Origin: a virus
Lineage: Duplodnaviria > Heunggongvirae > Uroviricota > Caudoviricetes
Length of the DNA: 18,167 nucleotides
Strand: one strand, 5' to 3'
Virus record (IMG/VR): IMGVR_UViG_2657245521_000006
Part shown: in pieces, positions 1-18,167 of the stretch
How positions within the stretch are numbered: position 1 is the first letter of the stretch
Layout of the letters: each line of letters opens with the position of its first letter
The notes under the pieces: generated by a model
What the model was told of the DNA's origin: nothing
The model's input: the letters and a program-made list of their open reading frames with translations, nothing else
The model's database searches: none
Position numbers and translations under genes: made by a program

Positions 1-105
1 AATGCGCTGGCGACGGTCGTGGCCGCACCGCTGGGAAGCTATCTGGGGGCTACGGTCGGATGGCGAGGCGCTTTCTTGTGCTTCTCTGAGTTTGTCAACG
101 TCTAG
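1..105 (+). CDS. 3' end of a + strand ORF entering from upstream of the window (stop TAG 103-105); GC-rich; peptide ...PLGSYLGATVGWRGAFL resembles the TM5/TM6 junction of MFS transporters, so possibly a truncated host gene fragment
   Basis: Frame-1 translation NALATVVAAPLGSYLGATVGWRGAFLCFSEFVNV*; 1-75 is clearly GC-rich versus AT-rich 80-420; the G-x-L-G...GWR-x-x-F pattern is recalled from MFS transporters (not searched). Confidence 0.3.
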   Translation, partial: NALATVVAAPLGSYLGATVGWRGAFLCFSEFVNV

Positions 106-354
106 AGAAACTTGTTTGTTGGCAATAATTAAATCTCCGCGGTTTAATGTATTCTTGTGTTGAAAAATCAGTAAAAGCCATTCTGTATTATTGTAAAGCT
201 TTTCAAGATTGGCATGTATATCAAGTCCGAGTTTTTCATATGCGGATAATTTGACCTCTTTTTCCTTTGCAGAAAGAGAAGATGAATAAGCCAGTAATCC
301 GCTTATTATGGCAACAATAAATGTTCCTATAATGGTTAAGGTATTCGAGTCCAT
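1..354 (-). CDS. Hypothetical protein with N-terminal transmembrane helix, partial (ATG at 354-352, no stop before window edge); may read through a composition junction near 75-105
   Basis: Hand translation of minus strand: MDSNTLTIIGTFIVAIISGLLAYSSSLSAKEKEVKLSAYEKLGLDIHANLEKLYNNTEWLLLIFQHKNTLNRGDLIIANKQVSLDVDKLREAQ... open to position 1; absent from ORF track, presumably because it has no in-window stop. Confidence 0.3.
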   Translation of the reverse strand, partial: MDSNTLTIIGTFIVAIISGLLAYSSSLSAKEKEVKLSAYEKLGLDIHANLEKLYNNTEWLLLIFQHKNTLNRGDLIIANKQVSLDVDKLREAQESASPSDRSPQIASQRCGHDRRQRI

Positions 355-461
355 TGTATTCTTCAAAAGTTGGTCAAAAATATATTGTAATATTTTAATG
401 TATAAAATCAATCATTTCCCCTCATTCTGAGAGGACTCACAGCAACAAAGAGGGGGGCTAA

Positions 462-848
462 ATGTCCGATCCGATTTCCGGTTCTGGGATGGCTGGTGGT
501 GTCCTGACGGGGGCCAGCGTCTATGGATTTCTATCCGGAACCGATTACGGCGTGGTGTTTGGCGCATTTGCCGGGGCTGTATTTTACATTGCAACCGCAG
601 CGGATCTAAGTGCAGCGCGCCGACTGGCATATTTTCTGGTGTCGTATATCGCGGGGATCCTTTGTTCCGGGCTGGTGGGTTCAAAGCTGGCTCAGGCTAC
701 CGGCTACAGTGATAAACCACTGGATGCCATTGGCGCCGTAATCGTTTCTGCTTTAGCCGTCAAAATCCTGACATTCCTGAATAATCAGGATGTCGGCTCG
801 CTGGTGGCGCTGATAACGCGCCGGGGAGGTTCAGGTGGTACAAAATGA
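462..848 (+). CDS. Phage holin (multi-TM small membrane protein heading the lysis cassette)
   Basis: 128 aa with several hydrophobic helices; strong SD AGAGGGGGG before ATG 462; sits immediately upstream of the endolysin. Confidence 0.7.
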   Translation: MSDPISGSGMAGGVLTGASVYGFLSGTDYGVVFGAFAGAVFYIATAADLSAARRLAYFLVSYIAGILCSGLVGSKLAQATGYSDKPLDAIGAVIVSALAVKILTFLNNQDVGSLVALITRRGGSGGTK

Positions 849-1116
849 CCCATCGGCAACTTTTAATGCATTGCTTTGTGCTGGGGTAGTGTTAACCCTG
901 ATGTTTTACCGTCGCGGCGACTCGCGACATCGACCGTGGATATCTCGCTTAGCGTGGCTGCTTACGGTCATCTACAGCGCCGTTCCGCTGGCGTATCTGT
1001 GCGGTATTTACCCGTACTCATCATGGGCCACTATCGGGGCCAACTTTATTTTCCTGTCCGTGCTGGTCGCCGTAAGAGGCAACGTGGCACGTCTGGTTGA
1101 TCATCTGAGGCACTAA
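835..1116 (+). CDS. Holin-associated small membrane protein (second holin component or antiholin candidate), GTG start
   Basis: 93 aa with about 3 predicted TM helices; GTG at 835 preceded by GGGAGG; overlaps the holin stop and ends in TAATG overlap with the endolysin start. Confidence 0.5.
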   Translation: MVQNDPSATFNALLCAGVVLTLMFYRRGDSRHRPWISRLAWLLTVIYSAVPLAYLCGIYPYSSWATIGANFIFLSVLVAVRGNVARLVDHLRH

Positions 1117-1730
1117 TGAACCAATCACAATTTCAGCAGGCGGCTGGTATCAGCGCCGGGCTTTCTGCGCGCTGGTTTCCGCACATTGACGCGGCAATGA
1201 AAGAGTTTGGCATTACAGCTACGAACGATCTGGCTATGTTCATCGCCCAGGTTGGGCATGAGTCTGCTGGCTTTACCTCGCTGGTGGAAAGCTTCAACTA
1301 CTCGGTAGAGGGGCTGAAGAAAACCTTTGGTAAACGGCTTACTCCTTATCAGTGTGAAATGCTGGGTCGTGTCGATGGTAAGCAGGTGGCCCACCAGCCG
1401 CAAATAGCCAATCTGGTTTATGGTGACCGCATGGGGAATAACAGCCAGGGTGACGGCTGGAAATATCGCGGTCGCGGCCTGCTGCAAATCACGGGTCGTG
1501 AGAACTACACCAAATGCGGCACGGCGCTGAAACTTGACCTTATCAGTACGCCAGAATTGCTAACGCAAGAGCGACATGCGGCTCGTTCGGCTGCGTGGTA
1601 CTTCACGTTACGCGGTTGCCTGATGTATTCGGGTGACGTGGCACGCGTTACGCAGATTATTAACGGCGGACAGAACGGCATTAAAGACCGCCGTGAACGT
1701 TACGCCAAAGCTAAAGCTGCACTGGTGTGA
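1116..1730 (+). CDS. Phage endolysin, glycoside hydrolase family 19 (chitinase-like lysozyme)
   Basis: 204 aa; motif FIAQVGHESAGF...LLQITGRENY typical of GH19 phage lysins (from memory); position inside lysis cassette. Confidence 0.88.
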   Translation: MNQSQFQQAAGISAGLSARWFPHIDAAMKEFGITATNDLAMFIAQVGHESAGFTSLVESFNYSVEGLKKTFGKRLTPYQCEMLGRVDGKQVAHQPQIANLVYGDRMGNNSQGDGWKYRGRGLLQITGRENYTKCGTALKLDLISTPELLTQERHAARSAAWYFTLRGCLMYSGDVARVTQIINGGQNGIKDRRERYAKAKAALV

Positions 1731-1737
1731 GGTCAGT

Positions 1738-2007
1738 ATGGGGCTTGAAATGATTATCGGCCTGGTTGTTGCTGTGCTGGCTGCAATTGCAGGTGCTTTT
1801 GGGCTGGGCAAATCACGCGGTACCAGTATCGCTGAAACAAAAGCGGACCAACAACGCACTGAAGAACGTGCAATAGCTATTGAAGCGGTTGCAGAACGCC
1901 GGGTAGAAACAACAAAAGGAGCCAGGGATGTACAACAGACTGTTAACCATATGCCTGATGACGCTGCTGATCGCGAGCTGCGCAAAAACTGGACACGTAA
2001 GGATTGA
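1738..2007 (+). CDS. i-spanin (Rz-like inner-membrane spanin)
   Basis: ATG 1738 preceded by GAGG; N-terminal TM helix MIIGLVVAVLAAIAGAFGL then charged helical periplasmic region; o-spanin gene embedded at its 3' end. Confidence 0.7.
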   Translation: MGLEMIIGLVVAVLAAIAGAFGLGKSRGTSIAETKADQQRTEERAIAIEAVAERRVETTKGARDVQQTVNHMPDDAADRELRKNWTRKD

Positions 2008-2149
2008 GGTTATTGACACCGGCTGCGATTGGGTAAAACCCATCTACGGCACTGCTCATGATTGGGAAGTGCTGGACAGGCAGACCAAGAAAGACATTCT
2101 TATGCATAACAAAGTGTGGATGTCAAACTGTGGCTCTATAACTTATTGA
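1928..2149 (+). CDS. o-spanin (Rz1-like outer-membrane lipoprotein), overlapped architecture
   Basis: Starts inside the i-spanin in another frame with perfect SD AAGGAG 8 nt upstream; lipobox L-I-A-S-C (Cys18); extends past the i-spanin stop. Confidence 0.65.
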   Translation: MYNRLLTICLMTLLIASCAKTGHVRIEVIDTGCDWVKPIYGTAHDWEVLDRQTKKDILMHNKVWMSNCGSITY

Positions 2150-2799
2150 TTTTGTTTTTTGTTGTCTACCATATCAGGCAATGTGAAGGCATATAGAAGA
2201 AATACTTCGGTGAAACCAATCATTTCTTGAGCATCTTCTTTTGAAAATTCTTCATCAGAATGAACTGCTCCATTGGAATCGATTCGAACTATATGTGCCC
2301 ATTCCCTCATTTGATCTGTAATCAGTCCCTTAGCATGCAACATAGAAATCCGTTTAACCAATTTTTCATCTTTTGAGTCATTTCCCAGTAACTCCCGTGT
2401 AGCAATGTCCAAGACTTTACGGCAAAGCATAACGGATGTGTCGAAACGACAGCGCCCTAAGTTGTCTTTTGCTTCTATGAAAGCCATAGCAGCACGTGGC
2501 GGAGTGTGTTCGGGGGCGTTAAGGAGGGTGGGTTTCGGGATGATATCAATCAACTGGTACTCAGTATTTCCAGGAATGATTACGTTTACATCATTATTTT
2601 GCCTAGATTTTGCACGAGGTAAATAACCACCGGGATTATTCATTTTTACAATAGCAATACCTGATTGAAAACAGCTTCGACAACAAAATGCAATATTAAC
2701 TAAAGGCCCGGCGTTGATACGCAGTTCTGCCCATCCTTCAAGGACAGCATTTTCCCTCAGACAATGTGGGCAAGTGATATCGAAAGTGAGAATTCCCAT
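2143..2799 (-). CDS. Zinc-ribbon plus DUF4145-like helical domain protein (about 218 aa); candidate defence/abortive-infection-type cargo
   Basis: Minus ORF; start taken at ATG 2799-2797 with GGAG 7 nt upstream (MGILTFDITCPHC...); N-terminal CxxC...CCxxC; C-terminal ...HIVRIDSNGAVHSDEEFSKEDAQEMIGFTEVFLLYAF matches my memory of the DUF4145 signature; AT-rich codon usage unlike phage core genes. Confidence 0.7.
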   Translation of the reverse strand: MGILTFDITCPHCLRENAVLEGWAELRINAGPLVNIAFCCRSCFQSGIAIVKMNNPGGYLPRAKSRQNNDVNVIIPGNTEYQLIDIIPKPTLLNAPEHTPPRAAMAFIEAKDNLGRCRFDTSVMLCRKVLDIATRELLGNDSKDEKLVKRISMLHAKGLITDQMREWAHIVRIDSNGAVHSDEEFSKEDAQEMIGFTEVFLLYAFTLPDMVDNKKQNQ

Positions 2800-3479
2800 G
2801 ACTCTACTCCATACATTAAAAGAAATTGAAAATGAATTACACAATGCACAACGACCTGAGTCTACACTCCTTCAACGATATGAAGTATCGAATGAGATTA
2901 AAAAAAAGGAGTTTGTAGTCGCTTTGATCGGTAAACTGATAGAATTGGACCGCCGTCTCTATGTCACATCATTGAAGCCTTAGTTTCAATTTTACCGATT
3001 TATCGCTTAAGGGGTAGGACTTCAACACTACTAAGTGAGCATTGCAGCAGGCATTCAGGGGAATGCTGTGACAGTAGTTAGCTAGGGTAAACCGTTTGCG
3101 CCTGGGGATTTTACTTTGCGACGGAAAATTAAAAAACTATATGATTTCTTATCCCACTAGGATGTCTGCGGACTACTACTGACTGTTTAGGCTATTACGA
3201 GGGGCTCAAACTCAACGTCTGGCATCAACGCAGAACTGAAAAAGTCGCCATGAATGTGGTTACGGTATTTGGTGGGATATAAACGTACCTTCATTTCTAA
3301 GCTTGATAATCACCTTTGTCCGAATTGCCTACGCGATAGTCATGTAGTTTTAGTCATAACCGTTTACCCTATTGATGTCAAGATAAATTGGATAACACTG
3401 ATGAATCGAACCTCTAAATCCTTTGATGGGCCACTCATAGCTGACTGGTTCAAAAAAGTGTTATCAATGGTATGATAAG

Positions 3480-3509
3480 TTGAGATGAAAGGTGTAAATG
3501 AACTATAAT
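3480..3509 (+). promoter_or_regulatory. Candidate sigma70 promoter for the two-gene cargo operon (-35 TTGAGA, 18-nt spacer, -10 TATAAT)
   Basis: TTGAGA at 3480-3485 and TATAAT at 3504-3509, about 35 nt upstream of ATG 3545. Confidence 0.4.
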
Positions 3510-3544
3510 AATTCAACAGTTAATCTGAGAAAAATGGATTATGT

Positions 3545-3814
3545 ATGTCGAATGTAAAAAAAATAGATGCTATAGTTCAAAATTTATTTGAATTCAGAGA
3601 TGCTACAGGTGAACTTACGGATAAAAATATTGTTTTAATACAAAAAATCATAACGAACTTACCTGACTATGCTGGTAAGGATCCATATGAATTTTATTCA
3701 TCATTTTCTGAAGATATTAATGAGTCGCTCAAAGCAATTGCCAATTATCATAAGGCACATGCTAAATACATTAATGCCCTCGATAAATTAGCAGAGCTTA
3801 GGTCGGAGGGGTAA
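3545..3814 (+). CDS. Hypothetical small acidic helical protein (89 aa), first gene of the cargo operon
   Basis: ORF in very AT-rich DNA; followed 2 nt later by the coupled second gene; no family recognised. Confidence 0.6.
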   Translation: MSNVKKIDAIVQNLFEFRDATGELTDKNIVLIQKIITNLPDYAGKDPYEFYSSFSEDINESLKAIANYHKAHAKYINALDKLAELRSEG

Positions 3815-3816
3815 TA

Positions 3817-4194
3817 ATGGCTACGGAAGATATTCAGGCTTTGTTATCTAAAGTTAATGCGTTAAGATTTGAAGATAAAAGAATAGAGAAGGAAACAGGA
3901 GAGATTGAAAATGAAATTCAGGCTCAATTTCTTCGTGATGGTAAAACAAGGAGTACATTAACCATAACATTTATGAGAGGCTTTTTTGGTCTTATCGTTT
4001 TTTCTTTTATATTTGTGATAGTTTATAACTATTGCGCAGTGCAATGGGTACTTCAATTACAAAGCAAAGGGCTCATGGAGGCTTCTAAAAGTATCGCACT
4101 ACTTGAGTTAGATAAGGTGTTATCTATTATGGTTAGTGCGTTAGGAACATCTCTTGGGTTTATAATTGGCTATTATTTTAAAGACAAAAAATAA
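3817..4194 (+). CDS. Hypothetical membrane protein (125 aa; cytoplasmic coiled N-terminus plus two predicted TM helices), second gene of the cargo operon
   Basis: Strong SD GGAGGGG before ATG 3817; hydrophobic segments LTITFMRGFFGLIVFSFIFVIVY and VLSIMVSALGTSLGFIIGYYF; terminator downstream. Confidence 0.65.
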   Translation: MATEDIQALLSKVNALRFEDKRIEKETGEIENEIQAQFLRDGKTRSTLTITFMRGFFGLIVFSFIFVIVYNYCAVQWVLQLQSKGLMEASKSIALLELDKVLSIMVSALGTSLGFIIGYYFKDKK

Positions 4195-4269
4195 ATAATT
4201 TAATTTTACATTGCTATTTATGTTTTGCTTTTAAGATTTTTAACTTTCTAGATGTAGAGTTATTGTTAA

Positions 4270-4297
4270 AGCACTGGTATTTGCCAGTGCTTTTTTA
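4270..4297 (+). terminator. Rho-independent terminator closing the cargo operon
   Basis: Stem AGCACTGG / CCAGTGCT with loop TATTTG, followed by TTTTTT. Confidence 0.55.
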
Positions 4298-4695
4298 TTA
4301 AAATCCGCGGATTAATGACGGCAATCATGAATACTCCTCCAAAGACTGATCCAACGATACGGGTGTATAAGTCACACTTGTTTAATCTGTGATTGATGGC
4401 ACTATAATTTATGTTGCACAACATAAACTGCCGATGGAGGGAATTGAGTGCTGAGCATGTCAGACATAAGTGTGTTGTCGAAGGTCTCCTCAGGCATGGT
4501 TTCTGCATAACGTCGACACTTGAAAGCCTCCATAATGACAATAAAGTATAAGTATTATCATTATTAATTGTCACTTGCCGTTGCGACATGCTTGGGCGGC
4601 GACCGCCTAAGTTCTCTTTATAAATGAGAAGTTCCCGCTAGCGACCGTTTCTGATTCCTTTTTTTCTACTAAGTTTGTATCAAATAAACAGGATA

Positions 4696-5064
4696 ATGCC
4701 GATGCCAGCACGAGCAAAGCGTCCATGCCGGCACAAGGGCTGTGCGGCAGTTACCAACGATGCCAGTGGCTATTGTGATCAACACCGACAGCGGCATGCT
4801 GGTGATGGCTGGCGTAACTACCAGGCAGGAAAGAGCAGGCAGGAACGTGGATATGGGCGGACCTGGGAAATTAAACGGGTGCGTATCCTTCAGCGTGATA
4901 AGTACCTGTGTCAGAACCATCGCCGGCAGAAGATTGCAAAAAAGGCGACCAGCGTTGACCACATCATTCCAAAAGCTCATGGCGGTACTGATGACGATTT
5001 CAATCTTGAGTCGTTGTGCTGGGACTGCCACAGAGCGAAGACGGCAAGAGAGCGTATCCGATGA
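4696..5064 (+). CDS. HNH endonuclease, phage packaging-associated (HK97 gp74-like position)
   Basis: C-terminal HNH motif ...DHIIPKAHGGTDDDFNLESLCWDCHRAK; Cys/His-rich N-terminus; just upstream of terminase genes; start ambiguous between ATG 4696 and 4702 (SD AGGA at 4689-4692 favours 4702). Confidence 0.85.
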   Translation: MPMPARAKRPCRHKGCAAVTNDASGYCDQHRQRHAGDGWRNYQAGKSRQERGYGRTWEIKRVRILQRDKYLCQNHRRQKIAKKATSVDHIIPKAHGGTDDDFNLESLCWDCHRAKTARERIR

Positions 5065-5398
5065 GTTAGACCCATTGCACATATTTTGGTTCACGGCTCT
5101 ATACAATAGCTAACTGCCCAAAATAATGGGGTGGTTCATCGCGCCGCGCCAACCTGCACTGCAGCTATTGTGGGCAGTCAGGGCATAACTCTAGTGCCTG
5201 TCCACATAATGAGAGCTGCGGTCGTCGGCGCAGCCTGAATGATGACTTCCATCTTGATTGATGCCCACACAGGCCAGGGGAAGGGGGGATCAAATCCCTG
5301 ACCCCTTTCGCCTTCCAGGACTGCCGCCTGAAGGACATTTTTGCACGTCATAAATAAGGATCTTTTTTCCGGTAGGTTTCACCTATTAAAGAGGAGTT

Positions 5399-5833
5399 AT
5401 GGCTGGTGGAATTCGATCGTCTGGAGGGGGGAGAAAACCCATCTTACCCGCCGGACAAAAAAGTAAATTAACCCGAATTGCACCTCCTGCAGAGTTAATG
5501 GGGGAGGCTGCAATAAGACTGTGGAAAACCCAAAGTAAAATTCTGATCGAAAGAGGCGTGTTTGAACTGGAGGATGCGCCCCTGCTTGTGGCTTACTGCA
5601 ATGCCTTCCATTTAATGCTTGAAGCTGAAAAATTGCTCTCGTCAAGCCTGACGACCGAAAGTGAAATGGGGGGATTAAAGAAACATCCCGCCGTTAACAT
5701 CAGAAATGATTCAGTTTCCCAGATAGCCCGTCTTGGTTCGCTTCTGGGGTTGGATCCGCTCAGCCGAATTCGGATGCGTGGCGGTGGAAATGATCCTGAC
5801 GACGACGGGAATGAATTTGATGAGTTTGACTGA
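5399..5833 (+). CDS. Terminase small subunit (P27-family-like)
   Basis: 144 aa; SD AGAGGAG before ATG; 1-nt TGATG overlap with the large terminase; acidic C-terminal tail. Confidence 0.8.
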   Translation: MAGGIRSSGGGRKPILPAGQKSKLTRIAPPAELMGEAAIRLWKTQSKILIERGVFELEDAPLLVAYCNAFHLMLEAEKLLSSSLTTESEMGGLKKHPAVNIRNDSVSQIARLGSLLGLDPLSRIRMRGGGNDPDDDGNEFDEFD

Positions 5834-7554
5834 TGGCTACATATCCGAACGTCAATGCAGCGAACCAGTATGCAAGAGATGTTGTTGGCGGGAAGATCCT
5901 TGCTTGTCAGTTAACTGTGCTTGCCTGTCAAAGACACCTTGATGATTTGGAACGTGCGAAGGATCCTGCCTGGCCTTACCGGTTTGATAAAAACAAGGCC
6001 GAGCGATTTTTGCGCTTTGCTCAGAAGATGCCTCATACGGCCGGTGAATGGGCCAGGAAGAAACTACGAATAGAATTTGAGCCCTGGCAAAAGTTTGCCC
6101 TTGGTGTGCCATTTGGATGGGTTAATAAGAAGTCCGGATTCCGGCGTTTTTCTGAAATATATATTGAGGTGCCCAGGAAAAATGGGAAATCCGCAATTGC
6201 AGCTGCCGTTGGTAATTATATGTTTTGCGCCGATGGTGAACATGGTGCAGAAGTGTACTGTGGCGCCACTACTGAAAAACAAGCCTGGAAAGTCTTCTCT
6301 CCCGCTCTACAAATGGTAAAAAAACTCCCGGCATTGCGACAAAAATACTCAGTCAAACCCTGGGCGAAGAAAATGACCCGTCCGGATGGCTCTGTTTTTG
6401 CGCCAGTCATCGGCGATCCTGGTGACGGCGATTCCCCTTCATGTGCAATTATTGATGAATATCACGAGCATCAGACTGATGCACTTTATACAACGATGAC
6501 TACCGGGATGGGGGCAAGGGAGCAGCCTGTTACTCTGATTATTACTACAGCGGGTTATGACATTACTTCGCCCTGTTACGAGAAGCGTGTGCAGATAGTG
6601 GAAATTCTCCGCCGTAACCGGACAGGAGAAGAAAACGAGACAATATTTGGCATTATATACGGTCTGGATGACGATGATGACTGGACCAGGCCCGAAGCGC
6701 TGATTAAAGCAAATCCCAACTTTGGTGTTTCTGTTAAAGAGCATTTTCTTCGGGCGAAGCAGTTACTGGGAATATCCAATCCCAGCCAGACTAACAAAAT
6801 TCTGACCAAGCACTTTAACCGGTGGGTAAGTGCAAAAACGGTTTTTTATGACCTGCAAAGATGGATGGCTGCTGCGGATAAAAACCTTAAATTATCTGAT
6901 TTTGTTGATGAGGATTGCTGGCTGGGTATTGATCTGGCCTCGAAAGTAGACCTGAATGCCGTAGTGCCAGTGTTCAGGAGAGAGGTTGCTGGTATAACCC
7001 ATTTTTACTGTGTGGGGCCGCTGTTCTGGGCGCCTGAAGATACAATTTATTCACCAGATCCCACGCTGAAAACCATTTCTGAACGTTACCAGTCATTTGT
7101 GAAACAGGGGGTATTGATACCTACTGAAGGGGCTGAGGTGGATTATCGGTTAATTTTTGAGTCAATTCTTCAGTTACGCCAGCAGGTTAAAATTGTCCAG
7201 TGCCCGATAGATCCTTACGGGGCAACATCATTGCGCCATCTGCTTGAAGAGGAGGGGCTGGAATCCGTTGAGATCAGGCAAAATTTTACACATATGAGTG
7301 ATCCAATGCGTGAAATTGAGGCGGCGCTGGCATCAGGACGCTTTCATCATGACGGTAACCCTATCATGAACTGGTGCATCCAGAATGTTATAGGGCGTTA
7401 CTTACCAGGAAGCGATGACATTGTTCGCCCAGGGAAGGAGAGAAAGCAAAACAAAATAGATGGCGCGGTAGGACTAATGATGGGAGTCGGGCGAGCCATG
7501 CTGAACGGAACTGTCAGTAAATCGGCTTATGATGAGGAAGATATTACATGTTGA
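5833..7554 (+). CDS. Terminase large subunit (ATPase/nuclease)
   Basis: 573 aa; P-loop-like VPRKNGKSAIAAAVGNYMF then acidic segment CAIIDEYHEH; typical length and position. Confidence 0.93.
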   Translation: MATYPNVNAANQYARDVVGGKILACQLTVLACQRHLDDLERAKDPAWPYRFDKNKAERFLRFAQKMPHTAGEWARKKLRIEFEPWQKFALGVPFGWVNKKSGFRRFSEIYIEVPRKNGKSAIAAAVGNYMFCADGEHGAEVYCGATTEKQAWKVFSPALQMVKKLPALRQKYSVKPWAKKMTRPDGSVFAPVIGDPGDGDSPSCAIIDEYHEHQTDALYTTMTTGMGAREQPVTLIITTAGYDITSPCYEKRVQIVEILRRNRTGEENETIFGIIYGLDDDDDWTRPEALIKANPNFGVSVKEHFLRAKQLLGISNPSQTNKILTKHFNRWVSAKTVFYDLQRWMAAADKNLKLSDFVDEDCWLGIDLASKVDLNAVVPVFRREVAGITHFYCVGPLFWAPEDTIYSPDPTLKTISERYQSFVKQGVLIPTEGAEVDYRLIFESILQLRQQVKIVQCPIDPYGATSLRHLLEEEGLESVEIRQNFTHMSDPMREIEAALASGRFHHDGNPIMNWCIQNVIGRYLPGSDDIVRPGKERKQNKIDGAVGLMMGVGRAMLNGTVSKSAYDEEDITC

Positions 7555-7727
7555 TCACTCTTTTAAGTTTTATTATCGGCCTCACCGGAGCCGGGTTAGT
7601 GTCTGCCGGTGCCTGGCTTATTTCACCTGCAGCCGGGCTTATTACTGGCGGTTCAATCTGCCTGCTGTGGTCATTTTTAATCGCGAAATCGATGTCCGCC
7701 AGCGTAATTAAATCAGGGGGTGAATAA
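7548..7727 (+). CDS. Small two-TM membrane protein (59 aa), translationally coupled between terminase and portal; not in the supplied ORF track
   Basis: Hand translation MLITLLSFIIGLTGAGLVSAGAWLISPAAGLITGGSICLLWSFLIAKSMSASVIKSGGE; ATG 7548 overlaps the terminase stop and its TAA overlaps portal ATG 7727 (TAATG). Confidence 0.4.
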   Translation: MLITLLSFIIGLTGAGLVSAGAWLISPAAGLITGGSICLLWSFLIAKSMSASVIKSGGE

Positions 7728-8986
7728 TGTTCATTCCCCAGATGTTTCGGGGTAAATCTCAGTCTGGTGGTGGTTTCTGGCAGGCGATGCTGGGTGGGGT
7801 GAGTTCCAGCCAGAGCAAGGCGGGGATCATTATCACTCCTGAAACCGCACTGGCGTTATCGGCGGTCCGGGCATGCGTAACGCTTCTGGCAGAATCGGTG
7901 GCGCAGTTGCCGTGTGAACTTTACAGGCGAGGCGCTAACGGAGGCCGTGAACGGGCGACTGACCACCCTGTTTATGATCTGATTCATTCCCAGCCCAACA
8001 AAAAAGACACCTCGTTTGAATACTTTGAGCAGCAACAGGGCCTGCTCGGGCTGGAGGGAAATTGCTACTCGATCATCGACAGGGACGGGAAAGGGTATCC
8101 CCGCGAATTAATCCCGGTTAATCCCAAAAAAGTCATCGTCCTGAAAGGGCCTGACGGGATGCCCTATTATGAACTCCCCGAAATTGGCGAAACGTTGCCA
8201 ATGCGCATGATGCATCATGTGAAGGTTTTCTCGCTGGATGGTTATATCGGTAGCTCTCCGATCCAGACGAACGCAGACGTTCTTGGGCTGAACCTGGCCG
8301 TTGAAGAGCATGCTTCTCAGGTTTTTCGCCGTGGCACAACGATGAGCGGCGTTATTGAGCGACCAAAGGAGGCTCCGACAATAAAGAACCAGGAGAAGAT
8401 TGACCAACTTCTTGCTAAATGGACGGATCGTTATTCCGGTATGCGTAATGCCTTTTCTGTCGCATTGCTTCAGGAAGGGATGAGCTACAAACAGCTATCT
8501 CAGGATAATGAGAAAGCGCAGCTGTTGCAGTCCCGCCAGTGGGGCGTGGAGGAAGTTTGCCGACTCTATAAAATCCCGCCTCATATGGTGCAGATGCTGG
8601 CGAAAGCCACAAATAACAACATTGAGCATCAGGGGCTGCAGTTCGTCATGTATACGCTTTTAGCCTGGCTGAAGCGTCATGAAGGCGCATTAATGCGCGA
8701 TCTGCTTTTACCCAGCGAGCGCGGTAGTCTGTACATTGAATTCAATGTATCCGGCCTGCTGCGCGGGGATCAGAAGTCACGCTATGAATCTTATGCGCTG
8801 GGCCGTCAGTGGGGCTGGTTATCGGTTAATGACATTCGCCGCATGGAGAACCTTCCTCCCATCGCCGGAGGGGACAAATACCTGACGCCTCTGAATATGG
8901 TCGACAGTAAACAAATCTTACCTGGCAATAACGCGCCAACAGCTAAACAACTGGCAGAAATCGAAACTATTCTGGCCAGAGCCTGA
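7727..8986 (+). CDS. Portal protein (HK97-family-like)
   Basis: 419 aa directly after terminase; sequence character of HK97-type portals (from memory). Confidence 0.9.
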   Translation: MFIPQMFRGKSQSGGGFWQAMLGGVSSSQSKAGIIITPETALALSAVRACVTLLAESVAQLPCELYRRGANGGRERATDHPVYDLIHSQPNKKDTSFEYFEQQQGLLGLEGNCYSIIDRDGKGYPRELIPVNPKKVIVLKGPDGMPYYELPEIGETLPMRMMHHVKVFSLDGYIGSSPIQTNADVLGLNLAVEEHASQVFRRGTTMSGVIERPKEAPTIKNQEKIDQLLAKWTDRYSGMRNAFSVALLQEGMSYKQLSQDNEKAQLLQSRQWGVEEVCRLYKIPPHMVQMLAKATNNNIEHQGLQFVMYTLLAWLKRHEGALMRDLLLPSERGSLYIEFNVSGLLRGDQKSRYESYALGRQWGWLSVNDIRRMENLPPIAGGDKYLTPLNMVDSKQILPGNNAPTAKQLAEIETILARA

Positions 8987-9022
8987 TTATTCCCCGCTAT
9001 GCGGGCTGACCTGGTATATCTC

Positions 9023-9943
9023 ATGACAACAAAATTACTTAACCTGCCGCACCTCGCAGAAATGGTCTTCGGTGTGCCTCATTACGCAACACAACAGACG
9101 ATGGACGCCGTGAAGGCGGTATTGCTTCCCCGTATTCAGGGAGCGGTGACGGATCCGGTCATTACGATGGCGCTAAATCCGGATGATTCGCCATCCCCTG
9201 AAGAGGTTCAGCCAGCCGGTGGTATCGCGGTTATTCCCGTTCACGGGATTCTGGTCCCCCGGCGCGGGCAAATTACAGCGATGTGTACCGAACTGACGAG
9301 CTATGAGCGAATCCGCAGCCAGCTGCATTCGGCATTAAATGACCCATCCATCAGTGAAATCGTTCTGGATATTAATTCAGGCGGCGGTTTAGCGCCCGGG
9401 TGCAAAGAGCTGGCTGATTATATTTATCAGTCGTGTGAAACGAAGCCGATCACCGCTATTGTGAACTTTAATGCCCTCTCTGCCGCGTATTTTATCGCGT
9501 CGGCCTGCAGCAAGATTGTCGTCAGTCAGACCAGTGGCGTTGGCTCCATCGGGGTGATCATGGAGCACCTTGATACGTCAAAGCTGGAAGAGAGCATGGG
9601 AGTGAAATTTACTGCACTCTACCGGGGAGATAACAAGAACAATGGCACGCCACATGCTTCGTTGAGTGAATCGGCCCTGGCGATGTTCGACAAAATGCTC
9701 GACGACATGTACGAGACATTTACCTCCTCAGTGGCTGAGTACCGGGGCCTTAAACAGCAGGCAGTAATCGATACCCAGGCGGGAACCTACTTCGGCGCTG
9801 ATGCCATTTCAGCAGGTCTTGCTGATGAAGTTTCGGATCCTCAGTCTGCGATTAATGCCATTGCGGCAAAGTACAAACAACCTCAACAAACCACGTCCAT
9901 AAAGTTGCAGGCAGCCGCGATGGACCTGCAAACCAGAATGTAA
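9023..9943 (+). CDS. Head maturation protease, S49/ClpP-like (lambda gpC-like)
   Basis: N-terminus MTTKLLNLPHLAEMVFGVPH parallels lambda C (MTAELRNLPHIASMAFNEP, from memory); S49-like segments GGIAVIPVHGIL and SGVGSIGV; start set at internal ATG 9023 by that alignment. Confidence 0.85.
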   Translation: MTTKLLNLPHLAEMVFGVPHYATQQTMDAVKAVLLPRIQGAVTDPVITMALNPDDSPSPEEVQPAGGIAVIPVHGILVPRRGQITAMCTELTSYERIRSQLHSALNDPSISEIVLDINSGGGLAPGCKELADYIYQSCETKPITAIVNFNALSAAYFIASACSKIVVSQTSGVGSIGVIMEHLDTSKLEESMGVKFTALYRGDNKNNGTPHASLSESALAMFDKMLDDMYETFTSSVAEYRGLKQQAVIDTQAGTYFGADAISAGLADEVSDPQSAINAIAAKYKQPQQTTSIKLQAAAMDLQTRM

Positions 9944-9975
9944 CCCGGCGCTCACGCGTCATTACCACCAGAAAG

Positions 9976-9998
9976 CAGCCTTAGCGCTGTTTTTTTTA
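9976..9998 (+). terminator. Weak terminator-like element (4-bp GC stem plus T8 run) between protease and capsid gene
   Basis: CAGC...GCTG stem followed by TTTTTTTT at 9990-9998; stem is short. Confidence 0.3.
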
Positions 9999-10019
9999 TA
10001 CCTGAAAAGAGAGAAAACT

Positions 10020-11303
10020 ATGTCACAGATTGAAGAATTACGTCGTCAGCGTGCGGGTATTAATGAGCAGGTACAGGCCCTGGCCACGATTGAAACTACC
10101 GGTGGAACGCTGACAGCGGAGCAGTTAACCGAATTTGCCAGCATGCAGCAGCAGTTCACGGATATCAGCGCCAAAATTGAGCGTCTGGAAGCGGCTGAAC
10201 GTGCTGCGGCGCTTGTTGCCGCACCGGTTAGAGGCACACAGCAGGCTCCTGGTGTCATCGTTAAGGCGGAGCCAAAGCAATATACCGGGGCAGGCATGAC
10301 CCGTCTGGTAATGTCGATTGCAGCAGCGGAGGGTAACATCCAGGAGGCTGCAAAATTTGCGGCGGAAGAACTGAATGACCAGTCTGTCTCGATGGCCATC
10401 AGCACTGCCGCTGCGTCAGGCGGCGTTCTTATTCCGCAAAACCTTCACAGCGAAGTGATTGAGCTACTGCGCGATCGTACCATCGTTCGTAAGCTGGGCG
10501 CGCGCTCCATTCCGCTGCCGAACGGCAATATGGCGCTGCCGCGTCTGGCCGGTGGAGCGACGGCGAACTATACCGGGGAAGGTAAGGATGCGAAAACATC
10601 AGAAGCGCGCTTTGACGATGTGAAACTCACTGCGAAAACCATGATTGCGATGGTGCCCATCTCAAATCAGCTCATTGGCCGCGCAGGTTTTAACGTTGAA
10701 CAACTGGTATTGCAGGATATTCTGACGGCGATTTCTGTTCGCGAAGATAAAGCTTTTCTGCGTGATGATGGTACCGGTGATACGCCGATCGGTATGAAAG
10801 CGCGTGCAACGGAGTGGAATCGCCTTAAACAATGGGCTGGCGCAGATTTATCCCTGAATTCTATTGATGCATACCTGGATGACATCATCCTGATGGCTAT
10901 GGACGGGAACAGCAACATGATCAGCTGCGGCTGGGGCATGTCGAACCGGACCTACATGAAACTGTTCGGGCTGCGCGACGGTAACGGCAACAAGGTTTAC
11001 CCGGAAATGGCCCTGGGGCTGCTGAAGGGATATCCGGTTCAGCGCACCAGCGCTATCCCGGCAAACCTCGGTGACACCGGCAAAGAGTCAGAAATTTACT
11101 TCGCTGACTTCAATGATGTGGTTATCGGTGAAGACGGCAGCATGAAAGTGGCATTCTCTCAGCAAGCCGCCTACCAGGACGGGGACGGCAATATGGTTTC
11201 CGCGTTCTCCCGTAACCAGTCATTGATCCGTGTGGTGACTGAGCACGATATCGGCTTCCGTCATCCGGAAGGTCTTGTACTCGGGACAAAAGTGCTGTTT
11301 TAA
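10020..11303 (+). CDS. Major capsid protein, HK97-fold, with N-terminal coiled-coil delta/scaffold-like domain
   Basis: 427 aa; helical Ala/Glu/Gln-rich N-terminus; position after portal and protease; strong terminator downstream. Confidence 0.9.
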   Translation: MSQIEELRRQRAGINEQVQALATIETTGGTLTAEQLTEFASMQQQFTDISAKIERLEAAERAAALVAAPVRGTQQAPGVIVKAEPKQYTGAGMTRLVMSIAAAEGNIQEAAKFAAEELNDQSVSMAISTAAASGGVLIPQNLHSEVIELLRDRTIVRKLGARSIPLPNGNMALPRLAGGATANYTGEGKDAKTSEARFDDVKLTAKTMIAMVPISNQLIGRAGFNVEQLVLQDILTAISVREDKAFLRDDGTGDTPIGMKARATEWNRLKQWAGADLSLNSIDAYLDDIILMAMDGNSNMISCGWGMSNRTYMKLFGLRDGNGNKVYPEMALGLLKGYPVQRTSAIPANLGDTGKESEIYFADFNDVVIGEDGSMKVAFSQQAAYQDGDGNMVSAFSRNQSLIRVVTEHDIGFRHPEGLVLGTKVLF

Positions 11304-11315
11304 CCGGTCCTGCAC

Positions 11316-11340
11316 GCTGTGCGACCACGGTCGCACAGCG
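11316..11340 (+). repeat. Perfect 12-bp inverted repeat (CGCTGTGCGACC / GGTCGCACAGCG) just after the capsid gene
   Basis: Read directly; lies upstream of the canonical terminator. Confidence 0.6.
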
Positions 11341-11363
11341 TAAAAAGCACGTAATCCCCCAGG

Positions 11364-11388
11364 CCCGCAGCAGCGGGTTTTTTCTTTT
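11364..11388 (+). terminator. Rho-independent terminator after the capsid gene
   Basis: CCCGC-AGCA-GCGGG hairpin followed by TTTTTTCTTTT; next gene has its own SD AGGAG. Confidence 0.7.
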
Positions 11389-11401
11389 CAGGAGCAAAAC
11401 G

Positions 11402-11776
11402 ATGACAACGAAAGCGAAAAAAGAAGCGGCGGCGGCTGCAGCCGTTGATGTGAAAAAGCAGGATGACCTGCCGACGGAACATACGGTGGACGGGGATGGC
11501 GGCCAGAATACTGCCGCTGGTTCAGGTAATGACGGTGTTGATCTGACCGGAAGTGAAACAAACGGGGCCGCGGGCCTGACGGGAGCAGAAGTGATGCGGA
11601 AAGCGGTTTTTTTCCTGGGACCATACCATCGTTATTCACGCGGTGATACGGCCTGTTTTGATGCTGAGTACGCAGAGGAACTGGTTGAACGCCATATCGC
11701 GGTATGGCCAAAAGATGCGAAAAAGGCGATGAGTCCCCGCAAGGGAGCCGATAACCATGATACTGAAATTGGATGA
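11402..11776 (+). CDS. Hypothetical head-module protein (124 aa; Ala/Gly/Asp-rich disordered N-terminus, small C-terminal domain)
   Basis: ORF with SD AGGAG 8 nt upstream; between capsid and connector genes; no family recognised. Confidence 0.5.
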   Translation: MTTKAKKEAAAAAAVDVKKQDDLPTEHTVDGDGGQNTAAGSGNDGVDLTGSETNGAAGLTGAEVMRKAVFFLGPYHRYSRGDTACFDAEYAEELVERHIAVWPKDAKKAMSPRKGADNHDTEIG

Positions 11777-12074
11777 TGTGAAAACCCAGCTCCGTCTGGA
11801 GCCGGAGTTTACGGAGCATGACGACATGCTCCGTAAAATGATGGCGGCTGCGCAGAAGAGTATTGAGCGTGACTACTACTGCAGACTGGTGAGAAGCGAT
11901 GACGAACTGCAGGCGCTACCGGAAGGTGTACGCGGTTTTGTGGCGAATGAAGATATCCAGCTGGCCATGCAGTACCTGGTCGGGGATGCGTATCTGAATG
12001 GTTTCACTGGTCAGTGGCTGGAGACGGATGCCGTCCAGTCTCTTCTTTTCCCGTTGCAGGAGAATACCGTATGA
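11757..12074 (+). CDS. Head-tail connector protein (gp6-like)
   Basis: 105 aa; N-terminus MILKLDDVKTQLRLE... resembles gp6-like connector proteins (memory); gene order. Confidence 0.7.
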   Translation: MILKLDDVKTQLRLEPEFTEHDDMLRKMMAAAQKSIERDYYCRLVRSDDELQALPEGVRGFVANEDIQLAMQYLVGDAYLNGFTGQWLETDAVQSLLFPLQENTV

Positions 12075-12421
12075 GCCTGAAGCCGGAGGAGATGACCTGC
12101 CGCCTTTCGATTGGGTATATGCAATCCGGACGGGGGCCGCTGGGTGAACACCTGCCGGAAAAACTGGTCACGACCGGGAAAGCCTGGGCGAAGCGCGAAC
12201 TGGTGTCAGGCAGAAAGGTTCGCACACTGGATCAGCAGCAGGTTGTTGAAACGTGTCTTTTTACCACTCATCCGAACCTGAATATTGATATCGACTGGAA
12301 AATAACGACGTCTGACCGGGTTTATACCGTTCGTAACGTCGAACGTCTTACTGACCGCATTATCATCACGGGGGAGGCAGACGCACGTCATGATCGAGCT
12401 GGCATTAAAGACATCACTTGA
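12071..12421 (+). CDS. Head closure / head-tail joining protein (HK97 gp7-like)
   Basis: In-frame ATG 12071 overlapping the upstream stop (ATGA); about 116 aa; family assignment from memory. Confidence 0.6.
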   Translation: MSLKPEEMTCRLSIGYMQSGRGPLGEHLPEKLVTTGKAWAKRELVSGRKVRTLDQQQVVETCLFTTHPNLNIDIDWKITTSDRVYTVRNVERLTDRIIITGEADARHDRAGIKDIT

Positions 12422-12818
12422 ACGCCTGACCGGGCTGGTTGTTTACCCTCTGCTCCTGCCCGATAAGCTGCTGGAGGGGGTTACTTACCAGCGGATTTCC
12501 GATCCTGAAATTGAAGTGGGTCTGGTACGTACGGGTCTTGTCACGGCGCGATTCCAGATAACCCTGTATCTCACCGATGATTACACCGGACTGTTACGAC
12601 TGGATCAAAAAATCTGGCGTGCATGGCGGCCGGTTGTCCACGGGCAGATAGAAGGGTTTCCGGTGCAGTACGTGGCGCGGGGCGGCATTCAGCAGGATAA
12701 AAATGTGCTGACCAGCGGCAGTGTGCAGTACCGGCTGGCACGTGACTTTTTCTTTACGTACGCGCAAAGCGCTGACGCTAATGGTGTCGGGGAGGTCGGC
12801 GATGAGAATATCCGTTGA
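12390..12818 (+). CDS. Neck / tail-completion protein (family uncertain)
   Basis: 142-aa ORF overlapping both neighbours; GGGGAGG upstream; position between head closure and gp10-like genes. Confidence 0.45.
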   Translation: MIELALKTSLERLTGLVVYPLLLPDKLLEGVTYQRISDPEIEVGLVRTGLVTARFQITLYLTDDYTGLLRLDQKIWRAWRPVVHGQIEGFPVQYVARGGIQQDKNVLTSGSVQYRLARDFFFTYAQSADANGVGEVGDENIR

Positions 12819-13218
12819 GGTTGAAGGACTGGCGGAGCTGGAGAAAAGCCTGCTAGCGCTCGGGGAAAACATTGCCCTGAATATCGTACGCGACGCCGGT
12901 ACGAAAGCCATGCAGCCGGTGGTGGATGAAATGATAAGGCACGCGGGATTTAACCCTGATAATGACGGGGAGCATATGCGTGACACCATCCGGGTAAGAA
13001 GCCGTAGCCGTGTCAGGGATGGCCGCTGGCCGACCCTGATGACATTCCGGGCGGGCCCCTCAGCACCGCACACGATAAAAGCCCGCGCGCAGGAGTACGG
13101 TACGTATAAACAGGTCGCCATACCCTTTATGCGACCAGCTCTCGATAACAATATTCCCAAAATCCTTAGCACGCTTGCACGTGAAATTCGTGCGGGCATT
13201 AACAGTTATAAACAATAA
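12802..13218 (+). CDS. Tail component, HK97 gp10-family-like
   Basis: ATG 12802 with GGGGAGG 8 nt upstream; MRISVEVEGLAELEKSLLALGENIALNIVRDAG... fits the gp10-family N-terminal pattern (memory). Confidence 0.65.
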   Translation: MRISVEVEGLAELEKSLLALGENIALNIVRDAGTKAMQPVVDEMIRHAGFNPDNDGEHMRDTIRVRSRSRVRDGRWPTLMTFRAGPSAPHTIKARAQEYGTYKQVAIPFMRPALDNNIPKILSTLAREIRAGINSYKQ

Positions 13219-13232
13219 GCACGAGGTCAGAC

Positions 13233-13703
13233 ATGACAGGTAAAACATCATCTGAGTACGCGACCCTTCCGGCAGGATCGGCCGTGAAGTGGGGGATGCC
13301 CGGCGACAATGTCGCGGCGCTGAAGCCACTGAAAAGCTGTACCGGCGTGGGGGCGATGGGGTTACAGGGTGGTTTTGTTGACTGTACCACGCTGCTGGAC
13401 ACCCAGAAGCAGTACATTTCGGATCTGCCTGACGGACCGGATAAGACGCTGACGTTTGTTGATGATCCGGAAGACCAGTATCTGACGGATTTTCTGAACG
13501 CAGCAGAGCGTCGCGAGGTGGTGCAGTTTTACGTTGAACTGCCCAATGGTCGCACATCAACGTCAGTTATTGCGCTGGCGGGCTGGCAGATGGCGGAAAT
13601 CAAGGCTCCGGCGAGCGCAGTCATCCAGCTCGAGGTGAAGGGTAAGCAAAACTCCATTACATGGGGAAGTAAAGCCACTACCCCGGTTACCCCAAAACCA
13701 TAA
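13233..13703 (+). CDS. Major tail (tube) protein, lambda gpV-like N-terminal domain
   Basis: 156 aa; ...YVELPNGRTSTSVIALAGW... resembles lambda V (...[20 protein letters not shown]..., memory); precedes G/GT chaperone genes. Confidence 0.75.
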   Translation: MTGKTSSEYATLPAGSAVKWGMPGDNVAALKPLKSCTGVGAMGLQGGFVDCTTLLDTQKQYISDLPDGPDKTLTFVDDPEDQYLTDFLNAAERREVVQFYVELPNGRTSTSVIALAGWQMAEIKAPASAVIQLEVKGKQNSITWGSKATTPVTPKP

Positions 13704-13770
13704 TCGCCCGGCGCCACACGTTAAACGCATCATTTCCTGTTACCCCTTCTGTAAATAAGGACTCTGATAA

Positions 13771-14118
13771 ATGAAAAATCTGAAAAGCGCGCTGCTGTCT
13801 GCCACCCATACGGTTGCGGACTGTACCCTGCTGGGCGTGCCGGTGCACATCCGTCGTATGAGTGCACTCGAGGCGGCAGACTACGACGATGCCATCGCAG
13901 ATGCCCGCGCAGCGAATAATGCGCTGGTCCCCGCCCGACTCAGTGCCGGACTCATCCTTTCAGTGCTGGTGGATGAAAACGGGAATGCCATTCCACCCAA
14001 AAGCCTCCCCACCGTGGATGAGTTGCTGGCCGTACATGATAACGCCGCCCTGATTGAGGCTGTGTCAGTTATTCAGCGGCACAGTTACGGGACGCTGGAG
14101 GAGGCGCAAAAAAACTGA
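13771..14118 (+). CDS. Tail assembly chaperone (gpG-like)
   Basis: 115 aa between major tail and tape measure genes; ends at a slippery heptamer. Confidence 0.75.
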   Translation: MKNLKSALLSATHTVADCTLLGVPVHIRRMSALEAADYDDAIADARAANNALVPARLSAGLILSVLVDENGNAIPPKSLPTVDELLAVHDNAALIEAVSVIQRHSYGTLEEAQKN

Positions 14119-14357
14119 GGCAATCTCCCTGGCTGTTGCTGGCTTACCAGCTGGCTGACCGCCTGGGAGAACCCGATCCACTGAAAATTCTGTCTCTGCC
14201 AGCTTCTGTTCTGATGGGGTGGCTGGCGTTTCTTAATCTTCCGGAAATTAATGGTATGGCACCTGGCGACCCGCCCGACAGCGGACTGAATGTACCGGCC
14301 ATTTCACCGGATGATACTGCCGCGGCCTGCGCTGCTTTTATGAGGGTGATGAAATGA
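13771..14357 (+). CDS. Tail assembly chaperone frameshift fusion product (gpGT-like), via -1 shift at 14109-14115
   Basis: Post-shift frame reads ...KLRQSPWLLLAYQLADRLGEPDPLK... (the track ORF 14136..14357 is this frame); extension stop TGA 14355-14357 overlaps tape measure ATG 14354. Confidence 0.6.
14109..14115 (+). promoter_or_regulatory. Programmed -1 ribosomal frameshift slippery heptamer A_AAA_AAC
   Basis: In-frame codons CAA AAA AAC TGA; the -1 frame is open from here to 14357 and ends in overlap with the tape measure start. Confidence 0.6.
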
Positions 14358-17326
14358 GTGGTAATGCCGGAACGCTGGCGGTCAGTCTGCATGTGAACAG
14401 CGCCTCTTTCAAAGCCGACCTTATGGATGCTTATCAGACCGGCAGCCGTGAGGCCCGGCGATTTGCTGAGTCCACCCGCAGGGAAATGAAAGAGACCGGG
14501 GATGCCATCGGCAGTGTGGGTACCAGTGCCGGAGGGCTGGGACGCACTTTCGAAGGCCTTTCCTCGCGCCTGAAAACAGGAAGCGGCGGCTTTGATCAAC
14601 TGCGTAGTGCTCTCAATGGTTTTGCTGCCACGGGGAATGTGTCCGCCAGTACGCTGGCTAATGCCCTGGTACCGGCGATATCCCGGACGCTGACGGGGGC
14701 TGAACAACTGAAAGGTGTACTCGCGCAACAGCGGGACGCGTTCAGCAAAACCGCTCAGGCGGCATATGATGCCGCCCGGGCGCAAATCCAGTCGGCGCAG
14801 GCGGCAAAACAAAAAGCACTGGATGTGGCACAGAGCGCGGCAAAAGACTATGAAGCAGCGAAGGCTGTCGAAGAAAATGCCGTGGCGCTGGCGCGTCATT
14901 ACGATCAGCAGCAGAAAGTCAATAAAGAGTACGGTCTTGCGGTCAGTTACAGAGAGGAATACCGGAAGATAAACGCGCAGCTTAAAGAGTCAGACATGGC
15001 GGCCAGCGTCGCCAAACAACGGGTGGCTGCGGCGGGAAAGGCAGCGGCAGAAGCGGAGGCACTGGAAGCACTCGGAAAGTCGAAGCTCTCGGATGCCATG
15101 CGTCTTATCAGCGCCAGGAACTATGAGATTTCTCTGTCAGCGCGTGCCGCCGCCGCGGGTACCGCGTTGCTGAACGGTGCACTGGCGATGGTAGGCGGGC
15201 CGGTCGGTCTGGGGATTATTGCGCTGGTTTCTGGCGTGACGGCACTGTGGTCTGCCTACAGCAAAGCTGAAGAAAAAACGAAAGCCCTGAATGCGGCATT
15301 ACTGCAAGGCAATAGTGGCGCGTCACTCAGCCTGACCCGGATCCGGGCGCTGAATAAAAGCCTGGGTGACACGGATGGCTCCATGAAGGCAGTGACGGCC
15401 GCGGTTAAGGCCGGGTTCAGCGGCGAGATGCTGGATCGCGTGTCCTCACTCGGTAGCCAGCTGGAATCACTGGGGGGGAATGCTGATGAGCTGGTCCGAC
15501 AGCTGTCATCCATCAGTGGCGATCCGGTCAAAGCGATGCAGGATGCCACGCAGCAGGGGTACGAATTTAATGCTGCGCAGATAGAGCAGATTGCCACCCT
15601 GGCCCGCCTGGGTAAAACCGCCGAGGCGGTGGCGCTGGTGCAGAAAATCATGCTTGATGACGTTGCGGACAAAATGAAGGAGCAACAGCGTCAGACTGAG
15701 GAGAGCATTGGCTGGTGGGAGAAGCTGAAGAAAGCTGTTTCTGAAGGGCTTGAGGGCTACGCTTCAGCGCAGATTGAGACCAGTCGCGCGATGGCGGCCG
15801 CGGTGGGGGTGGATATTGATGAGCCCGCCCGAAAGCTCAAAGAGAAGCGGGACGAAGAGAAAAAACAGGAGGAAGACCGGGCTCAGGCCGCCCGTCAGCG
15901 CCAGGATGAGCAGAGCAAAGAAATCACCGCCCAGATAAATCTGGCCGCCTGGATCAAGGCCGGGACGGATAAAACCCGTCTTGCAGCAGAAGCCACCGCC
16001 GATCTCAGTACCCGCTATAAGGCCGGAAAAATCACCGCTGATGAGTACGCTTCTGCCCTGAGAGGGATAGACAAACTCTACGGTGATAAAAAAACCGGGG
16101 TGTCCGCCCATCAGGACAGCGAGGGTGTTCGCCGTCTGGCGCAACTGAAGCAACAGGAAGTGGTGCTGAAAGCGCAGGGGCGTGAAACGGAGCGGATGGG
16201 TGAAAGTCAGAAAAAATTACTGGCTTTTGAACAGGAAATCGCGTCTTACGCCGGGAAAAAACTGACAAAGGTCCAGGAAAGCGTACTGGCTATGCAGGAT
16301 CAACTGCGTGCCCAGCTTGAAACAAACGCAGCCCTGGAGAAGCAAAACGCACAACGTAATCTTGCCGTGACGCTTGAAAAGCAACTCCGGGATGTCAGGG
16401 AGGAAACGGCACGCCGTCAGCAGGAGCAGAATAACGCTGCTGCTCAGGTGACGATGAGCGACCGGGAATATGAGCAGATGGTCACCCTGCAACAGATCCG
16501 TGAGGATTTTGCGCAGAAACAGAAAGCGCTCGATGAGGAGGTAAAAGACCATTCATCAGTGCTTTACCAGGCACAGACACAGGCGCTTGCCGAAGAAATG
16601 CAGAGGCAGACTGAAATCGTCAAAAAAGGCGCCGAAGACAAAAAAGCGGCTGAGGAGGATTTTGCGGGAGCTGCCGCCGCAGGCATGAAGAACTGGATGG
16701 ACAAGGCCGGTAACTATGCACAGCAGATAAAGGACGCAGTGTCGAACGCCATGGACGGGCTGGCGGATAATATTGTCGCCACCCTTAACGGCAATAAAAG
16801 CTCATGGCGTGACTGGGGGACGATGATACTCCAGACCATTCAGAAAATTCTGGTGAATGCCGCGCTGGTTAACGGCCTGAAGGCACTGGGCGGATCACTG
16901 GGTGGTGCCGGAGGGATCCTGGGAGGGATTGGCAGTGCAATTTCCGGTGTGGTGGGTAATGCCCGGGGGGGCGTCTATGACTCTCCGGGACTCAGTGCTT
17001 ACAGCTCTACTGTCGTCGACAGGCCCACGCTGTTTCCGTTTGCCAAAGGGGCGGGACTGATGGGGGAAGCGGGGCCGGAAGCGATTATGCCGCTGACCAG
17101 AGACAGTAAAGGTCGTCTGGCCGTCACCGCGACGGGAATGGAAGGGACGGGAGGTGGCGTGGTGGTTAATCAGCAGTTCAGTGTGCACATACAGAATGAC
17201 GGCAGTAACGGTGAAATAGGCCCCGGCGCGCTGAAGATGGTGTATGAGATTGCCGAACAGGCAGCAATGAAAACACTGACTGTGCAGGGGCGTGATGGTG
17301 GCAGGCTGAGCGGAGCATACAGATGA
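14354..17326 (+). CDS. Tail tape measure protein (lambda gpH-like)
   Basis: 990 aa, Ala/Gln/Glu-rich coiled coil with Gly-rich C-terminal region; after G/GT and before gpM. Confidence 0.9.
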   Translation: MSGNAGTLAVSLHVNSASFKADLMDAYQTGSREARRFAESTRREMKETGDAIGSVGTSAGGLGRTFEGLSSRLKTGSGGFDQLRSALNGFAATGNVSASTLANALVPAISRTLTGAEQLKGVLAQQRDAFSKTAQAAYDAARAQIQSAQAAKQKALDVAQSAAKDYEAAKAVEENAVALARHYDQQQKVNKEYGLAVSYREEYRKINAQLKESDMAASVAKQRVAAAGKAAAEAEALEALGKSKLSDAMRLISARNYEISLSARAAAAGTALLNGALAMVGGPVGLGIIALVSGVTALWSAYSKAEEKTKALNAALLQGNSGASLSLTRIRALNKSLGDTDGSMKAVTAAVKAGFSGEMLDRVSSLGSQLESLGGNADELVRQLSSISGDPVKAMQDATQQGYEFNAAQIEQIATLARLGKTAEAVALVQKIMLDDVADKMKEQQRQTEESIGWWEKLKKAVSEGLEGYASAQIETSRAMAAAVGVDIDEPARKLKEKRDEEKKQEEDRAQAARQRQDEQSKEITAQINLAAWIKAGTDKTRLAAEATADLSTRYKAGKITADEYASALRGIDKLYGDKKTGVSAHQDSEGVRRLAQLKQQEVVLKAQGRETERMGESQKKLLAFEQEIASYAGKKLTKVQESVLAMQDQLRAQLETNAALEKQNAQRNLAVTLEKQLRDVREETARRQQEQNNAAAQVTMSDREYEQMVTLQQIREDFAQKQKALDEEVKDHSSVLYQAQTQALAEEMQRQTEIVKKGAEDKKAAEEDFAGAAAAGMKNWMDKAGNYAQQIKDAVSNAMDGLADNIVATLNGNKSSWRDWGTMILQTIQKILVNAALVNGLKALGGSLGGAGGILGGIGSAISGVVGNARGGVYDSPGLSAYSSTVVDRPTLFPFAKGAGLMGEAGPEAIMPLTRDSKGRLAVTATGMEGTGGGVVVNQQFSVHIQNDGSNGEIGPGALKMVYEIAEQAAMKTLTVQGRDGGRLSGAYR

Positions 17327-17667
17327 CAGCGCAACTGAAAACATTTCACTGGTCGCCCAGAGAAGGGATGAAGATGGCATCAAAGCCGTCTGTTGTCACG
17401 GTGAGATTTGGTGACGGGTATTCGCAGCGCAGGGCGGCAGGGCTGAATGCGCAACTGAAAACGTGGTCGCCGGTATTCCGGGTTCAGGGGGAAAGGGAGA
17501 TTCGCGCCCTGAACGATTTTCTGGATGCGCATGCAGGGTACCGGGCTTTTTTGTGGCGACCGCCGCTGGTGAACCGGCTGGTCAGAGTGATATGCCCTGA
17601 ATGGGATGTCAGCAATCTGGGGGGGTACACTGATTTCTCATGCAGGTTTGAGCAGGTCGTGATTTAA
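17323..17667 (+). CDS. Minor tail protein M (lambda gpM-like)
   Basis: 114 aa; ...VRFGDGYSQRRAAGLNAQLKTWSP...FLWRPP...FEQVVI closely parallels lambda M (...VRFGDGYSQRAPAGLNANLKTYS...FLWTPP...FEQVVN, memory); ATGA overlap with tape measure stop. Confidence 0.9.
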   Translation: MTAQLKTFHWSPREGMKMASKPSVVTVRFGDGYSQRRAAGLNAQLKTWSPVFRVQGEREIRALNDFLDAHAGYRAFLWRPPLVNRLVRVICPEWDVSNLGGYTDFSCRFEQVVI

Positions 17668-17697
17668 AGATCGAAGAATCGATCTTATCGATCGATA
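17667..17697 (+). repeat. Compound palindrome with three GATC sites right after the gpM stop (8-bp hairpin AAGATCGA/TCGATCTT plus 12-bp palindrome TATCGATCGATA)
   Basis: Read directly from sequence. Confidence 0.5.
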
Positions 17698-17737
17698 TAT
17701 TCAATTGAACTTATTCATCTGCGGGTGATGTTGTTCA

Positions 17738-17759
17738 GGCGCACGCCATGGTGCGCCTT
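17738..17759 (+). repeat. GC-rich hairpin (AGGCGCAC-GCCATG-GTGCGCCT) with no T-run
   Basis: 8-bp perfect inverted repeat with 6-nt loop; no flanking U-tract on either strand. Confidence 0.4.
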
Positions 17760-17785
17760 ATAAACAAAAACTGAAGGGAAACAAT

Positions 17786-18167
<382 letters not shown>

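Follow-up and report, generated by a model that had tools for sequence, protein, structure and literature searches.

A short transporter fragment at the end of an Escherichia coli lambdoid prophage contig is probably a chimeric assembly tail joined inside an AT-rich accessory gene

The interval between Q and the lysis genes of lambdoid phages is the classic position for moron genes, of which stx in the Stx phages is an example, and the lambdoid prophages of E. coli that integrate at icd form the e14 / phage 21 type. Here we analysed a window of 18,167 bp, meaning the whole stretch of DNA presented, that compares with both of these and, at its left edge, with two further described classes: the NepI-like MFS efflux transporters of the DHA type and the chimeric or dead-end termini of short-read contigs. 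In the relatives of this phage (L004 and L007) the integrase/excisionase pair directly adjoins icd, as in the e14 / phage 21 type; the difference is that the window covers only the lysis-to-tail part, without the integration site. We propose that the transporter sequence that opens the window is probably an assembly artefact, attached within a phage gene that lies at the moron position.

The initial annotation had drawn attention to a GC-rich left edge that gives way to an AT-rich block, to an MFS-like plus-strand frame that stops at 103-105 in what would be the middle of a transporter, and to a minus-strand ORF that starts at 354 and reads into the GC-rich part without a stop. All of these observations hold. 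The GC content is 66.7% at 1-81, against 31.1% at 82-415 and 53.6% at 416-2000, and only 1.8% of the 334-nt stretches of the contig are as AT-rich as 82-415. The composition switch can be located to the base, with identity to an MFS gene up to 81 and, from 82 on, 99-100% identity to a lambdoid prophage of many E. coli draft and metagenome contigs. The left edge and the lysis genes comprise the following features.

1-81, plus strand: terminal tail, codons 129-155 of a 375-aa MFS gene, 100% identical to L001 6001-6081.
81-82, no strand: blunt join of MFS and phage sequence with 0-2 nt shared, depending on the MFS allele (three-way alignment of window, MFS locus and intact phage).
82-105, plus strand: out-of-frame phage sequence that gives the transporter frame its apparent C-terminus, FSEFVNV and a stop (translation).
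82-354, minus strand: codons 1-91 of the gene for an orphan phage protein of 220 aa, with the other 129 codons missing; 100% identical to L013 4684-4956 and to L015, L016, L028 and L030.
355-461, no strand: AT-rich spacer between the divergently oriented 220-aa and holin genes, in which the minus strand (411-379) has two sigma-70-like hexamer pairs that overlap.
462-848, plus strand: holin (Phage_holin_8, Pfam scan).
835-1116, plus strand: second holin (Phage_holin_3_7, Pfam scan).
1116-1730, plus strand: GH19 endolysin (Pfam scan).
1738-2007, plus strand: 89-aa ORF that ends the lysis cassette block (462-2007).

The MFS segment is foreign to the remainder of the contig. Its 81 nt are 100% identical to an accessory E. 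coli MFS gene, and in another allele the match extends over 1-83 at 98.8%. The matching stretch of L001 lies inside a CDS at 5617-6744, and this comparison with E. coli MFS genes bears out the mid-protein truncation of the transporter. Frame +1 of 1-105 translates as NALATVVAAPLGSYLGATVGWRGAFLCFSEFVNV and then a stop; the native protein reads ...FLCLVPIAVV... at the point where the window frame turns to seven phage codons. The gene is present in 918 of 5,426 complete E. coli genomes, once per genome (median 1, maximum 2 places), in a locus with the order ykgR remnant, LysR regulator, alpha/beta hydrolase, MFS, paoD. The best NCBIfam match of the protein is NepI, a purine ribonucleoside efflux pump, at 277 bits against a cutoff of 584, a score far under the equivalog cutoff that suggests a NepI paralogue rather than NepI. 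The piece therefore resembles the NepI-like DHA-type transporters in its complete identity to an E. coli MFS_1 protein whose best family is NepI, and differs from them in the sub-cutoff score and in that just 27 of the 375 codons are in the window. As the window is the whole of draft contig CCBR01000281.1 (assembly GCA_000940555.1), with base 1 being the contig end, the MFS piece forms its extreme tip, a tail of less than read length.

On the phage side of the join, the minus-strand ORF runs from the ATG at 354 off the left edge and has an in-frame TTG at 411, from which the 220-aa gene is sometimes called as a gene of 239 aa. The full-length protein has a hydrophobic helix at each end, with hydropathy peaks at residues 3-27 and 179-207, and matched no family in Pfam, NCBIfam, PHROG or PADLOC. 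Its homologues, of 220-242 aa, form a small set in E. coli, Enterobacter, Lelliottia, Citrobacter and other Enterobacteriaceae, and when the 129 C-terminal residues absent from the window were used as a query, the sole match was an unrelated Logan fragment with a frameshift. The promoter-like hexamers upstream of the gene are consensus matches only, three being found where 1.4 are expected. The segment 84-415 has no match in 5,426 complete RefSeq E. coli genomes, and the 220-aa gene segment does occur in one GenBank genome that is complete (CP057166.1, L007) as well as in several E. coli assemblies, draft or third-party, a distribution that suggests that the phage module with the 220-aa gene is rare in E. 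coli.

We found the same gene order in every intact copy of this region: the Q antiterminator (229 aa), a 283-aa gene, the 220-aa gene on the opposite strand, the holin, the second holin and the GH19 endolysin. In more than 20 related loci the ORF that is cut at 82 goes on for 129 codons more and is preceded by the 283-aa gene and Q; all of them also repeat the order of the window's lysis cassette (462-2007). Several assemblies with contigs of the same phage show how it continues to the left of base 82.

L013 and L030, Logan ERR738829: no break at base 82; the complete 220-aa gene is followed upstream by the 283-aa gene and Q.
L028, CDRL01000259.1: likewise unbroken at base 82 and complete from the 220-aa gene to Q, the 283-aa gene included.
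L015, CDRS01000274.1: normal phage sequence for 144 nt to the left of base 82, then the contig end.
L016, CCBS01000222.1: normal phage sequence for 144 nt to the left of base 82, then the contig end.
L032 and four similar contigs, Logan ERR738828: left-hand phage contig that ends in the 220-aa gene at L030 9136.

The first five of these contigs (L013, L015, L016, L028 and L030) are 100% identical to the window from base 82 and continue leftward as phage. Q is indeed absent from the window, as had been pointed out, the first phage genes there being the two holins and the GH19 endolysin. The normal phage late-regulatory genes that had been named as what would speak against a prophage junction or an insertion at this edge are present upstream in the identical copies L013, L028 and L030, Q included. 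The underlying biology is thus that of an ordinary lambdoid prophage, with Q, the 283-aa gene, the opposite-strand 220-aa gene and the holin. With the contig broken within the 220-aa gene, Q is probably missing from the window because it lies beyond the contig end.

The contigs also delimit where coverage fails. The right-hand contigs L015 and L016 begin at L030 9188, and the left-hand contig L032 stops 51 nt short of that point. These 51 nt (L030 9137-9187) lie inside the 220-aa gene, about 145-195 nt to the left of window base 82, and have a GC content of about 20%. Since the assemblies repeatedly break in this AT-rich gene and no repeat is found there, the breaks are the signature of coverage drop-out.

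Furthermore, we found other short tails in the same family of assemblies. The contig L017 ends at window position 7017, in terL, with 45 nt (L017 7018-7062) that are 100% identical to yfbS, and L016 ends at window position 6898, also in terL, with 115 nt (L016 6962-7076) of the fsr-ushA intergenic region; both are single-copy core loci. The window and L013 run continuously through 7017 and 6898, so that neither the yfbS nor the fsr-ushA tail is a true adjacency. The assembly family that shares the MFS tail thus demonstrably yields short false tails from unrelated chromosomal loci. At each of the three joins the sequences meet bluntly, with microhomology of 0-2 nt, and neither an IS end nor an att core nor a repeat was found there. 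The L017 and L016 tails point to a systematic chimeric-end problem in this assembly batch (accession series CCBx and CDRx).

Two further origins of the join were considered and rejected. A recombination seed in the similar 9-mers TTCTTATGC (phage) and TTCTTGTGC (MFS) is 4 nt out of register with the join, and for an IS-mediated event the left join lacks an IS end, the sole IS being at the right end of the contig.

Accordingly, we hypothesize that bases 1-81 are an artefactual tail, the chimeric end of a short-read draft contig at a coverage gap, and we put the probability of this reading at about 0.8. The contig would have broken inside the very AT-rich 220-aa gene, where coverage was lost, and the assembler would have extended the dead end with what was left of a chimeric read or fragment, no genuine reads competing. 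The chimeric fragment itself may have been a blunt library-preparation fusion between phage DNA and the isolate's own MFS gene, and a tip of this kind, at a dead end without a competing genuine path, would escape clipping. The join cuts both genes, so that the transporter frame gains phage codons and a stop while the phage ORF runs into antisense MFS; with a chimeric tip, the cut transporter, the stop at 103-105 and the minus-strand ORF that enters GC-rich DNA are all by-products of the join. The locus shares with known chimeric or dead-end contig termini a foreign tip shorter than a read, a blunt join, partners that are both intact elsewhere and a break at a very AT-rich site, and its sibling assemblies hold several such tails from unrelated single-copy loci. 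It differs in that two deposited assemblies have the MFS tail, an unusual recurrence if they do not go back to the same library or reads. The GC-rich to AT-rich switch is then most likely not a real genomic feature.

This recurrence is the principal evidence against an artefact. An identical 81-nt tail with the same first base is found in L017 (CDRV01000299.1, 7,062 bp; GCA_000937355.1), and random chimeras are not expected to recur in independent libraries. The independence of this assembly from GCA_000940555.1 is doubtful. L015 and L016, whose two accession series are also those of the window and L017, have an identical contig start at the end of the coverage gap, and L015 and L017 are each listed in two samples; we therefore suspect that the assemblies of the window and of L017 are not independent. 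Were they independent, the shared junction and contig start would speak for a real rearrangement, in which illegitimate recombination (a deletion, an inversion or a transposed fragment) joined MFS codon 155 to a point midway in the 220-aa gene, with loss or displacement of the left half of the prophage, from int to Q. Microhomology of 0-2 nt fits such an event, and the prophage is already damaged on its right side by an IS insertion. We nonetheless regard it as unlikely. A real scar would have long flanks, and both junction-bearing contigs end 81 nt past the join, within a single-copy gene of normal GC content through which a true junction should let the contig continue, which favours an artefact. 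L017 itself bears the demonstrably false yfbS tail, the clone-mates with 100% identical phage DNA are intact over base 82, and five left-part phage contigs that end in the 220-aa gene (L032 and the four similar ones) exist in what is a small clone. Moreover, the relatives are located at icd, which we take to lie far from the pao/yag locus on the K-12 map, and a simple deletion between the two would remove hundreds of kilobases including essential genes. Searches for the fusion gave results that agree with this and carry little weight. In the collections searched, no contig was found that crosses the junction and extends over more than 81 nt of the MFS gene. In GTDB representative genomes, JGI metagenomes and IMG/VR the junction 32-mer had no match, a result that means little because a control 32-mer of natural phage sequence is itself rare there (0, 2 and 1 matches). 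A protein-database search with the modelled 141-aa chimeric ORF and the 162-aa cut MFS protein gave no match over the fused ends, and in an exact look-up five modelled chimeric products were all absent from the protein collection, edge-truncated products appearing to be scarce in that collection. When phage and plasmid records were searched by tblastn with the minus-strand ORF, the matches were confined to its antisense-MFS part.

The identical start base in the two assemblies and the stop soon after the junction would also be explained if the 5′ part of the MFS gene were duplicated, with one copy fused to the phage, and the contig had ended after the k-1 bases shared by the two copies in the assembly graph. 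We consider this very unlikely: the MFS gene occurs once per genome wherever it is present, as given above, the two tails of L017 are unequal (81 nt on the left against 45 nt on the right) and so do not fit a fixed k-1, and a match of 81 or 83 nt would imply an even k, which Velvet-type assemblers should not allow. The reading put forward in the initial annotation, an insertion or deletion boundary and possibly the left junction (attL) of the prophage inside a disrupted transporter gene, stands as far as the sharpness of the boundary is concerned, at 81|82, and fails as to its nature, the join lying in a phage ORF and the transporter piece at a contig tip. Phage DNA does abut a disrupted host gene, as attL would require, and even so we give this origin almost no chance. 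An att junction would place the phage end next to int and xis, and 81|82 falls between codons 91 and 92 of a late-region ORF; the integrase, beside icd with xis, is about 5 kb away in L004, a rearranged relative, and 8-9 kb away in L007. That ORF is continuous in the more than 20 related loci, whose gene order contradicts a phage end at this place, and every relative has its lysis cassette in the middle of the genome. No integrase, att-like repeat or tRNA gene was found in the window, and the attachment site that had been envisaged at the join is not borne out, the MFS gene and the phage having too little in common there (0-2 nt) for a shared att core.

The preferred reading, a chimeric tail, carries a caution, in that a composition step, a cut host gene and a seemingly missing Q can together pass for the edge of a prophage or for inserted cargo; when draft assemblies are scanned, whatever lies within roughly one read length of a contig terminus should be discounted. 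Were the junction real instead, the window would hold a prophage fragment, from lysis through tail, cut off from Q, repressor and integrase and therefore defective, with lysis and structural genes deprived of Q-dependent late transcription. It would also encode a truncated NepI-like transporter of 162 aa and a chimeric, membrane-anchored ORF of about 141 aa, and would represent a domesticated, Q-less late-gene block in one E. coli clone.

With the tail removed, the remainder is an ordinary lambdoid late region with an AT-rich accessory pair. The alternative of further cargo, also raised in the initial annotation, fits the AT-rich block, which is a phage accessory cargo gene. The 220-aa gene has 32% GC against about 53% in its neighbours, lies on the opposite strand between Q with the 283-aa gene and the holin, and has the promoter-like hexamers upstream. 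As in lambdoid moron loci, a low-GC pair (32-36%), the 283-aa and 220-aa genes, occupies exactly the interval between Q and the lysis cassette, with the 220-aa gene directed against the late operon; the locus differs from these in that neither protein matches a characterised family and that the window has just 91 codons of one of them. The pair is located at L013 3223-4956, just to the left of window base 82, and was present in every intact relative seen. The 283-aa protein has a weak, sub-threshold match to DUF5677, and close homologues of it are also found in Klebsiella, Raoultella and Citrobacter. Neither member matched a defence or toxin family or a PHROG. The DUF5677-like 283-aa protein and the 220-aa protein with its two predicted transmembrane segments could be a candidate phage-borne exclusion or defence module, and the pair is the only element here that might deserve separate study.

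A second, larger AT-rich island follows 3′ of the lysis genes, at 2000-4700, with GC down to 28%. It looks like another accessory-gene slot and precedes the packaging genes.

2143-2799, minus strand: gene for a DUF4145 protein of 218 aa (PHROG 1305 'DNA binding protein', E = 3e-42; weak PADLOC match to PD-T7-4, E = 0.002).
3545-4194: small ORFs in the second AT-rich island.
4702-5064: HNH endonuclease gene, just upstream of the terminases.
5399-5833: small terminase gene.
5833-7554: large terminase gene.

The stretch from 4702 to 7554 is what we take to be an HK97-like, HNH-assisted packaging module, and after the large terminase gene, which ends at 7554, come the genes for a portal protein, an S49 protease and the major capsid protein. 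The right end of the contig (17668-18167) is an IS insertion and not a phage end. The relatives match up to 17857, and the gene for an Ail/Lom-family outer-membrane protein starts at the ATG at 17787, inside the matched stretch. From about 17850-17858 the sequence is that of ISEc31, of the IS3 family, with 99% identity to the element in many E. coli copies, and about 310 nt of it are present before the contig ends. The relatives go on with lom, the gene sodC for a Cu/Zn superoxide dismutase and the other tail genes.

Follow-up and report, generated by a model that had tools for sequence, protein, structure and literature searches.

The 18,167-nt stretch of Caudoviricetes DNA analysed here (IMG/VR record IMGVR_UViG_2657245521_000006; referred to below as the window) carries an AT-rich island between its spanin and packaging genes. 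Lambda bor is the classical lambdoid moron at this position. In the initial annotation, positions 2143-4670 were treated as one three-gene locus with a possible role in defence or exclusion. The island consists instead of two independent cassettes, each of which occurs separately elsewhere. We consider it somewhat probable that the island is a composite moron island at the lysis/packaging junction of a lambdoid prophage with HK97-type packaging, in which a RAZR-like cassette (module A) is combined with a membrane cassette (module B).

Boundaries and gene content of the island

The left boundary is the o-spanin gene (1928-2149, plus strand), which was identified from the ORF list, the gene calls in identical loci and tblastn synteny. 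It ends, as had been described, at 2149, and its 3' end overlaps that of the RAZR-like gene tail to tail by 7 nt. On the right, the packaging module begins with an intact HNH endonuclease gene (4702-5064, plus strand; Pfam HNH, 8.7e-13, and synteny), which the TerS and TerL genes follow, in agreement with the HNH/terminase module originally placed downstream. Direct counting on the window gives a G+C of 0.374 for 2143-4670; outside the island the mean is 0.532 (s.d. 0.036, minimum 0.432, in 650-nt windows). The fall in G+C that had been judged by eye is thus real. Composition is uneven within the island, however (0.41 in the DUF4145 gene, 0.37 in orf62, 0.39 in the spacer 2984-3544 and 0.375 in 4195-4701), and therefore the suggested value of 30-35% fits only the p89/p125 pair, with a G+C of 0.32 and a GC3 of 0.24-0.26.

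The three ORFs proposed for the island are all present, but the count of three genes set in long non-coding DNA was too low, as there are four genes and one pseudogene. The segment 2845-3544, previously regarded as non-coding, is entered by a 61-aa gene (2798-2983) and contains a decayed HNH endonuclease pseudogene with two frameshifts (around 3148-3400, plus strand). In tblastn HNH proteins align with the pseudogene as colinear pieces in frames 3, 2 and 1, and in tblastx it matches HNH genes from seven independent loci. Judged from these alignments, it is a relic of an older junction in which module A was followed by HNH, and serves as the marker of a recombination joint. For the second stretch, 4195-4695, the description as non-coding is consistent with the analysis; nothing recognizable was found in 4195-4701 except two terminator-like sites, and tblastx revealed no relic gene there. 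One of these sites closes module B (see below), while the other, detected by the scan at 4590-4612, lies inside a lineage-specific spacer with no recognizable gene (4294-4701, not assigned to a strand; tblastx, blastn and site scan). Sequence common with a Citrobacter werkmanii relative resumes at 4597 in blastn comparisons. The island contains no tRNAs, and no match to Rfam at gathering thresholds.

The island is accessory cargo at a variable hotspot

The proposal that these genes are accessory is borne out by relatives with 70-95% identical TerL proteins, which lack all of them and bear other cargo between the spanins and HNH. Comparison of the spanin-to-terminase interval across related prophages, the check that the initial annotation had suggested, revealed different genes at the same position, that is, cargo that has been swapped; in Klebsiella pneumoniae ATCC 13883 the cargo includes a pair matching the PADLOC defence models ‘cll', ‘beta' and PD-Lambda-2_C. 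At one locus (L007) an identical island adjoins a TerL of just 54% identity. The island is real accessory cargo of an E. coli/Citrobacter prophage. Megablast of positions 1900-5100 returned no match among 50,697 phage records and short flank matches only among 5,426 complete E. coli genomes, which shows reference collections to contain the island only rarely. Several of the prophages that carry it are degraded (L005, L006 and L008).

The spanin-HNH/terminase junction is documented here as a site of cassette stacking, and the pseudogene scar shows how this occurs; two independent, mobile two-gene cassettes would have been stacked at the junction with a dead HNH gene left between them. A similar location has been reported for the Tai defence genes, which in phages lie mostly just upstream of the packaging module (PMC11364771). 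The likeness drawn here is one of location, and Tai has been described neither as a membrane protein nor as a two-gene cassette.

Module A encodes a probable divergent relative of RAZR

The Zn-ribbon/DUF4145-like protein assigned to the minus strand is present, and both of its domains are supported. The gene (2143-2799, minus strand) encodes 218 aa and most likely starts at the ATG at 2799 rather than at the TTG at 2844. In its product a C4 zinc ribbon at the N terminus is joined by a variable linker to a C-terminal DUF4145/HEPN domain containing R172-x7-H180. None of the ribbon cysteines (C10, C13, C40 and C43) varies among 43 homologues, and in a larger set of 98 each is conserved to 90% or more; the profile matched RPB9/TFIIS-type ribbons at E values of 0.05-0.13, including 1QYP, the structure superposed in the RAZR paper (PMC13017515), and the AF2 model contains beta strands at 4-6, 20-27, 33-40 and 46-53. 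Both R172 and H180 are invariant in the 43 homologues and invariant or nearly so across the 98. The predicted structure and fold searches show that the DUF4145 domain has a HEPN fold. The HEPN toxins 5yep and 7ae2 are among the best structural matches, although Foldseek against the PDB gave a weak HEPN match only and the RAZR chain was absent from the results of either fold search.

RAZR (ring-activated zinc-finger RNase), which is PD-T7-4, is known from E. coli and Klebsiella variicola (PMC9519451, PMC13017515; PDB 9Y9C). As reported in 2026, it is encoded by a single gene and senses portal and recombinase rings of phages; it assembles around phage ring proteins (portal, Gp77), cleaves single-stranded RNA non-specifically and mediates abortive infection (PMC13017515). 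Searches with phmmer of PDB sequences, using the DUF4145 protein and two relatives, did not retrieve RAZR (9Y9C), and the first profile matched 9Y9C weakly (E = 1.1 and 0.84). The second-iteration profile, built from 98 family representatives, matched 9y9c_OA at E = 6.3e-7 with both domains covered. The PADLOC model for PD-T7-4 matches the window protein (E = 0.0023), 19 of the 43 close members and 47 of the 98 members of the wider family (best 3.4e-11). As the second-iteration match extends over the whole length, the protein appears to belong, as a divergent member, to an abortive-infection RNase family that already has a name, and the combination of a weak direct match with a significant intermediate-profile match places it in the same superfamily as RAZR/PD-T7-4 but in a separate clade. 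The family has 2,816 representatives. On this sequence evidence it is a distant member of the RAZR/PD-T7-4 superfamily. Thus, the statement that none of the island proteins matches a named defence system does not apply to this protein, while for p89/p125 it holds in PADLOC.

The two proteins are of the same length class (218 aa here, 219 aa in RAZR) and display the same order of RPB9/TFIIS-type Cys4 zinc ribbon, linker and DUF4145/HEPN domain. Their R-x3-N-x3-H catalytic motifs align residue for residue, ‘RIVGNQAVH' of RAZR with ‘RIDSNGAVH' and, extended by one position, ‘cRIVGNQAVH' with the family pattern ‘iRldgNeaaH'; the catalytic residues of RAZR are R146 and H154 (PMC13017515). In both, the sensor half varies more than the RNase half, as reported for RAZR (PMC13017515) and as seen in the family studied here, where identity is 0.48 and 0.30 in the sensor half versus 0.70 in the HEPN half. 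A direct sequence match to RAZR was not significant, and an intermediate profile was needed. The clade of the window protein also has a small, conserved partner gene whose start codon overlaps that of the RNase gene, an arrangement not described for RAZR. RAZR works as a single gene, and a partner is thus not required by the family. The setting also differs in that the gene described here is embedded, in antisense orientation, in lytic operons of prophages; PD-T7-4 homologues, by contrast, are reported often to overlap an integrase gene. In 49 of 52 loci the RNase gene runs opposite to the genes on either side, and module A recurs in the same arrangement at another hotspot, between the replication and nin genes of Stx phages. 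No consistent consensus promoter was evident within 250 nt of either module A gene in 36 distinct loci.

Other zinc-finger or HEPN systems differ from module A. HepS of Salmonella Gifsy-1 (PMC13043305; PDB 9OIK) lacks a zinc-ribbon domain and follows a different trigger logic, sensing the tail-tip protein J and cleaving tRNA, and its autoimmunity is avoided by variation of the trigger rather than by a partner gene (PMC13043305). An adjacent MNT antitoxin, as in HEPN-MNT pairs, is absent from module A; the one neighbour conserved beside the RNase gene is orf62, whose 61-aa product gave no match in Pfam or the PDB. DS-38/HEP2 of DefensePredictor was ruled out as an identity on architecture; the window protein has 218 aa and an N-terminal ribbon, while HEP2 (WP_001313577.1) spans residues 1-366 with a C-terminal zinc finger at 206-364 (supplementary table of the DefensePredictor paper). 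The equation of HEP2 with DS-38 is based on their common HEPN-plus-zinc-finger description and is not stated in the DefensePredictor tables.

A conserved small gene overlaps the RNase gene head to head

The partner of the RNase gene, orf62 (2798-2983, plus strand, 61 aa), belongs to family phrog_8371 and was recognized from its conservation, dN/dS and family match. It is co-directional with the late operon, and its ATG overlaps that of the RAZR-like gene head to head on opposite strands (CATG). The gene was missed both by the initial annotation and by the NCBI gene calls. Among 80 viral loci, 55 (33 distinct proteins) keep orf62 together with the CATG overlap; the median dN/dS is 0.29, third codon positions are the most variable, and 14 of the 15 members of phrog_8371 were matched (best 6.8e-56). 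The likeness of the locus to two others (L087 and L088) stops at the orf62 stop codon, and orf62 is missing from the most distant clade (45-47% identity). The protein has neither an MNT nor a DNA-binding signature. The long form of orf62 matched KwaB at E = 0.027, which is weak and was dismissed as chance.

Module B is a mobile pair with a conserved membrane protein

The remaining two ORFs, described initially as a coupled pair of an 89-aa acidic protein and a 125-aa membrane protein with two TM helices, are both present, as is the coupling. The first, p89 (3545-3814, plus strand; synteny, phrog_21707 at 5e-8), is an acidic (pI 5.3), probably all-helical soluble protein. The second, p125 (3817-4194, plus strand; phrog_20796 at 4.5e-49, alignment, AF2 and hydropathy), has two TM helices. 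Only 2 nt separate the p89 stop codon from the ATG of p125, and the two genes are translationally coupled. At its N terminus p125 is predicted to have a variable cytoplasmic helix, followed by the two TM helices and an invariant GTSLGFIIGYYFK segment; the AF2 helices span residues 3-83 and 98-122, and hydropathy peaks at approximately 49-75 and 93-120. Homologues of p125 form 132 clusters across Enterobacterales, and in nearly every locus the TM gene has a p89 homologue of 90-106 aa directly adjoining or overlapping it. The membrane segment of p125 has a mean identity of 61% across genera, whereas the cytoplasmic parts of the pair are variable. The fast-evolving p89 family has a mean pairwise identity of 0.27; a word-index search with p89 returned p89 itself only, and synteny was used to recover the family. 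When co-evolution between p89 and the p125 N terminus was assessed by a mirror-tree test, no specific signal emerged. Neither protein matches PADLOC 2.0 at E <= 0.1, the module matches no PADLOC, Pfam, NCBIfam or PDB family, and the AF2 model of p125 found no match in BFVD.

The candidate promoter and terminator originally ascribed to the pair are present as consensus matches only, comprising a sigma-70-like site (TTGAGA-18-TATAAT, 3480-3509, plus strand) that fits 11 of 12 consensus positions and, from a consensus scan, an intrinsic-terminator-like hairpin with a T-run that would close the unit (4268-4293, plus strand). It should be emphasized that promoter-like sites are not enriched in the scanned region (11 found versus 9.3 expected in shuffled sequence), and that comparable sites some 55-65 nt upstream of the pair are limited to some of the other loci. 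In 14 of 23 distinct loci the pair is followed by a GC hairpin with a T-run. The pair is conserved and coupled, and its composition is always AT-rich.

In prophages of E. coli, Klebsiella, Raoultella and Pantoea, module B lies between the spanins and HNH/TerS in late-gene orientation, and these carriers differ in their holin and endolysin types. The Proteus copy of the pair is in the tail region, adjoining a cI-like repressor and far from any lysis gene. The module thus occupies two different positions and moves as a unit between prophage hotspots. It shares with lambda bor-type morons a promoter-like site, a terminator, a deviant G+C (0.32 versus 0.53) and a patchy presence among relatives, being absent in close TerL relatives, but lacks the lipobox and signal peptide of Bor. 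Like lambda RexAB, module B combines a soluble protein with a small inner-membrane protein; p125 differs from both RexAB and Bor, as it has two TM helices in 125 aa and no similarity was found in Pfam, PADLOC, NCBIfam or BFVD.

Discussion

How module A could be carried without killing its own phage is suggested by the Tha/Ith system of Staphylococcus aureus prophages, in which a HEPN RNase senses phage structural proteins and is accompanied by a small inhibitor gene in antisense arrangement (PMC11087260). That arrangement couples immunity to the phage life cycle, and provides a working model for the RAZR-like gene and orf62, which likewise form a prophage HEPN RNase gene with a small antisense-arranged neighbour; by this analogy orf62 may be an inhibitor. 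The likeness drawn here is one of arrangement, and no sequence relationship would be expected. Tha lacks a zinc ribbon, and tha and ith are located in the lysogeny/cI region rather than in late or early lytic operons (PMC11087260). By analogy with RAZR, the RNase would be made in the lysogen, would assemble on a protein of a superinfecting phage through its variable zinc-ribbon part and, once assembled, would cleave RNA such that the infection is aborted. As the RNase gene is antisense within a co-directional lytic block, read-through during the prophage's own lytic growth would suppress it and express orf62, whose product would restrain the RNase so that the phage's own proteins do not trigger it; the prophage's own portal is encoded at 7727-8986. 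In module B the variable parts may sense or regulate, while competing phages would be excluded or aborted by the conserved two-TM hairpin, acting in the inner membrane; a role in membrane exclusion or abortive infection is plausible. The full proposal, in which orf62 is a cognate brake of a RAZR-type RNase made only during the phage's own lytic transcription and p89/p125 is a new two-component membrane exclusion or abortive-infection system, is put forward tentatively and is, in full, less likely than not.

Other explanations of module A appear less satisfactory. It could be argued that the cassette is an addiction or regulatory unit of the toxin-antitoxin type, in which orf62 is a constitutive antitoxin or a transcriptional regulator, and which stabilizes the prophage or tunes the RNase level with no switch-off in lytic growth. 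HEPN RNases are common as toxins in such pairs, HEPN toxins (5yep and 7ae2) rank among the best structural matches, and the pairing of small protein and RNase is tight and conserved. We nevertheless regard this as rather unlikely, since the divergent, start-overlapping genes contrast with known type II pairs, which typically form co-directional operons, no MNT or DNA-binding signature is seen in orf62, and RAZR and its Klebsiella homologue are non-toxic alone and are triggered by phage proteins (PMC13017515); moreover, the orientation against lytic transcription, conserved at two hotspots, is not predicted by a pure toxin-antitoxin model. That the DUF4145 protein has a role in the biology of its own phage, such as that of a regulator binding nucleic acids, rather than acting as an anti-phage RNase, is improbable. 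The label ‘DNA binding protein' in phrog_1305 and in RefSeq records of Stx phages, and the presence of the gene in many functional temperate phages, would fit such a role, but the label is an annotation, not a test, while the HEPN fold, the conservation of its catalytic arginine and histidine in both homologue sets and the characterized relative, a defence RNase (PMC13017515), all argue against it. The view that the whole island is decaying, functionless DNA acquired horizontally merits very little credence; although the HNH pseudogene, some 400 nt of unassignable spacer and the degraded state of several carriers are in keeping with decay, each of the four ORFs is intact and shows 98-100% identity in many independent assemblies, those degraded prophages among them, orf62 is under purifying selection and the p125 membrane segment is conserved across genera.

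With respect to module B, an explanation that we doubt but take seriously is that it provides a late function beneficial to the phage, expressed with the late operon, rather than defence. The membrane protein might then be a holin or antiholin of sorts, with p89 as its regulator, or the pair might block re-adsorption of progeny or superinfection of lysing cells. The shared position and late-gene orientation in four genera, alongside unrelated lysis genes, are consistent with this, as is the fact that the upstream promoter-like site is not found in every locus. The outline of p125, a small protein with two TM helices and a basic C-terminal tail, is compatible with a holin; it matches no holin family in Pfam or PHROGs, however, and the phage already has two holin-family genes, Phage_holin_8 and Phage_holin_3_7. 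The Proteus pair, remote from lysis genes and beside a cI-like repressor, also speaks against a late function, and close TerL relatives manage without the module. In addition, an intrinsic terminator directly 3' of the pair and a G+C 15-20 points below that of the host phage typically mark morons that are transcribed on their own.

This study identifies a conserved, previously unannotated gene in a fixed head-to-head overlap with an RNase gene, in a cassette whose orientation against lytic transcription is conserved at two prophage hotspots in dozens of phages, Stx-converting phages included. The locus thus offers a concrete candidate answer to how a phage that builds portals could carry a RAZR-type gene and, if the proposed brake is correct, the answer would hold generally for prophages, explaining how they can harbour genes that sense phage ring or structural proteins and yet avoid self-killing. 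Similarly, phrog_20796 and phrog_21707 emerge as a widespread family pair in Enterobacterales prophages with hallmarks of an immune module, being AT-rich and mobile and combining a soluble part that varies with a membrane part that is conserved.

An island of two modules in a cargo hotspot

The window spans the late region of a lambdoid prophage whose packaging genes are of the HK97 type. Two holin-family genes (462-1116), a GH19 endolysin gene (1116-1730) and nested spanin genes (1738-2149) precede the island. The genes for an HNH endonuclease (4702-5064), TerS (5399-5833) and TerL (5833-7554) follow it, with portal, protease, capsid and tail genes 3' of TerL in that order. The initial annotation described a sharp fall in G+C across the island, which proved to be real and large: G+C in 2143-4670 is 0.374, compared with a mean of 0.532 elsewhere in the window (650-nt windows; sd 0.036, minimum 0.432). 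The drop is graded, from 0.41 in the DUF4145 gene to 0.32 in the pair encoding proteins of 89 and 125 aa (p89 and p125), and the GC3 of this pair is 0.24-0.26, where lysis and head genes have 0.52-0.58. All three proposed ORFs are present, as are a promoter-like site (3480-3509; 11/12 consensus positions) and a terminator-like hairpin (4268-4293). The count of three was, however, incomplete, as the island comprises two modules with four genes and one pseudogene. The stretch 2845-3544, regarded as non-coding, takes in most of a 61-aa ORF that runs to 2983 and, at ~3148-3400 (plus strand), an HNH pseudogene. This pseudogene passes through three successive reading frames as it aligns colinearly to HNH endonucleases (residues 4-92) of seven independent loci. 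The frame-broken relic indicates an older junction, module A then HNH, which was displaced as module B and the present HNH gene arrived on one segment joined to it.

That the island is cargo in a hotspot is borne out by a TerL scan of one genome per species. Prophages with TerL, TerS and HNH 70-95% identical to those of the window contained none of the island genes, and their spanin-to-HNH interval is filled by other genes. In Klebsiella pneumoniae ATCC 13883 (locus L020, 6257-7901) the interval holds a convergent pair matching PADLOC 'cll' (3e-32), 'beta' and PD-Lambda-2_C, and also Pfam Beta_protein, which is cargo of defence type in a sister prophage; in another Klebsiella the interval contains an aspartyl-protease-like gene. 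At one further locus (L007) the island is 100% identical, and the adjoining TerL just 54% identical. The Tai defence genes in phages likewise lie predominantly immediately upstream of the packaging module (PMC11364771). The island is rare in reference sets: searches with the interval gave no match in 50,697 phage records and, among 5,426 complete E. coli genomes, short flank matches only. Proteins identical to those of the island are on record in Escherichia coli, Citrobacter braakii and Citrobacter koseri.

A second AT-rich stretch lies 5' of the holin genes (window 1-450; 0.32 G+C at 151-450) and is a further cargo site, interrupted by the window edge. In identical loci this site carries a minus-strand gene of 220-239 aa, flanked by the Q antiterminator region on one side and the holins on the other (L001, 5876-6595), for which no Pfam match was found. 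In an E. coli prophage (L164, 1160-2537), which also has the p89/p125 pair, the stretch from the Q antiterminator to the holin holds genes for a ThsB-like TIR protein and a caspase-like Peptidase_C14 protein.

A probable RAZR-like RNase gene and its overlapping partner gene

Contrary to the proposal that no island protein belongs to a named defence system, one gene probably falls in a now-named family, RAZR (PD-T7-4). In RAZR, a linker joins a Cys4 zinc ribbon to a DUF4145/HEPN domain, in which R146 and H154 are catalytic. The protein forms a 24-mer on phage portal or recombinase rings and, once assembled, cleaves single-stranded RNA, leading to abortive infection; its zinc-finger domain, the most variable part, determines specificity (PMC13017515). 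The module A gene (2143-2799, minus strand) encodes 218 aa from an ATG at 2799, with GGAG 10 nt upstream. Its product matches phrog_1305 over its whole length (7e-43) and DUF4145 with its C-terminal half (8e-11), and C10, C13, C40 and C43, together with R172, D174, N176 and H180, are invariant in 43 homologues (44-98% identity). Direct sequence comparison with the RAZR chain of PDB 9Y9C was not significant, and the PADLOC PD-T7-4 model gave only E = 0.002 for the window protein, while matching 19 of the 43 close homologues. Searched exhaustively with HMMER, 1.84 billion representatives yielded 2,816 family members, and the matches were full-length (200-230 aa). For a profile of 98 members, 47 of which match the PD-T7-4 model, the best PDB sequence was 9y9c_OA (E = 6.3e-7), with ribbon aligned on ribbon and RAZR 'RIVGNQAVH' on the R172-H180 motif. 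Mean pairwise identity in the family is 0.48 over residues 1-55, 0.30 over 56-98 and 0.70 over 99-210; like RAZR, the family varies more in its N-terminal half than in its HEPN half. On the basis of the profile link, the PD-T7-4 matches and this pattern of variability, we place the gene as a putative separate clade within the RAZR superfamily, and by analogy we infer that it would act as an RNase causing abortive infection. The DefensePredictor HEPN-plus-zinc-finger system DS-38, taken to be the 'HEP2' entry, was rejected, as its architecture differs.

What is still new in this clade is its conserved partner gene together with its antisense layout. The partner, orf62 (2798-2983, plus strand; 61 aa), begins at an ATG that overlaps the opposite-strand RNase ATG by two bases (CATG). 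The exact overlap with an open small ORF recurs in 55 of 80 viral contigs encoding family members, yielding 33 distinct small proteins with a common motif, RPEFTL-QRYE...QK...ALIGKLIE-DR. Third codon positions of orf62 are the most divergent (0.55 vs 0.39 and 0.32), and the median pairwise dN/dS in its family is 0.29. The family is phrog_8371 (function unknown); orf62 had no match in Pfam or the PDB and is left out of NCBI gene calls in carrier genomes. Nucleotide similarity between the window and two other loci (L087 and L088) extends from the lysis genes up to the orf62 stop codon and then ends, and thus the cassette edge lies there. The module A cassette is mobile: Stx-converting phages of Shigella and E. 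coli carry it between replication and nin genes (as gp19/gp20 in phage 75/02 Stx). Of 52 distinct loci that include both flanks, 49 have the RNase gene as the sole gene antisense to the coding direction on either side, the small gene being co-directional with its neighbours. The most distant clade (45-47% identity; viral contigs L145-L163) is without orf62, and a terminase small-subunit-like gene, divergently oriented, is 33 nt away from its RNase gene.

In Shigella phage 75/02 Stx (L168, 4141-4702), genes for a RelE/ParE toxin and a transcriptional regulator directly adjoin the cassette; in Stx phages, toxin, regulator and RAZR-like/orf62 genes form a small accessory cluster between replication and nin genes.

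Possible roles of the two modules

A prophage that encodes a sensor for assemblies built by phages needs a way to spare itself. HepS does so through a non-triggering variant of its trigger (PMC13043305). In the Tha/Ith system of staphylococcal prophages, sparing is achieved by a small antisense-placed inhibitor gene, with polymerase collisions and inhibitor synthesis following the life cycle (PMC11087260). In module A, the fixed overlap and orientation of the small gene and the RNase gene are consistent with a Tha/Ith-like solution, in which lytic read-through would oppose transcription of the RNase gene and would express orf62. A consensus promoter could not be placed for either gene, and it could equally be argued that the role of orf62 is antitoxin-like or purely regulatory.

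Module B (3545-4194, plus strand), the still uncharacterised membrane pair, consists of the acidic p89 (pI 5.3) and, after a 2-nt gap, p125 (phrog_20796), and had no match in Pfam, PADLOC, NCBIfam or BFVD. Homologues of p125 form at least 132 clusters across Enterobacterales, and in almost all loci examined an acidic p89 homologue of 90-106 aa abuts or overlaps the membrane gene. The G+C of the pair is 0.32-0.39 irrespective of surroundings at 0.37-0.55. An intrinsic terminator lies 3' of it in 14 of 23 distinct loci, and a promoter-like site ~55-65 nt upstream in some loci only. AlphaFold2 and hydropathy predict for p125 a long N-terminal helix that continues as TM1 and is followed, after a short loop, by TM2. 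The GTSLGFIIGYYFK segment is invariant and the membrane part is conserved (mean identity 0.61), while p89 (0.27) and the first 40 residues of p125 (0.23) evolve fast. Our preferred reading is that module B acts at the membrane in exclusion or abortive infection, in which case the sensor would be variable and the effector conserved. A serious rival is that it provides a late, phage-beneficial membrane function. The usual site of the pair is between spanins and HNH/TerS, unaccompanied by module A, and the lysis genes of the prophages concerned, among them Klebsiella phage P7641, are unrelated. The Proteus mirabilis copy is located among tail genes and adjoins a cI-like repressor.

A minus-strand promoter-like site (4545-4574; 10/12) lies inside a 107-aa minus-strand ORF (4266-4589), for which no homologues were found; if active, it would drive antisense transcription towards p125. 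The 330-nt HNH-TerS gap (5065-5398) is conserved in a Citrobacter werkmanii relative (94% over 5277-5400) and is likely the cos region of the HK97-type packaging module. Finally, directly 3' of the tape-measure gene and a 114-aa minor-tail-like gene, there is a full-length Rfam match to isrC, a Salmonella Hfq-binding sRNA (17925-18047, plus strand; 150 bits, E = 4e-37), which suggests that lambdoid tail regions carry isrC-type sRNAs.

Follow-up and report, generated by a model that had tools for sequence, protein, structure and literature searches.

A RAZR-like zinc-ribbon/HEPN gene, probable abortive-infection cargo of a lambdoid prophage, and its divergent small ORF

PD-T7-4 was found in a functional screen for defence in Escherichia coli, where it was described as a "Zn finger-HEPN" protein, and it is now named RAZR. 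This ring-activated zinc-finger RNase is a single-protein abortive-infection system (Zhang et al., Nature 2026, PMC13017515). It joins a Cys4 zinc ribbon to a DUF4145/HEPN domain, and defence needs residues R146 and H154 (PMC13017515). Twenty-four RAZR subunits assemble around rings formed either by portal or by a recombinase-like phage protein, after which RNA is cleaved non-specifically and the infection is aborted (PMC13017515). The zinc-finger domain, which is the most variable part of the protein, determines specificity (PMC13017515). The geometry of a phage ring can thus switch on a bacterial immune RNase. Another protein made of a zinc finger and a HEPN domain, DS-38, has been validated experimentally as a defence protein, and its zinc finger is distinct from that of PD-T7-4 (DefensePredictor preprint).

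The window analyzed here is the whole of an 18,167-nucleotide stretch from a virus of the Caudoviricetes (IMG/VR record IMGVR_UViG_2657245521_000006). On its minus strand, at 2143..2799, lies a gene for a protein with a zinc ribbon and a DUF4145 (HEPN) domain. The gene probably encodes a RAZR-like abortive-infection RNase and is a "moron," cargo that a lambdoid prophage of the HK97 type carries and that is expressed in the lysogen. The defence reading is well supported by sequence homology, and the kind of system is already known. What is distinctive is that the clade is divergent, prophage-borne, and barely visible to the PD-T7-4 model, that its placement is universally antisense, and that a small gene lies head-to-head with the RNase gene.

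The gene and its predicted domains

The open reading frame starts at an ATG at 2799, ends with a stop codon at 2143-2145, and encodes 218 aa plus the stop, as the preliminary description had claimed. An alternative TTG start upstream, at 2844, would lengthen it. The ATG at 2799 is taken as the real start because a Shine-Dalgarno GGAG serving the minus-strand gene lies 7 nt before it (2807..2810, kept in the alignment with loci L003-L007) and because the N-termini of homologues keep M-G-[ILM]-L. The protein is identical to WP_044690700.1, labelled "DUF4145 domain-containing protein," with records from Citrobacter braakii and E. coli. Together with this exact accession, the 146 homologues returned by the first search and a dN/dS of ~0.16 mean that it is a real gene and no chance ORF. 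It also matches phrog_1305 (E=2.9e-42). A megablast search against complete E. coli genomes gave nothing beyond one 89-bp match in the spanin. The minus-strand gene converges on the o-spanin (an Rz1-like lipoprotein; 1928..2149, plus strand; phrog_1275, E=1.8e-28), the final late-lysis gene. The two stops had been placed a few nucleotides apart, and they are indeed separated by a single base (2143-2145 and 2147-2149).

AlphaFold2 models the whole protein with a pLDDT of 85 and a pTM of 0.63, with residues 4-53 as a zinc ribbon of beta strands, 61-87 as a small alpha/beta element, and 101-217 as a helical domain. The N-terminal ribbon (aa 1-53; 2641..2799, minus strand) is the presumed sensor domain. 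Its strands span residues 4-6, 20-27, 33-40, and 46-53 (pLDDT 85-94), and its two knuckles are C10-x2-C13 and C40-x2-C43. These belong to the Cys cluster (CPHC...CCRSC) already noticed, and the four cysteines are invariant, together with R172, N176, and H180, in 33 homologues of 45-98% identity. Among 101 diverse sequences reaching down to 23% identity, C10, C13, C43, R172, N176, and H180 are still invariant and C40 is present in at least 90%; C39, the first C of the "CC," is not conserved. The ribbon is followed by a clade-specific insertion and a proline-rich linker (aa 54-100; 2500..2640, minus strand), with a helix at 61-67 and strands at 73-75 and 81-87. Prolines P88, P96, and P100 of the linker are invariant in the 33 homologues.

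The remainder (aa 101-218; 2146..2499, minus strand) is a predicted HEPN/DUF4145 RNase domain with a four-helix HEPN fold. The DUF4145 assignment of the preliminary description is confirmed by the PF13643 profile, which matches residues 120-198 with 42.5 bits (E=7e-11), above its gathering threshold of 23.1 bits. The motif quoted for the helical domain, HIVRIDSNGAVH, includes the invariant R172, N176, and H180. The proposed zinc-ribbon plus DUF4145 architecture stands, in the structure prediction as well as in the profiles. The predicted catalytic motif, R172-x3-N176-x3-H180, is encoded at 2260..2286 on the minus strand (R codon 2284-2286, H codon 2260-2262). The canonical HEPN spacing Rx4-6H is absent; the spacing here is R-x7-H, as in RAZR and in DUF4145 generally.

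Other proteins with these domains differ in their company. HEPN-MNT toxins (5YEP, 7AE2/7AE6) have the canonical Rx4-6H, whereas the window gene has R-x7-H, an added zinc ribbon, and no MNT nucleotidyltransferase partner. A HEPN-MNT toxin-antitoxin system was rejected, since no MNT antitoxin is adjacent and the gene is flanked by the o-spanin gene and an ORF for a 61-aa protein lacking any Pfam domain. The same Pfam domain occurs fused to HsdR and in BxaP, in a different architecture, but there are no restriction-modification or BREX genes near the window gene. The restriction-modification link of DUF4145 was likewise discarded because no hsd genes lie nearby and the 218-aa protein stands alone; an NCBIfam match is weak (E=0.024).

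The protein could also be taken for a phage regulator, with a ribbon that binds nucleic acid and a helical domain that is merely structural, and with no role as a nuclease or in defence. Such a role would fit the "DNA binding protein" label of phrog_1305, shared by a homologue in Shigella phage 75/02, and the resemblance of the ribbon to RPB9/TFIIS-type ribbons, which are weak matches to it (E ~0.04-0.06); matches of the RPB9 type are reported for the RAZR ribbon too. We consider it very improbable. No experimental basis was found for the label, the R, N, and H of the HEPN motif are invariant across the 101 diverse sequences, and the homologue RAZR is an RNase. Moreover, the gene is opposed to the phage operons, which would be unusual for a core regulator.

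Kinship with RAZR

The RAZR reference used for comparison is that of E. coli UMB1727 (RRL46918.1, PDB 9Y9C), whose 219-aa sequence was pieced together from two database fragments. Among close relatives of RAZR (P0270-P0389), most database entries are only 146-166 aa long and begin at the internal Met63. The zinc-ribbon sensor domain, whose coding sequence overlaps the neighbouring integrase gene, is thus lost in automated annotation, and domain surveys will consequently under-report the zinc finger.

When PDB sequences were searched with the single sequence or with a narrow profile, RAZR was not found. The profile of 101 diverse members was required, and with it the top PDB match is the RAZR chain 9y9c_OA (E=5.8e-8), in an alignment that takes in the ribbon as well as the linker and HEPN domain. 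The same holds for profile-profile comparison by hhalign: the broad family matches the RAZR family with 98.1% probability over 172 columns (E=7.5e-14), and with only 60% (E=8e-5) when the narrow clade profile is used. In these alignments the zinc ribbon falls on RAZR residues 13-57, and P88, P96, and P100 align with P66-P79 of the short conserved linker (residues 66-79) by which RAZR couples its zinc finger to its HEPN domain, with ~30 inserted residues ahead of them in the window protein. Aligned directly by BLASTP, the window protein and RAZR are 28% identical over 151 aa, all of it within linker and HEPN domain, and R172 corresponds there to R146 and H180 to H154. Judged by these profiles, the window protein is homologous to RAZR/PD-T7-4 over its whole length, albeit distantly. 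The guess of a defence function is therefore supported more strongly than had been assumed, the protein being by sequence a distant homologue of a validated abortive-infection RNase. The preliminary description had missed the RAZR link, so the finding is also less novel than it had supposed.

The two proteins share a length of ~219 aa, the order of Cys4 zinc ribbon, proline-rich linker, and DUF4145/HEPN domain, a catalytic R-x7-H within R-x2-[GS]-N-x3-H, C-terminal helix ends that align ("ITRP"/"FTLP"), and carriage on mobile elements. They differ between ribbon and linker, where the window protein is ~30 residues longer, its residues 48-82 being left unaligned by hhalign. They also differ in that the residues with which RAZR contacts its trigger are not kept, and in that the inter-dimer salt bridge D179/D180/R184 is replaced by L202/Y203/L207. 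Their surroundings are not the same either: RAZR overlaps an integrase gene, whereas the window clade occupies slots in lambdoid prophages and usually has a small partner ORF head-to-head with it. Because of the insertion and of the unconserved contact and inter-dimer residues, the protein is best placed outside RAZR proper, on a branch of the RAZR-type superfamily (phrog_1305) that is only distantly related to it. For the same reasons, activation templated by a ring may not apply here, and with so divergent a ribbon and interface it is less certain than for RAZR itself.

This superfamily is large, with 2,726 representatives of the architecture in a profile search at E<=1e-3. Nearly all the closest representatives are 205-230 aa long and carry CxxC...CxxC and RxxGNxxxH. 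When the 150 closest were screened for the RAZR landmarks (R146/H154/AGN68-70), no RAZR was found among them. Among the defence-system HMM sets, which the preliminary description had named as a check, the PADLOC model for PD-T7-4 does match the window protein, but weakly and in the HEPN part only (E=0.0023, 15.5 bits), so that a convincing full-length score is not reached; it matches 16 of the 33 clade members, the best with E=7e-6. A PD-T7-4 alignment confined to the HEPN domain is also what is described for DS-38, which, compared by description only, resembles the window protein in this pairwise behaviour and in combining HEPN with a zinc finger. The window clade is large and is annotated just as "DUF4145 domain-containing protein," in lambdoid prophages of Citrobacter, Escherichia, Klebsiella, Yersinia, Proteus, and others. 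As its PD-T7-4 scores in PADLOC are too weak for recognition, RAZR-type immunity in prophages is probably under-counted by defence-system finders.

Mobile cargo in lambdoid prophages

The genes flanking the cargo form a late region of the lambdoid/HK97 type, devoted to lysis and packaging. Two holins (462-848 and 835-1116) and a GH19 endolysin (1116-1730) precede the spanins, and beyond the cargo region come an HNH endonuclease, TerS, TerL, the portal (7727-8986), an S49 protease, the major capsid protein, and the tape measure protein. This head module is ~78% identical to that of Klebsiella prophages. The HNH gene (4675-5064, plus strand) is directly upstream of TerS/TerL, an arrangement that corresponds to HK97-type, HNH-assisted cos packaging; elsewhere, Nu1/gpA terminases adjoin a 98%-identical copy of the gene. 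That copy occupies the same place in prophages with lambda-type Nu1/gpA terminases, in one case beside a different endolysin.

A block at 1745..3057 is common to other lambdoid prophages (~85% identity by blastn against L003-L007) and comprises the 3' part of the spanin, the HEPN gene, the small ORF, and the upstream region. On one side, the lysis genes are only ~67% identical, and beyond 3057 there is no similarity. This end of the homology to sister prophages lies beside a short hairpin, GCATTC-AGGG-GAATGC (~3050-3065), and may mark a point at which the cargo module was joined by recombination. The gene is part of an AT-rich cargo island of 2.5 kb (2150..4650) with 31-44% GC, compared with 52-55% in the lysis genes and 47-52% in the packaging genes.

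In lambda, bor and the other lambdoid "morons" are AT-rich genes between the Rz/Rz1 spanins and the packaging genes, opposed to the late operon. The window gene shares with bor this location, orientation, AT richness, and presumed expression in the lysogen. Bor is a lipoprotein, however, and has no sequence or functional kinship with the window gene.

Genomic context was surveyed in 106 loci, 95 of which were informative, with recognizable backbone neighbours. The nearest backbone genes are on the strand opposite to the gene in all 95. The slots are recombination-prone and differ between loci: 49 loci are in the replication/nin region and 29 between lysis and terminase genes, and in 8 only the lysis side is visible. 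Distant Klebsiella homologues lie between lysis and terminase genes; those of Yersinia, Providencia, and Stx phages are between replication and nin genes; and a Salmonella homologue is found between Q/RelB-YafQ and the holin. This consistent opposition, the movement between slots, and the AT-rich island support a mobile cargo transcribed independently of the late operon, and to that extent the preliminary description was right. It had also called the gene autonomously expressed, for which its orientation is the sole indication: a scan of 2800-3100, including the conserved 260 bp upstream, found no sigma-70-like site on the minus strand. Nor did an anchored alignment of the upstream regions reveal clear -35/-10 elements, because the coding constraint of the small ORF confounds conservation there.

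An RNase next to lysis and packaging genes might instead serve the phage's own lytic programme, for instance in the turnover of host or phage transcripts, since HEPN RNases can process RNA, and would then have nothing to do with exclusion. This is highly unlikely. The gene is antisense to the lytic transcript in 95/95 informative loci, and it is dispensable and swappable, an unrelated gene taking its position in E. coli prophages with a breakpoint exactly at the start. It is also absent from most related phages, as only 12 phage records match.

Several of the slots hold other genes of a similar kind. The gene often has a RelE/ParE or RelB/YafQ toxin-antitoxin module for a neighbour, which fits cargo; such modules directly adjoin the gene pair in prophages of the Stx type, of Salmonella, and of E. 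coli (at 4141-4702 in L001, 1687-2232 in L112, and 3309-4309 in L107). In Yersinia prophages L020-L022, BstA-like genes adjoin the repressor. Slots with such neighbours look like small defence clusters. In the window, an Rfam search of 1700-4800 gave no match, and some 500 bp at 2984-3479 hold neither an ORF nor an Rfam match. Directly after these comes a second, independent moron (3480-4293, plus strand, 31-35% GC). It has a near-consensus promoter, TTGAGA-18-TATAAT, at 3480-3509, a strong terminator with an 11-bp stem at 4268-4293, and between them two small ORFs at 3545-3814 (phrog_21707) and 3817-4194 (phrog_20796, with hydrophobic segments). Searches of 3480-4293 against PADLOC and Pfam gave no match; the unit could be a further exclusion or defence cassette expressed in the lysogen.

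The divergent small ORF and a possible mechanism

What is new at this locus is a conserved, divergent partner ORF of 61 aa, whose overlap with the start codon of the RNase gene was unexpected. It spans 2798..2983 on the plus strand, including its stop (DAM44312.1), and is assigned to phrog_8371 (E=8e-6 for the window copy, down to 5.5e-56 for homologues). Both genes begin in the tetranucleotide CATG (2797..2800), in which CAT is the ATG of the minus-strand HEPN gene and ATG starts the small ORF; this sharing recurs in 74 related loci. Its protein carries the motif DRPE-x2-L-x-QRYE...ALIGK-x-IE-x-DR and has no Pfam domain; the family amounts to 61 database clusters, every one labelled "hypothetical." A tblastn search of phage records with the 61-aa protein found nothing, and HMM-based searches were needed. 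AlphaFold2 predicts a three-helix bundle (pLDDT 89.9), with which a fold search gave no informative match. The differences between copies fall mostly on third, then first, then second codon positions (3971/3121/5626 for positions 1 to 3), pN is 0.37 against a pS of 0.76, and the median dN/dS is ~0.26. The small ORF thus evolves as a protein under purifying selection.

The small ORF is paired head-to-head with the HEPN gene in 75/106 loci, in all three prophage slots and in several genera, among them Alcaligenes, a betaproteobacterium. This pairing makes it doubtful that the RNase acts as a single gene, and with the shared CATG and the purifying selection the "single-gene" label given at first cannot be considered established. 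The small ORF is always oriented with lytic transcription, and at this locus with the late operon, so that its product would appear no later than the portal.

The pair might be a two-gene toxin-antidote module, in which the HEPN RNase is the toxin and the three-helix protein its direct inhibitor. Such a module would stabilize the prophage, or permit its induction despite its own portal ring, with defence as a by-product or half the story. HEPN toxins commonly have protein antidotes, the top fold matches of the RNase are the HEPN-MNT structures 5yep and 7ae2, and the fixed pairing, selection, and lytic orientation just described would suit an antidote. Solitary copies of the small ORF in many E. 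coli prophages would suit an anti-defence gene as well. We nevertheless hold a toxin-antidote module to be unlikely. RAZR alone is non-toxic and suffices as a single gene, and the small protein has no recognizable antitoxin or MNT fold. A Klebsiella/Citrobacter clade (~46% identity) and some closer relatives are without the small ORF, and in L003-L007 it is cut to 45 aa beside a 98%-identical HEPN gene, its ATG being lost in L006. From this truncation and loss, the RNase seems to be tolerated without the small ORF. A strict toxin-antitoxin reading was downgraded because several lineages have the small ORF shortened, alone, or not at all.

For a RAZR-like abortive-infection RNase, a course of events can be proposed by analogy with the RAZR work. 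In the lysogen, the RNase would be produced but inactive. Upon infection by a second phage, the zinc ribbon would bind an abundant oligomeric phage protein, as RAZR does with portal or recombinase rings. Binding would rearrange the oligomer so that HEPN dimers make active RNase sites, and non-specific cleavage of RNA would then stop translation and abort the infection. When the host prophage itself is induced, expression is probably turned off, because its lytic transcription crosses the gene antisense. The small ORF, carried on the lytic-direction transcript, would most likely be a regulator or neutralizer tied to the switch between lysogeny and lysis, which is the weakest step of the proposal.

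An objection to this scheme is that the prophage encodes its own portal ring (7727-8986), a problem of self-activation that RAZR biology leaves unexplained. A prophage carrying a suicide RNase that senses portal must not let the portal that it makes itself trigger the enzyme. A possible answer lies in the strict antisense orientation and in the start-overlapping partner, the latter being also a possible source of natural RAZR inhibitors. More speculatively, the antisense layout and the small protein together would shield the prophage from its portal at induction. The head-to-head pair would then be a lysogeny/lysis switch, with the RNase alone made in the lysogen, and with induction both silencing the RNase by antisense transcription and expressing the 61-aa protein as an anti-RAZR factor against the prophage's own ring. 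We offer this switch tentatively and think it improbable. If it were true, RAZR-type systems would gain their first natural inhibitor in the 61-aa protein, and the copies found alone in E. coli prophages would act as independent anti-defence genes.

These solitary copies occur in a large E. coli lineage, in which the small ORF stays and the HEPN gene is replaced, the homology breaking off exactly at the shared start. In E. coli loci L107-L111 (for example, at 2199-3258 in L107), the small ORF is found without any DUF4145 gene, and an unrelated 166-aa ORF lacking a Pfam domain takes the neighbouring position. Homology to the Stx-phage pair ends exactly at the shared starts, which suggests that cassettes are exchanged at this point.

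Follow-up and report, generated by a model that had tools for sequence, protein, structure and literature searches.

What occupies a long and apparently noncoding gap between two divergent cargo genes in the late region of a prophage? The window, that is, the whole stretch of 18,167 nucleotides of the caudoviral record IMGVR_UViG_2657245521_000006 analyzed here, belongs to an enterobacterial prophage of the HK97-like or lambdoid kind, of which it represents the late region. It carries two holin genes (462-848 and 835-1116), a GH19 endolysin gene (1116-1730), and Rz/Rz1-like genes, followed by a cargo block of low GC content (approximately 2143-4701), an HNH gene (4702-5064), TerS (5399), TerL (5833), and the portal (7727-8986), head, and tail genes. 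Within the cargo block, the first-pass annotation pointed out about 700 bp of noncoding DNA (2845-3544) and took its length to suggest a small RNA, a regulatory region with multiple operators, or a decayed gene. Only the decayed gene has held, and it accounts for about 47% of the interval (~3139-3470), whereas the small RNA and the multi-operator region have not. The interval is very probably a patchwork of four pieces, namely, the 3′ part of a small gene, here called s61, a spacer, the relic of an HNH gene, and, for the 89-aa gene on its right, a predicted promoter with the leader. The whole is commonplace debris of a mosaic phage rather than a novel RNA or regulatory region.

Near-identical copies of this prophage, located by exact-protein look-ups, are found in E. 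coli, Citrobacter braakii, and C. koseri. These look-ups yielded 19 loci that are 99.5-100% identical across 2100-4700, so alike that the conservation of the spacer and of the pseudogene cannot be judged from them, and a wider scan of genome contigs yielded 7 loci only. The interval is unannotated in the 19 public copies with a single exception, L014. Three otherwise identical copies (L004, L005, and L007; ~10200-12270) are devoid of head genes and pass from the portal region directly to tail protein L or to unrelated genes, an absence which suggests that they are internally deleted, defective prophages.

The AT-richness of the interval is borne out with respect to the phage backbone (GC content of 0.396 in 2845-3544 vs. 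0.507 in the window), not with respect to the flanking cargo genes, which are equally AT-rich (0.41 and 0.32). These flanks are divergent, as had been described, with a DUF4145 gene on the minus strand at the left (2143-2799) and the 89-aa gene on the plus strand at the right (3545-3814). The left limit had been set too far inwards, since the DUF4145 gene starts at ATG 2799 and not at TTG 2844; a GGAG Shine-Dalgarno sequence lies 7 nt upstream of this ATG, and the resulting N-terminus, MGILTFD, aligns with those of 26 homologues. With this start, the annotated gap extends over 745 bp (2800-3544).

The claim that no open reading frame with a credible start occupies the interval fails at its left end, where 2845-2983 turns out to be the 3′ three-quarters of a conserved gene of 61 codons, s61 (2798-2983, plus strand). 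DNA similarity among diverged loci fetched with the DUF4145 protein runs for ~150 bp beyond the DUF4145 start, and in four of them (L023-L026) a conserved reading frame of 60-63 aa lies on the strand opposite to DUF4145. Across all the module-bearing loci, this frame measures 59-71 aa. The start codons of the two genes overlap head to head in a CATG palindrome (2797-2800 in the window), and both the s61 frame and this overlap are kept in 11 distinct prophage loci with differing phage contexts. The same CATG arrangement is seen in the window, L023-L026, L030, and L075-L082, from Enterobacterales to Alcaligenes. Compared with its closest diverged copy, that of the Leclercia locus L030 (82% amino acid identity), s61 exhibits a dN/dS of 0.11, with 9, 3, and 20 differences at the first, second, and third codon positions, respectively. 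Moreover, residues 5-53 match phrog_8371 (E 8e-6). A profile search with s61 returned 39 clusters at 90% identity; when 1.84 billion proteins represented at 50% identity were searched, 39 of the representatives matched the profile (E ≤ 0.001), nearly all of 55-75 aa. The AF2 model of the protein consists of three helices (pLDDT 89), for which Foldseek returned no informative structural neighbour. In the window, the Shine-Dalgarno sequence of s61 is weak (GAGAA vs. GAGGA in most relatives), and among the public annotations of this prophage the gene appears only in L014 and in the metagenomic record DAM44312.1. Judging from its sequence, 2798-2983 is a real, conserved gene under purifying selection, which is predicted to be translated.

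Many contigs are common to the match tables of s61 and DUF4145, and the two genes appear to travel as a two-gene cassette. Apart from the window, the cassette was found in Leclercia (L030), Klebsiella (L075-L077), Yersinia (L078-L079), Alcaligenes (L080), and Morganella (L081-L082). Its site is either the junction of the replication genes with ninB or that of the lysis genes with the packaging genes. In all loci with the module, s61 is co-directional with the surrounding phage operon and DUF4145 runs against it. In addition, each of the two genes seems to hold the ribosome-binding site of the other in the window (2786-2812), L023-L026, L030, and L075-L082: the strand opposite to DUF4145 codons 3-5 supplies the GAGGA (GAGAA in the window) located 6-9 nt before the ATG of s61, and that opposite to s61 codons 3-5 supplies the GGAG before the ATG of DUF4145. 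One of the Klebsiella prophages with the cassette (L075) also encodes a protein of the Acb2/Tad1-hairpin family, an anti-defence sponge family (786-1070), ~1.3 kb upstream of its DUF4145 gene and in the same cargo region.

The pairing is not without exceptions on the side of s61. In L031 (1750-1950), s61 is truncated, homology to the window ending at 2905, and in L034 (4800-5002) it bears an in-frame stop at codon 37, DUF4145 being intact in both loci; thus, s61 is dispensable and can be lost. An essential antitoxin was rejected as an identity for s61 because s61 is broken in these two loci while DUF4145 is intact. An HEPN-MNT or other type II toxin-antitoxin system was also considered and set aside, given that s61 has no Pfam, PADLOC, or PDB match, is divergently oriented, and is broken in the same two loci.

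Downstream of s61, positions 2984-3140 form a spacer of 157 bp with no detectable homologue, either by sensitive blastn against phages and E. coli genomes or by alignment to the corresponding spacer of L030. The alignment with relatives proposed by the first-pass annotation as a search for conserved noncoding blocks disclosed none, as the homology to the nearest diverged relative, L030, extends at 77% identity from position 416 up to 2986, that is, to the end of s61, and stops there. In a local alignment of the two spacers, the shared CAGCAGGCATTCA word is no better than those obtained with shuffled sequences. In L030, a canonical intrinsic terminator (GCCGCCTTCGGGCGG followed by seven T residues; 5187-5235) lies directly 3′ of s61 and is missing in the window. 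The spacer also contains the hairpin that had been quoted as evidence of inverted repeats, GGCATTC-AGGG-GAATGCC, which was misread by one base: the real right arm is GAATGCT (3050-3067), leaving six Watson-Crick pairs and a G·T pair. A stem of this kind is at the chance level, since a hairpin of 6 bp turns up once or more in 62% of the sequences obtained by dinucleotide shuffling of the interval, with best stems of 5.9 bp on average among the shuffles.

Of the alternatives to the patchwork, a regulatory RNA, small or antisense, encoded in the spacer, in the pseudogene region, or in both (2984-3470), and acting for instance on the DUF4145 gene or the 89-aa operon, survives best, and even so we consider it improbable. 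Weak promoter-like sites are present at 3116-3145 on the plus strand and 3135-3108 on the minus strand, the fold of the whole interval reaches a z-score of -1.8, which is not significant, and any transcription from a DUF4145 promoter must run antisense to s61. Against these signals, the spacer itself folds no better than its shuffles (z-scores of -1.5 and -0.7 for the plus and minus strands, respectively, neither significant), the interval contains no intrinsic terminator, nothing beyond 2986 is conserved in L030, and half of the region is already accounted for by the pseudogene. Moreover, the covariance-model scan that had been recommended came out blank: with Rfam 15, the best match across 2600-3750 had an E value of 2.6, all matches were far below the gathering scores, and no family was assigned to the interval at the gathering threshold or even at E ≤ 10. 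No tRNA was found in the interval either.

Elsewhere in the window, a full-length match to the Hfq-binding sRNA isrC lies at 17925-18047 on the plus strand (150 bits, E 4e-37), just past the genes for the tape measure and the minor tail proteins, and it is the sole Rfam match in the window. isrC is a small RNA of Salmonella islands.

The last 74 bp of the interval (3471-3544) may be ascribed to the predicted promoter and leader of the 89-aa gene. A sigma-70-type promoter for the 89-aa/125-aa operon is predicted on the plus strand at 3480-3509 (TTGAGA-18-TATAAT, 11 of 12 consensus positions), ~35 nt upstream of ATG 3545, and a second candidate with an extended -10 element lies at 3449-3476. Among 21 near-identical copies, 3471-3544 contains no variable site. 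The assertion that the interval must carry the divergent promoters is, thus, sustained for the right-hand gene and not for the DUF4145 gene, for which no convincing sigma-70 site was found on the minus strand in 2800-3200. As a reading of the interval, an elaborate control region whose several operators would serve both divergent cargo genes is very unlikely; the interval is indeed long, AT-rich, and placed between divergent genes, and it holds one strong promoter (3480-3509), but its promoter-like sites number 11 vs. a shuffle expectation of 9.3 ± 3.3, its repeats are restricted to short two-copy chance matches, and the DUF4145-s61 cassettes of the relatives border directly on other genes, no such region lying in between.

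The operon that would be driven by this promoter comprises the 89-aa gene and a 125-aa gene (3817-4194, plus strand), whose product has a long hydrophobic stretch and may reside in the membrane, and it is followed by a predicted terminator at 4268-4293. These cargo proteins match phrog_21707 and phrog_20796. Relatives of the 125-aa protein (phrog_20796) are encoded in many viral contigs (L036-L074) between Rz and HNH/TerS, a recurrence pointing to a widespread, uncharacterised role, as cargo or accessory gene, at this place. A second stretch of ~500 bp with no credible gene, 4195-4701, separates the 125-aa gene from the intact HNH gene. It contains two terminator-like hairpins (4268-4293, mentioned above, and 4590-4612) and a minus-strand reading frame of 107 aa (4266-4589) with a marginal PHROG match only, and sensitive blastn against complete E. 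coli genomes gave no match for it.

Between the spacer and the promoter, ~3139-3470 on the plus strand appears to be a dead HNH endonuclease gene, full length and collinear with its intact relatives, although heavily decayed. With megablast, neither phages nor complete E. coli genomes matched the interval, and the HNH similarity was found in the sensitive blastn mode only. In this mode, the gap produced 15 matches in 28 Gb of E. coli genomes (67-70% identity, E values down to 2e-7), of which 14 coincide with genes annotated as HNH endonucleases and one, H31, with a gene labelled tail tape measure protein, and there was one further match in a Klebsiella phage. The matching HNH gene is located between the lysis genes and TerS in all three loci inspected (L020, L021, and L022), and the pseudogene occupies this same lysis-TerS slot, the intact paralogue of the window lying in the proximal slot (4702-5064). 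The decayed-gene option, together with the search for pseudogene remnants that had been suggested for it, is upheld by tblastn with 116-aa HNH proteins, which recovered three collinear segments in three frames (residues 13-40, 37-53, and 54-87; E 4e-11), and a multiple DNA alignment with intact HNH genes keeps its collinearity over the full coding length, start and stop codons included.

In this alignment, the copy of the window shows deletions of 15 nt after 3157 and of 1 nt after 3230, 3280, 3390, and 3441, and at least four stops remain in the corrected frame. The catalytic site VDHIKAKAHGG has become VYPIDVKIN, with loss of the Asp-His pair, and the first CxxC motif (CPNC) is kept while the second is lost. 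The GC content has a value of 0.41, vs. 0.56-0.58 in the intact genes. The frame-corrected translation has no Pfam HNH match, and the pseudogene call rests on the DNA and tblastn homology and on synteny. Among the 21 near-identical copies, variable sites amount to 21 per kb in the pseudogene vs. 5-9 per kb in the coding cargo, these being small numbers, and their density is the highest within the cargo block (2143-4701). The reading frame of 73 aa at 3254-3475 on the plus strand, which had been rightly dismissed as a gene, is the longest open fragment of the pseudogene; its residues KRTFISKLDNHLCPNCLRDSHVVLVITVYPIDVK align to HNH residues 54-87, and it has neither a Pfam match nor a Shine-Dalgarno sequence. 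That the HNH-like sequence is still functional, through recoding or through a 73-aa protein with a new role, as the open frame and the surviving CPNC might invite one to think, is scarcely credible in view of the four 1-nt deletions, the stops in the ancestral frame, the replaced catalytic residues and lost second CxxC, the lack of a Shine-Dalgarno sequence and of a Pfam match for the 73-aa frame, the top SNP density in the cargo block, and the presence of an intact HNH gene downstream. This intact gene (4702-5064, plus strand; Pfam HNH E 9e-13) lies upstream of TerS. A recent tandem duplication of it was ruled out as the source of the relic, the two sharing only 48.5% nucleotide identity.

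The region between the lysis genes and HNH/TerS is a cargo hotspot. Thus, L057 is 96% identical to the window across 417-2112; beyond this point, its cargo differs but includes a relative of the 125-aa gene (43% identity), and the HNH gene that comes next is 86.5% identical to 4702-5064; relatives of the 125-aa gene commonly lie just upstream of HNH/TerS. To the four pieces, coordinates, homologies, and selection on s61 observed in this analysis, the simplest history would add an order of recombination events. The patchwork would have been left by modular recombination at the lysis-HNH/terminase hotspot of an HK97-like prophage of E. coli and Citrobacter. The starting phage would have been ordered lysis genes, DUF4145, s61, HNH, and TerS, as in L030, and a packaging-proximal block comprising the 89-aa and 125-aa genes, HNH, and TerS would then have recombined in just after the HNH gene of the phage itself. 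With an intact HNH gene at 4702-5064, the upstream copy would be redundant and could have decayed by frameshifts, stops, and AT-biased substitutions. Whatever its content, the interval lies between the lysis and terminase genes of the late operon and a Q antiterminator is found upstream in L001, so that its plus strand is probably transcribed during lytic growth by late-operon transcription from the lysis genes. A long 'noncoding' gap in a prophage resolved into a missed small gene and a relic gene is a useful annotation correction, not a surprising one. A by-product of more interest is a clade of zinc-ribbon/HEPN proteins in lambdoid prophages with an invariant small partner gene arranged head to head, and the s61/DUF4145 cassette is the sole lead worth following.

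The 218-aa product of the DUF4145 gene combines a Cys4 zinc ribbon with a domain, DUF4145 (Pfam DUF4145 E 7e-11), that has been placed in the HEPN superfamily (PMC3710099). Residues C10, C13, C40, and C43, as well as R172 and H180, are invariant in 27 homologues, and the AF2 model (pLDDT 84.5) has HEPN proteins as its best Foldseek matches; a sequence search of the PDB retrieved nothing significant for this protein. RAZR, or PD-T7-4, is described (PMC13017515) as an abortive-infection RNase encoded by one gene, in which a Cys4 zinc finger accompanies a DUF4145-HEPN domain and which is switched on by the portal or ring proteins of phages. The PADLOC model of PD-T7-4 matches our protein marginally (E 0.0023, 15.5 bits) and in the C-terminal half only; therefore, the protein is named RAZR-like and is not called a member of this family. 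The orientation of the cassette, with s61 along the phage operon and DUF4145 against it, prompts the idea of a protection of the prophage from its own RNase during induction. Tentatively, s61 might be a dedicated partner of the RAZR-like abortive-infection RNase, locked to it head to head, a proposal that we hold to be rather unlikely. If s61 were such a partner, lytic read-through would silence the RNase gene and, at the same time, make s61, which could serve for self-protection by keeping the portal or ring proteins of the phage itself from triggering the RNase. Should s61 modulate the RNase, the cassette would show how a prophage escapes death by its own portal-sensing defence.

The elements of the interval can be set against known phage systems. 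Morons bring a promoter and a terminator of their own; these cargo cassettes are reportedly inserted between conserved modules. They occur in lambdoid and HK97-like phages. The cargo of the window resembles them in being AT-rich (GC content of 0.32-0.41 vs. 0.51), in the 89-aa/125-aa operon having its own predicted promoter (3480-3509) and terminator (4268-4293), and in that the cargo at this junction varies among close relatives. Unlike morons, the block also holds the relic of a backbone gene, HNH, which would speak for module exchange instead of simple insertion. HNH proteins are said to have a role in cos cleavage together with terminase. HNH genes lie next to cos and the terminase genes in HK97-like phages (PMC3592412). 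The relic agrees with HNH genes of the HK97 gp74 type (PF01844) in its start-to-stop collinearity and in occupying the same slot as the 116-aa HNH genes of E. coli and Klebsiella prophages, and departs from them in its frameshifts, its stops, the loss of its catalytic motif, and its low GC content. The small gene belongs with phrog_8371, a family with no assigned function, for which the obligate head-to-head pairing with DUF4145 genes has been observed in the present analysis. Finally, as compared with RAZR in the excerpted description (PMC13017515), the DUF4145 protein shares the two-domain architecture, an N-terminal Cys4 zinc ribbon and a C-terminal HEPN domain, and an equal Arg-His spacing (R172/H180 here vs. 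R146/H154 in RAZR), whereas the clade found here has a conserved head-to-head s61 and that excerpt mentions no partner gene.

What the first reader, a model, noticed from the sequence alone, without database searches (positions are those of the whole stretch)
3545..4297. Translationally coupled two-gene operon (acidic helical protein plus 2-TM membrane protein): candidate abortive-infection, toxin-antitoxin or superinfection-exclusion module
Gene 1 stops at 3812-3814 and gene 2 starts at 3817 behind a strong SD (GGAGGGG). The unit has a near-consensus promoter (TTGAGA-18-TATAAT) and a clean rho-independent terminator. Gene 2 has a cytoplasmic coiled N-terminus followed by two hydrophobic helices, the build of membrane-depolarising effectors or exclusion proteins; gene 1 is small, acidic and helical, as expected of a sensor, antitoxin or regulator. 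Its extreme AT-richness points to recent horizontal acquisition.
Basis: partly seen in the sequence, partly recalled or inferred. Interest (0 to 1): 0.75.

Follow-up and report, generated by a model that had tools for sequence, protein, structure and literature searches.

The report
Mobile two-gene prophage cargo cassette
A small soluble helical protein and a two-helix membrane protein form a self-contained cassette that hops between the known cargo and defence slots of many temperate phages. No function has been shown, and the most likely one is exclusion of other phages.

Summary
g1 (3545-3814, 89 aa) stops 2 nt before g2 (3817-4194, 125 aa). GGAGGGG lies inside the end of g1. An 11/12 sigma-70 match sits at 3480-3509, and a strong terminator follows at 4268-4293 (-16.3 kcal/mol, z -4.8). 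GC is about 0.32, against about 0.5 in the flanks.

The pair is a conserved module. Every g2 relative that could be checked (56 of 58 loci) has a tightly coupled ORF of about 100 aa upstream. In Enterobacterales these ORFs form one family that includes g1. Neither protein matches Pfam, NCBIfam, PADLOC, PDB or any fold library; the only hits are unknown-function PHROGs.

g2 is an N-in/C-in two-helix membrane protein. It has a hypervariable cytoplasmic helix and an invariant glycine-zipper second helix (GTSLGFIIGYYFK). g1 is a soluble helical hairpin.

The cassette occupies at least three known phage cargo slots:
- the lysis-to-terminase junction, with four different lysis/terminase combinations;
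- the HK97 gp15 slot;
- the P2 old/tin defence hotspot.

Close relatives of this prophage lack it or carry a different allele. Here it sits beside a RAZR-like gene.

It meets the composition, terminator and presence/absence criteria of a moron. Most likely it is a membrane-effector exclusion module, but this is untested. It is a new family of a known kind.

The parts
3480..3509 (+). Sigma-70-type promoter-like site: TTGAGA, 18-nt spacer, TATAAT. The transcript would start near 3516, giving a leader of about 29 nt.
   Evidence: One search gives an 11/12 match. One search shows it is the only match of 11/12 or better in the window, with 0.18 expected by chance in the island. Function is not shown.
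3545..3814 (+). g1: an 89-aa soluble, mildly acidic helical-hairpin protein, a divergent member of the partner family (PHROG 21707).
   Evidence: family profile matches g1 at E 5e-15 in 5.8 billion sequences. (AlphaFold pLDDT 92; helices 3-42 and 55-88). (no hydrophobic segment). (dN/dS 0.14-0.59 in relatives).
3805..3811 (+). Shine-Dalgarno GGAGGGG for g2, lying inside the last codons of g1. g1 stops at 3812-3814 and g2 starts at 3817.
   Evidence: Read directly from the sequence. Tight coupling (overlap or a gap of at most 19 nt) holds in 56 of 58 loci.
3817..4194 (+). g2: a 125-aa inner-membrane protein (PHROG 20796). It has a hypervariable cytoplasmic N-terminal helix (1-39), the conserved juxtamembrane motif RDGKTRSTLT, TM1 at about 50-76 (invariant Y70 and N71), a periplasmic loop of about 25 aa, TM2 at about 101-121 with an invariant glycine zipper G110xxxG114xxxG118, and a KDKK tail.
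   Evidence: alignment A1; dN/dS 0.04-0.29.
4268..4299 (+). Rho-independent terminator: 11-bp stem, 4-nt loop, then TTTTTTATT.
   Evidence: (-16.3 kcal/mol, z -4.84). A terminator follows g2 in 29 of 43 unique loci, against 5.0 +/- 2.0 in shuffles.
2114..4700 (.). Context: the AT-rich cargo island between the o-spanin and the HNH/terminase genes. It holds the cassette, a RAZR-like gene (2143-2799, minus strand), orf73 and about 500 nt with no called gene.
   Evidence: Similarity to relatives with the same lysis cassette stops at 2100-2114 and resumes at about 4700. GC profile.

Best explanation
g1 and g2 form a mobile two-gene cargo cassette (a 'moron') of temperate phages.

Shown:
- The two genes always travel together and are translationally coupled.
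- Both are under purifying selection.
- The cassette carries its own terminator and a GC content far below its flanks.
- It is absent from, or allelically replaced in, near-identical phage backbones.
- It occurs in at least three unrelated phage slots that are known homes of accessory and exclusion genes. Distant relatives lie in non-phage chromosomal settings in other phyla.
- g2 inserts in the inner membrane with both ends in the cytoplasm. It has a membrane core built for self-association: an invariant Asn in TM1 and an invariant GxxxGxxxG zipper in TM2.
- g1 is a cytoplasmic helical hairpin.

Inferred:
- In the lysogen the cassette is transcribed from its own promoter. During lytic growth the Q-antiterminated late transcript also reads through it.
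- g1 binds the roughly 45-residue cytoplasmic helix of g2. The helix lengths fit a three-helix bundle. This keeps g2 from assembling.
- A signal from an infecting phage removes or overrides g1. g2 then oligomerises through its glycine zipper and makes the membrane leaky, which aborts the infection.
- The fast-evolving parts (g1 and the g2 N-terminus) set specificity. The invariant membrane core is the effector.

The confidence of 0.45 is for the exclusion or abortive-infection function. That the pair is a conserved accessory cassette I hold at about 0.9.
For: Module:
- 56 of 58 loci have a coupled upstream ORF. The two exceptions are cut off by contig ends.
- 37 of 41 unique upstream ORFs form one family that includes g1. 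The family profile matches g1 at E 5e-15.
- A search from the g1 side finds only loci that also have g2, 8 of 8.
- Distant relatives in Planctomycetota, Alphaproteobacteria and candidate-phyla bacteria keep a helical ORF of 80-110 aa directly upstream.
- dN/dS is 0.14-0.59 for g1 and 0.04-0.29 for g2.

Moron features:
- GC is 0.31-0.41 against 0.41-0.59 in the flanks.
- Terminators after g2 are strongly enriched.
- E. coli DA33137 has an 87% identical lysis cassette followed directly by HNH/terminase, with no island.
- APEC O78 carries a different gene (DUF6173) in the same slot.
- L039 has a 96% identical lysis cassette and an 86% identical HNH gene, but a different allele of the pair (g2 43% identical).

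Slots:
- Lysis-to-packaging junction, with four different lysis/terminase combinations.
- Tail chaperone to tape measure, in Proteus and Providencia. This is the HK97 gp15 exclusion-moron slot (PMC3594210).
- P2 gpA-gpQ. This is the old/tin defence hotspot (PMC9122126).
- Next to a type I restriction-modification system in L064.
- In this window, next to a zinc-ribbon + DUF4145 gene with the architecture of RAZR.

Effector build:
- Topology.
- Invariant TM2 motif across phyla.
- Identity is 58% in the membrane core, against 19% in the N-terminus and 25% in g1.
- The same paper states that transmembrane proteins in known anti-phage systems are thought to be suicide effectors (PMC9122126).
Against: - No experiment bears on function.
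- There is no homology to any known defence, toxin-antitoxin, exclusion or holin family.
- Several distant relatives sit among housekeeping genes, not in defence islands.
- A promoter consensus is not enriched upstream of g1 across the family (8.84 against 8.43 in shuffles), so prophage expression is unproven.
- Covariation between g1 and the g2 N-terminus is weak (partial correlation 0.22), so the proposed contact has no sequence support yet.
- Most copies lie right after a lysis cassette, which also fits a role in lysis.
Confidence: 0.45

Rival explanations
1. Superinfection exclusion by blocking DNA entry. g2 sits in the inner membrane and interferes with the channel or host factor that an incoming phage uses for genome injection, as do HK97 gp15, T4 Imm and P22 SieA. 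g1 helps its insertion, stability or dosage. No cell death is involved.
For: - g2 is a small inner-membrane protein carried by prophages.
- In Proteus and Providencia the pair lies exactly where HK97 carries gp15.
- A conserved periplasmic loop (LLELDK) and membrane core could contact a conserved envelope component.
Against: - The variable parts are cytoplasmic (g1 and the g2 N-terminus), while the membrane and periplasmic part is nearly invariant from Enterobacterales to Planctomycetota and candidate-phyla bacteria. This is the reverse of what is expected if the membrane part tracked host- or phage-specific entry factors.
- The known exclusion proteins named here (HK97 gp15, T4 Imm, P22 SieA) act as single proteins (own knowledge).
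- There is no Pfam match to Imm, SieB or YebO-type families.
Confidence: 0.15
2. A plain toxin-antitoxin addiction module. g2 is a membrane toxin and g1 a labile protein antitoxin made first from the same mRNA. It stabilises the prophage or island that carries it and has no dedicated anti-phage role.
For: - The order is small gene first, then a tightly coupled second gene.
- The distribution across phyla is patchy and mobile, with only 229 clusters among 1.84 billion representatives.
- It occurs in chromosomal, non-phage settings.
Against: - g1 has no DNA-binding or known antitoxin domain.
- No known toxin-antitoxin family matches.
- The strong preference for phage cargo and defence slots, and allele swapping in identical backbones, point to selection by phage conflict.
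Confidence: 0.1
3. A lysis accessory of the carrier phage. g2 is a holin-like or holin-modulating membrane protein and g1 its cytoplasmic regulator. This is comparable to T4 RIII acting on the cytoplasmic end of holin T, or to pinholin/antiholin pairs. The pair would tune lysis timing.
For: - Most copies lie directly downstream of the spanin genes, on the late-transcript strand.
- g2 shares with pinholins the N-in/C-in two-helix topology, a glycine-zipper second helix and a basic C-terminal tail (the pinholin properties are from own knowledge).
Against: - The lysis cassette here is already complete: two holins, an endolysin and two spanins.
- Close relatives with the same lysis genes lack the pair.
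- The pair also sits among tail genes, in the P2 gpA-gpQ slot and in non-phage chromosomes.
- It has its own terminator and a foreign composition.
- There is no match to any holin family.
Confidence: 0.1
4. Another lysogenic-conversion or membrane-homeostasis function that has nothing to do with phages, for example tolerance to envelope stress, colicins or host factors, with g1 as a cofactor.
For: - Morons are known to encode very diverse host-benefit functions (PMC3594210).
- In L013 and L049 the pair lies beside effector-like genes with RhoGAP and DXD glycosyltransferase domains.
- Distant relatives have housekeeping neighbours.
Against: There is no positive evidence for any particular function. 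The recurrence in slots documented for exclusion genes, and next to RAZR-like, Thoeris-like and restriction genes, favours conflict with phages.
Confidence: 0.2

Closest known systems
HK97 gp15 moron (superinfection exclusion; Cumby et al. 2012, as summarised in PMC3594210)
   Same: - A small inner-membrane protein encoded on a self-contained insert with foreign GC and its own terminator.
[quoted passage not shown]
   Different: - gp15 is a single gene of the YebO family. Here there are two obligately linked genes with no sequence relation to it.
- g2 has two transmembrane helices and a long cytoplasmic helix.
- The function of g1-g2 is untested.
Lambda RexA/RexB and the related CarolAnn gp44/gp43 and Sbash gp30/gp31 systems (PMC6426606)
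   Same: Both are prophage-encoded two-gene units with one cytoplasmic and one membrane protein. The working model (the cytoplasmic partner controls a membrane channel that depolarises the cell on infection) is the one I propose here.
   Different: - RexA-type partners are 280-370 aa with a DUF4747 domain, and RexB-type proteins have four transmembrane helices.
- g1 is an 89-aa hairpin with no DUF4747, and g2 has two helices. There is no Pfam or PADLOC match.
- The pair is not co-transcribed with the repressor in this window.
Class II holins/pinholins with antiholins, and T4 holin T with the cytoplasmic co-antiholin RIII (own knowledge, not tested here)
   Same: - Two transmembrane helices with N-in/C-in topology.
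- A glycine-zipper second helix and a basic C-terminal tail.
- A small cytoplasmic protein acting on the cytoplasmic end of a hole-former.
- A usual position next to lysis genes.
   Different: - There is no homology to any holin family.
- The carrier phage already has a full lysis cassette.
- The pair is dispensable in close relatives and occurs outside lysis regions and outside phages.
Cargo of the P2 gpA-gpQ hotspot (old, tin and systems with transmembrane effectors; PMC9122126)
   Same: - A variant of the pair, with a 163-aa g1, is found between a P2-type gpA and the portal gene in three metagenomic contigs.
- That slot holds many validated defence systems, some of them with transmembrane effectors.
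   Different: No model in PADLOC-DB 2.0.0 (2023) matches g1 or g2. The pair has not been tested.
CptA(YgfX)/CptB(SdhE) membrane toxin with a small soluble partner (own knowledge, not tested beyond Pfam)
   Same: A two-helix inner-membrane protein of about 130 aa paired with a soluble protein of about 90 aa encoded just upstream.
   Different: No sequence relation was found (no Pfam hit). The cytoplasmic domain of YgfX is C-terminal, not N-terminal. That pair is a chromosomal core gene pair, not phage cargo.

Membership tests
Moron (Juhala/Hendrix definition, as given in PMC3594210) | Extra DNA that is absent from closely related phages | tested here: met
   - DA33137 has an 87% identical lysis cassette that runs straight into HNH/terminase.
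- L039 has a 96% identical cassette but another allele of the pair and no RAZR-like gene.
- APEC O78 carries a different gene in the slot.
Moron (Juhala/Hendrix definition, as given in PMC3594210) | GC content different from the surrounding genes | tested here: met
   GC is 0.32 against about 0.5 in the window, and 0.31-0.41 against 0.41-0.59 in 44 unique loci.
Moron (Juhala/Hendrix definition, as given in PMC3594210) | Own terminator | tested here: met
   The window terminator has z -4.84. A terminator follows g2 in 29 of 43 loci, against 5.0 +/- 2.0 in shuffles and 15% of random windows.
Moron (Juhala/Hendrix definition, as given in PMC3594210) | Own promoter that allows expression from the repressed prophage | tested here: inconclusive
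   The window has an 11/12 site, unique in 18 kb but with a 17% chance expectation in the island. The family-wide consensus score is not above shuffles. Expression cannot be tested here.
RexAB-type exclusion systems | Cytoplasmic partner with a RexA/DUF4747 domain | tested here: not met
   g1 has no Pfam, NCBIfam or PADLOC match. It is an 89-aa helical hairpin.
RexAB-type exclusion systems | Membrane partner with four transmembrane helices (RexB-like) | tested here: not met
   g2 has two hydrophobic segments, two long helices in the model and no Pfam match.
RexAB-type exclusion systems | Membrane depolarisation and aborted infection on phage attack | not testable with these tools
   Needs phage challenge and membrane-potential assays.
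Type II toxin-antitoxin modules | Two small co-transcribed, tightly coupled genes | tested here: met
Type II toxin-antitoxin modules | Antitoxin with a recognisable DNA-binding or known antitoxin domain, and toxin of a known family | tested here: not met
   No domain was found in either protein. The g1 fold matches only generic helical hairpins, all with E > 0.1.
Type II toxin-antitoxin modules | Toxicity of the second gene, neutralised by the first | not testable with these tools
   Needs inducible expression of g2 with and without g1.
Holins (class II/pinholin) and antiholins | Small protein with two transmembrane helices, N-in/C-in topology and a charged C-terminal tail | tested here: met
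   The glycine zipper in TM2 is shown.
Holins (class II/pinholin) and antiholins | Homology to a holin family, or an essential place within the lysis cassette | tested here: not met
   No holin Pfam or PHROG match. Relatives with the same lysis cassette lack the pair. The pair is also found among tail genes, in the P2 gpA-gpQ slot and outside phages.
Known superinfection-exclusion proteins (T4 Imm, P22 SieB, HK97 gp15/YebO) | Sequence membership in the family | tested here: not met
   No Pfam match at E <= 0.1. The only PHROG matches are to unknown-function families.
Catalogued anti-phage defence systems (PADLOC-DB 2.0.0) | Match to any component model | tested here: not met
   No hit for g1 or g2 at E <= 1. 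Later catalogues could not be searched.

The most novel reading that the evidence does not exclude
g1-g2 is a previously unrecognised, very small sensor-effector immune module found across phyla. An 89-aa cytoplasmic hairpin locks the N-terminal helix of a 125-aa two-helix glycine-zipper pore former. The hypervariable coiled-coil surfaces act as the phage-sensing specificity determinant, and the invariant LGFIIGYYFK helix is a universal membrane-breaching effector. Temperate phages shuttle alleles of it between their defence hotspots.
Probability: 0.3. Interest if true: 0.7.

Novelty: new member of a known kind. Interest (0 to 1): 0.45.

Why it matters
If the cassette excludes phages, three things follow.
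- It would add a very compact two-protein system to the list of prophage-borne defences, with a membrane effector that is unrelated to known ones and conserved from Enterobacterales to Planctomycetota and candidate-phyla bacteria.
- Its small size and sharp split into a variable cytoplasmic part and an invariant membrane part would make it a simple model for how a sensor gates a membrane effector.
- The slot between the spanins and the HNH/terminase genes of HK97-type packaging phages would be marked as a defence hotspot worth mining. In this one window it holds a RAZR-like gene and this pair.

If the cassette has no phage phenotype, it remains an ordinary uncharacterised moron.

Tried and rejected
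Searches that found nothing:
- Megablast of the region against E. coli complete genomes and against phage records gave no match.
- g1 alone finds only itself among 5.8 billion proteins. The family emerged only from the ORFs upstream of g2 relatives.
- Pfam, NCBIfam and PADLOC gave nothing for either protein. Pfam on 40 distant g2 relatives gave nothing consistent.
- PDB sequence profiles gave only chance hits.
- Fold searches gave only generic helical hairpins for g1 and nothing for g2 in the viral and PDB libraries.
- Rfam found nothing in 1900-5500.
- Full-text searches for the TM2 motif and for the PHROG ids found no paper.

Tests that were not decisive:
- Profile-profile comparison of the Enterobacterales g1 family with the partners of distant g2 relatives was not significant (hhalign probability 1%). 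I therefore call those partners positional analogues only, although they are related to one another.
- The mirror-tree test for co-evolution of g1 with the g2 N-terminus gave weak correlations.
- A back-translated search with the full g1 alignment failed for lack of conserved stretches. A subfamily alignment worked.

Readings rejected:
- Part of the lysis cassette: the cassette is complete without the pair, and relatives lack the pair.
- Morphogenesis gene set: no support.
- The minus-strand ORF 4266-4589 as a real gene: it has no significant match (best PHROG E = 0.026), overlaps the terminator and is not called in public records.
Full report
**1. The observation**

The region reads as the first stage described it.
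- g1 runs from ATG 3545 to TAA 3812-3814 (89 aa). g2 runs from ATG 3817 to TAA 4192-4194 (125 aa).
- GGAGGGG lies at 3805-3811, inside the last codons of g1. The genes are 2 nt apart.
- The consensus scan finds TTGAGA-18-TATAAT at 3480-3509 (11/12) and a terminator at 4268-4293 followed by a T-run.
- The terminator folds at -16.3 kcal/mol, z -4.84, and none of 200 shuffles folds as well.
- The promoter match is the only one of 11/12 or better on either strand of the whole window. In DNA this AT-rich, 0.18 such matches are expected in the island, and 17% of resamples have at least one. It is well placed but not proven.
- GC falls to 0.31-0.34 over the pair, against about 0.5-0.58 in the phage genes on both sides.
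- g2 has two hydrophobic segments. Positive charges before the first and after the second give an N-in/C-in topology.
- g1 has no hydrophobic segment and is only mildly acidic (pI 5.27).

**2. The surroundings**

The window is the late region of a lambdoid prophage. In order it carries:
- two holins (462-848 and 835-1116);
- a GH19 endolysin (1116-1730);
- i- and o-spanins (ending at 2149);
- an AT-rich stretch;
- an HNH endonuclease (4675-5064);
- small and large terminase subunits (5399-7554);
- portal, protease, capsid and tail genes.

In other genomes the same prophage lies next to icd.

The AT-rich stretch also holds a minus-strand gene (2143-2799). It encodes an N-terminal Cys4 zinc ribbon and a C-terminal DUF4145 domain with an R-x7-H motif. 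This is the architecture described for the abortive-infection RNase RAZR/PD-T7-4, whose catalytic residues are R146 and H154 (PMC13017515). The PADLOC match is weak (E 0.0027).

**3. The pair is a conserved module**

g2 has 132 relatives in the large protein collection. All are unnamed, and all named source organisms are Enterobacterales. It matches PHROG 20796 end to end (E 4.5e-49).

g1 on its own finds only itself. I therefore fetched 57 further loci through g2 and looked upstream.
- In 56 of 58 loci, counting the window, an ORF of about 100 aa ends between 83 nt inside and 19 nt before the longest g2 ORF. The two exceptions are cut off by contig ends.
- 37 of the 41 distinct upstream ORFs fall into one family by phmmer, and g1 is in it.
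- A profile of that family matches g1 at E 5e-15 in 5.8 billion sequences.
- A search from the g1 side in IMG/VR returns only contigs already found through g2, 8 of 8.
- Both genes are under purifying selection among close alleles: dN/dS is 0.14-0.59 for g1 and 0.04-0.29 for g2.

An exhaustive profile search gives only 229 clusters among 1.84 billion representatives. Nearly all are stand-alone proteins of 100-146 aa, and they have no Pfam family.

Distant members come from Planctomycetota, Alphaproteobacteria, candidate-phyla bacteria and marine metagenomes. They keep the signature R..IT..F..G[YF]F, TM1, YN, loop, LD, and TM2 ending in LGF[IV]IGYYFK. They also keep a helical ORF of 80-110 aa directly upstream.

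Those distant partners are related to one another. Their relation to the Enterobacterales g1 family is not significant by hhalign. For them I claim only a conserved arrangement.

**4. Anatomy of the proteins**

The alignment of 30 g2 relatives shows the following:
- a hypervariable N-terminus (residues 1-39);
- a conserved basic juxtamembrane motif (RDGKTRSTLT);
- invariant F56, F57, Y70, N71 and W77 in and after TM1;
- a conserved LLELDK before TM2;
- an invariant TM2, G110-T-S-L-G114-F-I-I-G118-Y-Y-F-K. This is a GxxxGxxxG glycine zipper.

Mean pairwise identity is 58% for the membrane part, 19% for the N-terminus and 25% for g1.

AlphaFold gives g2 one long helix (3-83) that runs from the cytoplasm through TM1, and a second helix (98-122), with pLDDT 78. 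It gives g1 a hairpin of two long helices (3-42 and 55-88), with pLDDT 92.

Fold and sequence searches against solved and predicted structures return nothing specific.

From general knowledge, a polar Asn inside a transmembrane helix and a glycine zipper both promote tight self-association. Glycine zippers are common in small channel- and hole-forming proteins.

**5. The cassette is mobile cargo**

Composition and terminator:
- In 44 unique Enterobacterales loci the pair has GC 0.31-0.41, against 0.41-0.59 in the flanks.
- A terminator follows g2 in 29 of 43 loci. Shuffles give 5.0 +/- 2.0, and 15% of random windows from the same loci have one.
- A promoter consensus upstream of g1 is not enriched family-wide.

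Presence and absence in related backbones:
- E. coli complete genomes hold the same lysis cassette at about 87% identity in 265 genomes, but none holds the island.
- In strain DA33137 the spanins are followed after one small ORF by HNH and terminase.
- In APEC O78 the slot holds a DUF6173 gene on the other strand.
- Contig L039 has a lysis cassette 96% identical and an HNH gene 86% identical to the window. It carries a different allele of the pair (g2 43% identical) and no RAZR-like gene.

**6. Where the cassette sits**

(a) After the lysis genes and before the packaging genes. This occurs with four different combinations of lysis and terminase types:
- GH19 with HNH/Terminase_4 (window, L058);
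- another holin with GH19 (L062);
- T4-type lysozyme plus Rz with Terminase_2/Terminase_6 (L021);
- lysozyme with a lambda-type gpA terminase (L033);
- also in E. coli L077 and Klebsiella phage P7641.

[quoted passage not shown] This is the slot where HK97 carries gene 15, the first moron described, which is a superinfection-exclusion protein (PMC3594210).

(c) Between a P2-type gpA and the portal gene (L051-L053). This is the locus that holds old and tin in P2 and is a documented hotspot of anti-phage systems (PMC9122126).

(d) Outside phages in other phyla, once beside a type I restriction-modification system (L064) and otherwise among ordinary genes.

**7. What it most likely does**

What the evidence establishes:
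- The pair is a self-contained accessory cassette under selection.
- It moves among phage cargo slots.
- Its alleles are exchanged in otherwise near-identical backbones.

The split between an almost invariant membrane core and fast-changing cytoplasmic parts fits an effector coupled to a specificity or control element better than a protein that tracks host entry factors.

I therefore favour a prophage-borne exclusion module that acts on the membrane.
- g1 holds g2 inactive through its cytoplasmic helix. The helices of g1 (34-40 residues) and the cytoplasmic helix of g2 (about 45 residues) are of matching length.
- A phage cue releases g2.
- g2 then self-assembles through the zipper and breaches the membrane.

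Every step after 'g2 is a two-helix inner-membrane protein and g1 a soluble hairpin made just before it' is inference. I give this 0.45.

The rivals are an entry-blocking exclusion protein (0.15), a plain addiction module (0.10), a lysis-timing accessory (0.10) and some other conversion function (0.20). The evidence for and against each is in the structured fields.

**8. Comparison with known systems**

By logic it works most like RexAB-type pairs, a cytoplasmic partner plus a membrane channel. By build it works most like pinholin/antiholin pairs. By genomic behaviour it is a textbook moron like HK97 gp15.

It is not a member of any of these families.
- The defining domains (DUF4747, four-helix RexB, holin families, YebO/Imm/SieB) were searched for and not found.
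- The moron criteria of extra DNA, foreign composition and own terminator are met.
- The own-promoter criterion is inconclusive.

**9. Novelty and score**

Both proteins belong to families with no assigned function and no mention in the searched literature. The kind of element is familiar, and many such candidates exist.

The unusual points are three:
- the strict two-gene linkage;
- the invariant TM2 across phyla;
- the recurrence in three independent phage cargo slots.

I rate it a new member of a known kind, with interest 0.45. The more novel reading, a minimal cross-phylum sensor-effector immune module, has a probability of about 0.3.

Noticed in passing
window 2143-2799 (minus strand): A 218-aa protein with an N-terminal Cys4 zinc ribbon (CPHC...CCRSC) and a C-terminal DUF4145 domain carrying R-x7-H. 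This is the same architecture and R/H spacing as the abortive-infection RNase RAZR/PD-T7-4. The PADLOC match is only weak (E 0.0027). Relatives at about 50% identity occur in Stx-type Shigella and Escherichia phages, where they are annotated 'DNA binding protein' or hypothetical.
   Followed up: partly
window 3254-3475 (+): orf73 has no family match and is not called in public records. It contains CPNCLRDSHVV, which resembles the zinc-ribbon start CPHCLRENAVL of the neighbouring RAZR-like protein (11-aa local match, E 0.003 for the single comparison). It may be a decayed fragment of a second such gene, or chance.
   Followed up: partly
window 4195-4700: About 500 nt between the cassette terminator and the HNH gene have no called gene and no similarity to relatives. 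The stretch holds a minus-strand promoter-like site (4574-4545, 10/12), a plus-strand terminator-like hairpin (4590-4612) and an unsupported minus-strand ORF of 107 aa (4266-4589). Rfam finds nothing.
   Followed up: partly
L039 (IMGVR_UViG_2609459844_000006) 3776-7716: The lysis cassette is 96% identical and the HNH gene 86% identical to the window. The slot between them holds a different allele of the g1-g2 pair (g2 43% identical) and no RAZR-like gene. Alleles have been swapped within an otherwise near-identical backbone.
   Followed up: partly
L060/L061 (Proteus mirabilis) 5685-10500: [quoted passage not shown] This is an unusually large accessory block inside a tail operon.
   Followed up: no
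L077 (E. coli) 1160-2537: The same prophage that carries a g1-g2 allele after its lysis genes also carries a ThsB-type TIR protein and a caspase-like Peptidase_C14 protein on the minus strand, between the Q antiterminator and the holin. This is a second cargo slot with defence-like genes.
   Followed up: no
L064 1-5537: A distant g2 relative (178 aa) with its 94-aa upstream partner lies directly after a type I restriction-modification operon that includes an AAA_13 ATPase gene.
   Followed up: no
L010-L012, L043, L044, L054 (Providencia, Xenorhabdus): In this subfamily the g1 homologue is annotated at about 132 aa. It has a conserved hydrophobic N-terminal extension (IFFPL[FI]A[IL]WM[FL]WK) ahead of the usual start. 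The partner may be membrane-anchored there, or the extension may be an upstream ORF artefact.
   Followed up: no
L003 and L006: The prophage family of this window is integrated next to icd (isocitrate dehydrogenase). In several genomes it is visibly decayed, with head and tail genes missing, yet the lysis genes, the RAZR-like gene and the g1-g2 pair are retained intact.
   Followed up: no
L013 and L049 (Providencia): Here the pair lies after a 564-aa protein with a weak Gp5 C-terminal spike match, and beside genes with RhoGAP and DXD-glycosyltransferase domains. These look like eukaryote-directed effectors.
   Followed up: no

Follow-up and report, generated by a model that had tools for sequence, protein, structure and literature searches.

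A YmfR-family membrane-protein gene overlapping the large terminase and portal genes of a lambdoid prophage

Small membrane proteins at the terminase-portal junction

Several tailed phages carry a short gene for a membrane protein between the genes for the large terminase (TerL) and the portal protein. Described examples are YmfR of the e14 element of E. coli K-12 (b1150; IPR020297), L37 of phiP27, annotated as a 'putative integral membrane protein', Sb3 of ST64B, and gp3 of Klebsiella phage phiKO2, a RefSeq 'membrane protein'. The mycobacteriophages Courthouse and Omega encode gp11 and gp12, respectively, in the same slot, also labelled 'membrane protein'. A literature search on ymfR, IPR020297 and small terminase-portal membrane proteins found no functional study of any family member. 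The e14 ymfR gene is co-induced with other e14 genes (PMC10012262), and its ASKA clone grew at 0.1 mM IPTG in a screen for Ala-Ala tolerance, whose first round selected 65 clones of membrane proteins, this one included, and whose second round dropped it (PMC10299036). A phage factor that ties initiation of the portal ring and the prohead to the inner membrane is known from T4, where the portal initiator is membrane-bound and requires gp40 (PMC9958956).

We analyzed a viral DNA stretch of 18,167 nucleotides (Caudoviricetes; IMG/VR record IMGVR_UViG_2657245521_000006), hereafter the window, in which a small hydrophobic ORF fills the space between TerL and portal. Its closest homologue from a characterized genome is phiKO2 gp3, with 73% identity over all 59 aa and the same overlaps at both ends. 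The partner portals are 91% identical, whereas the TerL proteins are only 56% identical; gp3 has a GTG start, and phiKO2 is a linear plasmid prophage, in contrast to the lambdoid Q-lysis-HNH-terminase arrangement of the window element. YmfR, L37 and Sb3 show 43-45% BLASTP identity to the window protein over ~40 aa, share its GAWL-x-x-P-x-A-G turn and similar length (60 aa), and likewise lie between terminase and portal with the stop codon overlapping the portal start. They differ in a diverged N-terminal helix, which restricts the alignment to residues 19-58, in a partner portal of a different type (~35% identity to that of the window), and in an 11-nt gap between terminase and small ORF where the window has an overlap.

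The mycobacteriophage proteins Courthouse gp11 and Omega gp12 are 64-aa hairpin membrane proteins whose genes lie in the terminase-portal slot and overlap portal by 4 nt, but they lack the tryptophan, carry a polar N-terminal extension and come from phages of a mycobacterial host. They score 27 bits against the family HMM, compared to a maximum of 9.7 bits for 2000 shuffled sequences and -2.6 bits for the reversed sequence. A score of 27 bits would not reach significance database-wide. We regard them as probable remote homologues. T4 gp40, whose role resembles the one we propose for the small ORF, has no sequence relationship to the family (-1.8 bits against the HMM); unlike the small ORF product, it is 114 aa long, largely hydrophilic and not encoded next to the portal gene.

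The gene, its product and its family

The small ORF begins with ATG and comprises 59 codons, and its translation is exactly that given in an earlier sequence-only reading of this DNA, which had pointed out a hydrophobic ORF overlapping both the terminase stop and the portal start. Both overlaps are present (Table 1). The claim that over 60% of the residues are hydrophobic depends on the definition: the proportion is 57.6% for AVLIMFWC, short of that figure, and 73%, above it, once Gly is counted. The 60-aa ORF noted in a different frame at the same place also exists (7529..7711). It has no PHROG or Pfam match, shows dN/dS >1 in its frame and occurs in only some related loci, and was rejected as a gene. 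In an annotation of the window, 7548-7727 should be entered as a gene for a phage membrane protein of the YmfR family, and the 60-aa ORF in the other frame should be dropped. A terminator in the TerL-portal gap was also considered and rejected, the only candidate being a chance-level 5-bp stem at 7605, and no Rfam RNA element matched within this gap. The GC content of the small ORF (48.3%) resembles that of TerL (46.9%) and portal (52.2%).

Table 1 Features at the TerL-portal junction of the window.
Feature	Coordinates	Strand	Basis
Large terminase TerL, upstream partner in coupling	5833..7554	+	PHROG 9 E 3e-173; Pfam TerL_ATPase, TerL_nuclease
GAGGAAG, Shine-Dalgarno-like, putative ribosome-binding site of the small ORF; in the last TerL codons (..DEEDITC*)	7534..7540	+	sequence
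Small ORF, CDS including stop; 59-aa YmfR / PHROG 502-family membrane protein	7548..7727	+	ORF list, translation, PHROG, dN/dS, identical public protein
ATGTTGA, small-ORF start over TerL stop	7548..7554	+	sequence; TGA = 7552-7554
Residues 2-24, predicted transmembrane helix 1, with near-invariant G14 and G21	7551..7619	+	hydropathy, AlphaFold2 helix 2-22, column conservation (139 representatives)
Residues 25-29, tight turn of GAWL-x-x-P-x-A-G, predicted outside the cytoplasm	7620..7634	+	conservation, charge statistics
Residues 30-46, predicted transmembrane helix 2; stripe G30/G34/C38/S42, invariant G35	7635..7685	+	hydropathy, AlphaFold2, conservation
Residues 47-59, short weakly basic C-terminal tail, predicted cytoplasmic	7686..7724	+	charge statistics
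AGGGGG, Shine-Dalgarno-like, putative ribosome-binding site of the portal gene; encoded by small-ORF S-G-G-E codons	7715..7720	+	sequence
TAATG, small-ORF stop over portal ATG	7725..7729	+	sequence
Portal protein gene, co-segregates with the small ORF	7727..8986	+	Pfam PF04860 E 7e-101

A DNA search with a 701-nt segment found no near-identical match, whether among the phages of the set or among complete E. coli genomes, so protein-level searches were needed. These place the product in the catalogued YmfR / PHROG 502 family; the small ORF is thus not new. Residues 1-50 match PHROG 502 'membrane protein' at E 1.9e-15. This family is filed under 'moron, auxiliary metabolic gene and host takeover', and the only other PHROG matched is 7105, with neither in a lysis category. 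In a 2.3-Gb phage set, tblastn recovered phiKO2 gp3 (3e-17), P27 L37 (7e-5), ST64B Sb3 and homologues in SfI/II/IV, and pairwise BLASTP against K-12 YmfR gave 45% identity over 38 aa (E 1e-12). A high-GC variant used as tblastn query had no match in the phage set, and no family for the small ORF was found in Pfam (E <= 0.01), NCBIfam or PADLOC. The window protein carries all motif residues (G14, G21-A-W-L-x-x-P-x-A-G30 and G35), and profile similarity, a 50-70 aa hairpin with the motif, and a place in the terminase-portal slot next to a PF04860 portal all agree with family membership.

At E <= 1e-3 the family comprises 124 representative clusters, nearly all of 50-70 aa, and neither a fusion to portal nor one to TerL occurs among these representatives. 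The gene lies directly upstream of portal in phages of Enterobacteria, Vibrio, Marinobacter and alpha-proteobacteria, with wider homologues in Vibrio K305, Marinobacter, Azospirillum and Beijerinckiaceae, and it is found with siphovirus tape-measure-type or SfV/P27-type tail modules. Its length and hairpin architecture are maintained across phyla. The P27-type TerL-ymfR-portal segment was matched in 1386 of 5426 complete E. coli genomes, about a quarter, K-12 included. Two points of the sequence-only reading, which is partly supported as a whole, need correction here. The ORF had been called unannotated, yet an identical protein is already called as a gene on 11 public contigs and listed at NCBI as 'hypothetical protein [Escherichia coli]'; and a membrane protein in a packaging operon had been called unexpected, yet small membrane genes recur at this TerL/portal junction in one portal clade and are already catalogued.

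To characterize the product, we combined hydropathy with positive-inside charge statistics for the topology prediction and obtained an AlphaFold2 model. Residues 1-46 are uncharged, and the only charges are K47, K55 and E59. The model, of moderate confidence (pLDDT 67.6), has helices at residues 2-22 and 27-56. Across the family, the mean number of K+R per sequence is 1.06 at the N-end, ~0.06 in the loop and 2.39 in the C-tail. The two transmembrane segments of the earlier reading are borne out by all three lines of prediction, and the product is very probably an inner-membrane helical hairpin with both ends cytoplasmic, the GAWLxxPxAG turn facing outward and Gly/small-residue stripes packing the helices. 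A profile search of the PDB returned only noise (E >= 0.27), and Foldseek with the AlphaFold2 hairpin found nothing below E 0.9 in BFVD; a helical hairpin offers too little structure for matches of this kind.

Selection on the reading frame and linkage to portal

We examined related loci for preservation of the frame. Among 83 loci retrieved by similarity to the ORF, all 83 have an intact 59-codon ORF without indels and keep both overlaps, RTGYTRA at the TerL stop and TAATG or TGATG at the portal start. The GAGGAAG nucleotides are also conserved in these 83 loci, even where TerL is only ~54% identical, and family members repeatedly end in codons rich in purines (GGE, KEG, GDS), although the sequence of the C-terminal tail is otherwise variable among homologues. 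When loci were instead retrieved through portal (portal identity 51-100%; TerL 24-100%), an intact small ORF was present in 74/74 analyzable loci, and the stop/start overlap in all but 3. The only length variants among related loci are one 58-aa form, whose end precedes the portal ATG by 4 nt, and two forms of 65 aa, which extend 23 nt into the portal gene. Frame-disrupting indels in relatives, named in the sequence-only reading as the sign of a chance ORF, number 0/83 and 0/74 in the two sets, and the proposed coupling at both ends is matched by the overlaps in the window and in the 83 relatives.

Substitution patterns confirm that the frame is coding, as had been suggested. We found dN/dS of ~0.18 in the small-ORF frame versus 1.3 and 1.6 in the two shifted frames. 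Compared with its flanks, the small ORF has equal dS and a dN that is 4-6x higher. Among 139 family representatives, G14, G21 and G35 are 98-100% conserved, W23 and P27 each 83%, and G30 89%, and these near-invariant positions hold across representatives down to <40% identity. We conclude that 7548-7727 is almost certainly a real late gene of a lambdoid prophage with an HK97-type head, encoding a 59-aa member of YmfR / PHROG 502. The same data largely refute the reading that the ORF serves only to space TerL and portal or to couple their translation, or that it arose by chance, and that its peptide is functionless. That reading could draw on the overlaps at both ends, on the C-terminal codons that would double as the portal ribosome-binding site, and on HK97 and TC7, which couple TerL straight to portal. 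The low dN/dS, the near-invariant G14, G21, W23, P27, G30 and G35, the length and hairpin architecture kept across phyla, and the lack of constraint in shifted frames leave it a negligible probability.

Next, we asked with which neighbor the gene travels. In a scan with a degenerate DNA motif, run without regard to gene context, 73 loci had downstream sequence, and 71 of them have a portal homologue immediately after the small ORF. The retrieved loci contain 436 pairs with the same portal and different TerL and 0 pairs of the reverse kind, a count that is biased by how the loci were retrieved and was corrected with TerL-anchored retrieval. In ~18 loci, TerL is 81-83% identical over residues 1-558 and portal is different (SfV/K305-like), and the 16 of these that could be analyzed have an SfV-type small ORF instead. 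Homology with the plasmid prophages, which carry the phiKO2 gp3 homologues in Klebsiella, Citrobacter and Salmonella, begins at window position ~7521-7527. In these sequence comparisons, the small ORF switches with portal where terminase and portal have recombined.

Not every portal relative has the gene. Related portals occur without it in HK97, Pseudomonas TC7, Caulobacter W2, Moraxella Mcat30 and a phage of Dorea, the absence being confined to more distant portal lineages, and in HK97 and TC7 TerL is coupled directly to portal. The gene is thus accessory, and portal assembly in the lineage does not need it. Upstream on the same strand lie the Q antiterminator, lysis genes, HNH, TerS and TerL. 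We found no promoter-like site in 6500-7548, and terminator-like sites are at chance level. A complete lysis cassette, made up of two holin-family genes and the genes for an endolysin and a pair of Rz/Rz1-like spanins, occupies 462-2149, which places it ~5.4 kb upstream.

Candidate functions

Since in genetic terms the gene goes with the portal part of the module, we favor, as the best inference and with low confidence, a late membrane-anchored accessory of portal or prohead assembly. Translation of the small ORF would be coupled to that of TerL, its start lying on the TerL stop and its putative ribosome-binding site within the last TerL codons; its own last codons would in turn supply the ribosome-binding site for portal, whose ATG the stop overlaps. 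Co-translational insertion of the hairpin may then draw the late mRNA, together with nascent portal, to the membrane. There, the short basic tail on the cytoplasmic side could hold the portal ring or the complex that initiates the prohead, or could nucleate it. Such a factor would be analogous in function, not homologous, to membrane-initiated portal assembly in T4 (gp20 with gp40). We put the whole explanation (a real gene, a hairpin, coupling and the portal-accessory mechanism taken together) at roughly 0.35. The mechanism itself, a non-essential head-morphogenesis factor in the inner membrane of the infected cell, is a tentative proposal, and portal tethering or membrane localization, suggested by gene order and co-segregation, is equally so.

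Several observations weigh against this proposal, among them the related portals that do without the gene and the lack of fusions to portal or TerL. Tight physical linkage and a conserved recombination junction could give co-segregation without any physical interaction. The dN of the small ORF, 4-6x that of portal, is looser than expected of a tight structural partner. The glycine-zipper-like stripes fit an oligomeric pore equally well.

Such a pore is the next reading to weigh. The protein might be a late pore former or modulator of lysis timing (holin-, antiholin- or viroporin-like) that oligomerizes through its Gly/small-residue stripes and alters inner-membrane permeability or energization late in infection. 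Class II holins combine two transmembrane domains in N-in/C-in topology with a C-terminal domain that is basic and highly charged, and many have a dual start. The small ORF product has the general shape of these holins and of pinholins such as S21, being Gly-rich and late with two transmembrane helices, predicted N-in/C-in ends and a short basic C-tail; it has the conserved G14/G21 and G30-G34-C38-S42 stripe, and its gene shares the late transcript with the lysis genes. The first-round selection of the ASKA ymfR clone for Ala-Ala tolerance hints, very weakly, at a change in permeability that is not lethal (PMC10299036). However, the gene lies outside the lysis cassette, no Pfam or PHROG holin family matches it, and the holins of the window itself reach no more than 5.7 bits with the family HMM. 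Its tail is weakly charged (net +1 here), and it has no dual-start motif and no second in-frame start near the N-terminus. A role as primary holin was rejected, a complete cassette being present elsewhere in the window, and neither holin-family similarity nor a lysis-cassette location was found. A pore or lysis function would also leave the fixed portal-adjacent position and the switching with portal type unexplained, and we consider it unlikely.

Membrane exclusion genes within late operons are known, namely HK97 gp15 and phi80/N15 cor, and the small protein could similarly block superinfection or DNA injection from inside a structural operon, in a manner functionally like T4 Imm or HK97 gp15. 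A small inner-membrane protein whose conserved turn is predicted to face outward, whose amino acids evolve faster than those of its neighbors at equal dS, which PHROG files with morons and host takeover, and which is dispensable in related phages would fit this role. Yet a gene with no promoter-like site or terminator of its own and with GC like its flanks is not a moron in the Hendrix sense, and we found neither an autonomous transcription unit, nor sporadic presence, nor similarity to exclusion or defense proteins (no PADLOC match; T4 Imm 0.6 bits against the family HMM). The gene instead occupies one fixed position in every close portal relative (74/74) and extends from enterobacterial to mycobacterial phages with differing tail modules, unlike sporadic, tail-specific exclusion genes. 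Exclusion is more doubtful still than a pore. Its place among the head genes, adjoining portal and co-inherited with it, would also suit a hydrophobic virion protein that is located close to portal or in the head interior and enters the host membrane at DNA delivery. A 46-residue uncharged hairpin would, however, be expected to enter the membrane of the producer cell, and related phages without the gene still deliver DNA. In addition, mass spectrometry of the Omega virion detected portal and minor proteins, and gp12 is not listed (PMC3706429). A virion-associated or ejected role is highly improbable, and the small protein is probably not a virion component. The lack of a 6-7 kDa hydrophobic protein in virion mass spectrometry is in itself weak evidence.

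If the portal-accessory reading is extended to the family, YmfR hairpins might be portal-type-specific membrane anchors or nucleators for the portal ring and prohead initiation, or co-translational membrane-targeting devices for portal mRNA; we consider this broader idea unlikely. Were it true, head assembly that starts at the membrane, for which T4 (gp20/gp40) is so far the documented case, would be an ancient option shared widely among HK97-type phages of both Proteobacteria and Actinobacteria, and the K-12 y-gene ymfR would gain a function. Genes of this family are very common, lie amid the best studied of the phage assembly operons and switch with portal type; for genetics they are a well-defined target that costs little. 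Whether there is a membrane-linked step in HK97-type head assembly or packaging, or a membrane effector hidden in the packaging operon, would show in the phenotype of a knockout.

Labels of homologues in public records

Homologues carry 'gpW' labels in several records, and these are mislabels. The name of lambda gpW, a soluble head-completion protein, is attached to homologues in vB_EcoM-606R7, vB_EcoM-720R4, vB_EcoM-689R6 and Salmonella phage As1. The small ORF has no Pfam match, gpW included, and 46 uncharged membrane-helix residues, so this identity was rejected as a positional mis-annotation. The homologues in PY54 and SfIV are unannotated, as is that of SfV, an ORF that overlaps the annotated portal start.

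A constrained small gene between terminase and portal

We found that the small ORF overlaps both of its neighbours, as the sequence-only reading had described: ATGTTGA joins its ATG to the stop codon of the large terminase gene (TerL), and TAATG joins its TAA to the portal ATG. The quoted translation agreed exactly, and the different-frame 60-aa ORF was also present; it has no family match. The description "over 60% hydrophobic" held with Gly included (73%) and fell short in a strict count (57.6%). A Shine-Dalgarno-like GAGGAAG lies within the final TerL codons, 7 nt 5' of the small-ORF start, and AGGGGG, encoded by the final small-ORF codons (S-G-G-E), lies 6 nt 5' of the portal ATG. Because of the overlaps at both ends, the small ORF is probably translationally coupled to TerL on its 5' side and to the portal on its 3' side. 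Both junctions (window 7534-7554 and 7715-7729) are dual coding. The TerL C-terminal codons (..DEEDITC), conserved at the nucleotide level even across TerL types only ~54% identical, would hold the small-ORF ribosome-binding site, and that of the portal would fall within the S-G-G-E codons.

Features of the window discussed in the text
Feature	Position	Strand	Details
First holin-family gene	462-848	+	PHROG 198 / Pfam Phage_holin_8
Second holin-family gene	835-1116	+	PHROG 217 / Phage_holin_3_7
Complete lysis cassette	462-2149		
Large terminase ORF	5833-7554		TGA at 7552-7554; PHROG 9, E 3e-173; Pfam TerL_ATPase + TerL_nuclease
Alternative ORF	7529-7711		60 aa, different frame
Small ORF	7548-7727	+	ATG start, 59 codons
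Portal ORF	7727-8986		PF04860, E 7e-101
Chaperone-profile ORF, first part	13771-14118	+	phrog_25875 positions 1-114
Chaperone-profile ORF, second part	14136-14357	+	phrog_25875 positions 124-194
Minor tail gene	17323-17667		
isrC match	17925-18047	+	RF01387, full length; 150 bits vs gathering score 39

Relatives were collected in three independent retrievals, by ORF, by portal and by TerL similarity. The sequence-only reading had suggested a search for frame-disrupting indels and a Ka/Ks comparison. No such indels were found: the ORF was intact, exactly 59 codons long and indel-free in all 83 ORF-retrieved loci, each with an RTGYTRA overlap at the TerL stop (83/83) and a TAATG or TGATG overlap at the portal start (83/83). 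Across 40 distinct nucleotide versions, pairwise dN/dS was ~0.18 in the small-ORF frame, versus 1.3 and 1.6 for the +1 and +2 frames at these sites. Relative to the flanking genes of those loci, the small ORF showed equal dS and 4-6 times higher dN (in the related locus L004, 0.19 versus 0.045 for TerL and 0.033 for the portal). The protein is therefore constrained, if less tightly than the assembly enzymes. Together with the genomic context, these data strongly support a real late gene. On the antisense strand, one frame is stop-free in the window and most relatives, with one stop in some; we attributed this to codon composition and rejected it as a gene.

A portal-linked member of the YmfR family

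PHROG 502, "membrane protein", matched the small ORF (E 1.9e-15), and Pfam, NCBIfam and PADLOC had no family for it. A tblastn search of 50,697 phage records gave 73% identity to phiKO2 gp3 (RefSeq "membrane protein"), with further matches in many Klebsiella plasmid-prophage phages, Yersinia PY54 and YeP1-3, Marinobacter AS1, Azospirillum Cd, SfI/SfII/SfIV, phiP27 L37 ("putative integral membrane protein") and ST64B Sb3. In phiKO2, P27 and ST64B the homologue lies between large terminase and portal. Of 5426 complete E. coli genomes, 1386 contained a match to the P27 segment; the PGAP gene name in the records listed for these matches is ymfR. In K-12 MG1655, ymfR (b1150, "IPR020297 domain-containing protein") sits in prophage e14, flanked by the terminase chimera ymfN and by beeE, a portal remnant, and YmfR is 45% identical to the window ORF over 38 residues. 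Sequence similarity thus adds the small ORF as a new member to an already catalogued family, and it is not the unexpected, unannotated gene first proposed; NCBI lists an identical 59-aa protein as hypothetical from E. coli, and the gene for it has been called on 11 public contigs. When 1.84 billion representatives were searched exhaustively with an HMM, 124 clusters reached E <= 1e-3, nearly all of 50-70 aa.

The literature that we found on the family consists of gene lists, with no functional study. It gives the e14 gene order including ymfR (PMC12956098), SOS co-induction of ymfR with other e14 genes (PMC10012262) and ymfR as a first-round match in an overexpression screen (PMC10299036). Hairpin homologues in ON470580.1, ON470603.1, ON470584.1 and PQ793804.1 carry the label "head-tail joining protein W", which looks like a positional transfer from lambda; we rejected gpW identity for the window ORF, which lacks any Pfam match, gpW included. 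The PY54 and SfIV records have no annotated feature beneath the tblastn match.

In portal-anchored comparisons, the family ORF ended at the portal start, or a few nucleotides from it, in 74/74 analysable loci, whose portals are 51-100% and TerLs 24% to 100% identical to those of the window. A context-blind scan anchored on the motif GAWLxxPPAG returned 77 ORFs, all matching the family HMM; a portal homologue was the next ORF 3' in 71 of the 73 loci having downstream sequence, and a TerL homologue lay upstream in 67. Among these were variants of 60-72% GC that have a basic N-terminal extension and are paired with portals just 25-30% identical to that of P27. In pairwise comparisons, a sample biased by the retrieval method, 436 pairs combined portals at least 85% identical with TerLs below 60% and none showed the reverse; likewise, ORF identity tracked portal identity (Spearman 0.75) more closely than TerL identity (0.63). 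Because of this bias, TerL-anchored retrieval was added. It gave about 18 loci on viral contigs (L358-L376, minus L362, L363 and L367) with a TerL 81-83% identical to the window's (residues 1-558) and a different, SfV/K305-like portal; all 16 having downstream sequence carried an SfV-type small ORF (VKSLIIDVAGLAGFG...). Homology to Citrobacter/Klebsiella plasmid prophages starts at window ~7521-7527, just 5' of the small ORF. These data indicate that the module recombines at a boundary separating TerL from the small ORF, and that each portal type carries its own hairpin subtype; at the sequence level, they strongly support co-segregation of the small ORF with portal type. The junction at ~7521-7527, near TerL residue ~558, is recurrent.

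The family extends to a 67-aa homologue in Vibrio phage K305 and to Marinobacter and Beijerinckiaceae genomes. In SfV (L171, U82619.2), an unannotated 53-aa YmfR-family ORF (1260-1421, HMM E 2.9e-9) starts at the TerL stop and extends beyond the annotated portal start at 1363, so that start is probably too early. Two mycobacteriophage proteins, gp11 of Courthouse ("membrane protein") and gp12 of Omega, are encoded at the equivalent position by genes that overlap the portal gene by 4 nt, and score 27 bits against the family HMM (maximum of 2000 shuffles, 9.7; reversed sequence, -2.6); remote homology is probable, though not proven. Related portals without such an ORF occur in HK97, Pseudomonas TC7, Caulobacter W2, Moraxella Mcat30 and a Dorea phage; in Streptococcus Javan426, two unrelated hydrophilic ORFs take its place. 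We therefore regard the gene as accessory: judging from these genomes, it is stably kept within portal lineages and HK97-type assembly in general does not require it. For the window alone we judge interest moderate to low; it is somewhat higher for the family, a very common part of the phage head module that is linked to the portal. One relative, L005, is a 52,353-bp contig of an alpha-proteobacterial assembly (Limoniibacter endophyticus KCTC 42097); across TerL, small ORF and portal it matches the phiKO2-like plasmid-prophage type of Klebsiella, and its portal is 90% identical to that of the window. This points to contamination of the assembly, or to a plasmid prophage originating in a different host.

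Predicted hairpin and candidate functions

AlphaFold2, run on a 17-sequence alignment, predicted a helical hairpin (helices 2-22 and 27-56, mean pLDDT 67.6), which supports the two-TM reading. Residues 1-46 carry no charge; K47, K55 and E59 are the only charged residues. Among 139 representatives, G14, G21 and G35 are conserved at 98-100% and A22, W23, L24, P27, A29, G30 and I32 at 72-89%, making the turn and its flanks, GAWL-x-x-P-x-A-G, the most conserved element; TM2 bears a small-residue stripe (G30/G34/C38/S42). Mean K+R per sequence is lowest in the turn (0.06), against 1.06 before TM1 and 2.39 in the C-tail, so the positive-inside rule predicts an N-in/C-in membrane hairpin with the conserved turn at the outer face. 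The recurrent endings GGE, KEG and GDS coincide with the portal ribosome-binding site, and tail "conservation" is thus partly nucleotide-level. PDB and BFVD searches were uninformative.

Our leading, tentative reading (probability about 0.3) is that the product may assist portal or prohead initiation as an accessory factor in the inner membrane. The hairpin could target late mRNA and nascent portal to the membrane co-translationally, or alternatively tether through its basic cytoplasmic tail. The T4 portal initiator gp20 is membrane-bound and gp40-dependent (PMC9958956); the proposed role is analogous to that of gp40, which is unrelated in sequence and hydrophilic. The hairpin shape would also fit a glycine-zipper pore or lysis-timing modulator, which we regard as somewhat less likely given the position beside the portal, the lack of holin similarity and the lysis cassette already in the window, whose completeness makes a primary holin role unnecessary. 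Superinfection exclusion, compatible with faster evolution and dispensability, is unlikely for a gene that keeps a fixed position, has no promoter of its own and is conserved in different hosts and alongside different tail types. A role in the virion or in ejection is very improbable, as mass spectrometry of Omega virions has the portal and not gp12 (PMC3706429), and the selection analysis refutes a mere coupling spacer, the least credible of all. Functions other than those named take up the rest of the probability.

Genomic context

On a public contig, the identical gene is preceded, in order, by a Q antiterminator, two holin-family genes, an endolysin, HNH, TerS and TerL, and followed by the portal, an S49 protease, an HK97-fold capsid gene, connector genes and a siphovirus tail, thus lying inside the late gene block. 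We found no sigma-70-like promoter site in the 1 kb 5' of the small ORF, only chance-level terminator-like sites, and no Rfam element in the TerL-portal gap; its GC content (48.3%) is like that of its neighbours. A moron, in the promoter-plus-terminator sense, was rejected on the promoter, terminator and GC results.

In the window, two different holin-family genes stand in tandem, which may be a holin/antiholin pair, followed by a glycoside hydrolase 19-type endolysin and Rz/Rz1-like spanin genes. Just 3' of the minor tail gene lies a match to isrC, an Hfq-binding sRNA family. Upstream of the tape measure gene, two adjacent ORFs divide a tail-assembly-chaperone profile between them, the signature of a programmed frameshift G/GT-type pair.

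Follow-up and report, generated by a model that had tools for sequence, protein, structure and literature searches.

In long-tailed phages, a conserved G/GT frameshift of the tail assembly chaperone gene is said to have been described by Xu et al. in 2004, and the G/GT system of phage lambda has reportedly been studied by Levin, Hendrix and Casjens (in 1993) as well as by Xu, Hendrix and Duda (in 2004, 2013 and 2014). The slippery site of lambda is located a few codons before the stop codon of G, and a stop codon lying beside a slippery run, an observation attributed to Weiss et al. in 1987, is reportedly a classical stimulator. The locus described in this work, which is part of the 18,167-nucleotide stretch of viral DNA that was analysed as a whole (hereafter the window), resembles the lambda system in that its chaperone gene, which lies between the genes for the major tail and tape measure proteins, would give rise to a rare G-T fusion by a -1 shift close to its end. 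The likeness extends to the need for a low ratio of the two products, which is about 1:30 in lambda, where only ~1 GT per 30 G is required (PMC5009743), and to the expectation that neither product is present in virions. However, the heptamer of lambda, G_GGA_AAG, is efficient in E. coli, whereas that of the window, A_AAA_AAC, is weak and stands flush with the stop codon, and the window site is flanked in addition by an SD-like element on its 5' side and, 8 nt to its 3' side, by a covarying hairpin. Further, the T segment of the window matches no Pfam family, including the T family of lambda, and its G is related to the chaperones of the HK97/lambda type only at the level of the fold.

The heptamer of the window is identical to that of insA-insB' of IS1, where A_AAA_AAC is a proven low-level -1 site that operates in Enterobacteria and provides a fusion of low abundance, its scarcity being of functional importance (PMC4066793). 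The product of IS1 is a transposase rather than a virion assembly factor, and no stimulator has been established for it, whereas the site in the window has a conserved downstream stem. In E. coli, A_AAA_AAC is inefficient and much less shifty than A_AAA_AAG (PMC5009743, PMC4066793), and when unstimulated it supports a shift of > 0.1% (PMC4066793). The dnaX gene of E. coli and IS911 share with the window an SD-like element upstream, an all-A heptamer and a hairpin a few nucleotides downstream (PMC4066793, PMC5009743). Their heptamer, however, is A_AAA_AAG, whereas that of the window ends in C and places tRNA-Asn rather than tRNA-Lys in the A site, for which a lower efficiency is expected; the SD spacing in the window lies toward the lower limit of the stimulatory range in comparison with dnaX/IS911; and the shift in dnaX truncates the protein, whereas the shift in the window would extend it. 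The first-pass annotation of this DNA, which was made from the sequence alone, had set the all-A slippery site apart from the usual G/GT pattern. Such a site is not unusual, as it is present in every intact member of the chaperone family that was examined, in phiKO2, and also in IS1 (PMC4066793).

The named phages that are nearest to the window by their proteins are phiKO2, PY54 and Fostie, with ~40-48% identity. In all three of them G closes with GAA AAA AAC TAA and the -1 frame continues as KKL..SPWL.LIF.LADRWGEPDP. The gp13/gp14 genes of the Klebsiella phage phiKO2 (NC_005857) share with the window a G protein of the Phage_TAC_14 family, the heptamer with its adjoining stop codon (GAA AAA AAC TAA), the T motifs SPWL..LADRWGEPDP..LPA...CAAVMR and the location between the major tail and tape measure genes. 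The downstream stem is shared as well, its arms being CUCGCCC/GGGCGAG in phiKO2 and UCUCCC/GGGAGA in the window. In GenBank, gp14 of phiKO2 is annotated as a joined CDS with the note 'putative programmed frameshift from Gp13', whereas Yersinia phage PY54, Escherichia phage Fostie and others contain equivalents of gp13/gp14 without a fusion annotation. phiKO2 differs from the window in that the amino acid identity is ~40-43% with no DNA similarity by megablast, and in that it is a linear plasmid prophage, whereas the window is of the integrated-prophage type.

The window represents the late region of a siphovirus prophage. Its order begins with two holins and a GH19 endolysin, and these lysis genes are followed by a head module consisting of the small and large terminase, portal, S49 protease, HK97-type capsid and connector proteins. 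The tail part of the window comprises the tail tube, the TAC_14 ORF, the tape measure and a gpM-like minor tail protein. The prophage is of the Escherichia/Salmonella type; its head module is HK97-like and its tail module lambda-like. The gene order in the tail part is Phage_TTP_13, Phage_TAC_14, the -1 ORF, tape measure and gpM-like, so that two overlapping ORFs, G and T, are flanked by the genes for the major tail and tape measure proteins, which is the arrangement of the class of Xu et al. 2004. The tape measure gene has a GAGG of its own at 14342-14345. The features of the locus are listed in Table 1.

Table 1. Positions of the features of the G/T locus and of its flanking genes in the window.
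Feature	Position	Strand	Basis or remark
Major tail tube protein gene, 156 aa	13233-13703	+	Pfam Phage_TTP_13 E=9e-58; PHROG 158 major tail protein; directly 5' of the chaperone gene
G, tail assembly chaperone ORF, zero frame, 115 aa, 12.1 kDa (predicted)	13771-14118	+	Phage_TAC_14; PHROG 25875 and 344
SD-like GGAGGAGG	14097-14104	+	SD-like in the sense of Sharma et al. 2014 (PMC4066793)
Slippery heptamer A_AAA_AAC	14109-14115	+	X_XXY_YYZ phase of G
Zero-frame stop TGA adjoining the heptamer	14116-14118	+	Read in the sequence
Downstream hairpin	14124-14170	+	8-nt spacer; base stem UCUCCC 14124-14129 / GGGAGA 14165-14170
T segment, -1 frame, 80 codons + TGA	14115-14357	+	Predicted C-terminal extension of GT only
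Tape measure protein gene, 990 aa	14354-17326	+	Pfam TMP_4, Tape_meas_lam_C and TMP_2; PHROG 24 E=2e-104

G is homologous to tail assembly chaperones. It matches the Pfam family PF16462 (Phage_TAC_14) with E=2.7e-23 and a score of 82.6 bits, as compared to the gathering threshold of 22.1. The AlphaFold model of G has a pLDDT of 87.4 and a pTM of 0.78, and the best match of this model in the PDB by Foldseek is 2OB9, the tail assembly chaperone of HK97 (prob 1.00, E=5e-3, TM ~0.5), which indicates a modest likeness between the predicted fold and that structure. The hypothetical GT fusion aligns with 194 of the 195 positions of PHROG 25875, 'tail assembly chaperone' (E=1.8e-57), and because this family spans the whole fusion, such fusions have already been deposited. 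For the T segment, no match was obtained in Pfam even at E<=10, the T family of lambda being among those without a match, and none in NCBIfam or among sequence relatives in the PDB. However, the alignment of the proteins from relatives reveals conserved motifs in T, viz. SPWL..LADR.GEPDP.KI..LPA and a C-terminal CA..MR. The likeness to G/GT that had been proposed at first for this locus is supported by the gene order, the fold match to 2OB9, the match of the fusion to PHROG 25875 and the conservation of the heptamer together with a coding -1 ORF.

The anatomy of the site is largely as first annotated. The 115-codon ORF of G is closed by ...GAG GCG CAA AAA AAC TGA, and the heptamer within it stands in the phase of the G frame that tandem slippage calls for. 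The A-run at this site covers 14108-14114 (7 A). The -1 frame, which had been reported to be open for 81 codons, is indeed open past the site, but its length is 80 sense codons counted from CTG 14115, a trivial difference. Its stop codon (TGA 14355-14357) overlaps the start of the tape measure gene (ATG 14354-14356) within ATGA 14354-14357, in agreement with what had been noted. Upstream of the site the -1 frame is open from 14058, and in the resulting G/T overlap of 20 codons the heptamer is the only X_XXY_YYZ motif. The predicted GT fusion consists of 195 aa (20.6 kDa).

A megablast search with positions 13200-14500 against phage records and complete E. coli genomes gave no matches, and relatives were therefore reached at the protein level. 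In total, 141 loci (142 including the window) were collected, from a protein search combined with contig look-up, from viral contigs and from genomes sampled at one per species; the genera represented are Escherichia, Salmonella, Klebsiella, Serratia, Yersinia, Xenorhabdus, Photorhabdus, Providencia, Morganella, Pantoea, Erwinia, Edwardsiella, Arsenophonus and Plesiomonas. When genome contigs were scanned on the basis of an alignment, loci were found, and a scan with a single protein confirmed none. Many of the loci were retrieved by peptide patterns that included ...KN(L) or ...GEPD(P), which biases the amino acids but not the choice of codons; loci outside of the KN pattern (e.g. L005, L006, L078, L124, L131-L133 and L138) and those from the plain protein search have the same site. 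AAAAAAC with an adjoining TAA or TGA, and with T in the -1 frame, is present in 137 of the 142 loci including the window, and the heptamer and a coding -1 ORF are conserved in relatives down to ~32-40% identity. Among the remaining loci, L124 has its stop codon TAA mutated to TTA, while its heptamer, T frame and hairpin are retained; in L016 and L018 there is one extra A and G and T are fused in frame with a KK-L junction; in L099 (Edwardsiella) an extra T places G and T in one ORF, the junction of which, KKN-L, is the same as the predicted trans-frame junction; and L139, from an Arsenophonus endosymbiont, has one A fewer.

A representative set of 50 relatives sharing < 93% identity was used for the examination of codon usage and coding frame. 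NNA AAA AAC was invariant at the site in all 50 representatives, its first codon being GAA in 29, AAA in 15, CAA in five and in one (L006) the rare codon CTA, which also keeps position 1 of the heptamer. Elsewhere in the same G genes, only 55% of the E/Q/K codons end in A, Lys is encoded by AAA in 68% and Asn by AAC in 46% of the cases, so that the synonymous alternatives to the codons of the heptamer are used 32-54% of the time. The length of the A-run in these representatives is 6 (1), 7 (34), 8 (12) or 9 (3), whereas the phase of its 3' end is fixed. Upstream of the site, the mean column entropy by codon position in frame 0 is 0.88/0.61/1.53; downstream of it, the values are 0.88/0.67/1.54 in frame -1 as compared to 0.67/1.54/0.88 in frame 0. 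As the variability that is characteristic of third positions moves to the -1 frame downstream of the site, the coding frame changes at the heptamer. The -1 frame of Fostie opens five codons before the end of G, and an overlap that can be as short as five codons (L003) pins the shift to the heptamer. In 19 of the 50 relatives, no ATG, GTG or TTG is present in the T frame through codon 28, and in the remaining relatives none of the start codons in that region is preceded by an SD. Since no T start preceded by an SD was found, T would be made only as an extension of G. These sequence comparisons indicate that T is coding and that it is without a start of its own. The first-pass annotation had named, as part of the grounds for giving up the frameshift, a -1 ORF that is not conserved as coding in homologous phages; the switch in periodicity, the protein alignment and the 137 of 142 loci all show that this ORF is conserved as coding.

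The 65 nt that lie 3' of the heptamer in the window fold to -29.2 kcal/mol (z=-3.16). The fold is a long imperfect hairpin which begins 8 nt after the heptamer, and RNAalifold on the ungapped alignment of the 50 representatives recovers its base stem. A check for a stimulatory structure had earlier been proposed for 14116-14160; a structure does exist, but it spans 14124-14170. In its base helix of 6-7 bp, 90% of the cells are paired, as compared to 78% when the alignment is shuffled and <=53% when the partner strand is slid, and the covariation score is 0.294, as compared to 0.097 for shuffled alignments (0/500 reach it) and <=0.107 with a slid partner. These statistics are without phylogenetic correction, but the slid-partner control keeps the relatedness of the sequences. 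The stem pairs that vary are synonymous third positions: the pair between the third positions of Ser TCN and Gly GGN is GC in 27, CG in 11, AU in six and UA in one of the sequences, and that of Pro CCN with the last base of a Trp/Phe/Leu codon is GC in 20, CG in 18 and UG in three. At a position of the stem that is C-G in the nearest relatives, the window itself has a compensatory U-A pair. The base stem is present in the single-sequence minimum free energy folds of 45 of the 50 relatives and is missing in five, and the mean fold energy at the site is -25.1 kcal/mol in comparison to -15.3 kcal/mol for windows of the same size elsewhere in the same loci. The conserved stem is short (6 bp) and encloses a 35-nt region that differs between lineages, and neither the apical pairs of the hairpin nor the outermost pairs (14116-14120 with 14172-14175) in the window are conserved. 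An all-against-all scan of alignment columns from -60 to +117 revealed no pseudoknot, no other convincing helix and no upstream hairpin, and Rfam gave no match at E<=1 in 13900-14400. A 4-bp purine/U-rich pairing of -10 to -7 with +36 to +39 was rejected as spurious, as it lies inside the ribosome footprint. The hairpin at 14124-14170 is hence a conserved RNA structure with a covarying base stem, and its 8-nt spacer and covariation place it among the structures of the dnaX/IS911 type, which are located ~5-9 nt after the heptamer.

Upstream of the heptamer, GGAGGAGG is located 6-10 nt before its second base. SD-like elements at this distance fall in the stimulatory range of Sharma et al. (PMC4066793), and GGAGGAGG thereby supplies the window with an upstream SD-like element of the dnaX/IS911 type. 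Such an element is present in 37 of the 50 diverged relatives and missing in the other 13. At the Glu position of the element GAG is used in 36 of 47 cases, as compared to 40% GAG elsewhere in the same genes (Fisher p ~2e-6, uncorrected for phylogeny). The evidence for a role of this element, which is not universal, is suggestive. Synonymous replacements of GGAGGAGG are codons of the GAAGAAGC type.

Based upon these observations, the site is very probably a programmed -1 ribosomal frameshift of a siphovirus tail-assembly-chaperone gene. In the mechanism that we propose, most ribosomes would read ...CAA AAA AAC and halt at TGA, releasing G, whereas a minority would slip back by one base when the P site holds tRNA-Lys at AAA and the A site tRNA-Asn at AAC, or shortly after that moment. 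The two tRNAs would re-pair on AAA AAA, and the next codon to be read would be CUG 14115. Translation of 80 further codons would then give GT, with the junction ...EEAQKN-LRQSPW... and an end that coincides with the start of the tape measure gene; the junction peptide expected from a ribosomal -1 shift is AQKNLRQSPWLLLAYQLADRLGE, with Asn at residue 115. If lambda is taken as a guide, the tape measure protein would be coated by the G sequences that both proteins contain, and the major tail (tube) protein would be recruited by the T part, which only the rare GT has. Because A_AAA_AAC is weak in E. coli, an adequate output of GT would depend upon the putative stimulators: the hairpin, GGAGGAGG and the abutting stop codon would together raise shifting on this heptamer to the few percent that tail assembly needs.

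Two other explanations would dispense with the fusion altogether. T could be an independent small gene translated from a start of its own, e.g. TTG 14136, which opens a 73-aa ORF (14136-14357). A separate ORF of 67-76 aa is indeed given by ORF lists and gene callers in several relatives, and PHROG 14748 has been built from such calls. However, TTG 14136 is not preceded by an SD, the 19 relatives that are without a start in the first 28 T codons and the absence of an SD at the starts of the others speak against such a gene, and the conservation of T (L..SPWL) is already evident at codon 1 of the -1 frame, before any candidate start; we regard this explanation as very improbable. CUG 14115, considered as an unconventional start after GGAGG, was rejected, as relatives have CUA at this position. 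The other explanation holds that the -1 ORF is non-coding and that the heptamer coincides by chance with a Lys-Asn C-terminus. The bare string AAAAAAC is common, occurring in 13 copies in the window where 4.2 are expected, and the significance of the site therefore rests upon phase, position and conservation and not upon the string. Among the plus-strand copies inside genes, slippery phase was found only for that at 14109; one in the large terminase gene (6319) and four in the tape measure gene stand in another phase, one at 3131 is outside of any called gene, and the phase check covered the plus strand, the seven other copies being on the minus strand. A chance overlap is, however, at odds with the coding periodicity and protein motifs that the -1 frame exhibits from Escherichia to Plesiomonas and Arsenophonus, with the invariant choice of synonymous codons in the heptamer and with an ORF that always ends at the start of the tape measure gene; it is refuted by the comparative data and we give it practically no credence.

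The one serious alternative to a ribosomal frameshift is transcriptional slippage on the A-run. In this case, RNA polymerase would add one A at 14108-14114, and the A8 mRNA would encode ...AQKK-LRQ..., with Lys115. The A-run is homopolymeric over 7 nt in the window and over 6-9 nt in relatives, the changes of run length in L016 and L018 (+1 A) and in L139 (-1 A) indicate that it is prone to slippage, at least by DNA polymerase or in sequencing, and the polymerases of potyviruses insert an A at ~2% on GA6 (PMC5009743). Efficient slippage of bacterial RNA polymerase, however, has been documented at 9 A or T (PMC5009743), whereas the run is <=8 in 47 of the 50 representatives and only 6 in one of them. 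The length of the run varies, but the phase of its 3' end is invariant; a polymerase would be indifferent to this phase, which is the defining feature of slippage by tandem tRNAs. The conserved hairpin 8 nt downstream is in the position of a ribosomal stimulator, whereas polymerase slippage is known to be stimulated by a nascent RNA hairpin that lies directly upstream, and none was seen in the pair scan. Programmed slippage is marked by a run of ~9 A or T or by a nascent hairpin just upstream, and the window has a run of 7. Moreover, the natural in-frame fusion in L099 reads KKN-L. Since the runs are mostly <=8, phase rather than length is conserved and the structure lies downstream, transcriptional slippage is disfavoured and we consider it improbable. 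A variant of the ribosomal frameshift, which yields the same product and is not exclusive of it, is a single slip in the P site, in which peptidyl-tRNA-Asn moves from AAC to AAA while the slowly decoded UGA or UAA occupies the A site, after which CUG is read. In its favor, the zero-frame stop codon adjoins the heptamer in 49 of the 50 representatives and in 137 of the 142 loci, which is tighter than in lambda. However, position 1 of the heptamer, which is needed only by a two-tRNA slip, is invariant even where the rare codons CTA and CAA must be used to keep it, and L124, in which no stop codon adjoins, keeps the heptamer, the T frame and the hairpin. The invariant first base would favor a two-tRNA slip over a slip in the P site at the stop codon, and we consider the latter to be unlikely, less so than slippage by the polymerase.

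Our results support the view that this frameshift is real, strongly conserved and of an already known kind, the site in this family having already been annotated in phiKO2. The covarying hairpin and the fixed arrangement of the elements, which we did not find described, are modest additions; in the searchable literature and in Rfam, no description of the cassette was found. We tentatively put forward, as quite possible, that one fixed recoding cassette is shared by the whole Phage_TAC_14 family in Enterobacterales siphoviruses and prophages, and that the G/GT output is set by the hairpin if the latter is a true stimulator. In that event, the output would be determined by RNA structure and not, as in lambda, by an efficient heptamer, and the cassette would constitute a natural, tunable, low-level -1 programmed frameshifting module. 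For annotation, the T extension has been missed or called as a spurious gene of 67-76 aa in most relatives, including RefSeq-style annotation of prophages, and a rule that a TAC_14 gene ending with A_AAA_AAC and a stop codon is to be joined at the C would correct many prophage annotations. Biologically, the system is nothing new in kind, but the family is convenient for studying how a weak heptamer is tuned to an output of a few percent, and a family of all-A sites could help in separating ribosomal from polymerase slippage.

Carriers of this proposed cassette would include phiKO2, PY54 and many prophages of Escherichia, Salmonella, Klebsiella, Serratia, Xenorhabdus and others. The order of its elements is SD-like GAGG, A_AAA_AAC, the abutting stop codon, a spacer of 7-8 nt and the hairpin, the base stem of which is preserved through synonymous substitutions that compensate each other in the Ser-Pro and Gly-Glu codons of T.

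The motif AAAAAAC occurs 13 times in the window as against 4.2 times expected from shuffled sequences, a count that was reached in none of 200 shuffles. Several of these copies lie within the tape measure gene (for example, at 15273, 15860, 16089, and 16256). Seven of the 13 lie on the minus strand. Among the plus-strand copies, for which the phase was checked, none other than that at 14109, which forms the predicted frameshift site at the end of the tail-assembly-chaperone gene (G), is in the slippery phase of its gene. In related loci from other phages and genomes, the −1 frame extension (T) has either been missed by automatic gene callers or called as a separate gene of 67–76 aa with an internal start. 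No Pfam or NCBIfam model was found for T, and the family PHROG 14748 ("unknown function") appears to have been built from such separate-gene calls.

A number of relatives carry altered forms of the site, which are listed with the other features in the table below. These variants could be real forms that produce only the GT fusion or have decayed, they could reflect phase variation, or they could be sequencing errors in a homopolymer. In an ungapped alignment of 50 representative relatives, numbered from the heptamer, a 4-bp pairing of −10 to −7 with +36 to +39 was formed in 89% of cases. This pairing, which is not formed by the window's own sequence, is probably a by-product of composition.

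Features of the window and of related loci (L-numbers; positions within each locus)
Feature	Position	Strand	Remark
T, missed or called separately	L005 2366-2593
T, missed or called separately	L007 2366-2569
T, missed or called separately	L011 2345-2575
T, missed or called separately	L012/L013 2363-2575
Site variant	L016 1837-1850		One extra A (A9); G and T fused in frame
Site variant	L018 1826-1840		One extra A (A8); G and T fused in frame
Site variant	L099 1771-1785		Edwardsiella prophage; extra T; in-frame fusion reading KKN-L
Site variant	L139 1837-1850		Arsenophonus endosymbiont; one A lost; T placed at +1
Site variant	L124 1829-1861		Erwinia prophage; adjacent stop lost; G 9 codons longer
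4-bp pairing partners	about 14098-14101 with 14144-14147		Purine-rich SD-like segment with U-rich Ile-Phe codons
Holins (lysis cassette)	462-1116
GH19 endolysin (lysis cassette)	1116-1730
DUF4145 protein, 233 aa	2143-2844	-	Between lysis cassette and terminase genes, opposite strand
Several small ORFs without family	3254-5113		After DUF4145 gene

The prophage module is restricted to Enterobacterales apart from short contigs in two assemblies labelled as Alphaproteobacteria, viz. Martelella alba (L094) and Limoniibacter endophyticus (L134), whose sequences share 59% and 37% identity, respectively, with GT of the window. These two occurrences may be due to contamination or to horizontal transfer.

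Within the window, the DUF4145 gene together with the small ORFs may constitute a moron or accessory region. At the 3′ end (17786-18167), an ail/lom-like outer-membrane gene with a signal peptide is interrupted after 28 codons. An intact copy is present in the E. coli prophage L004, which is 98.5% identical to the window, and identity with that copy is lost at about 17858. An IS3-family orfA-like ORF extends from about 17929 past the window's end, and the arrangement looks like an IS insertion into the moron. The sole Rfam match in the window, isrC (RF01387; 17925-18047, 150 bits), overlaps the start of the orfA-like ORF.
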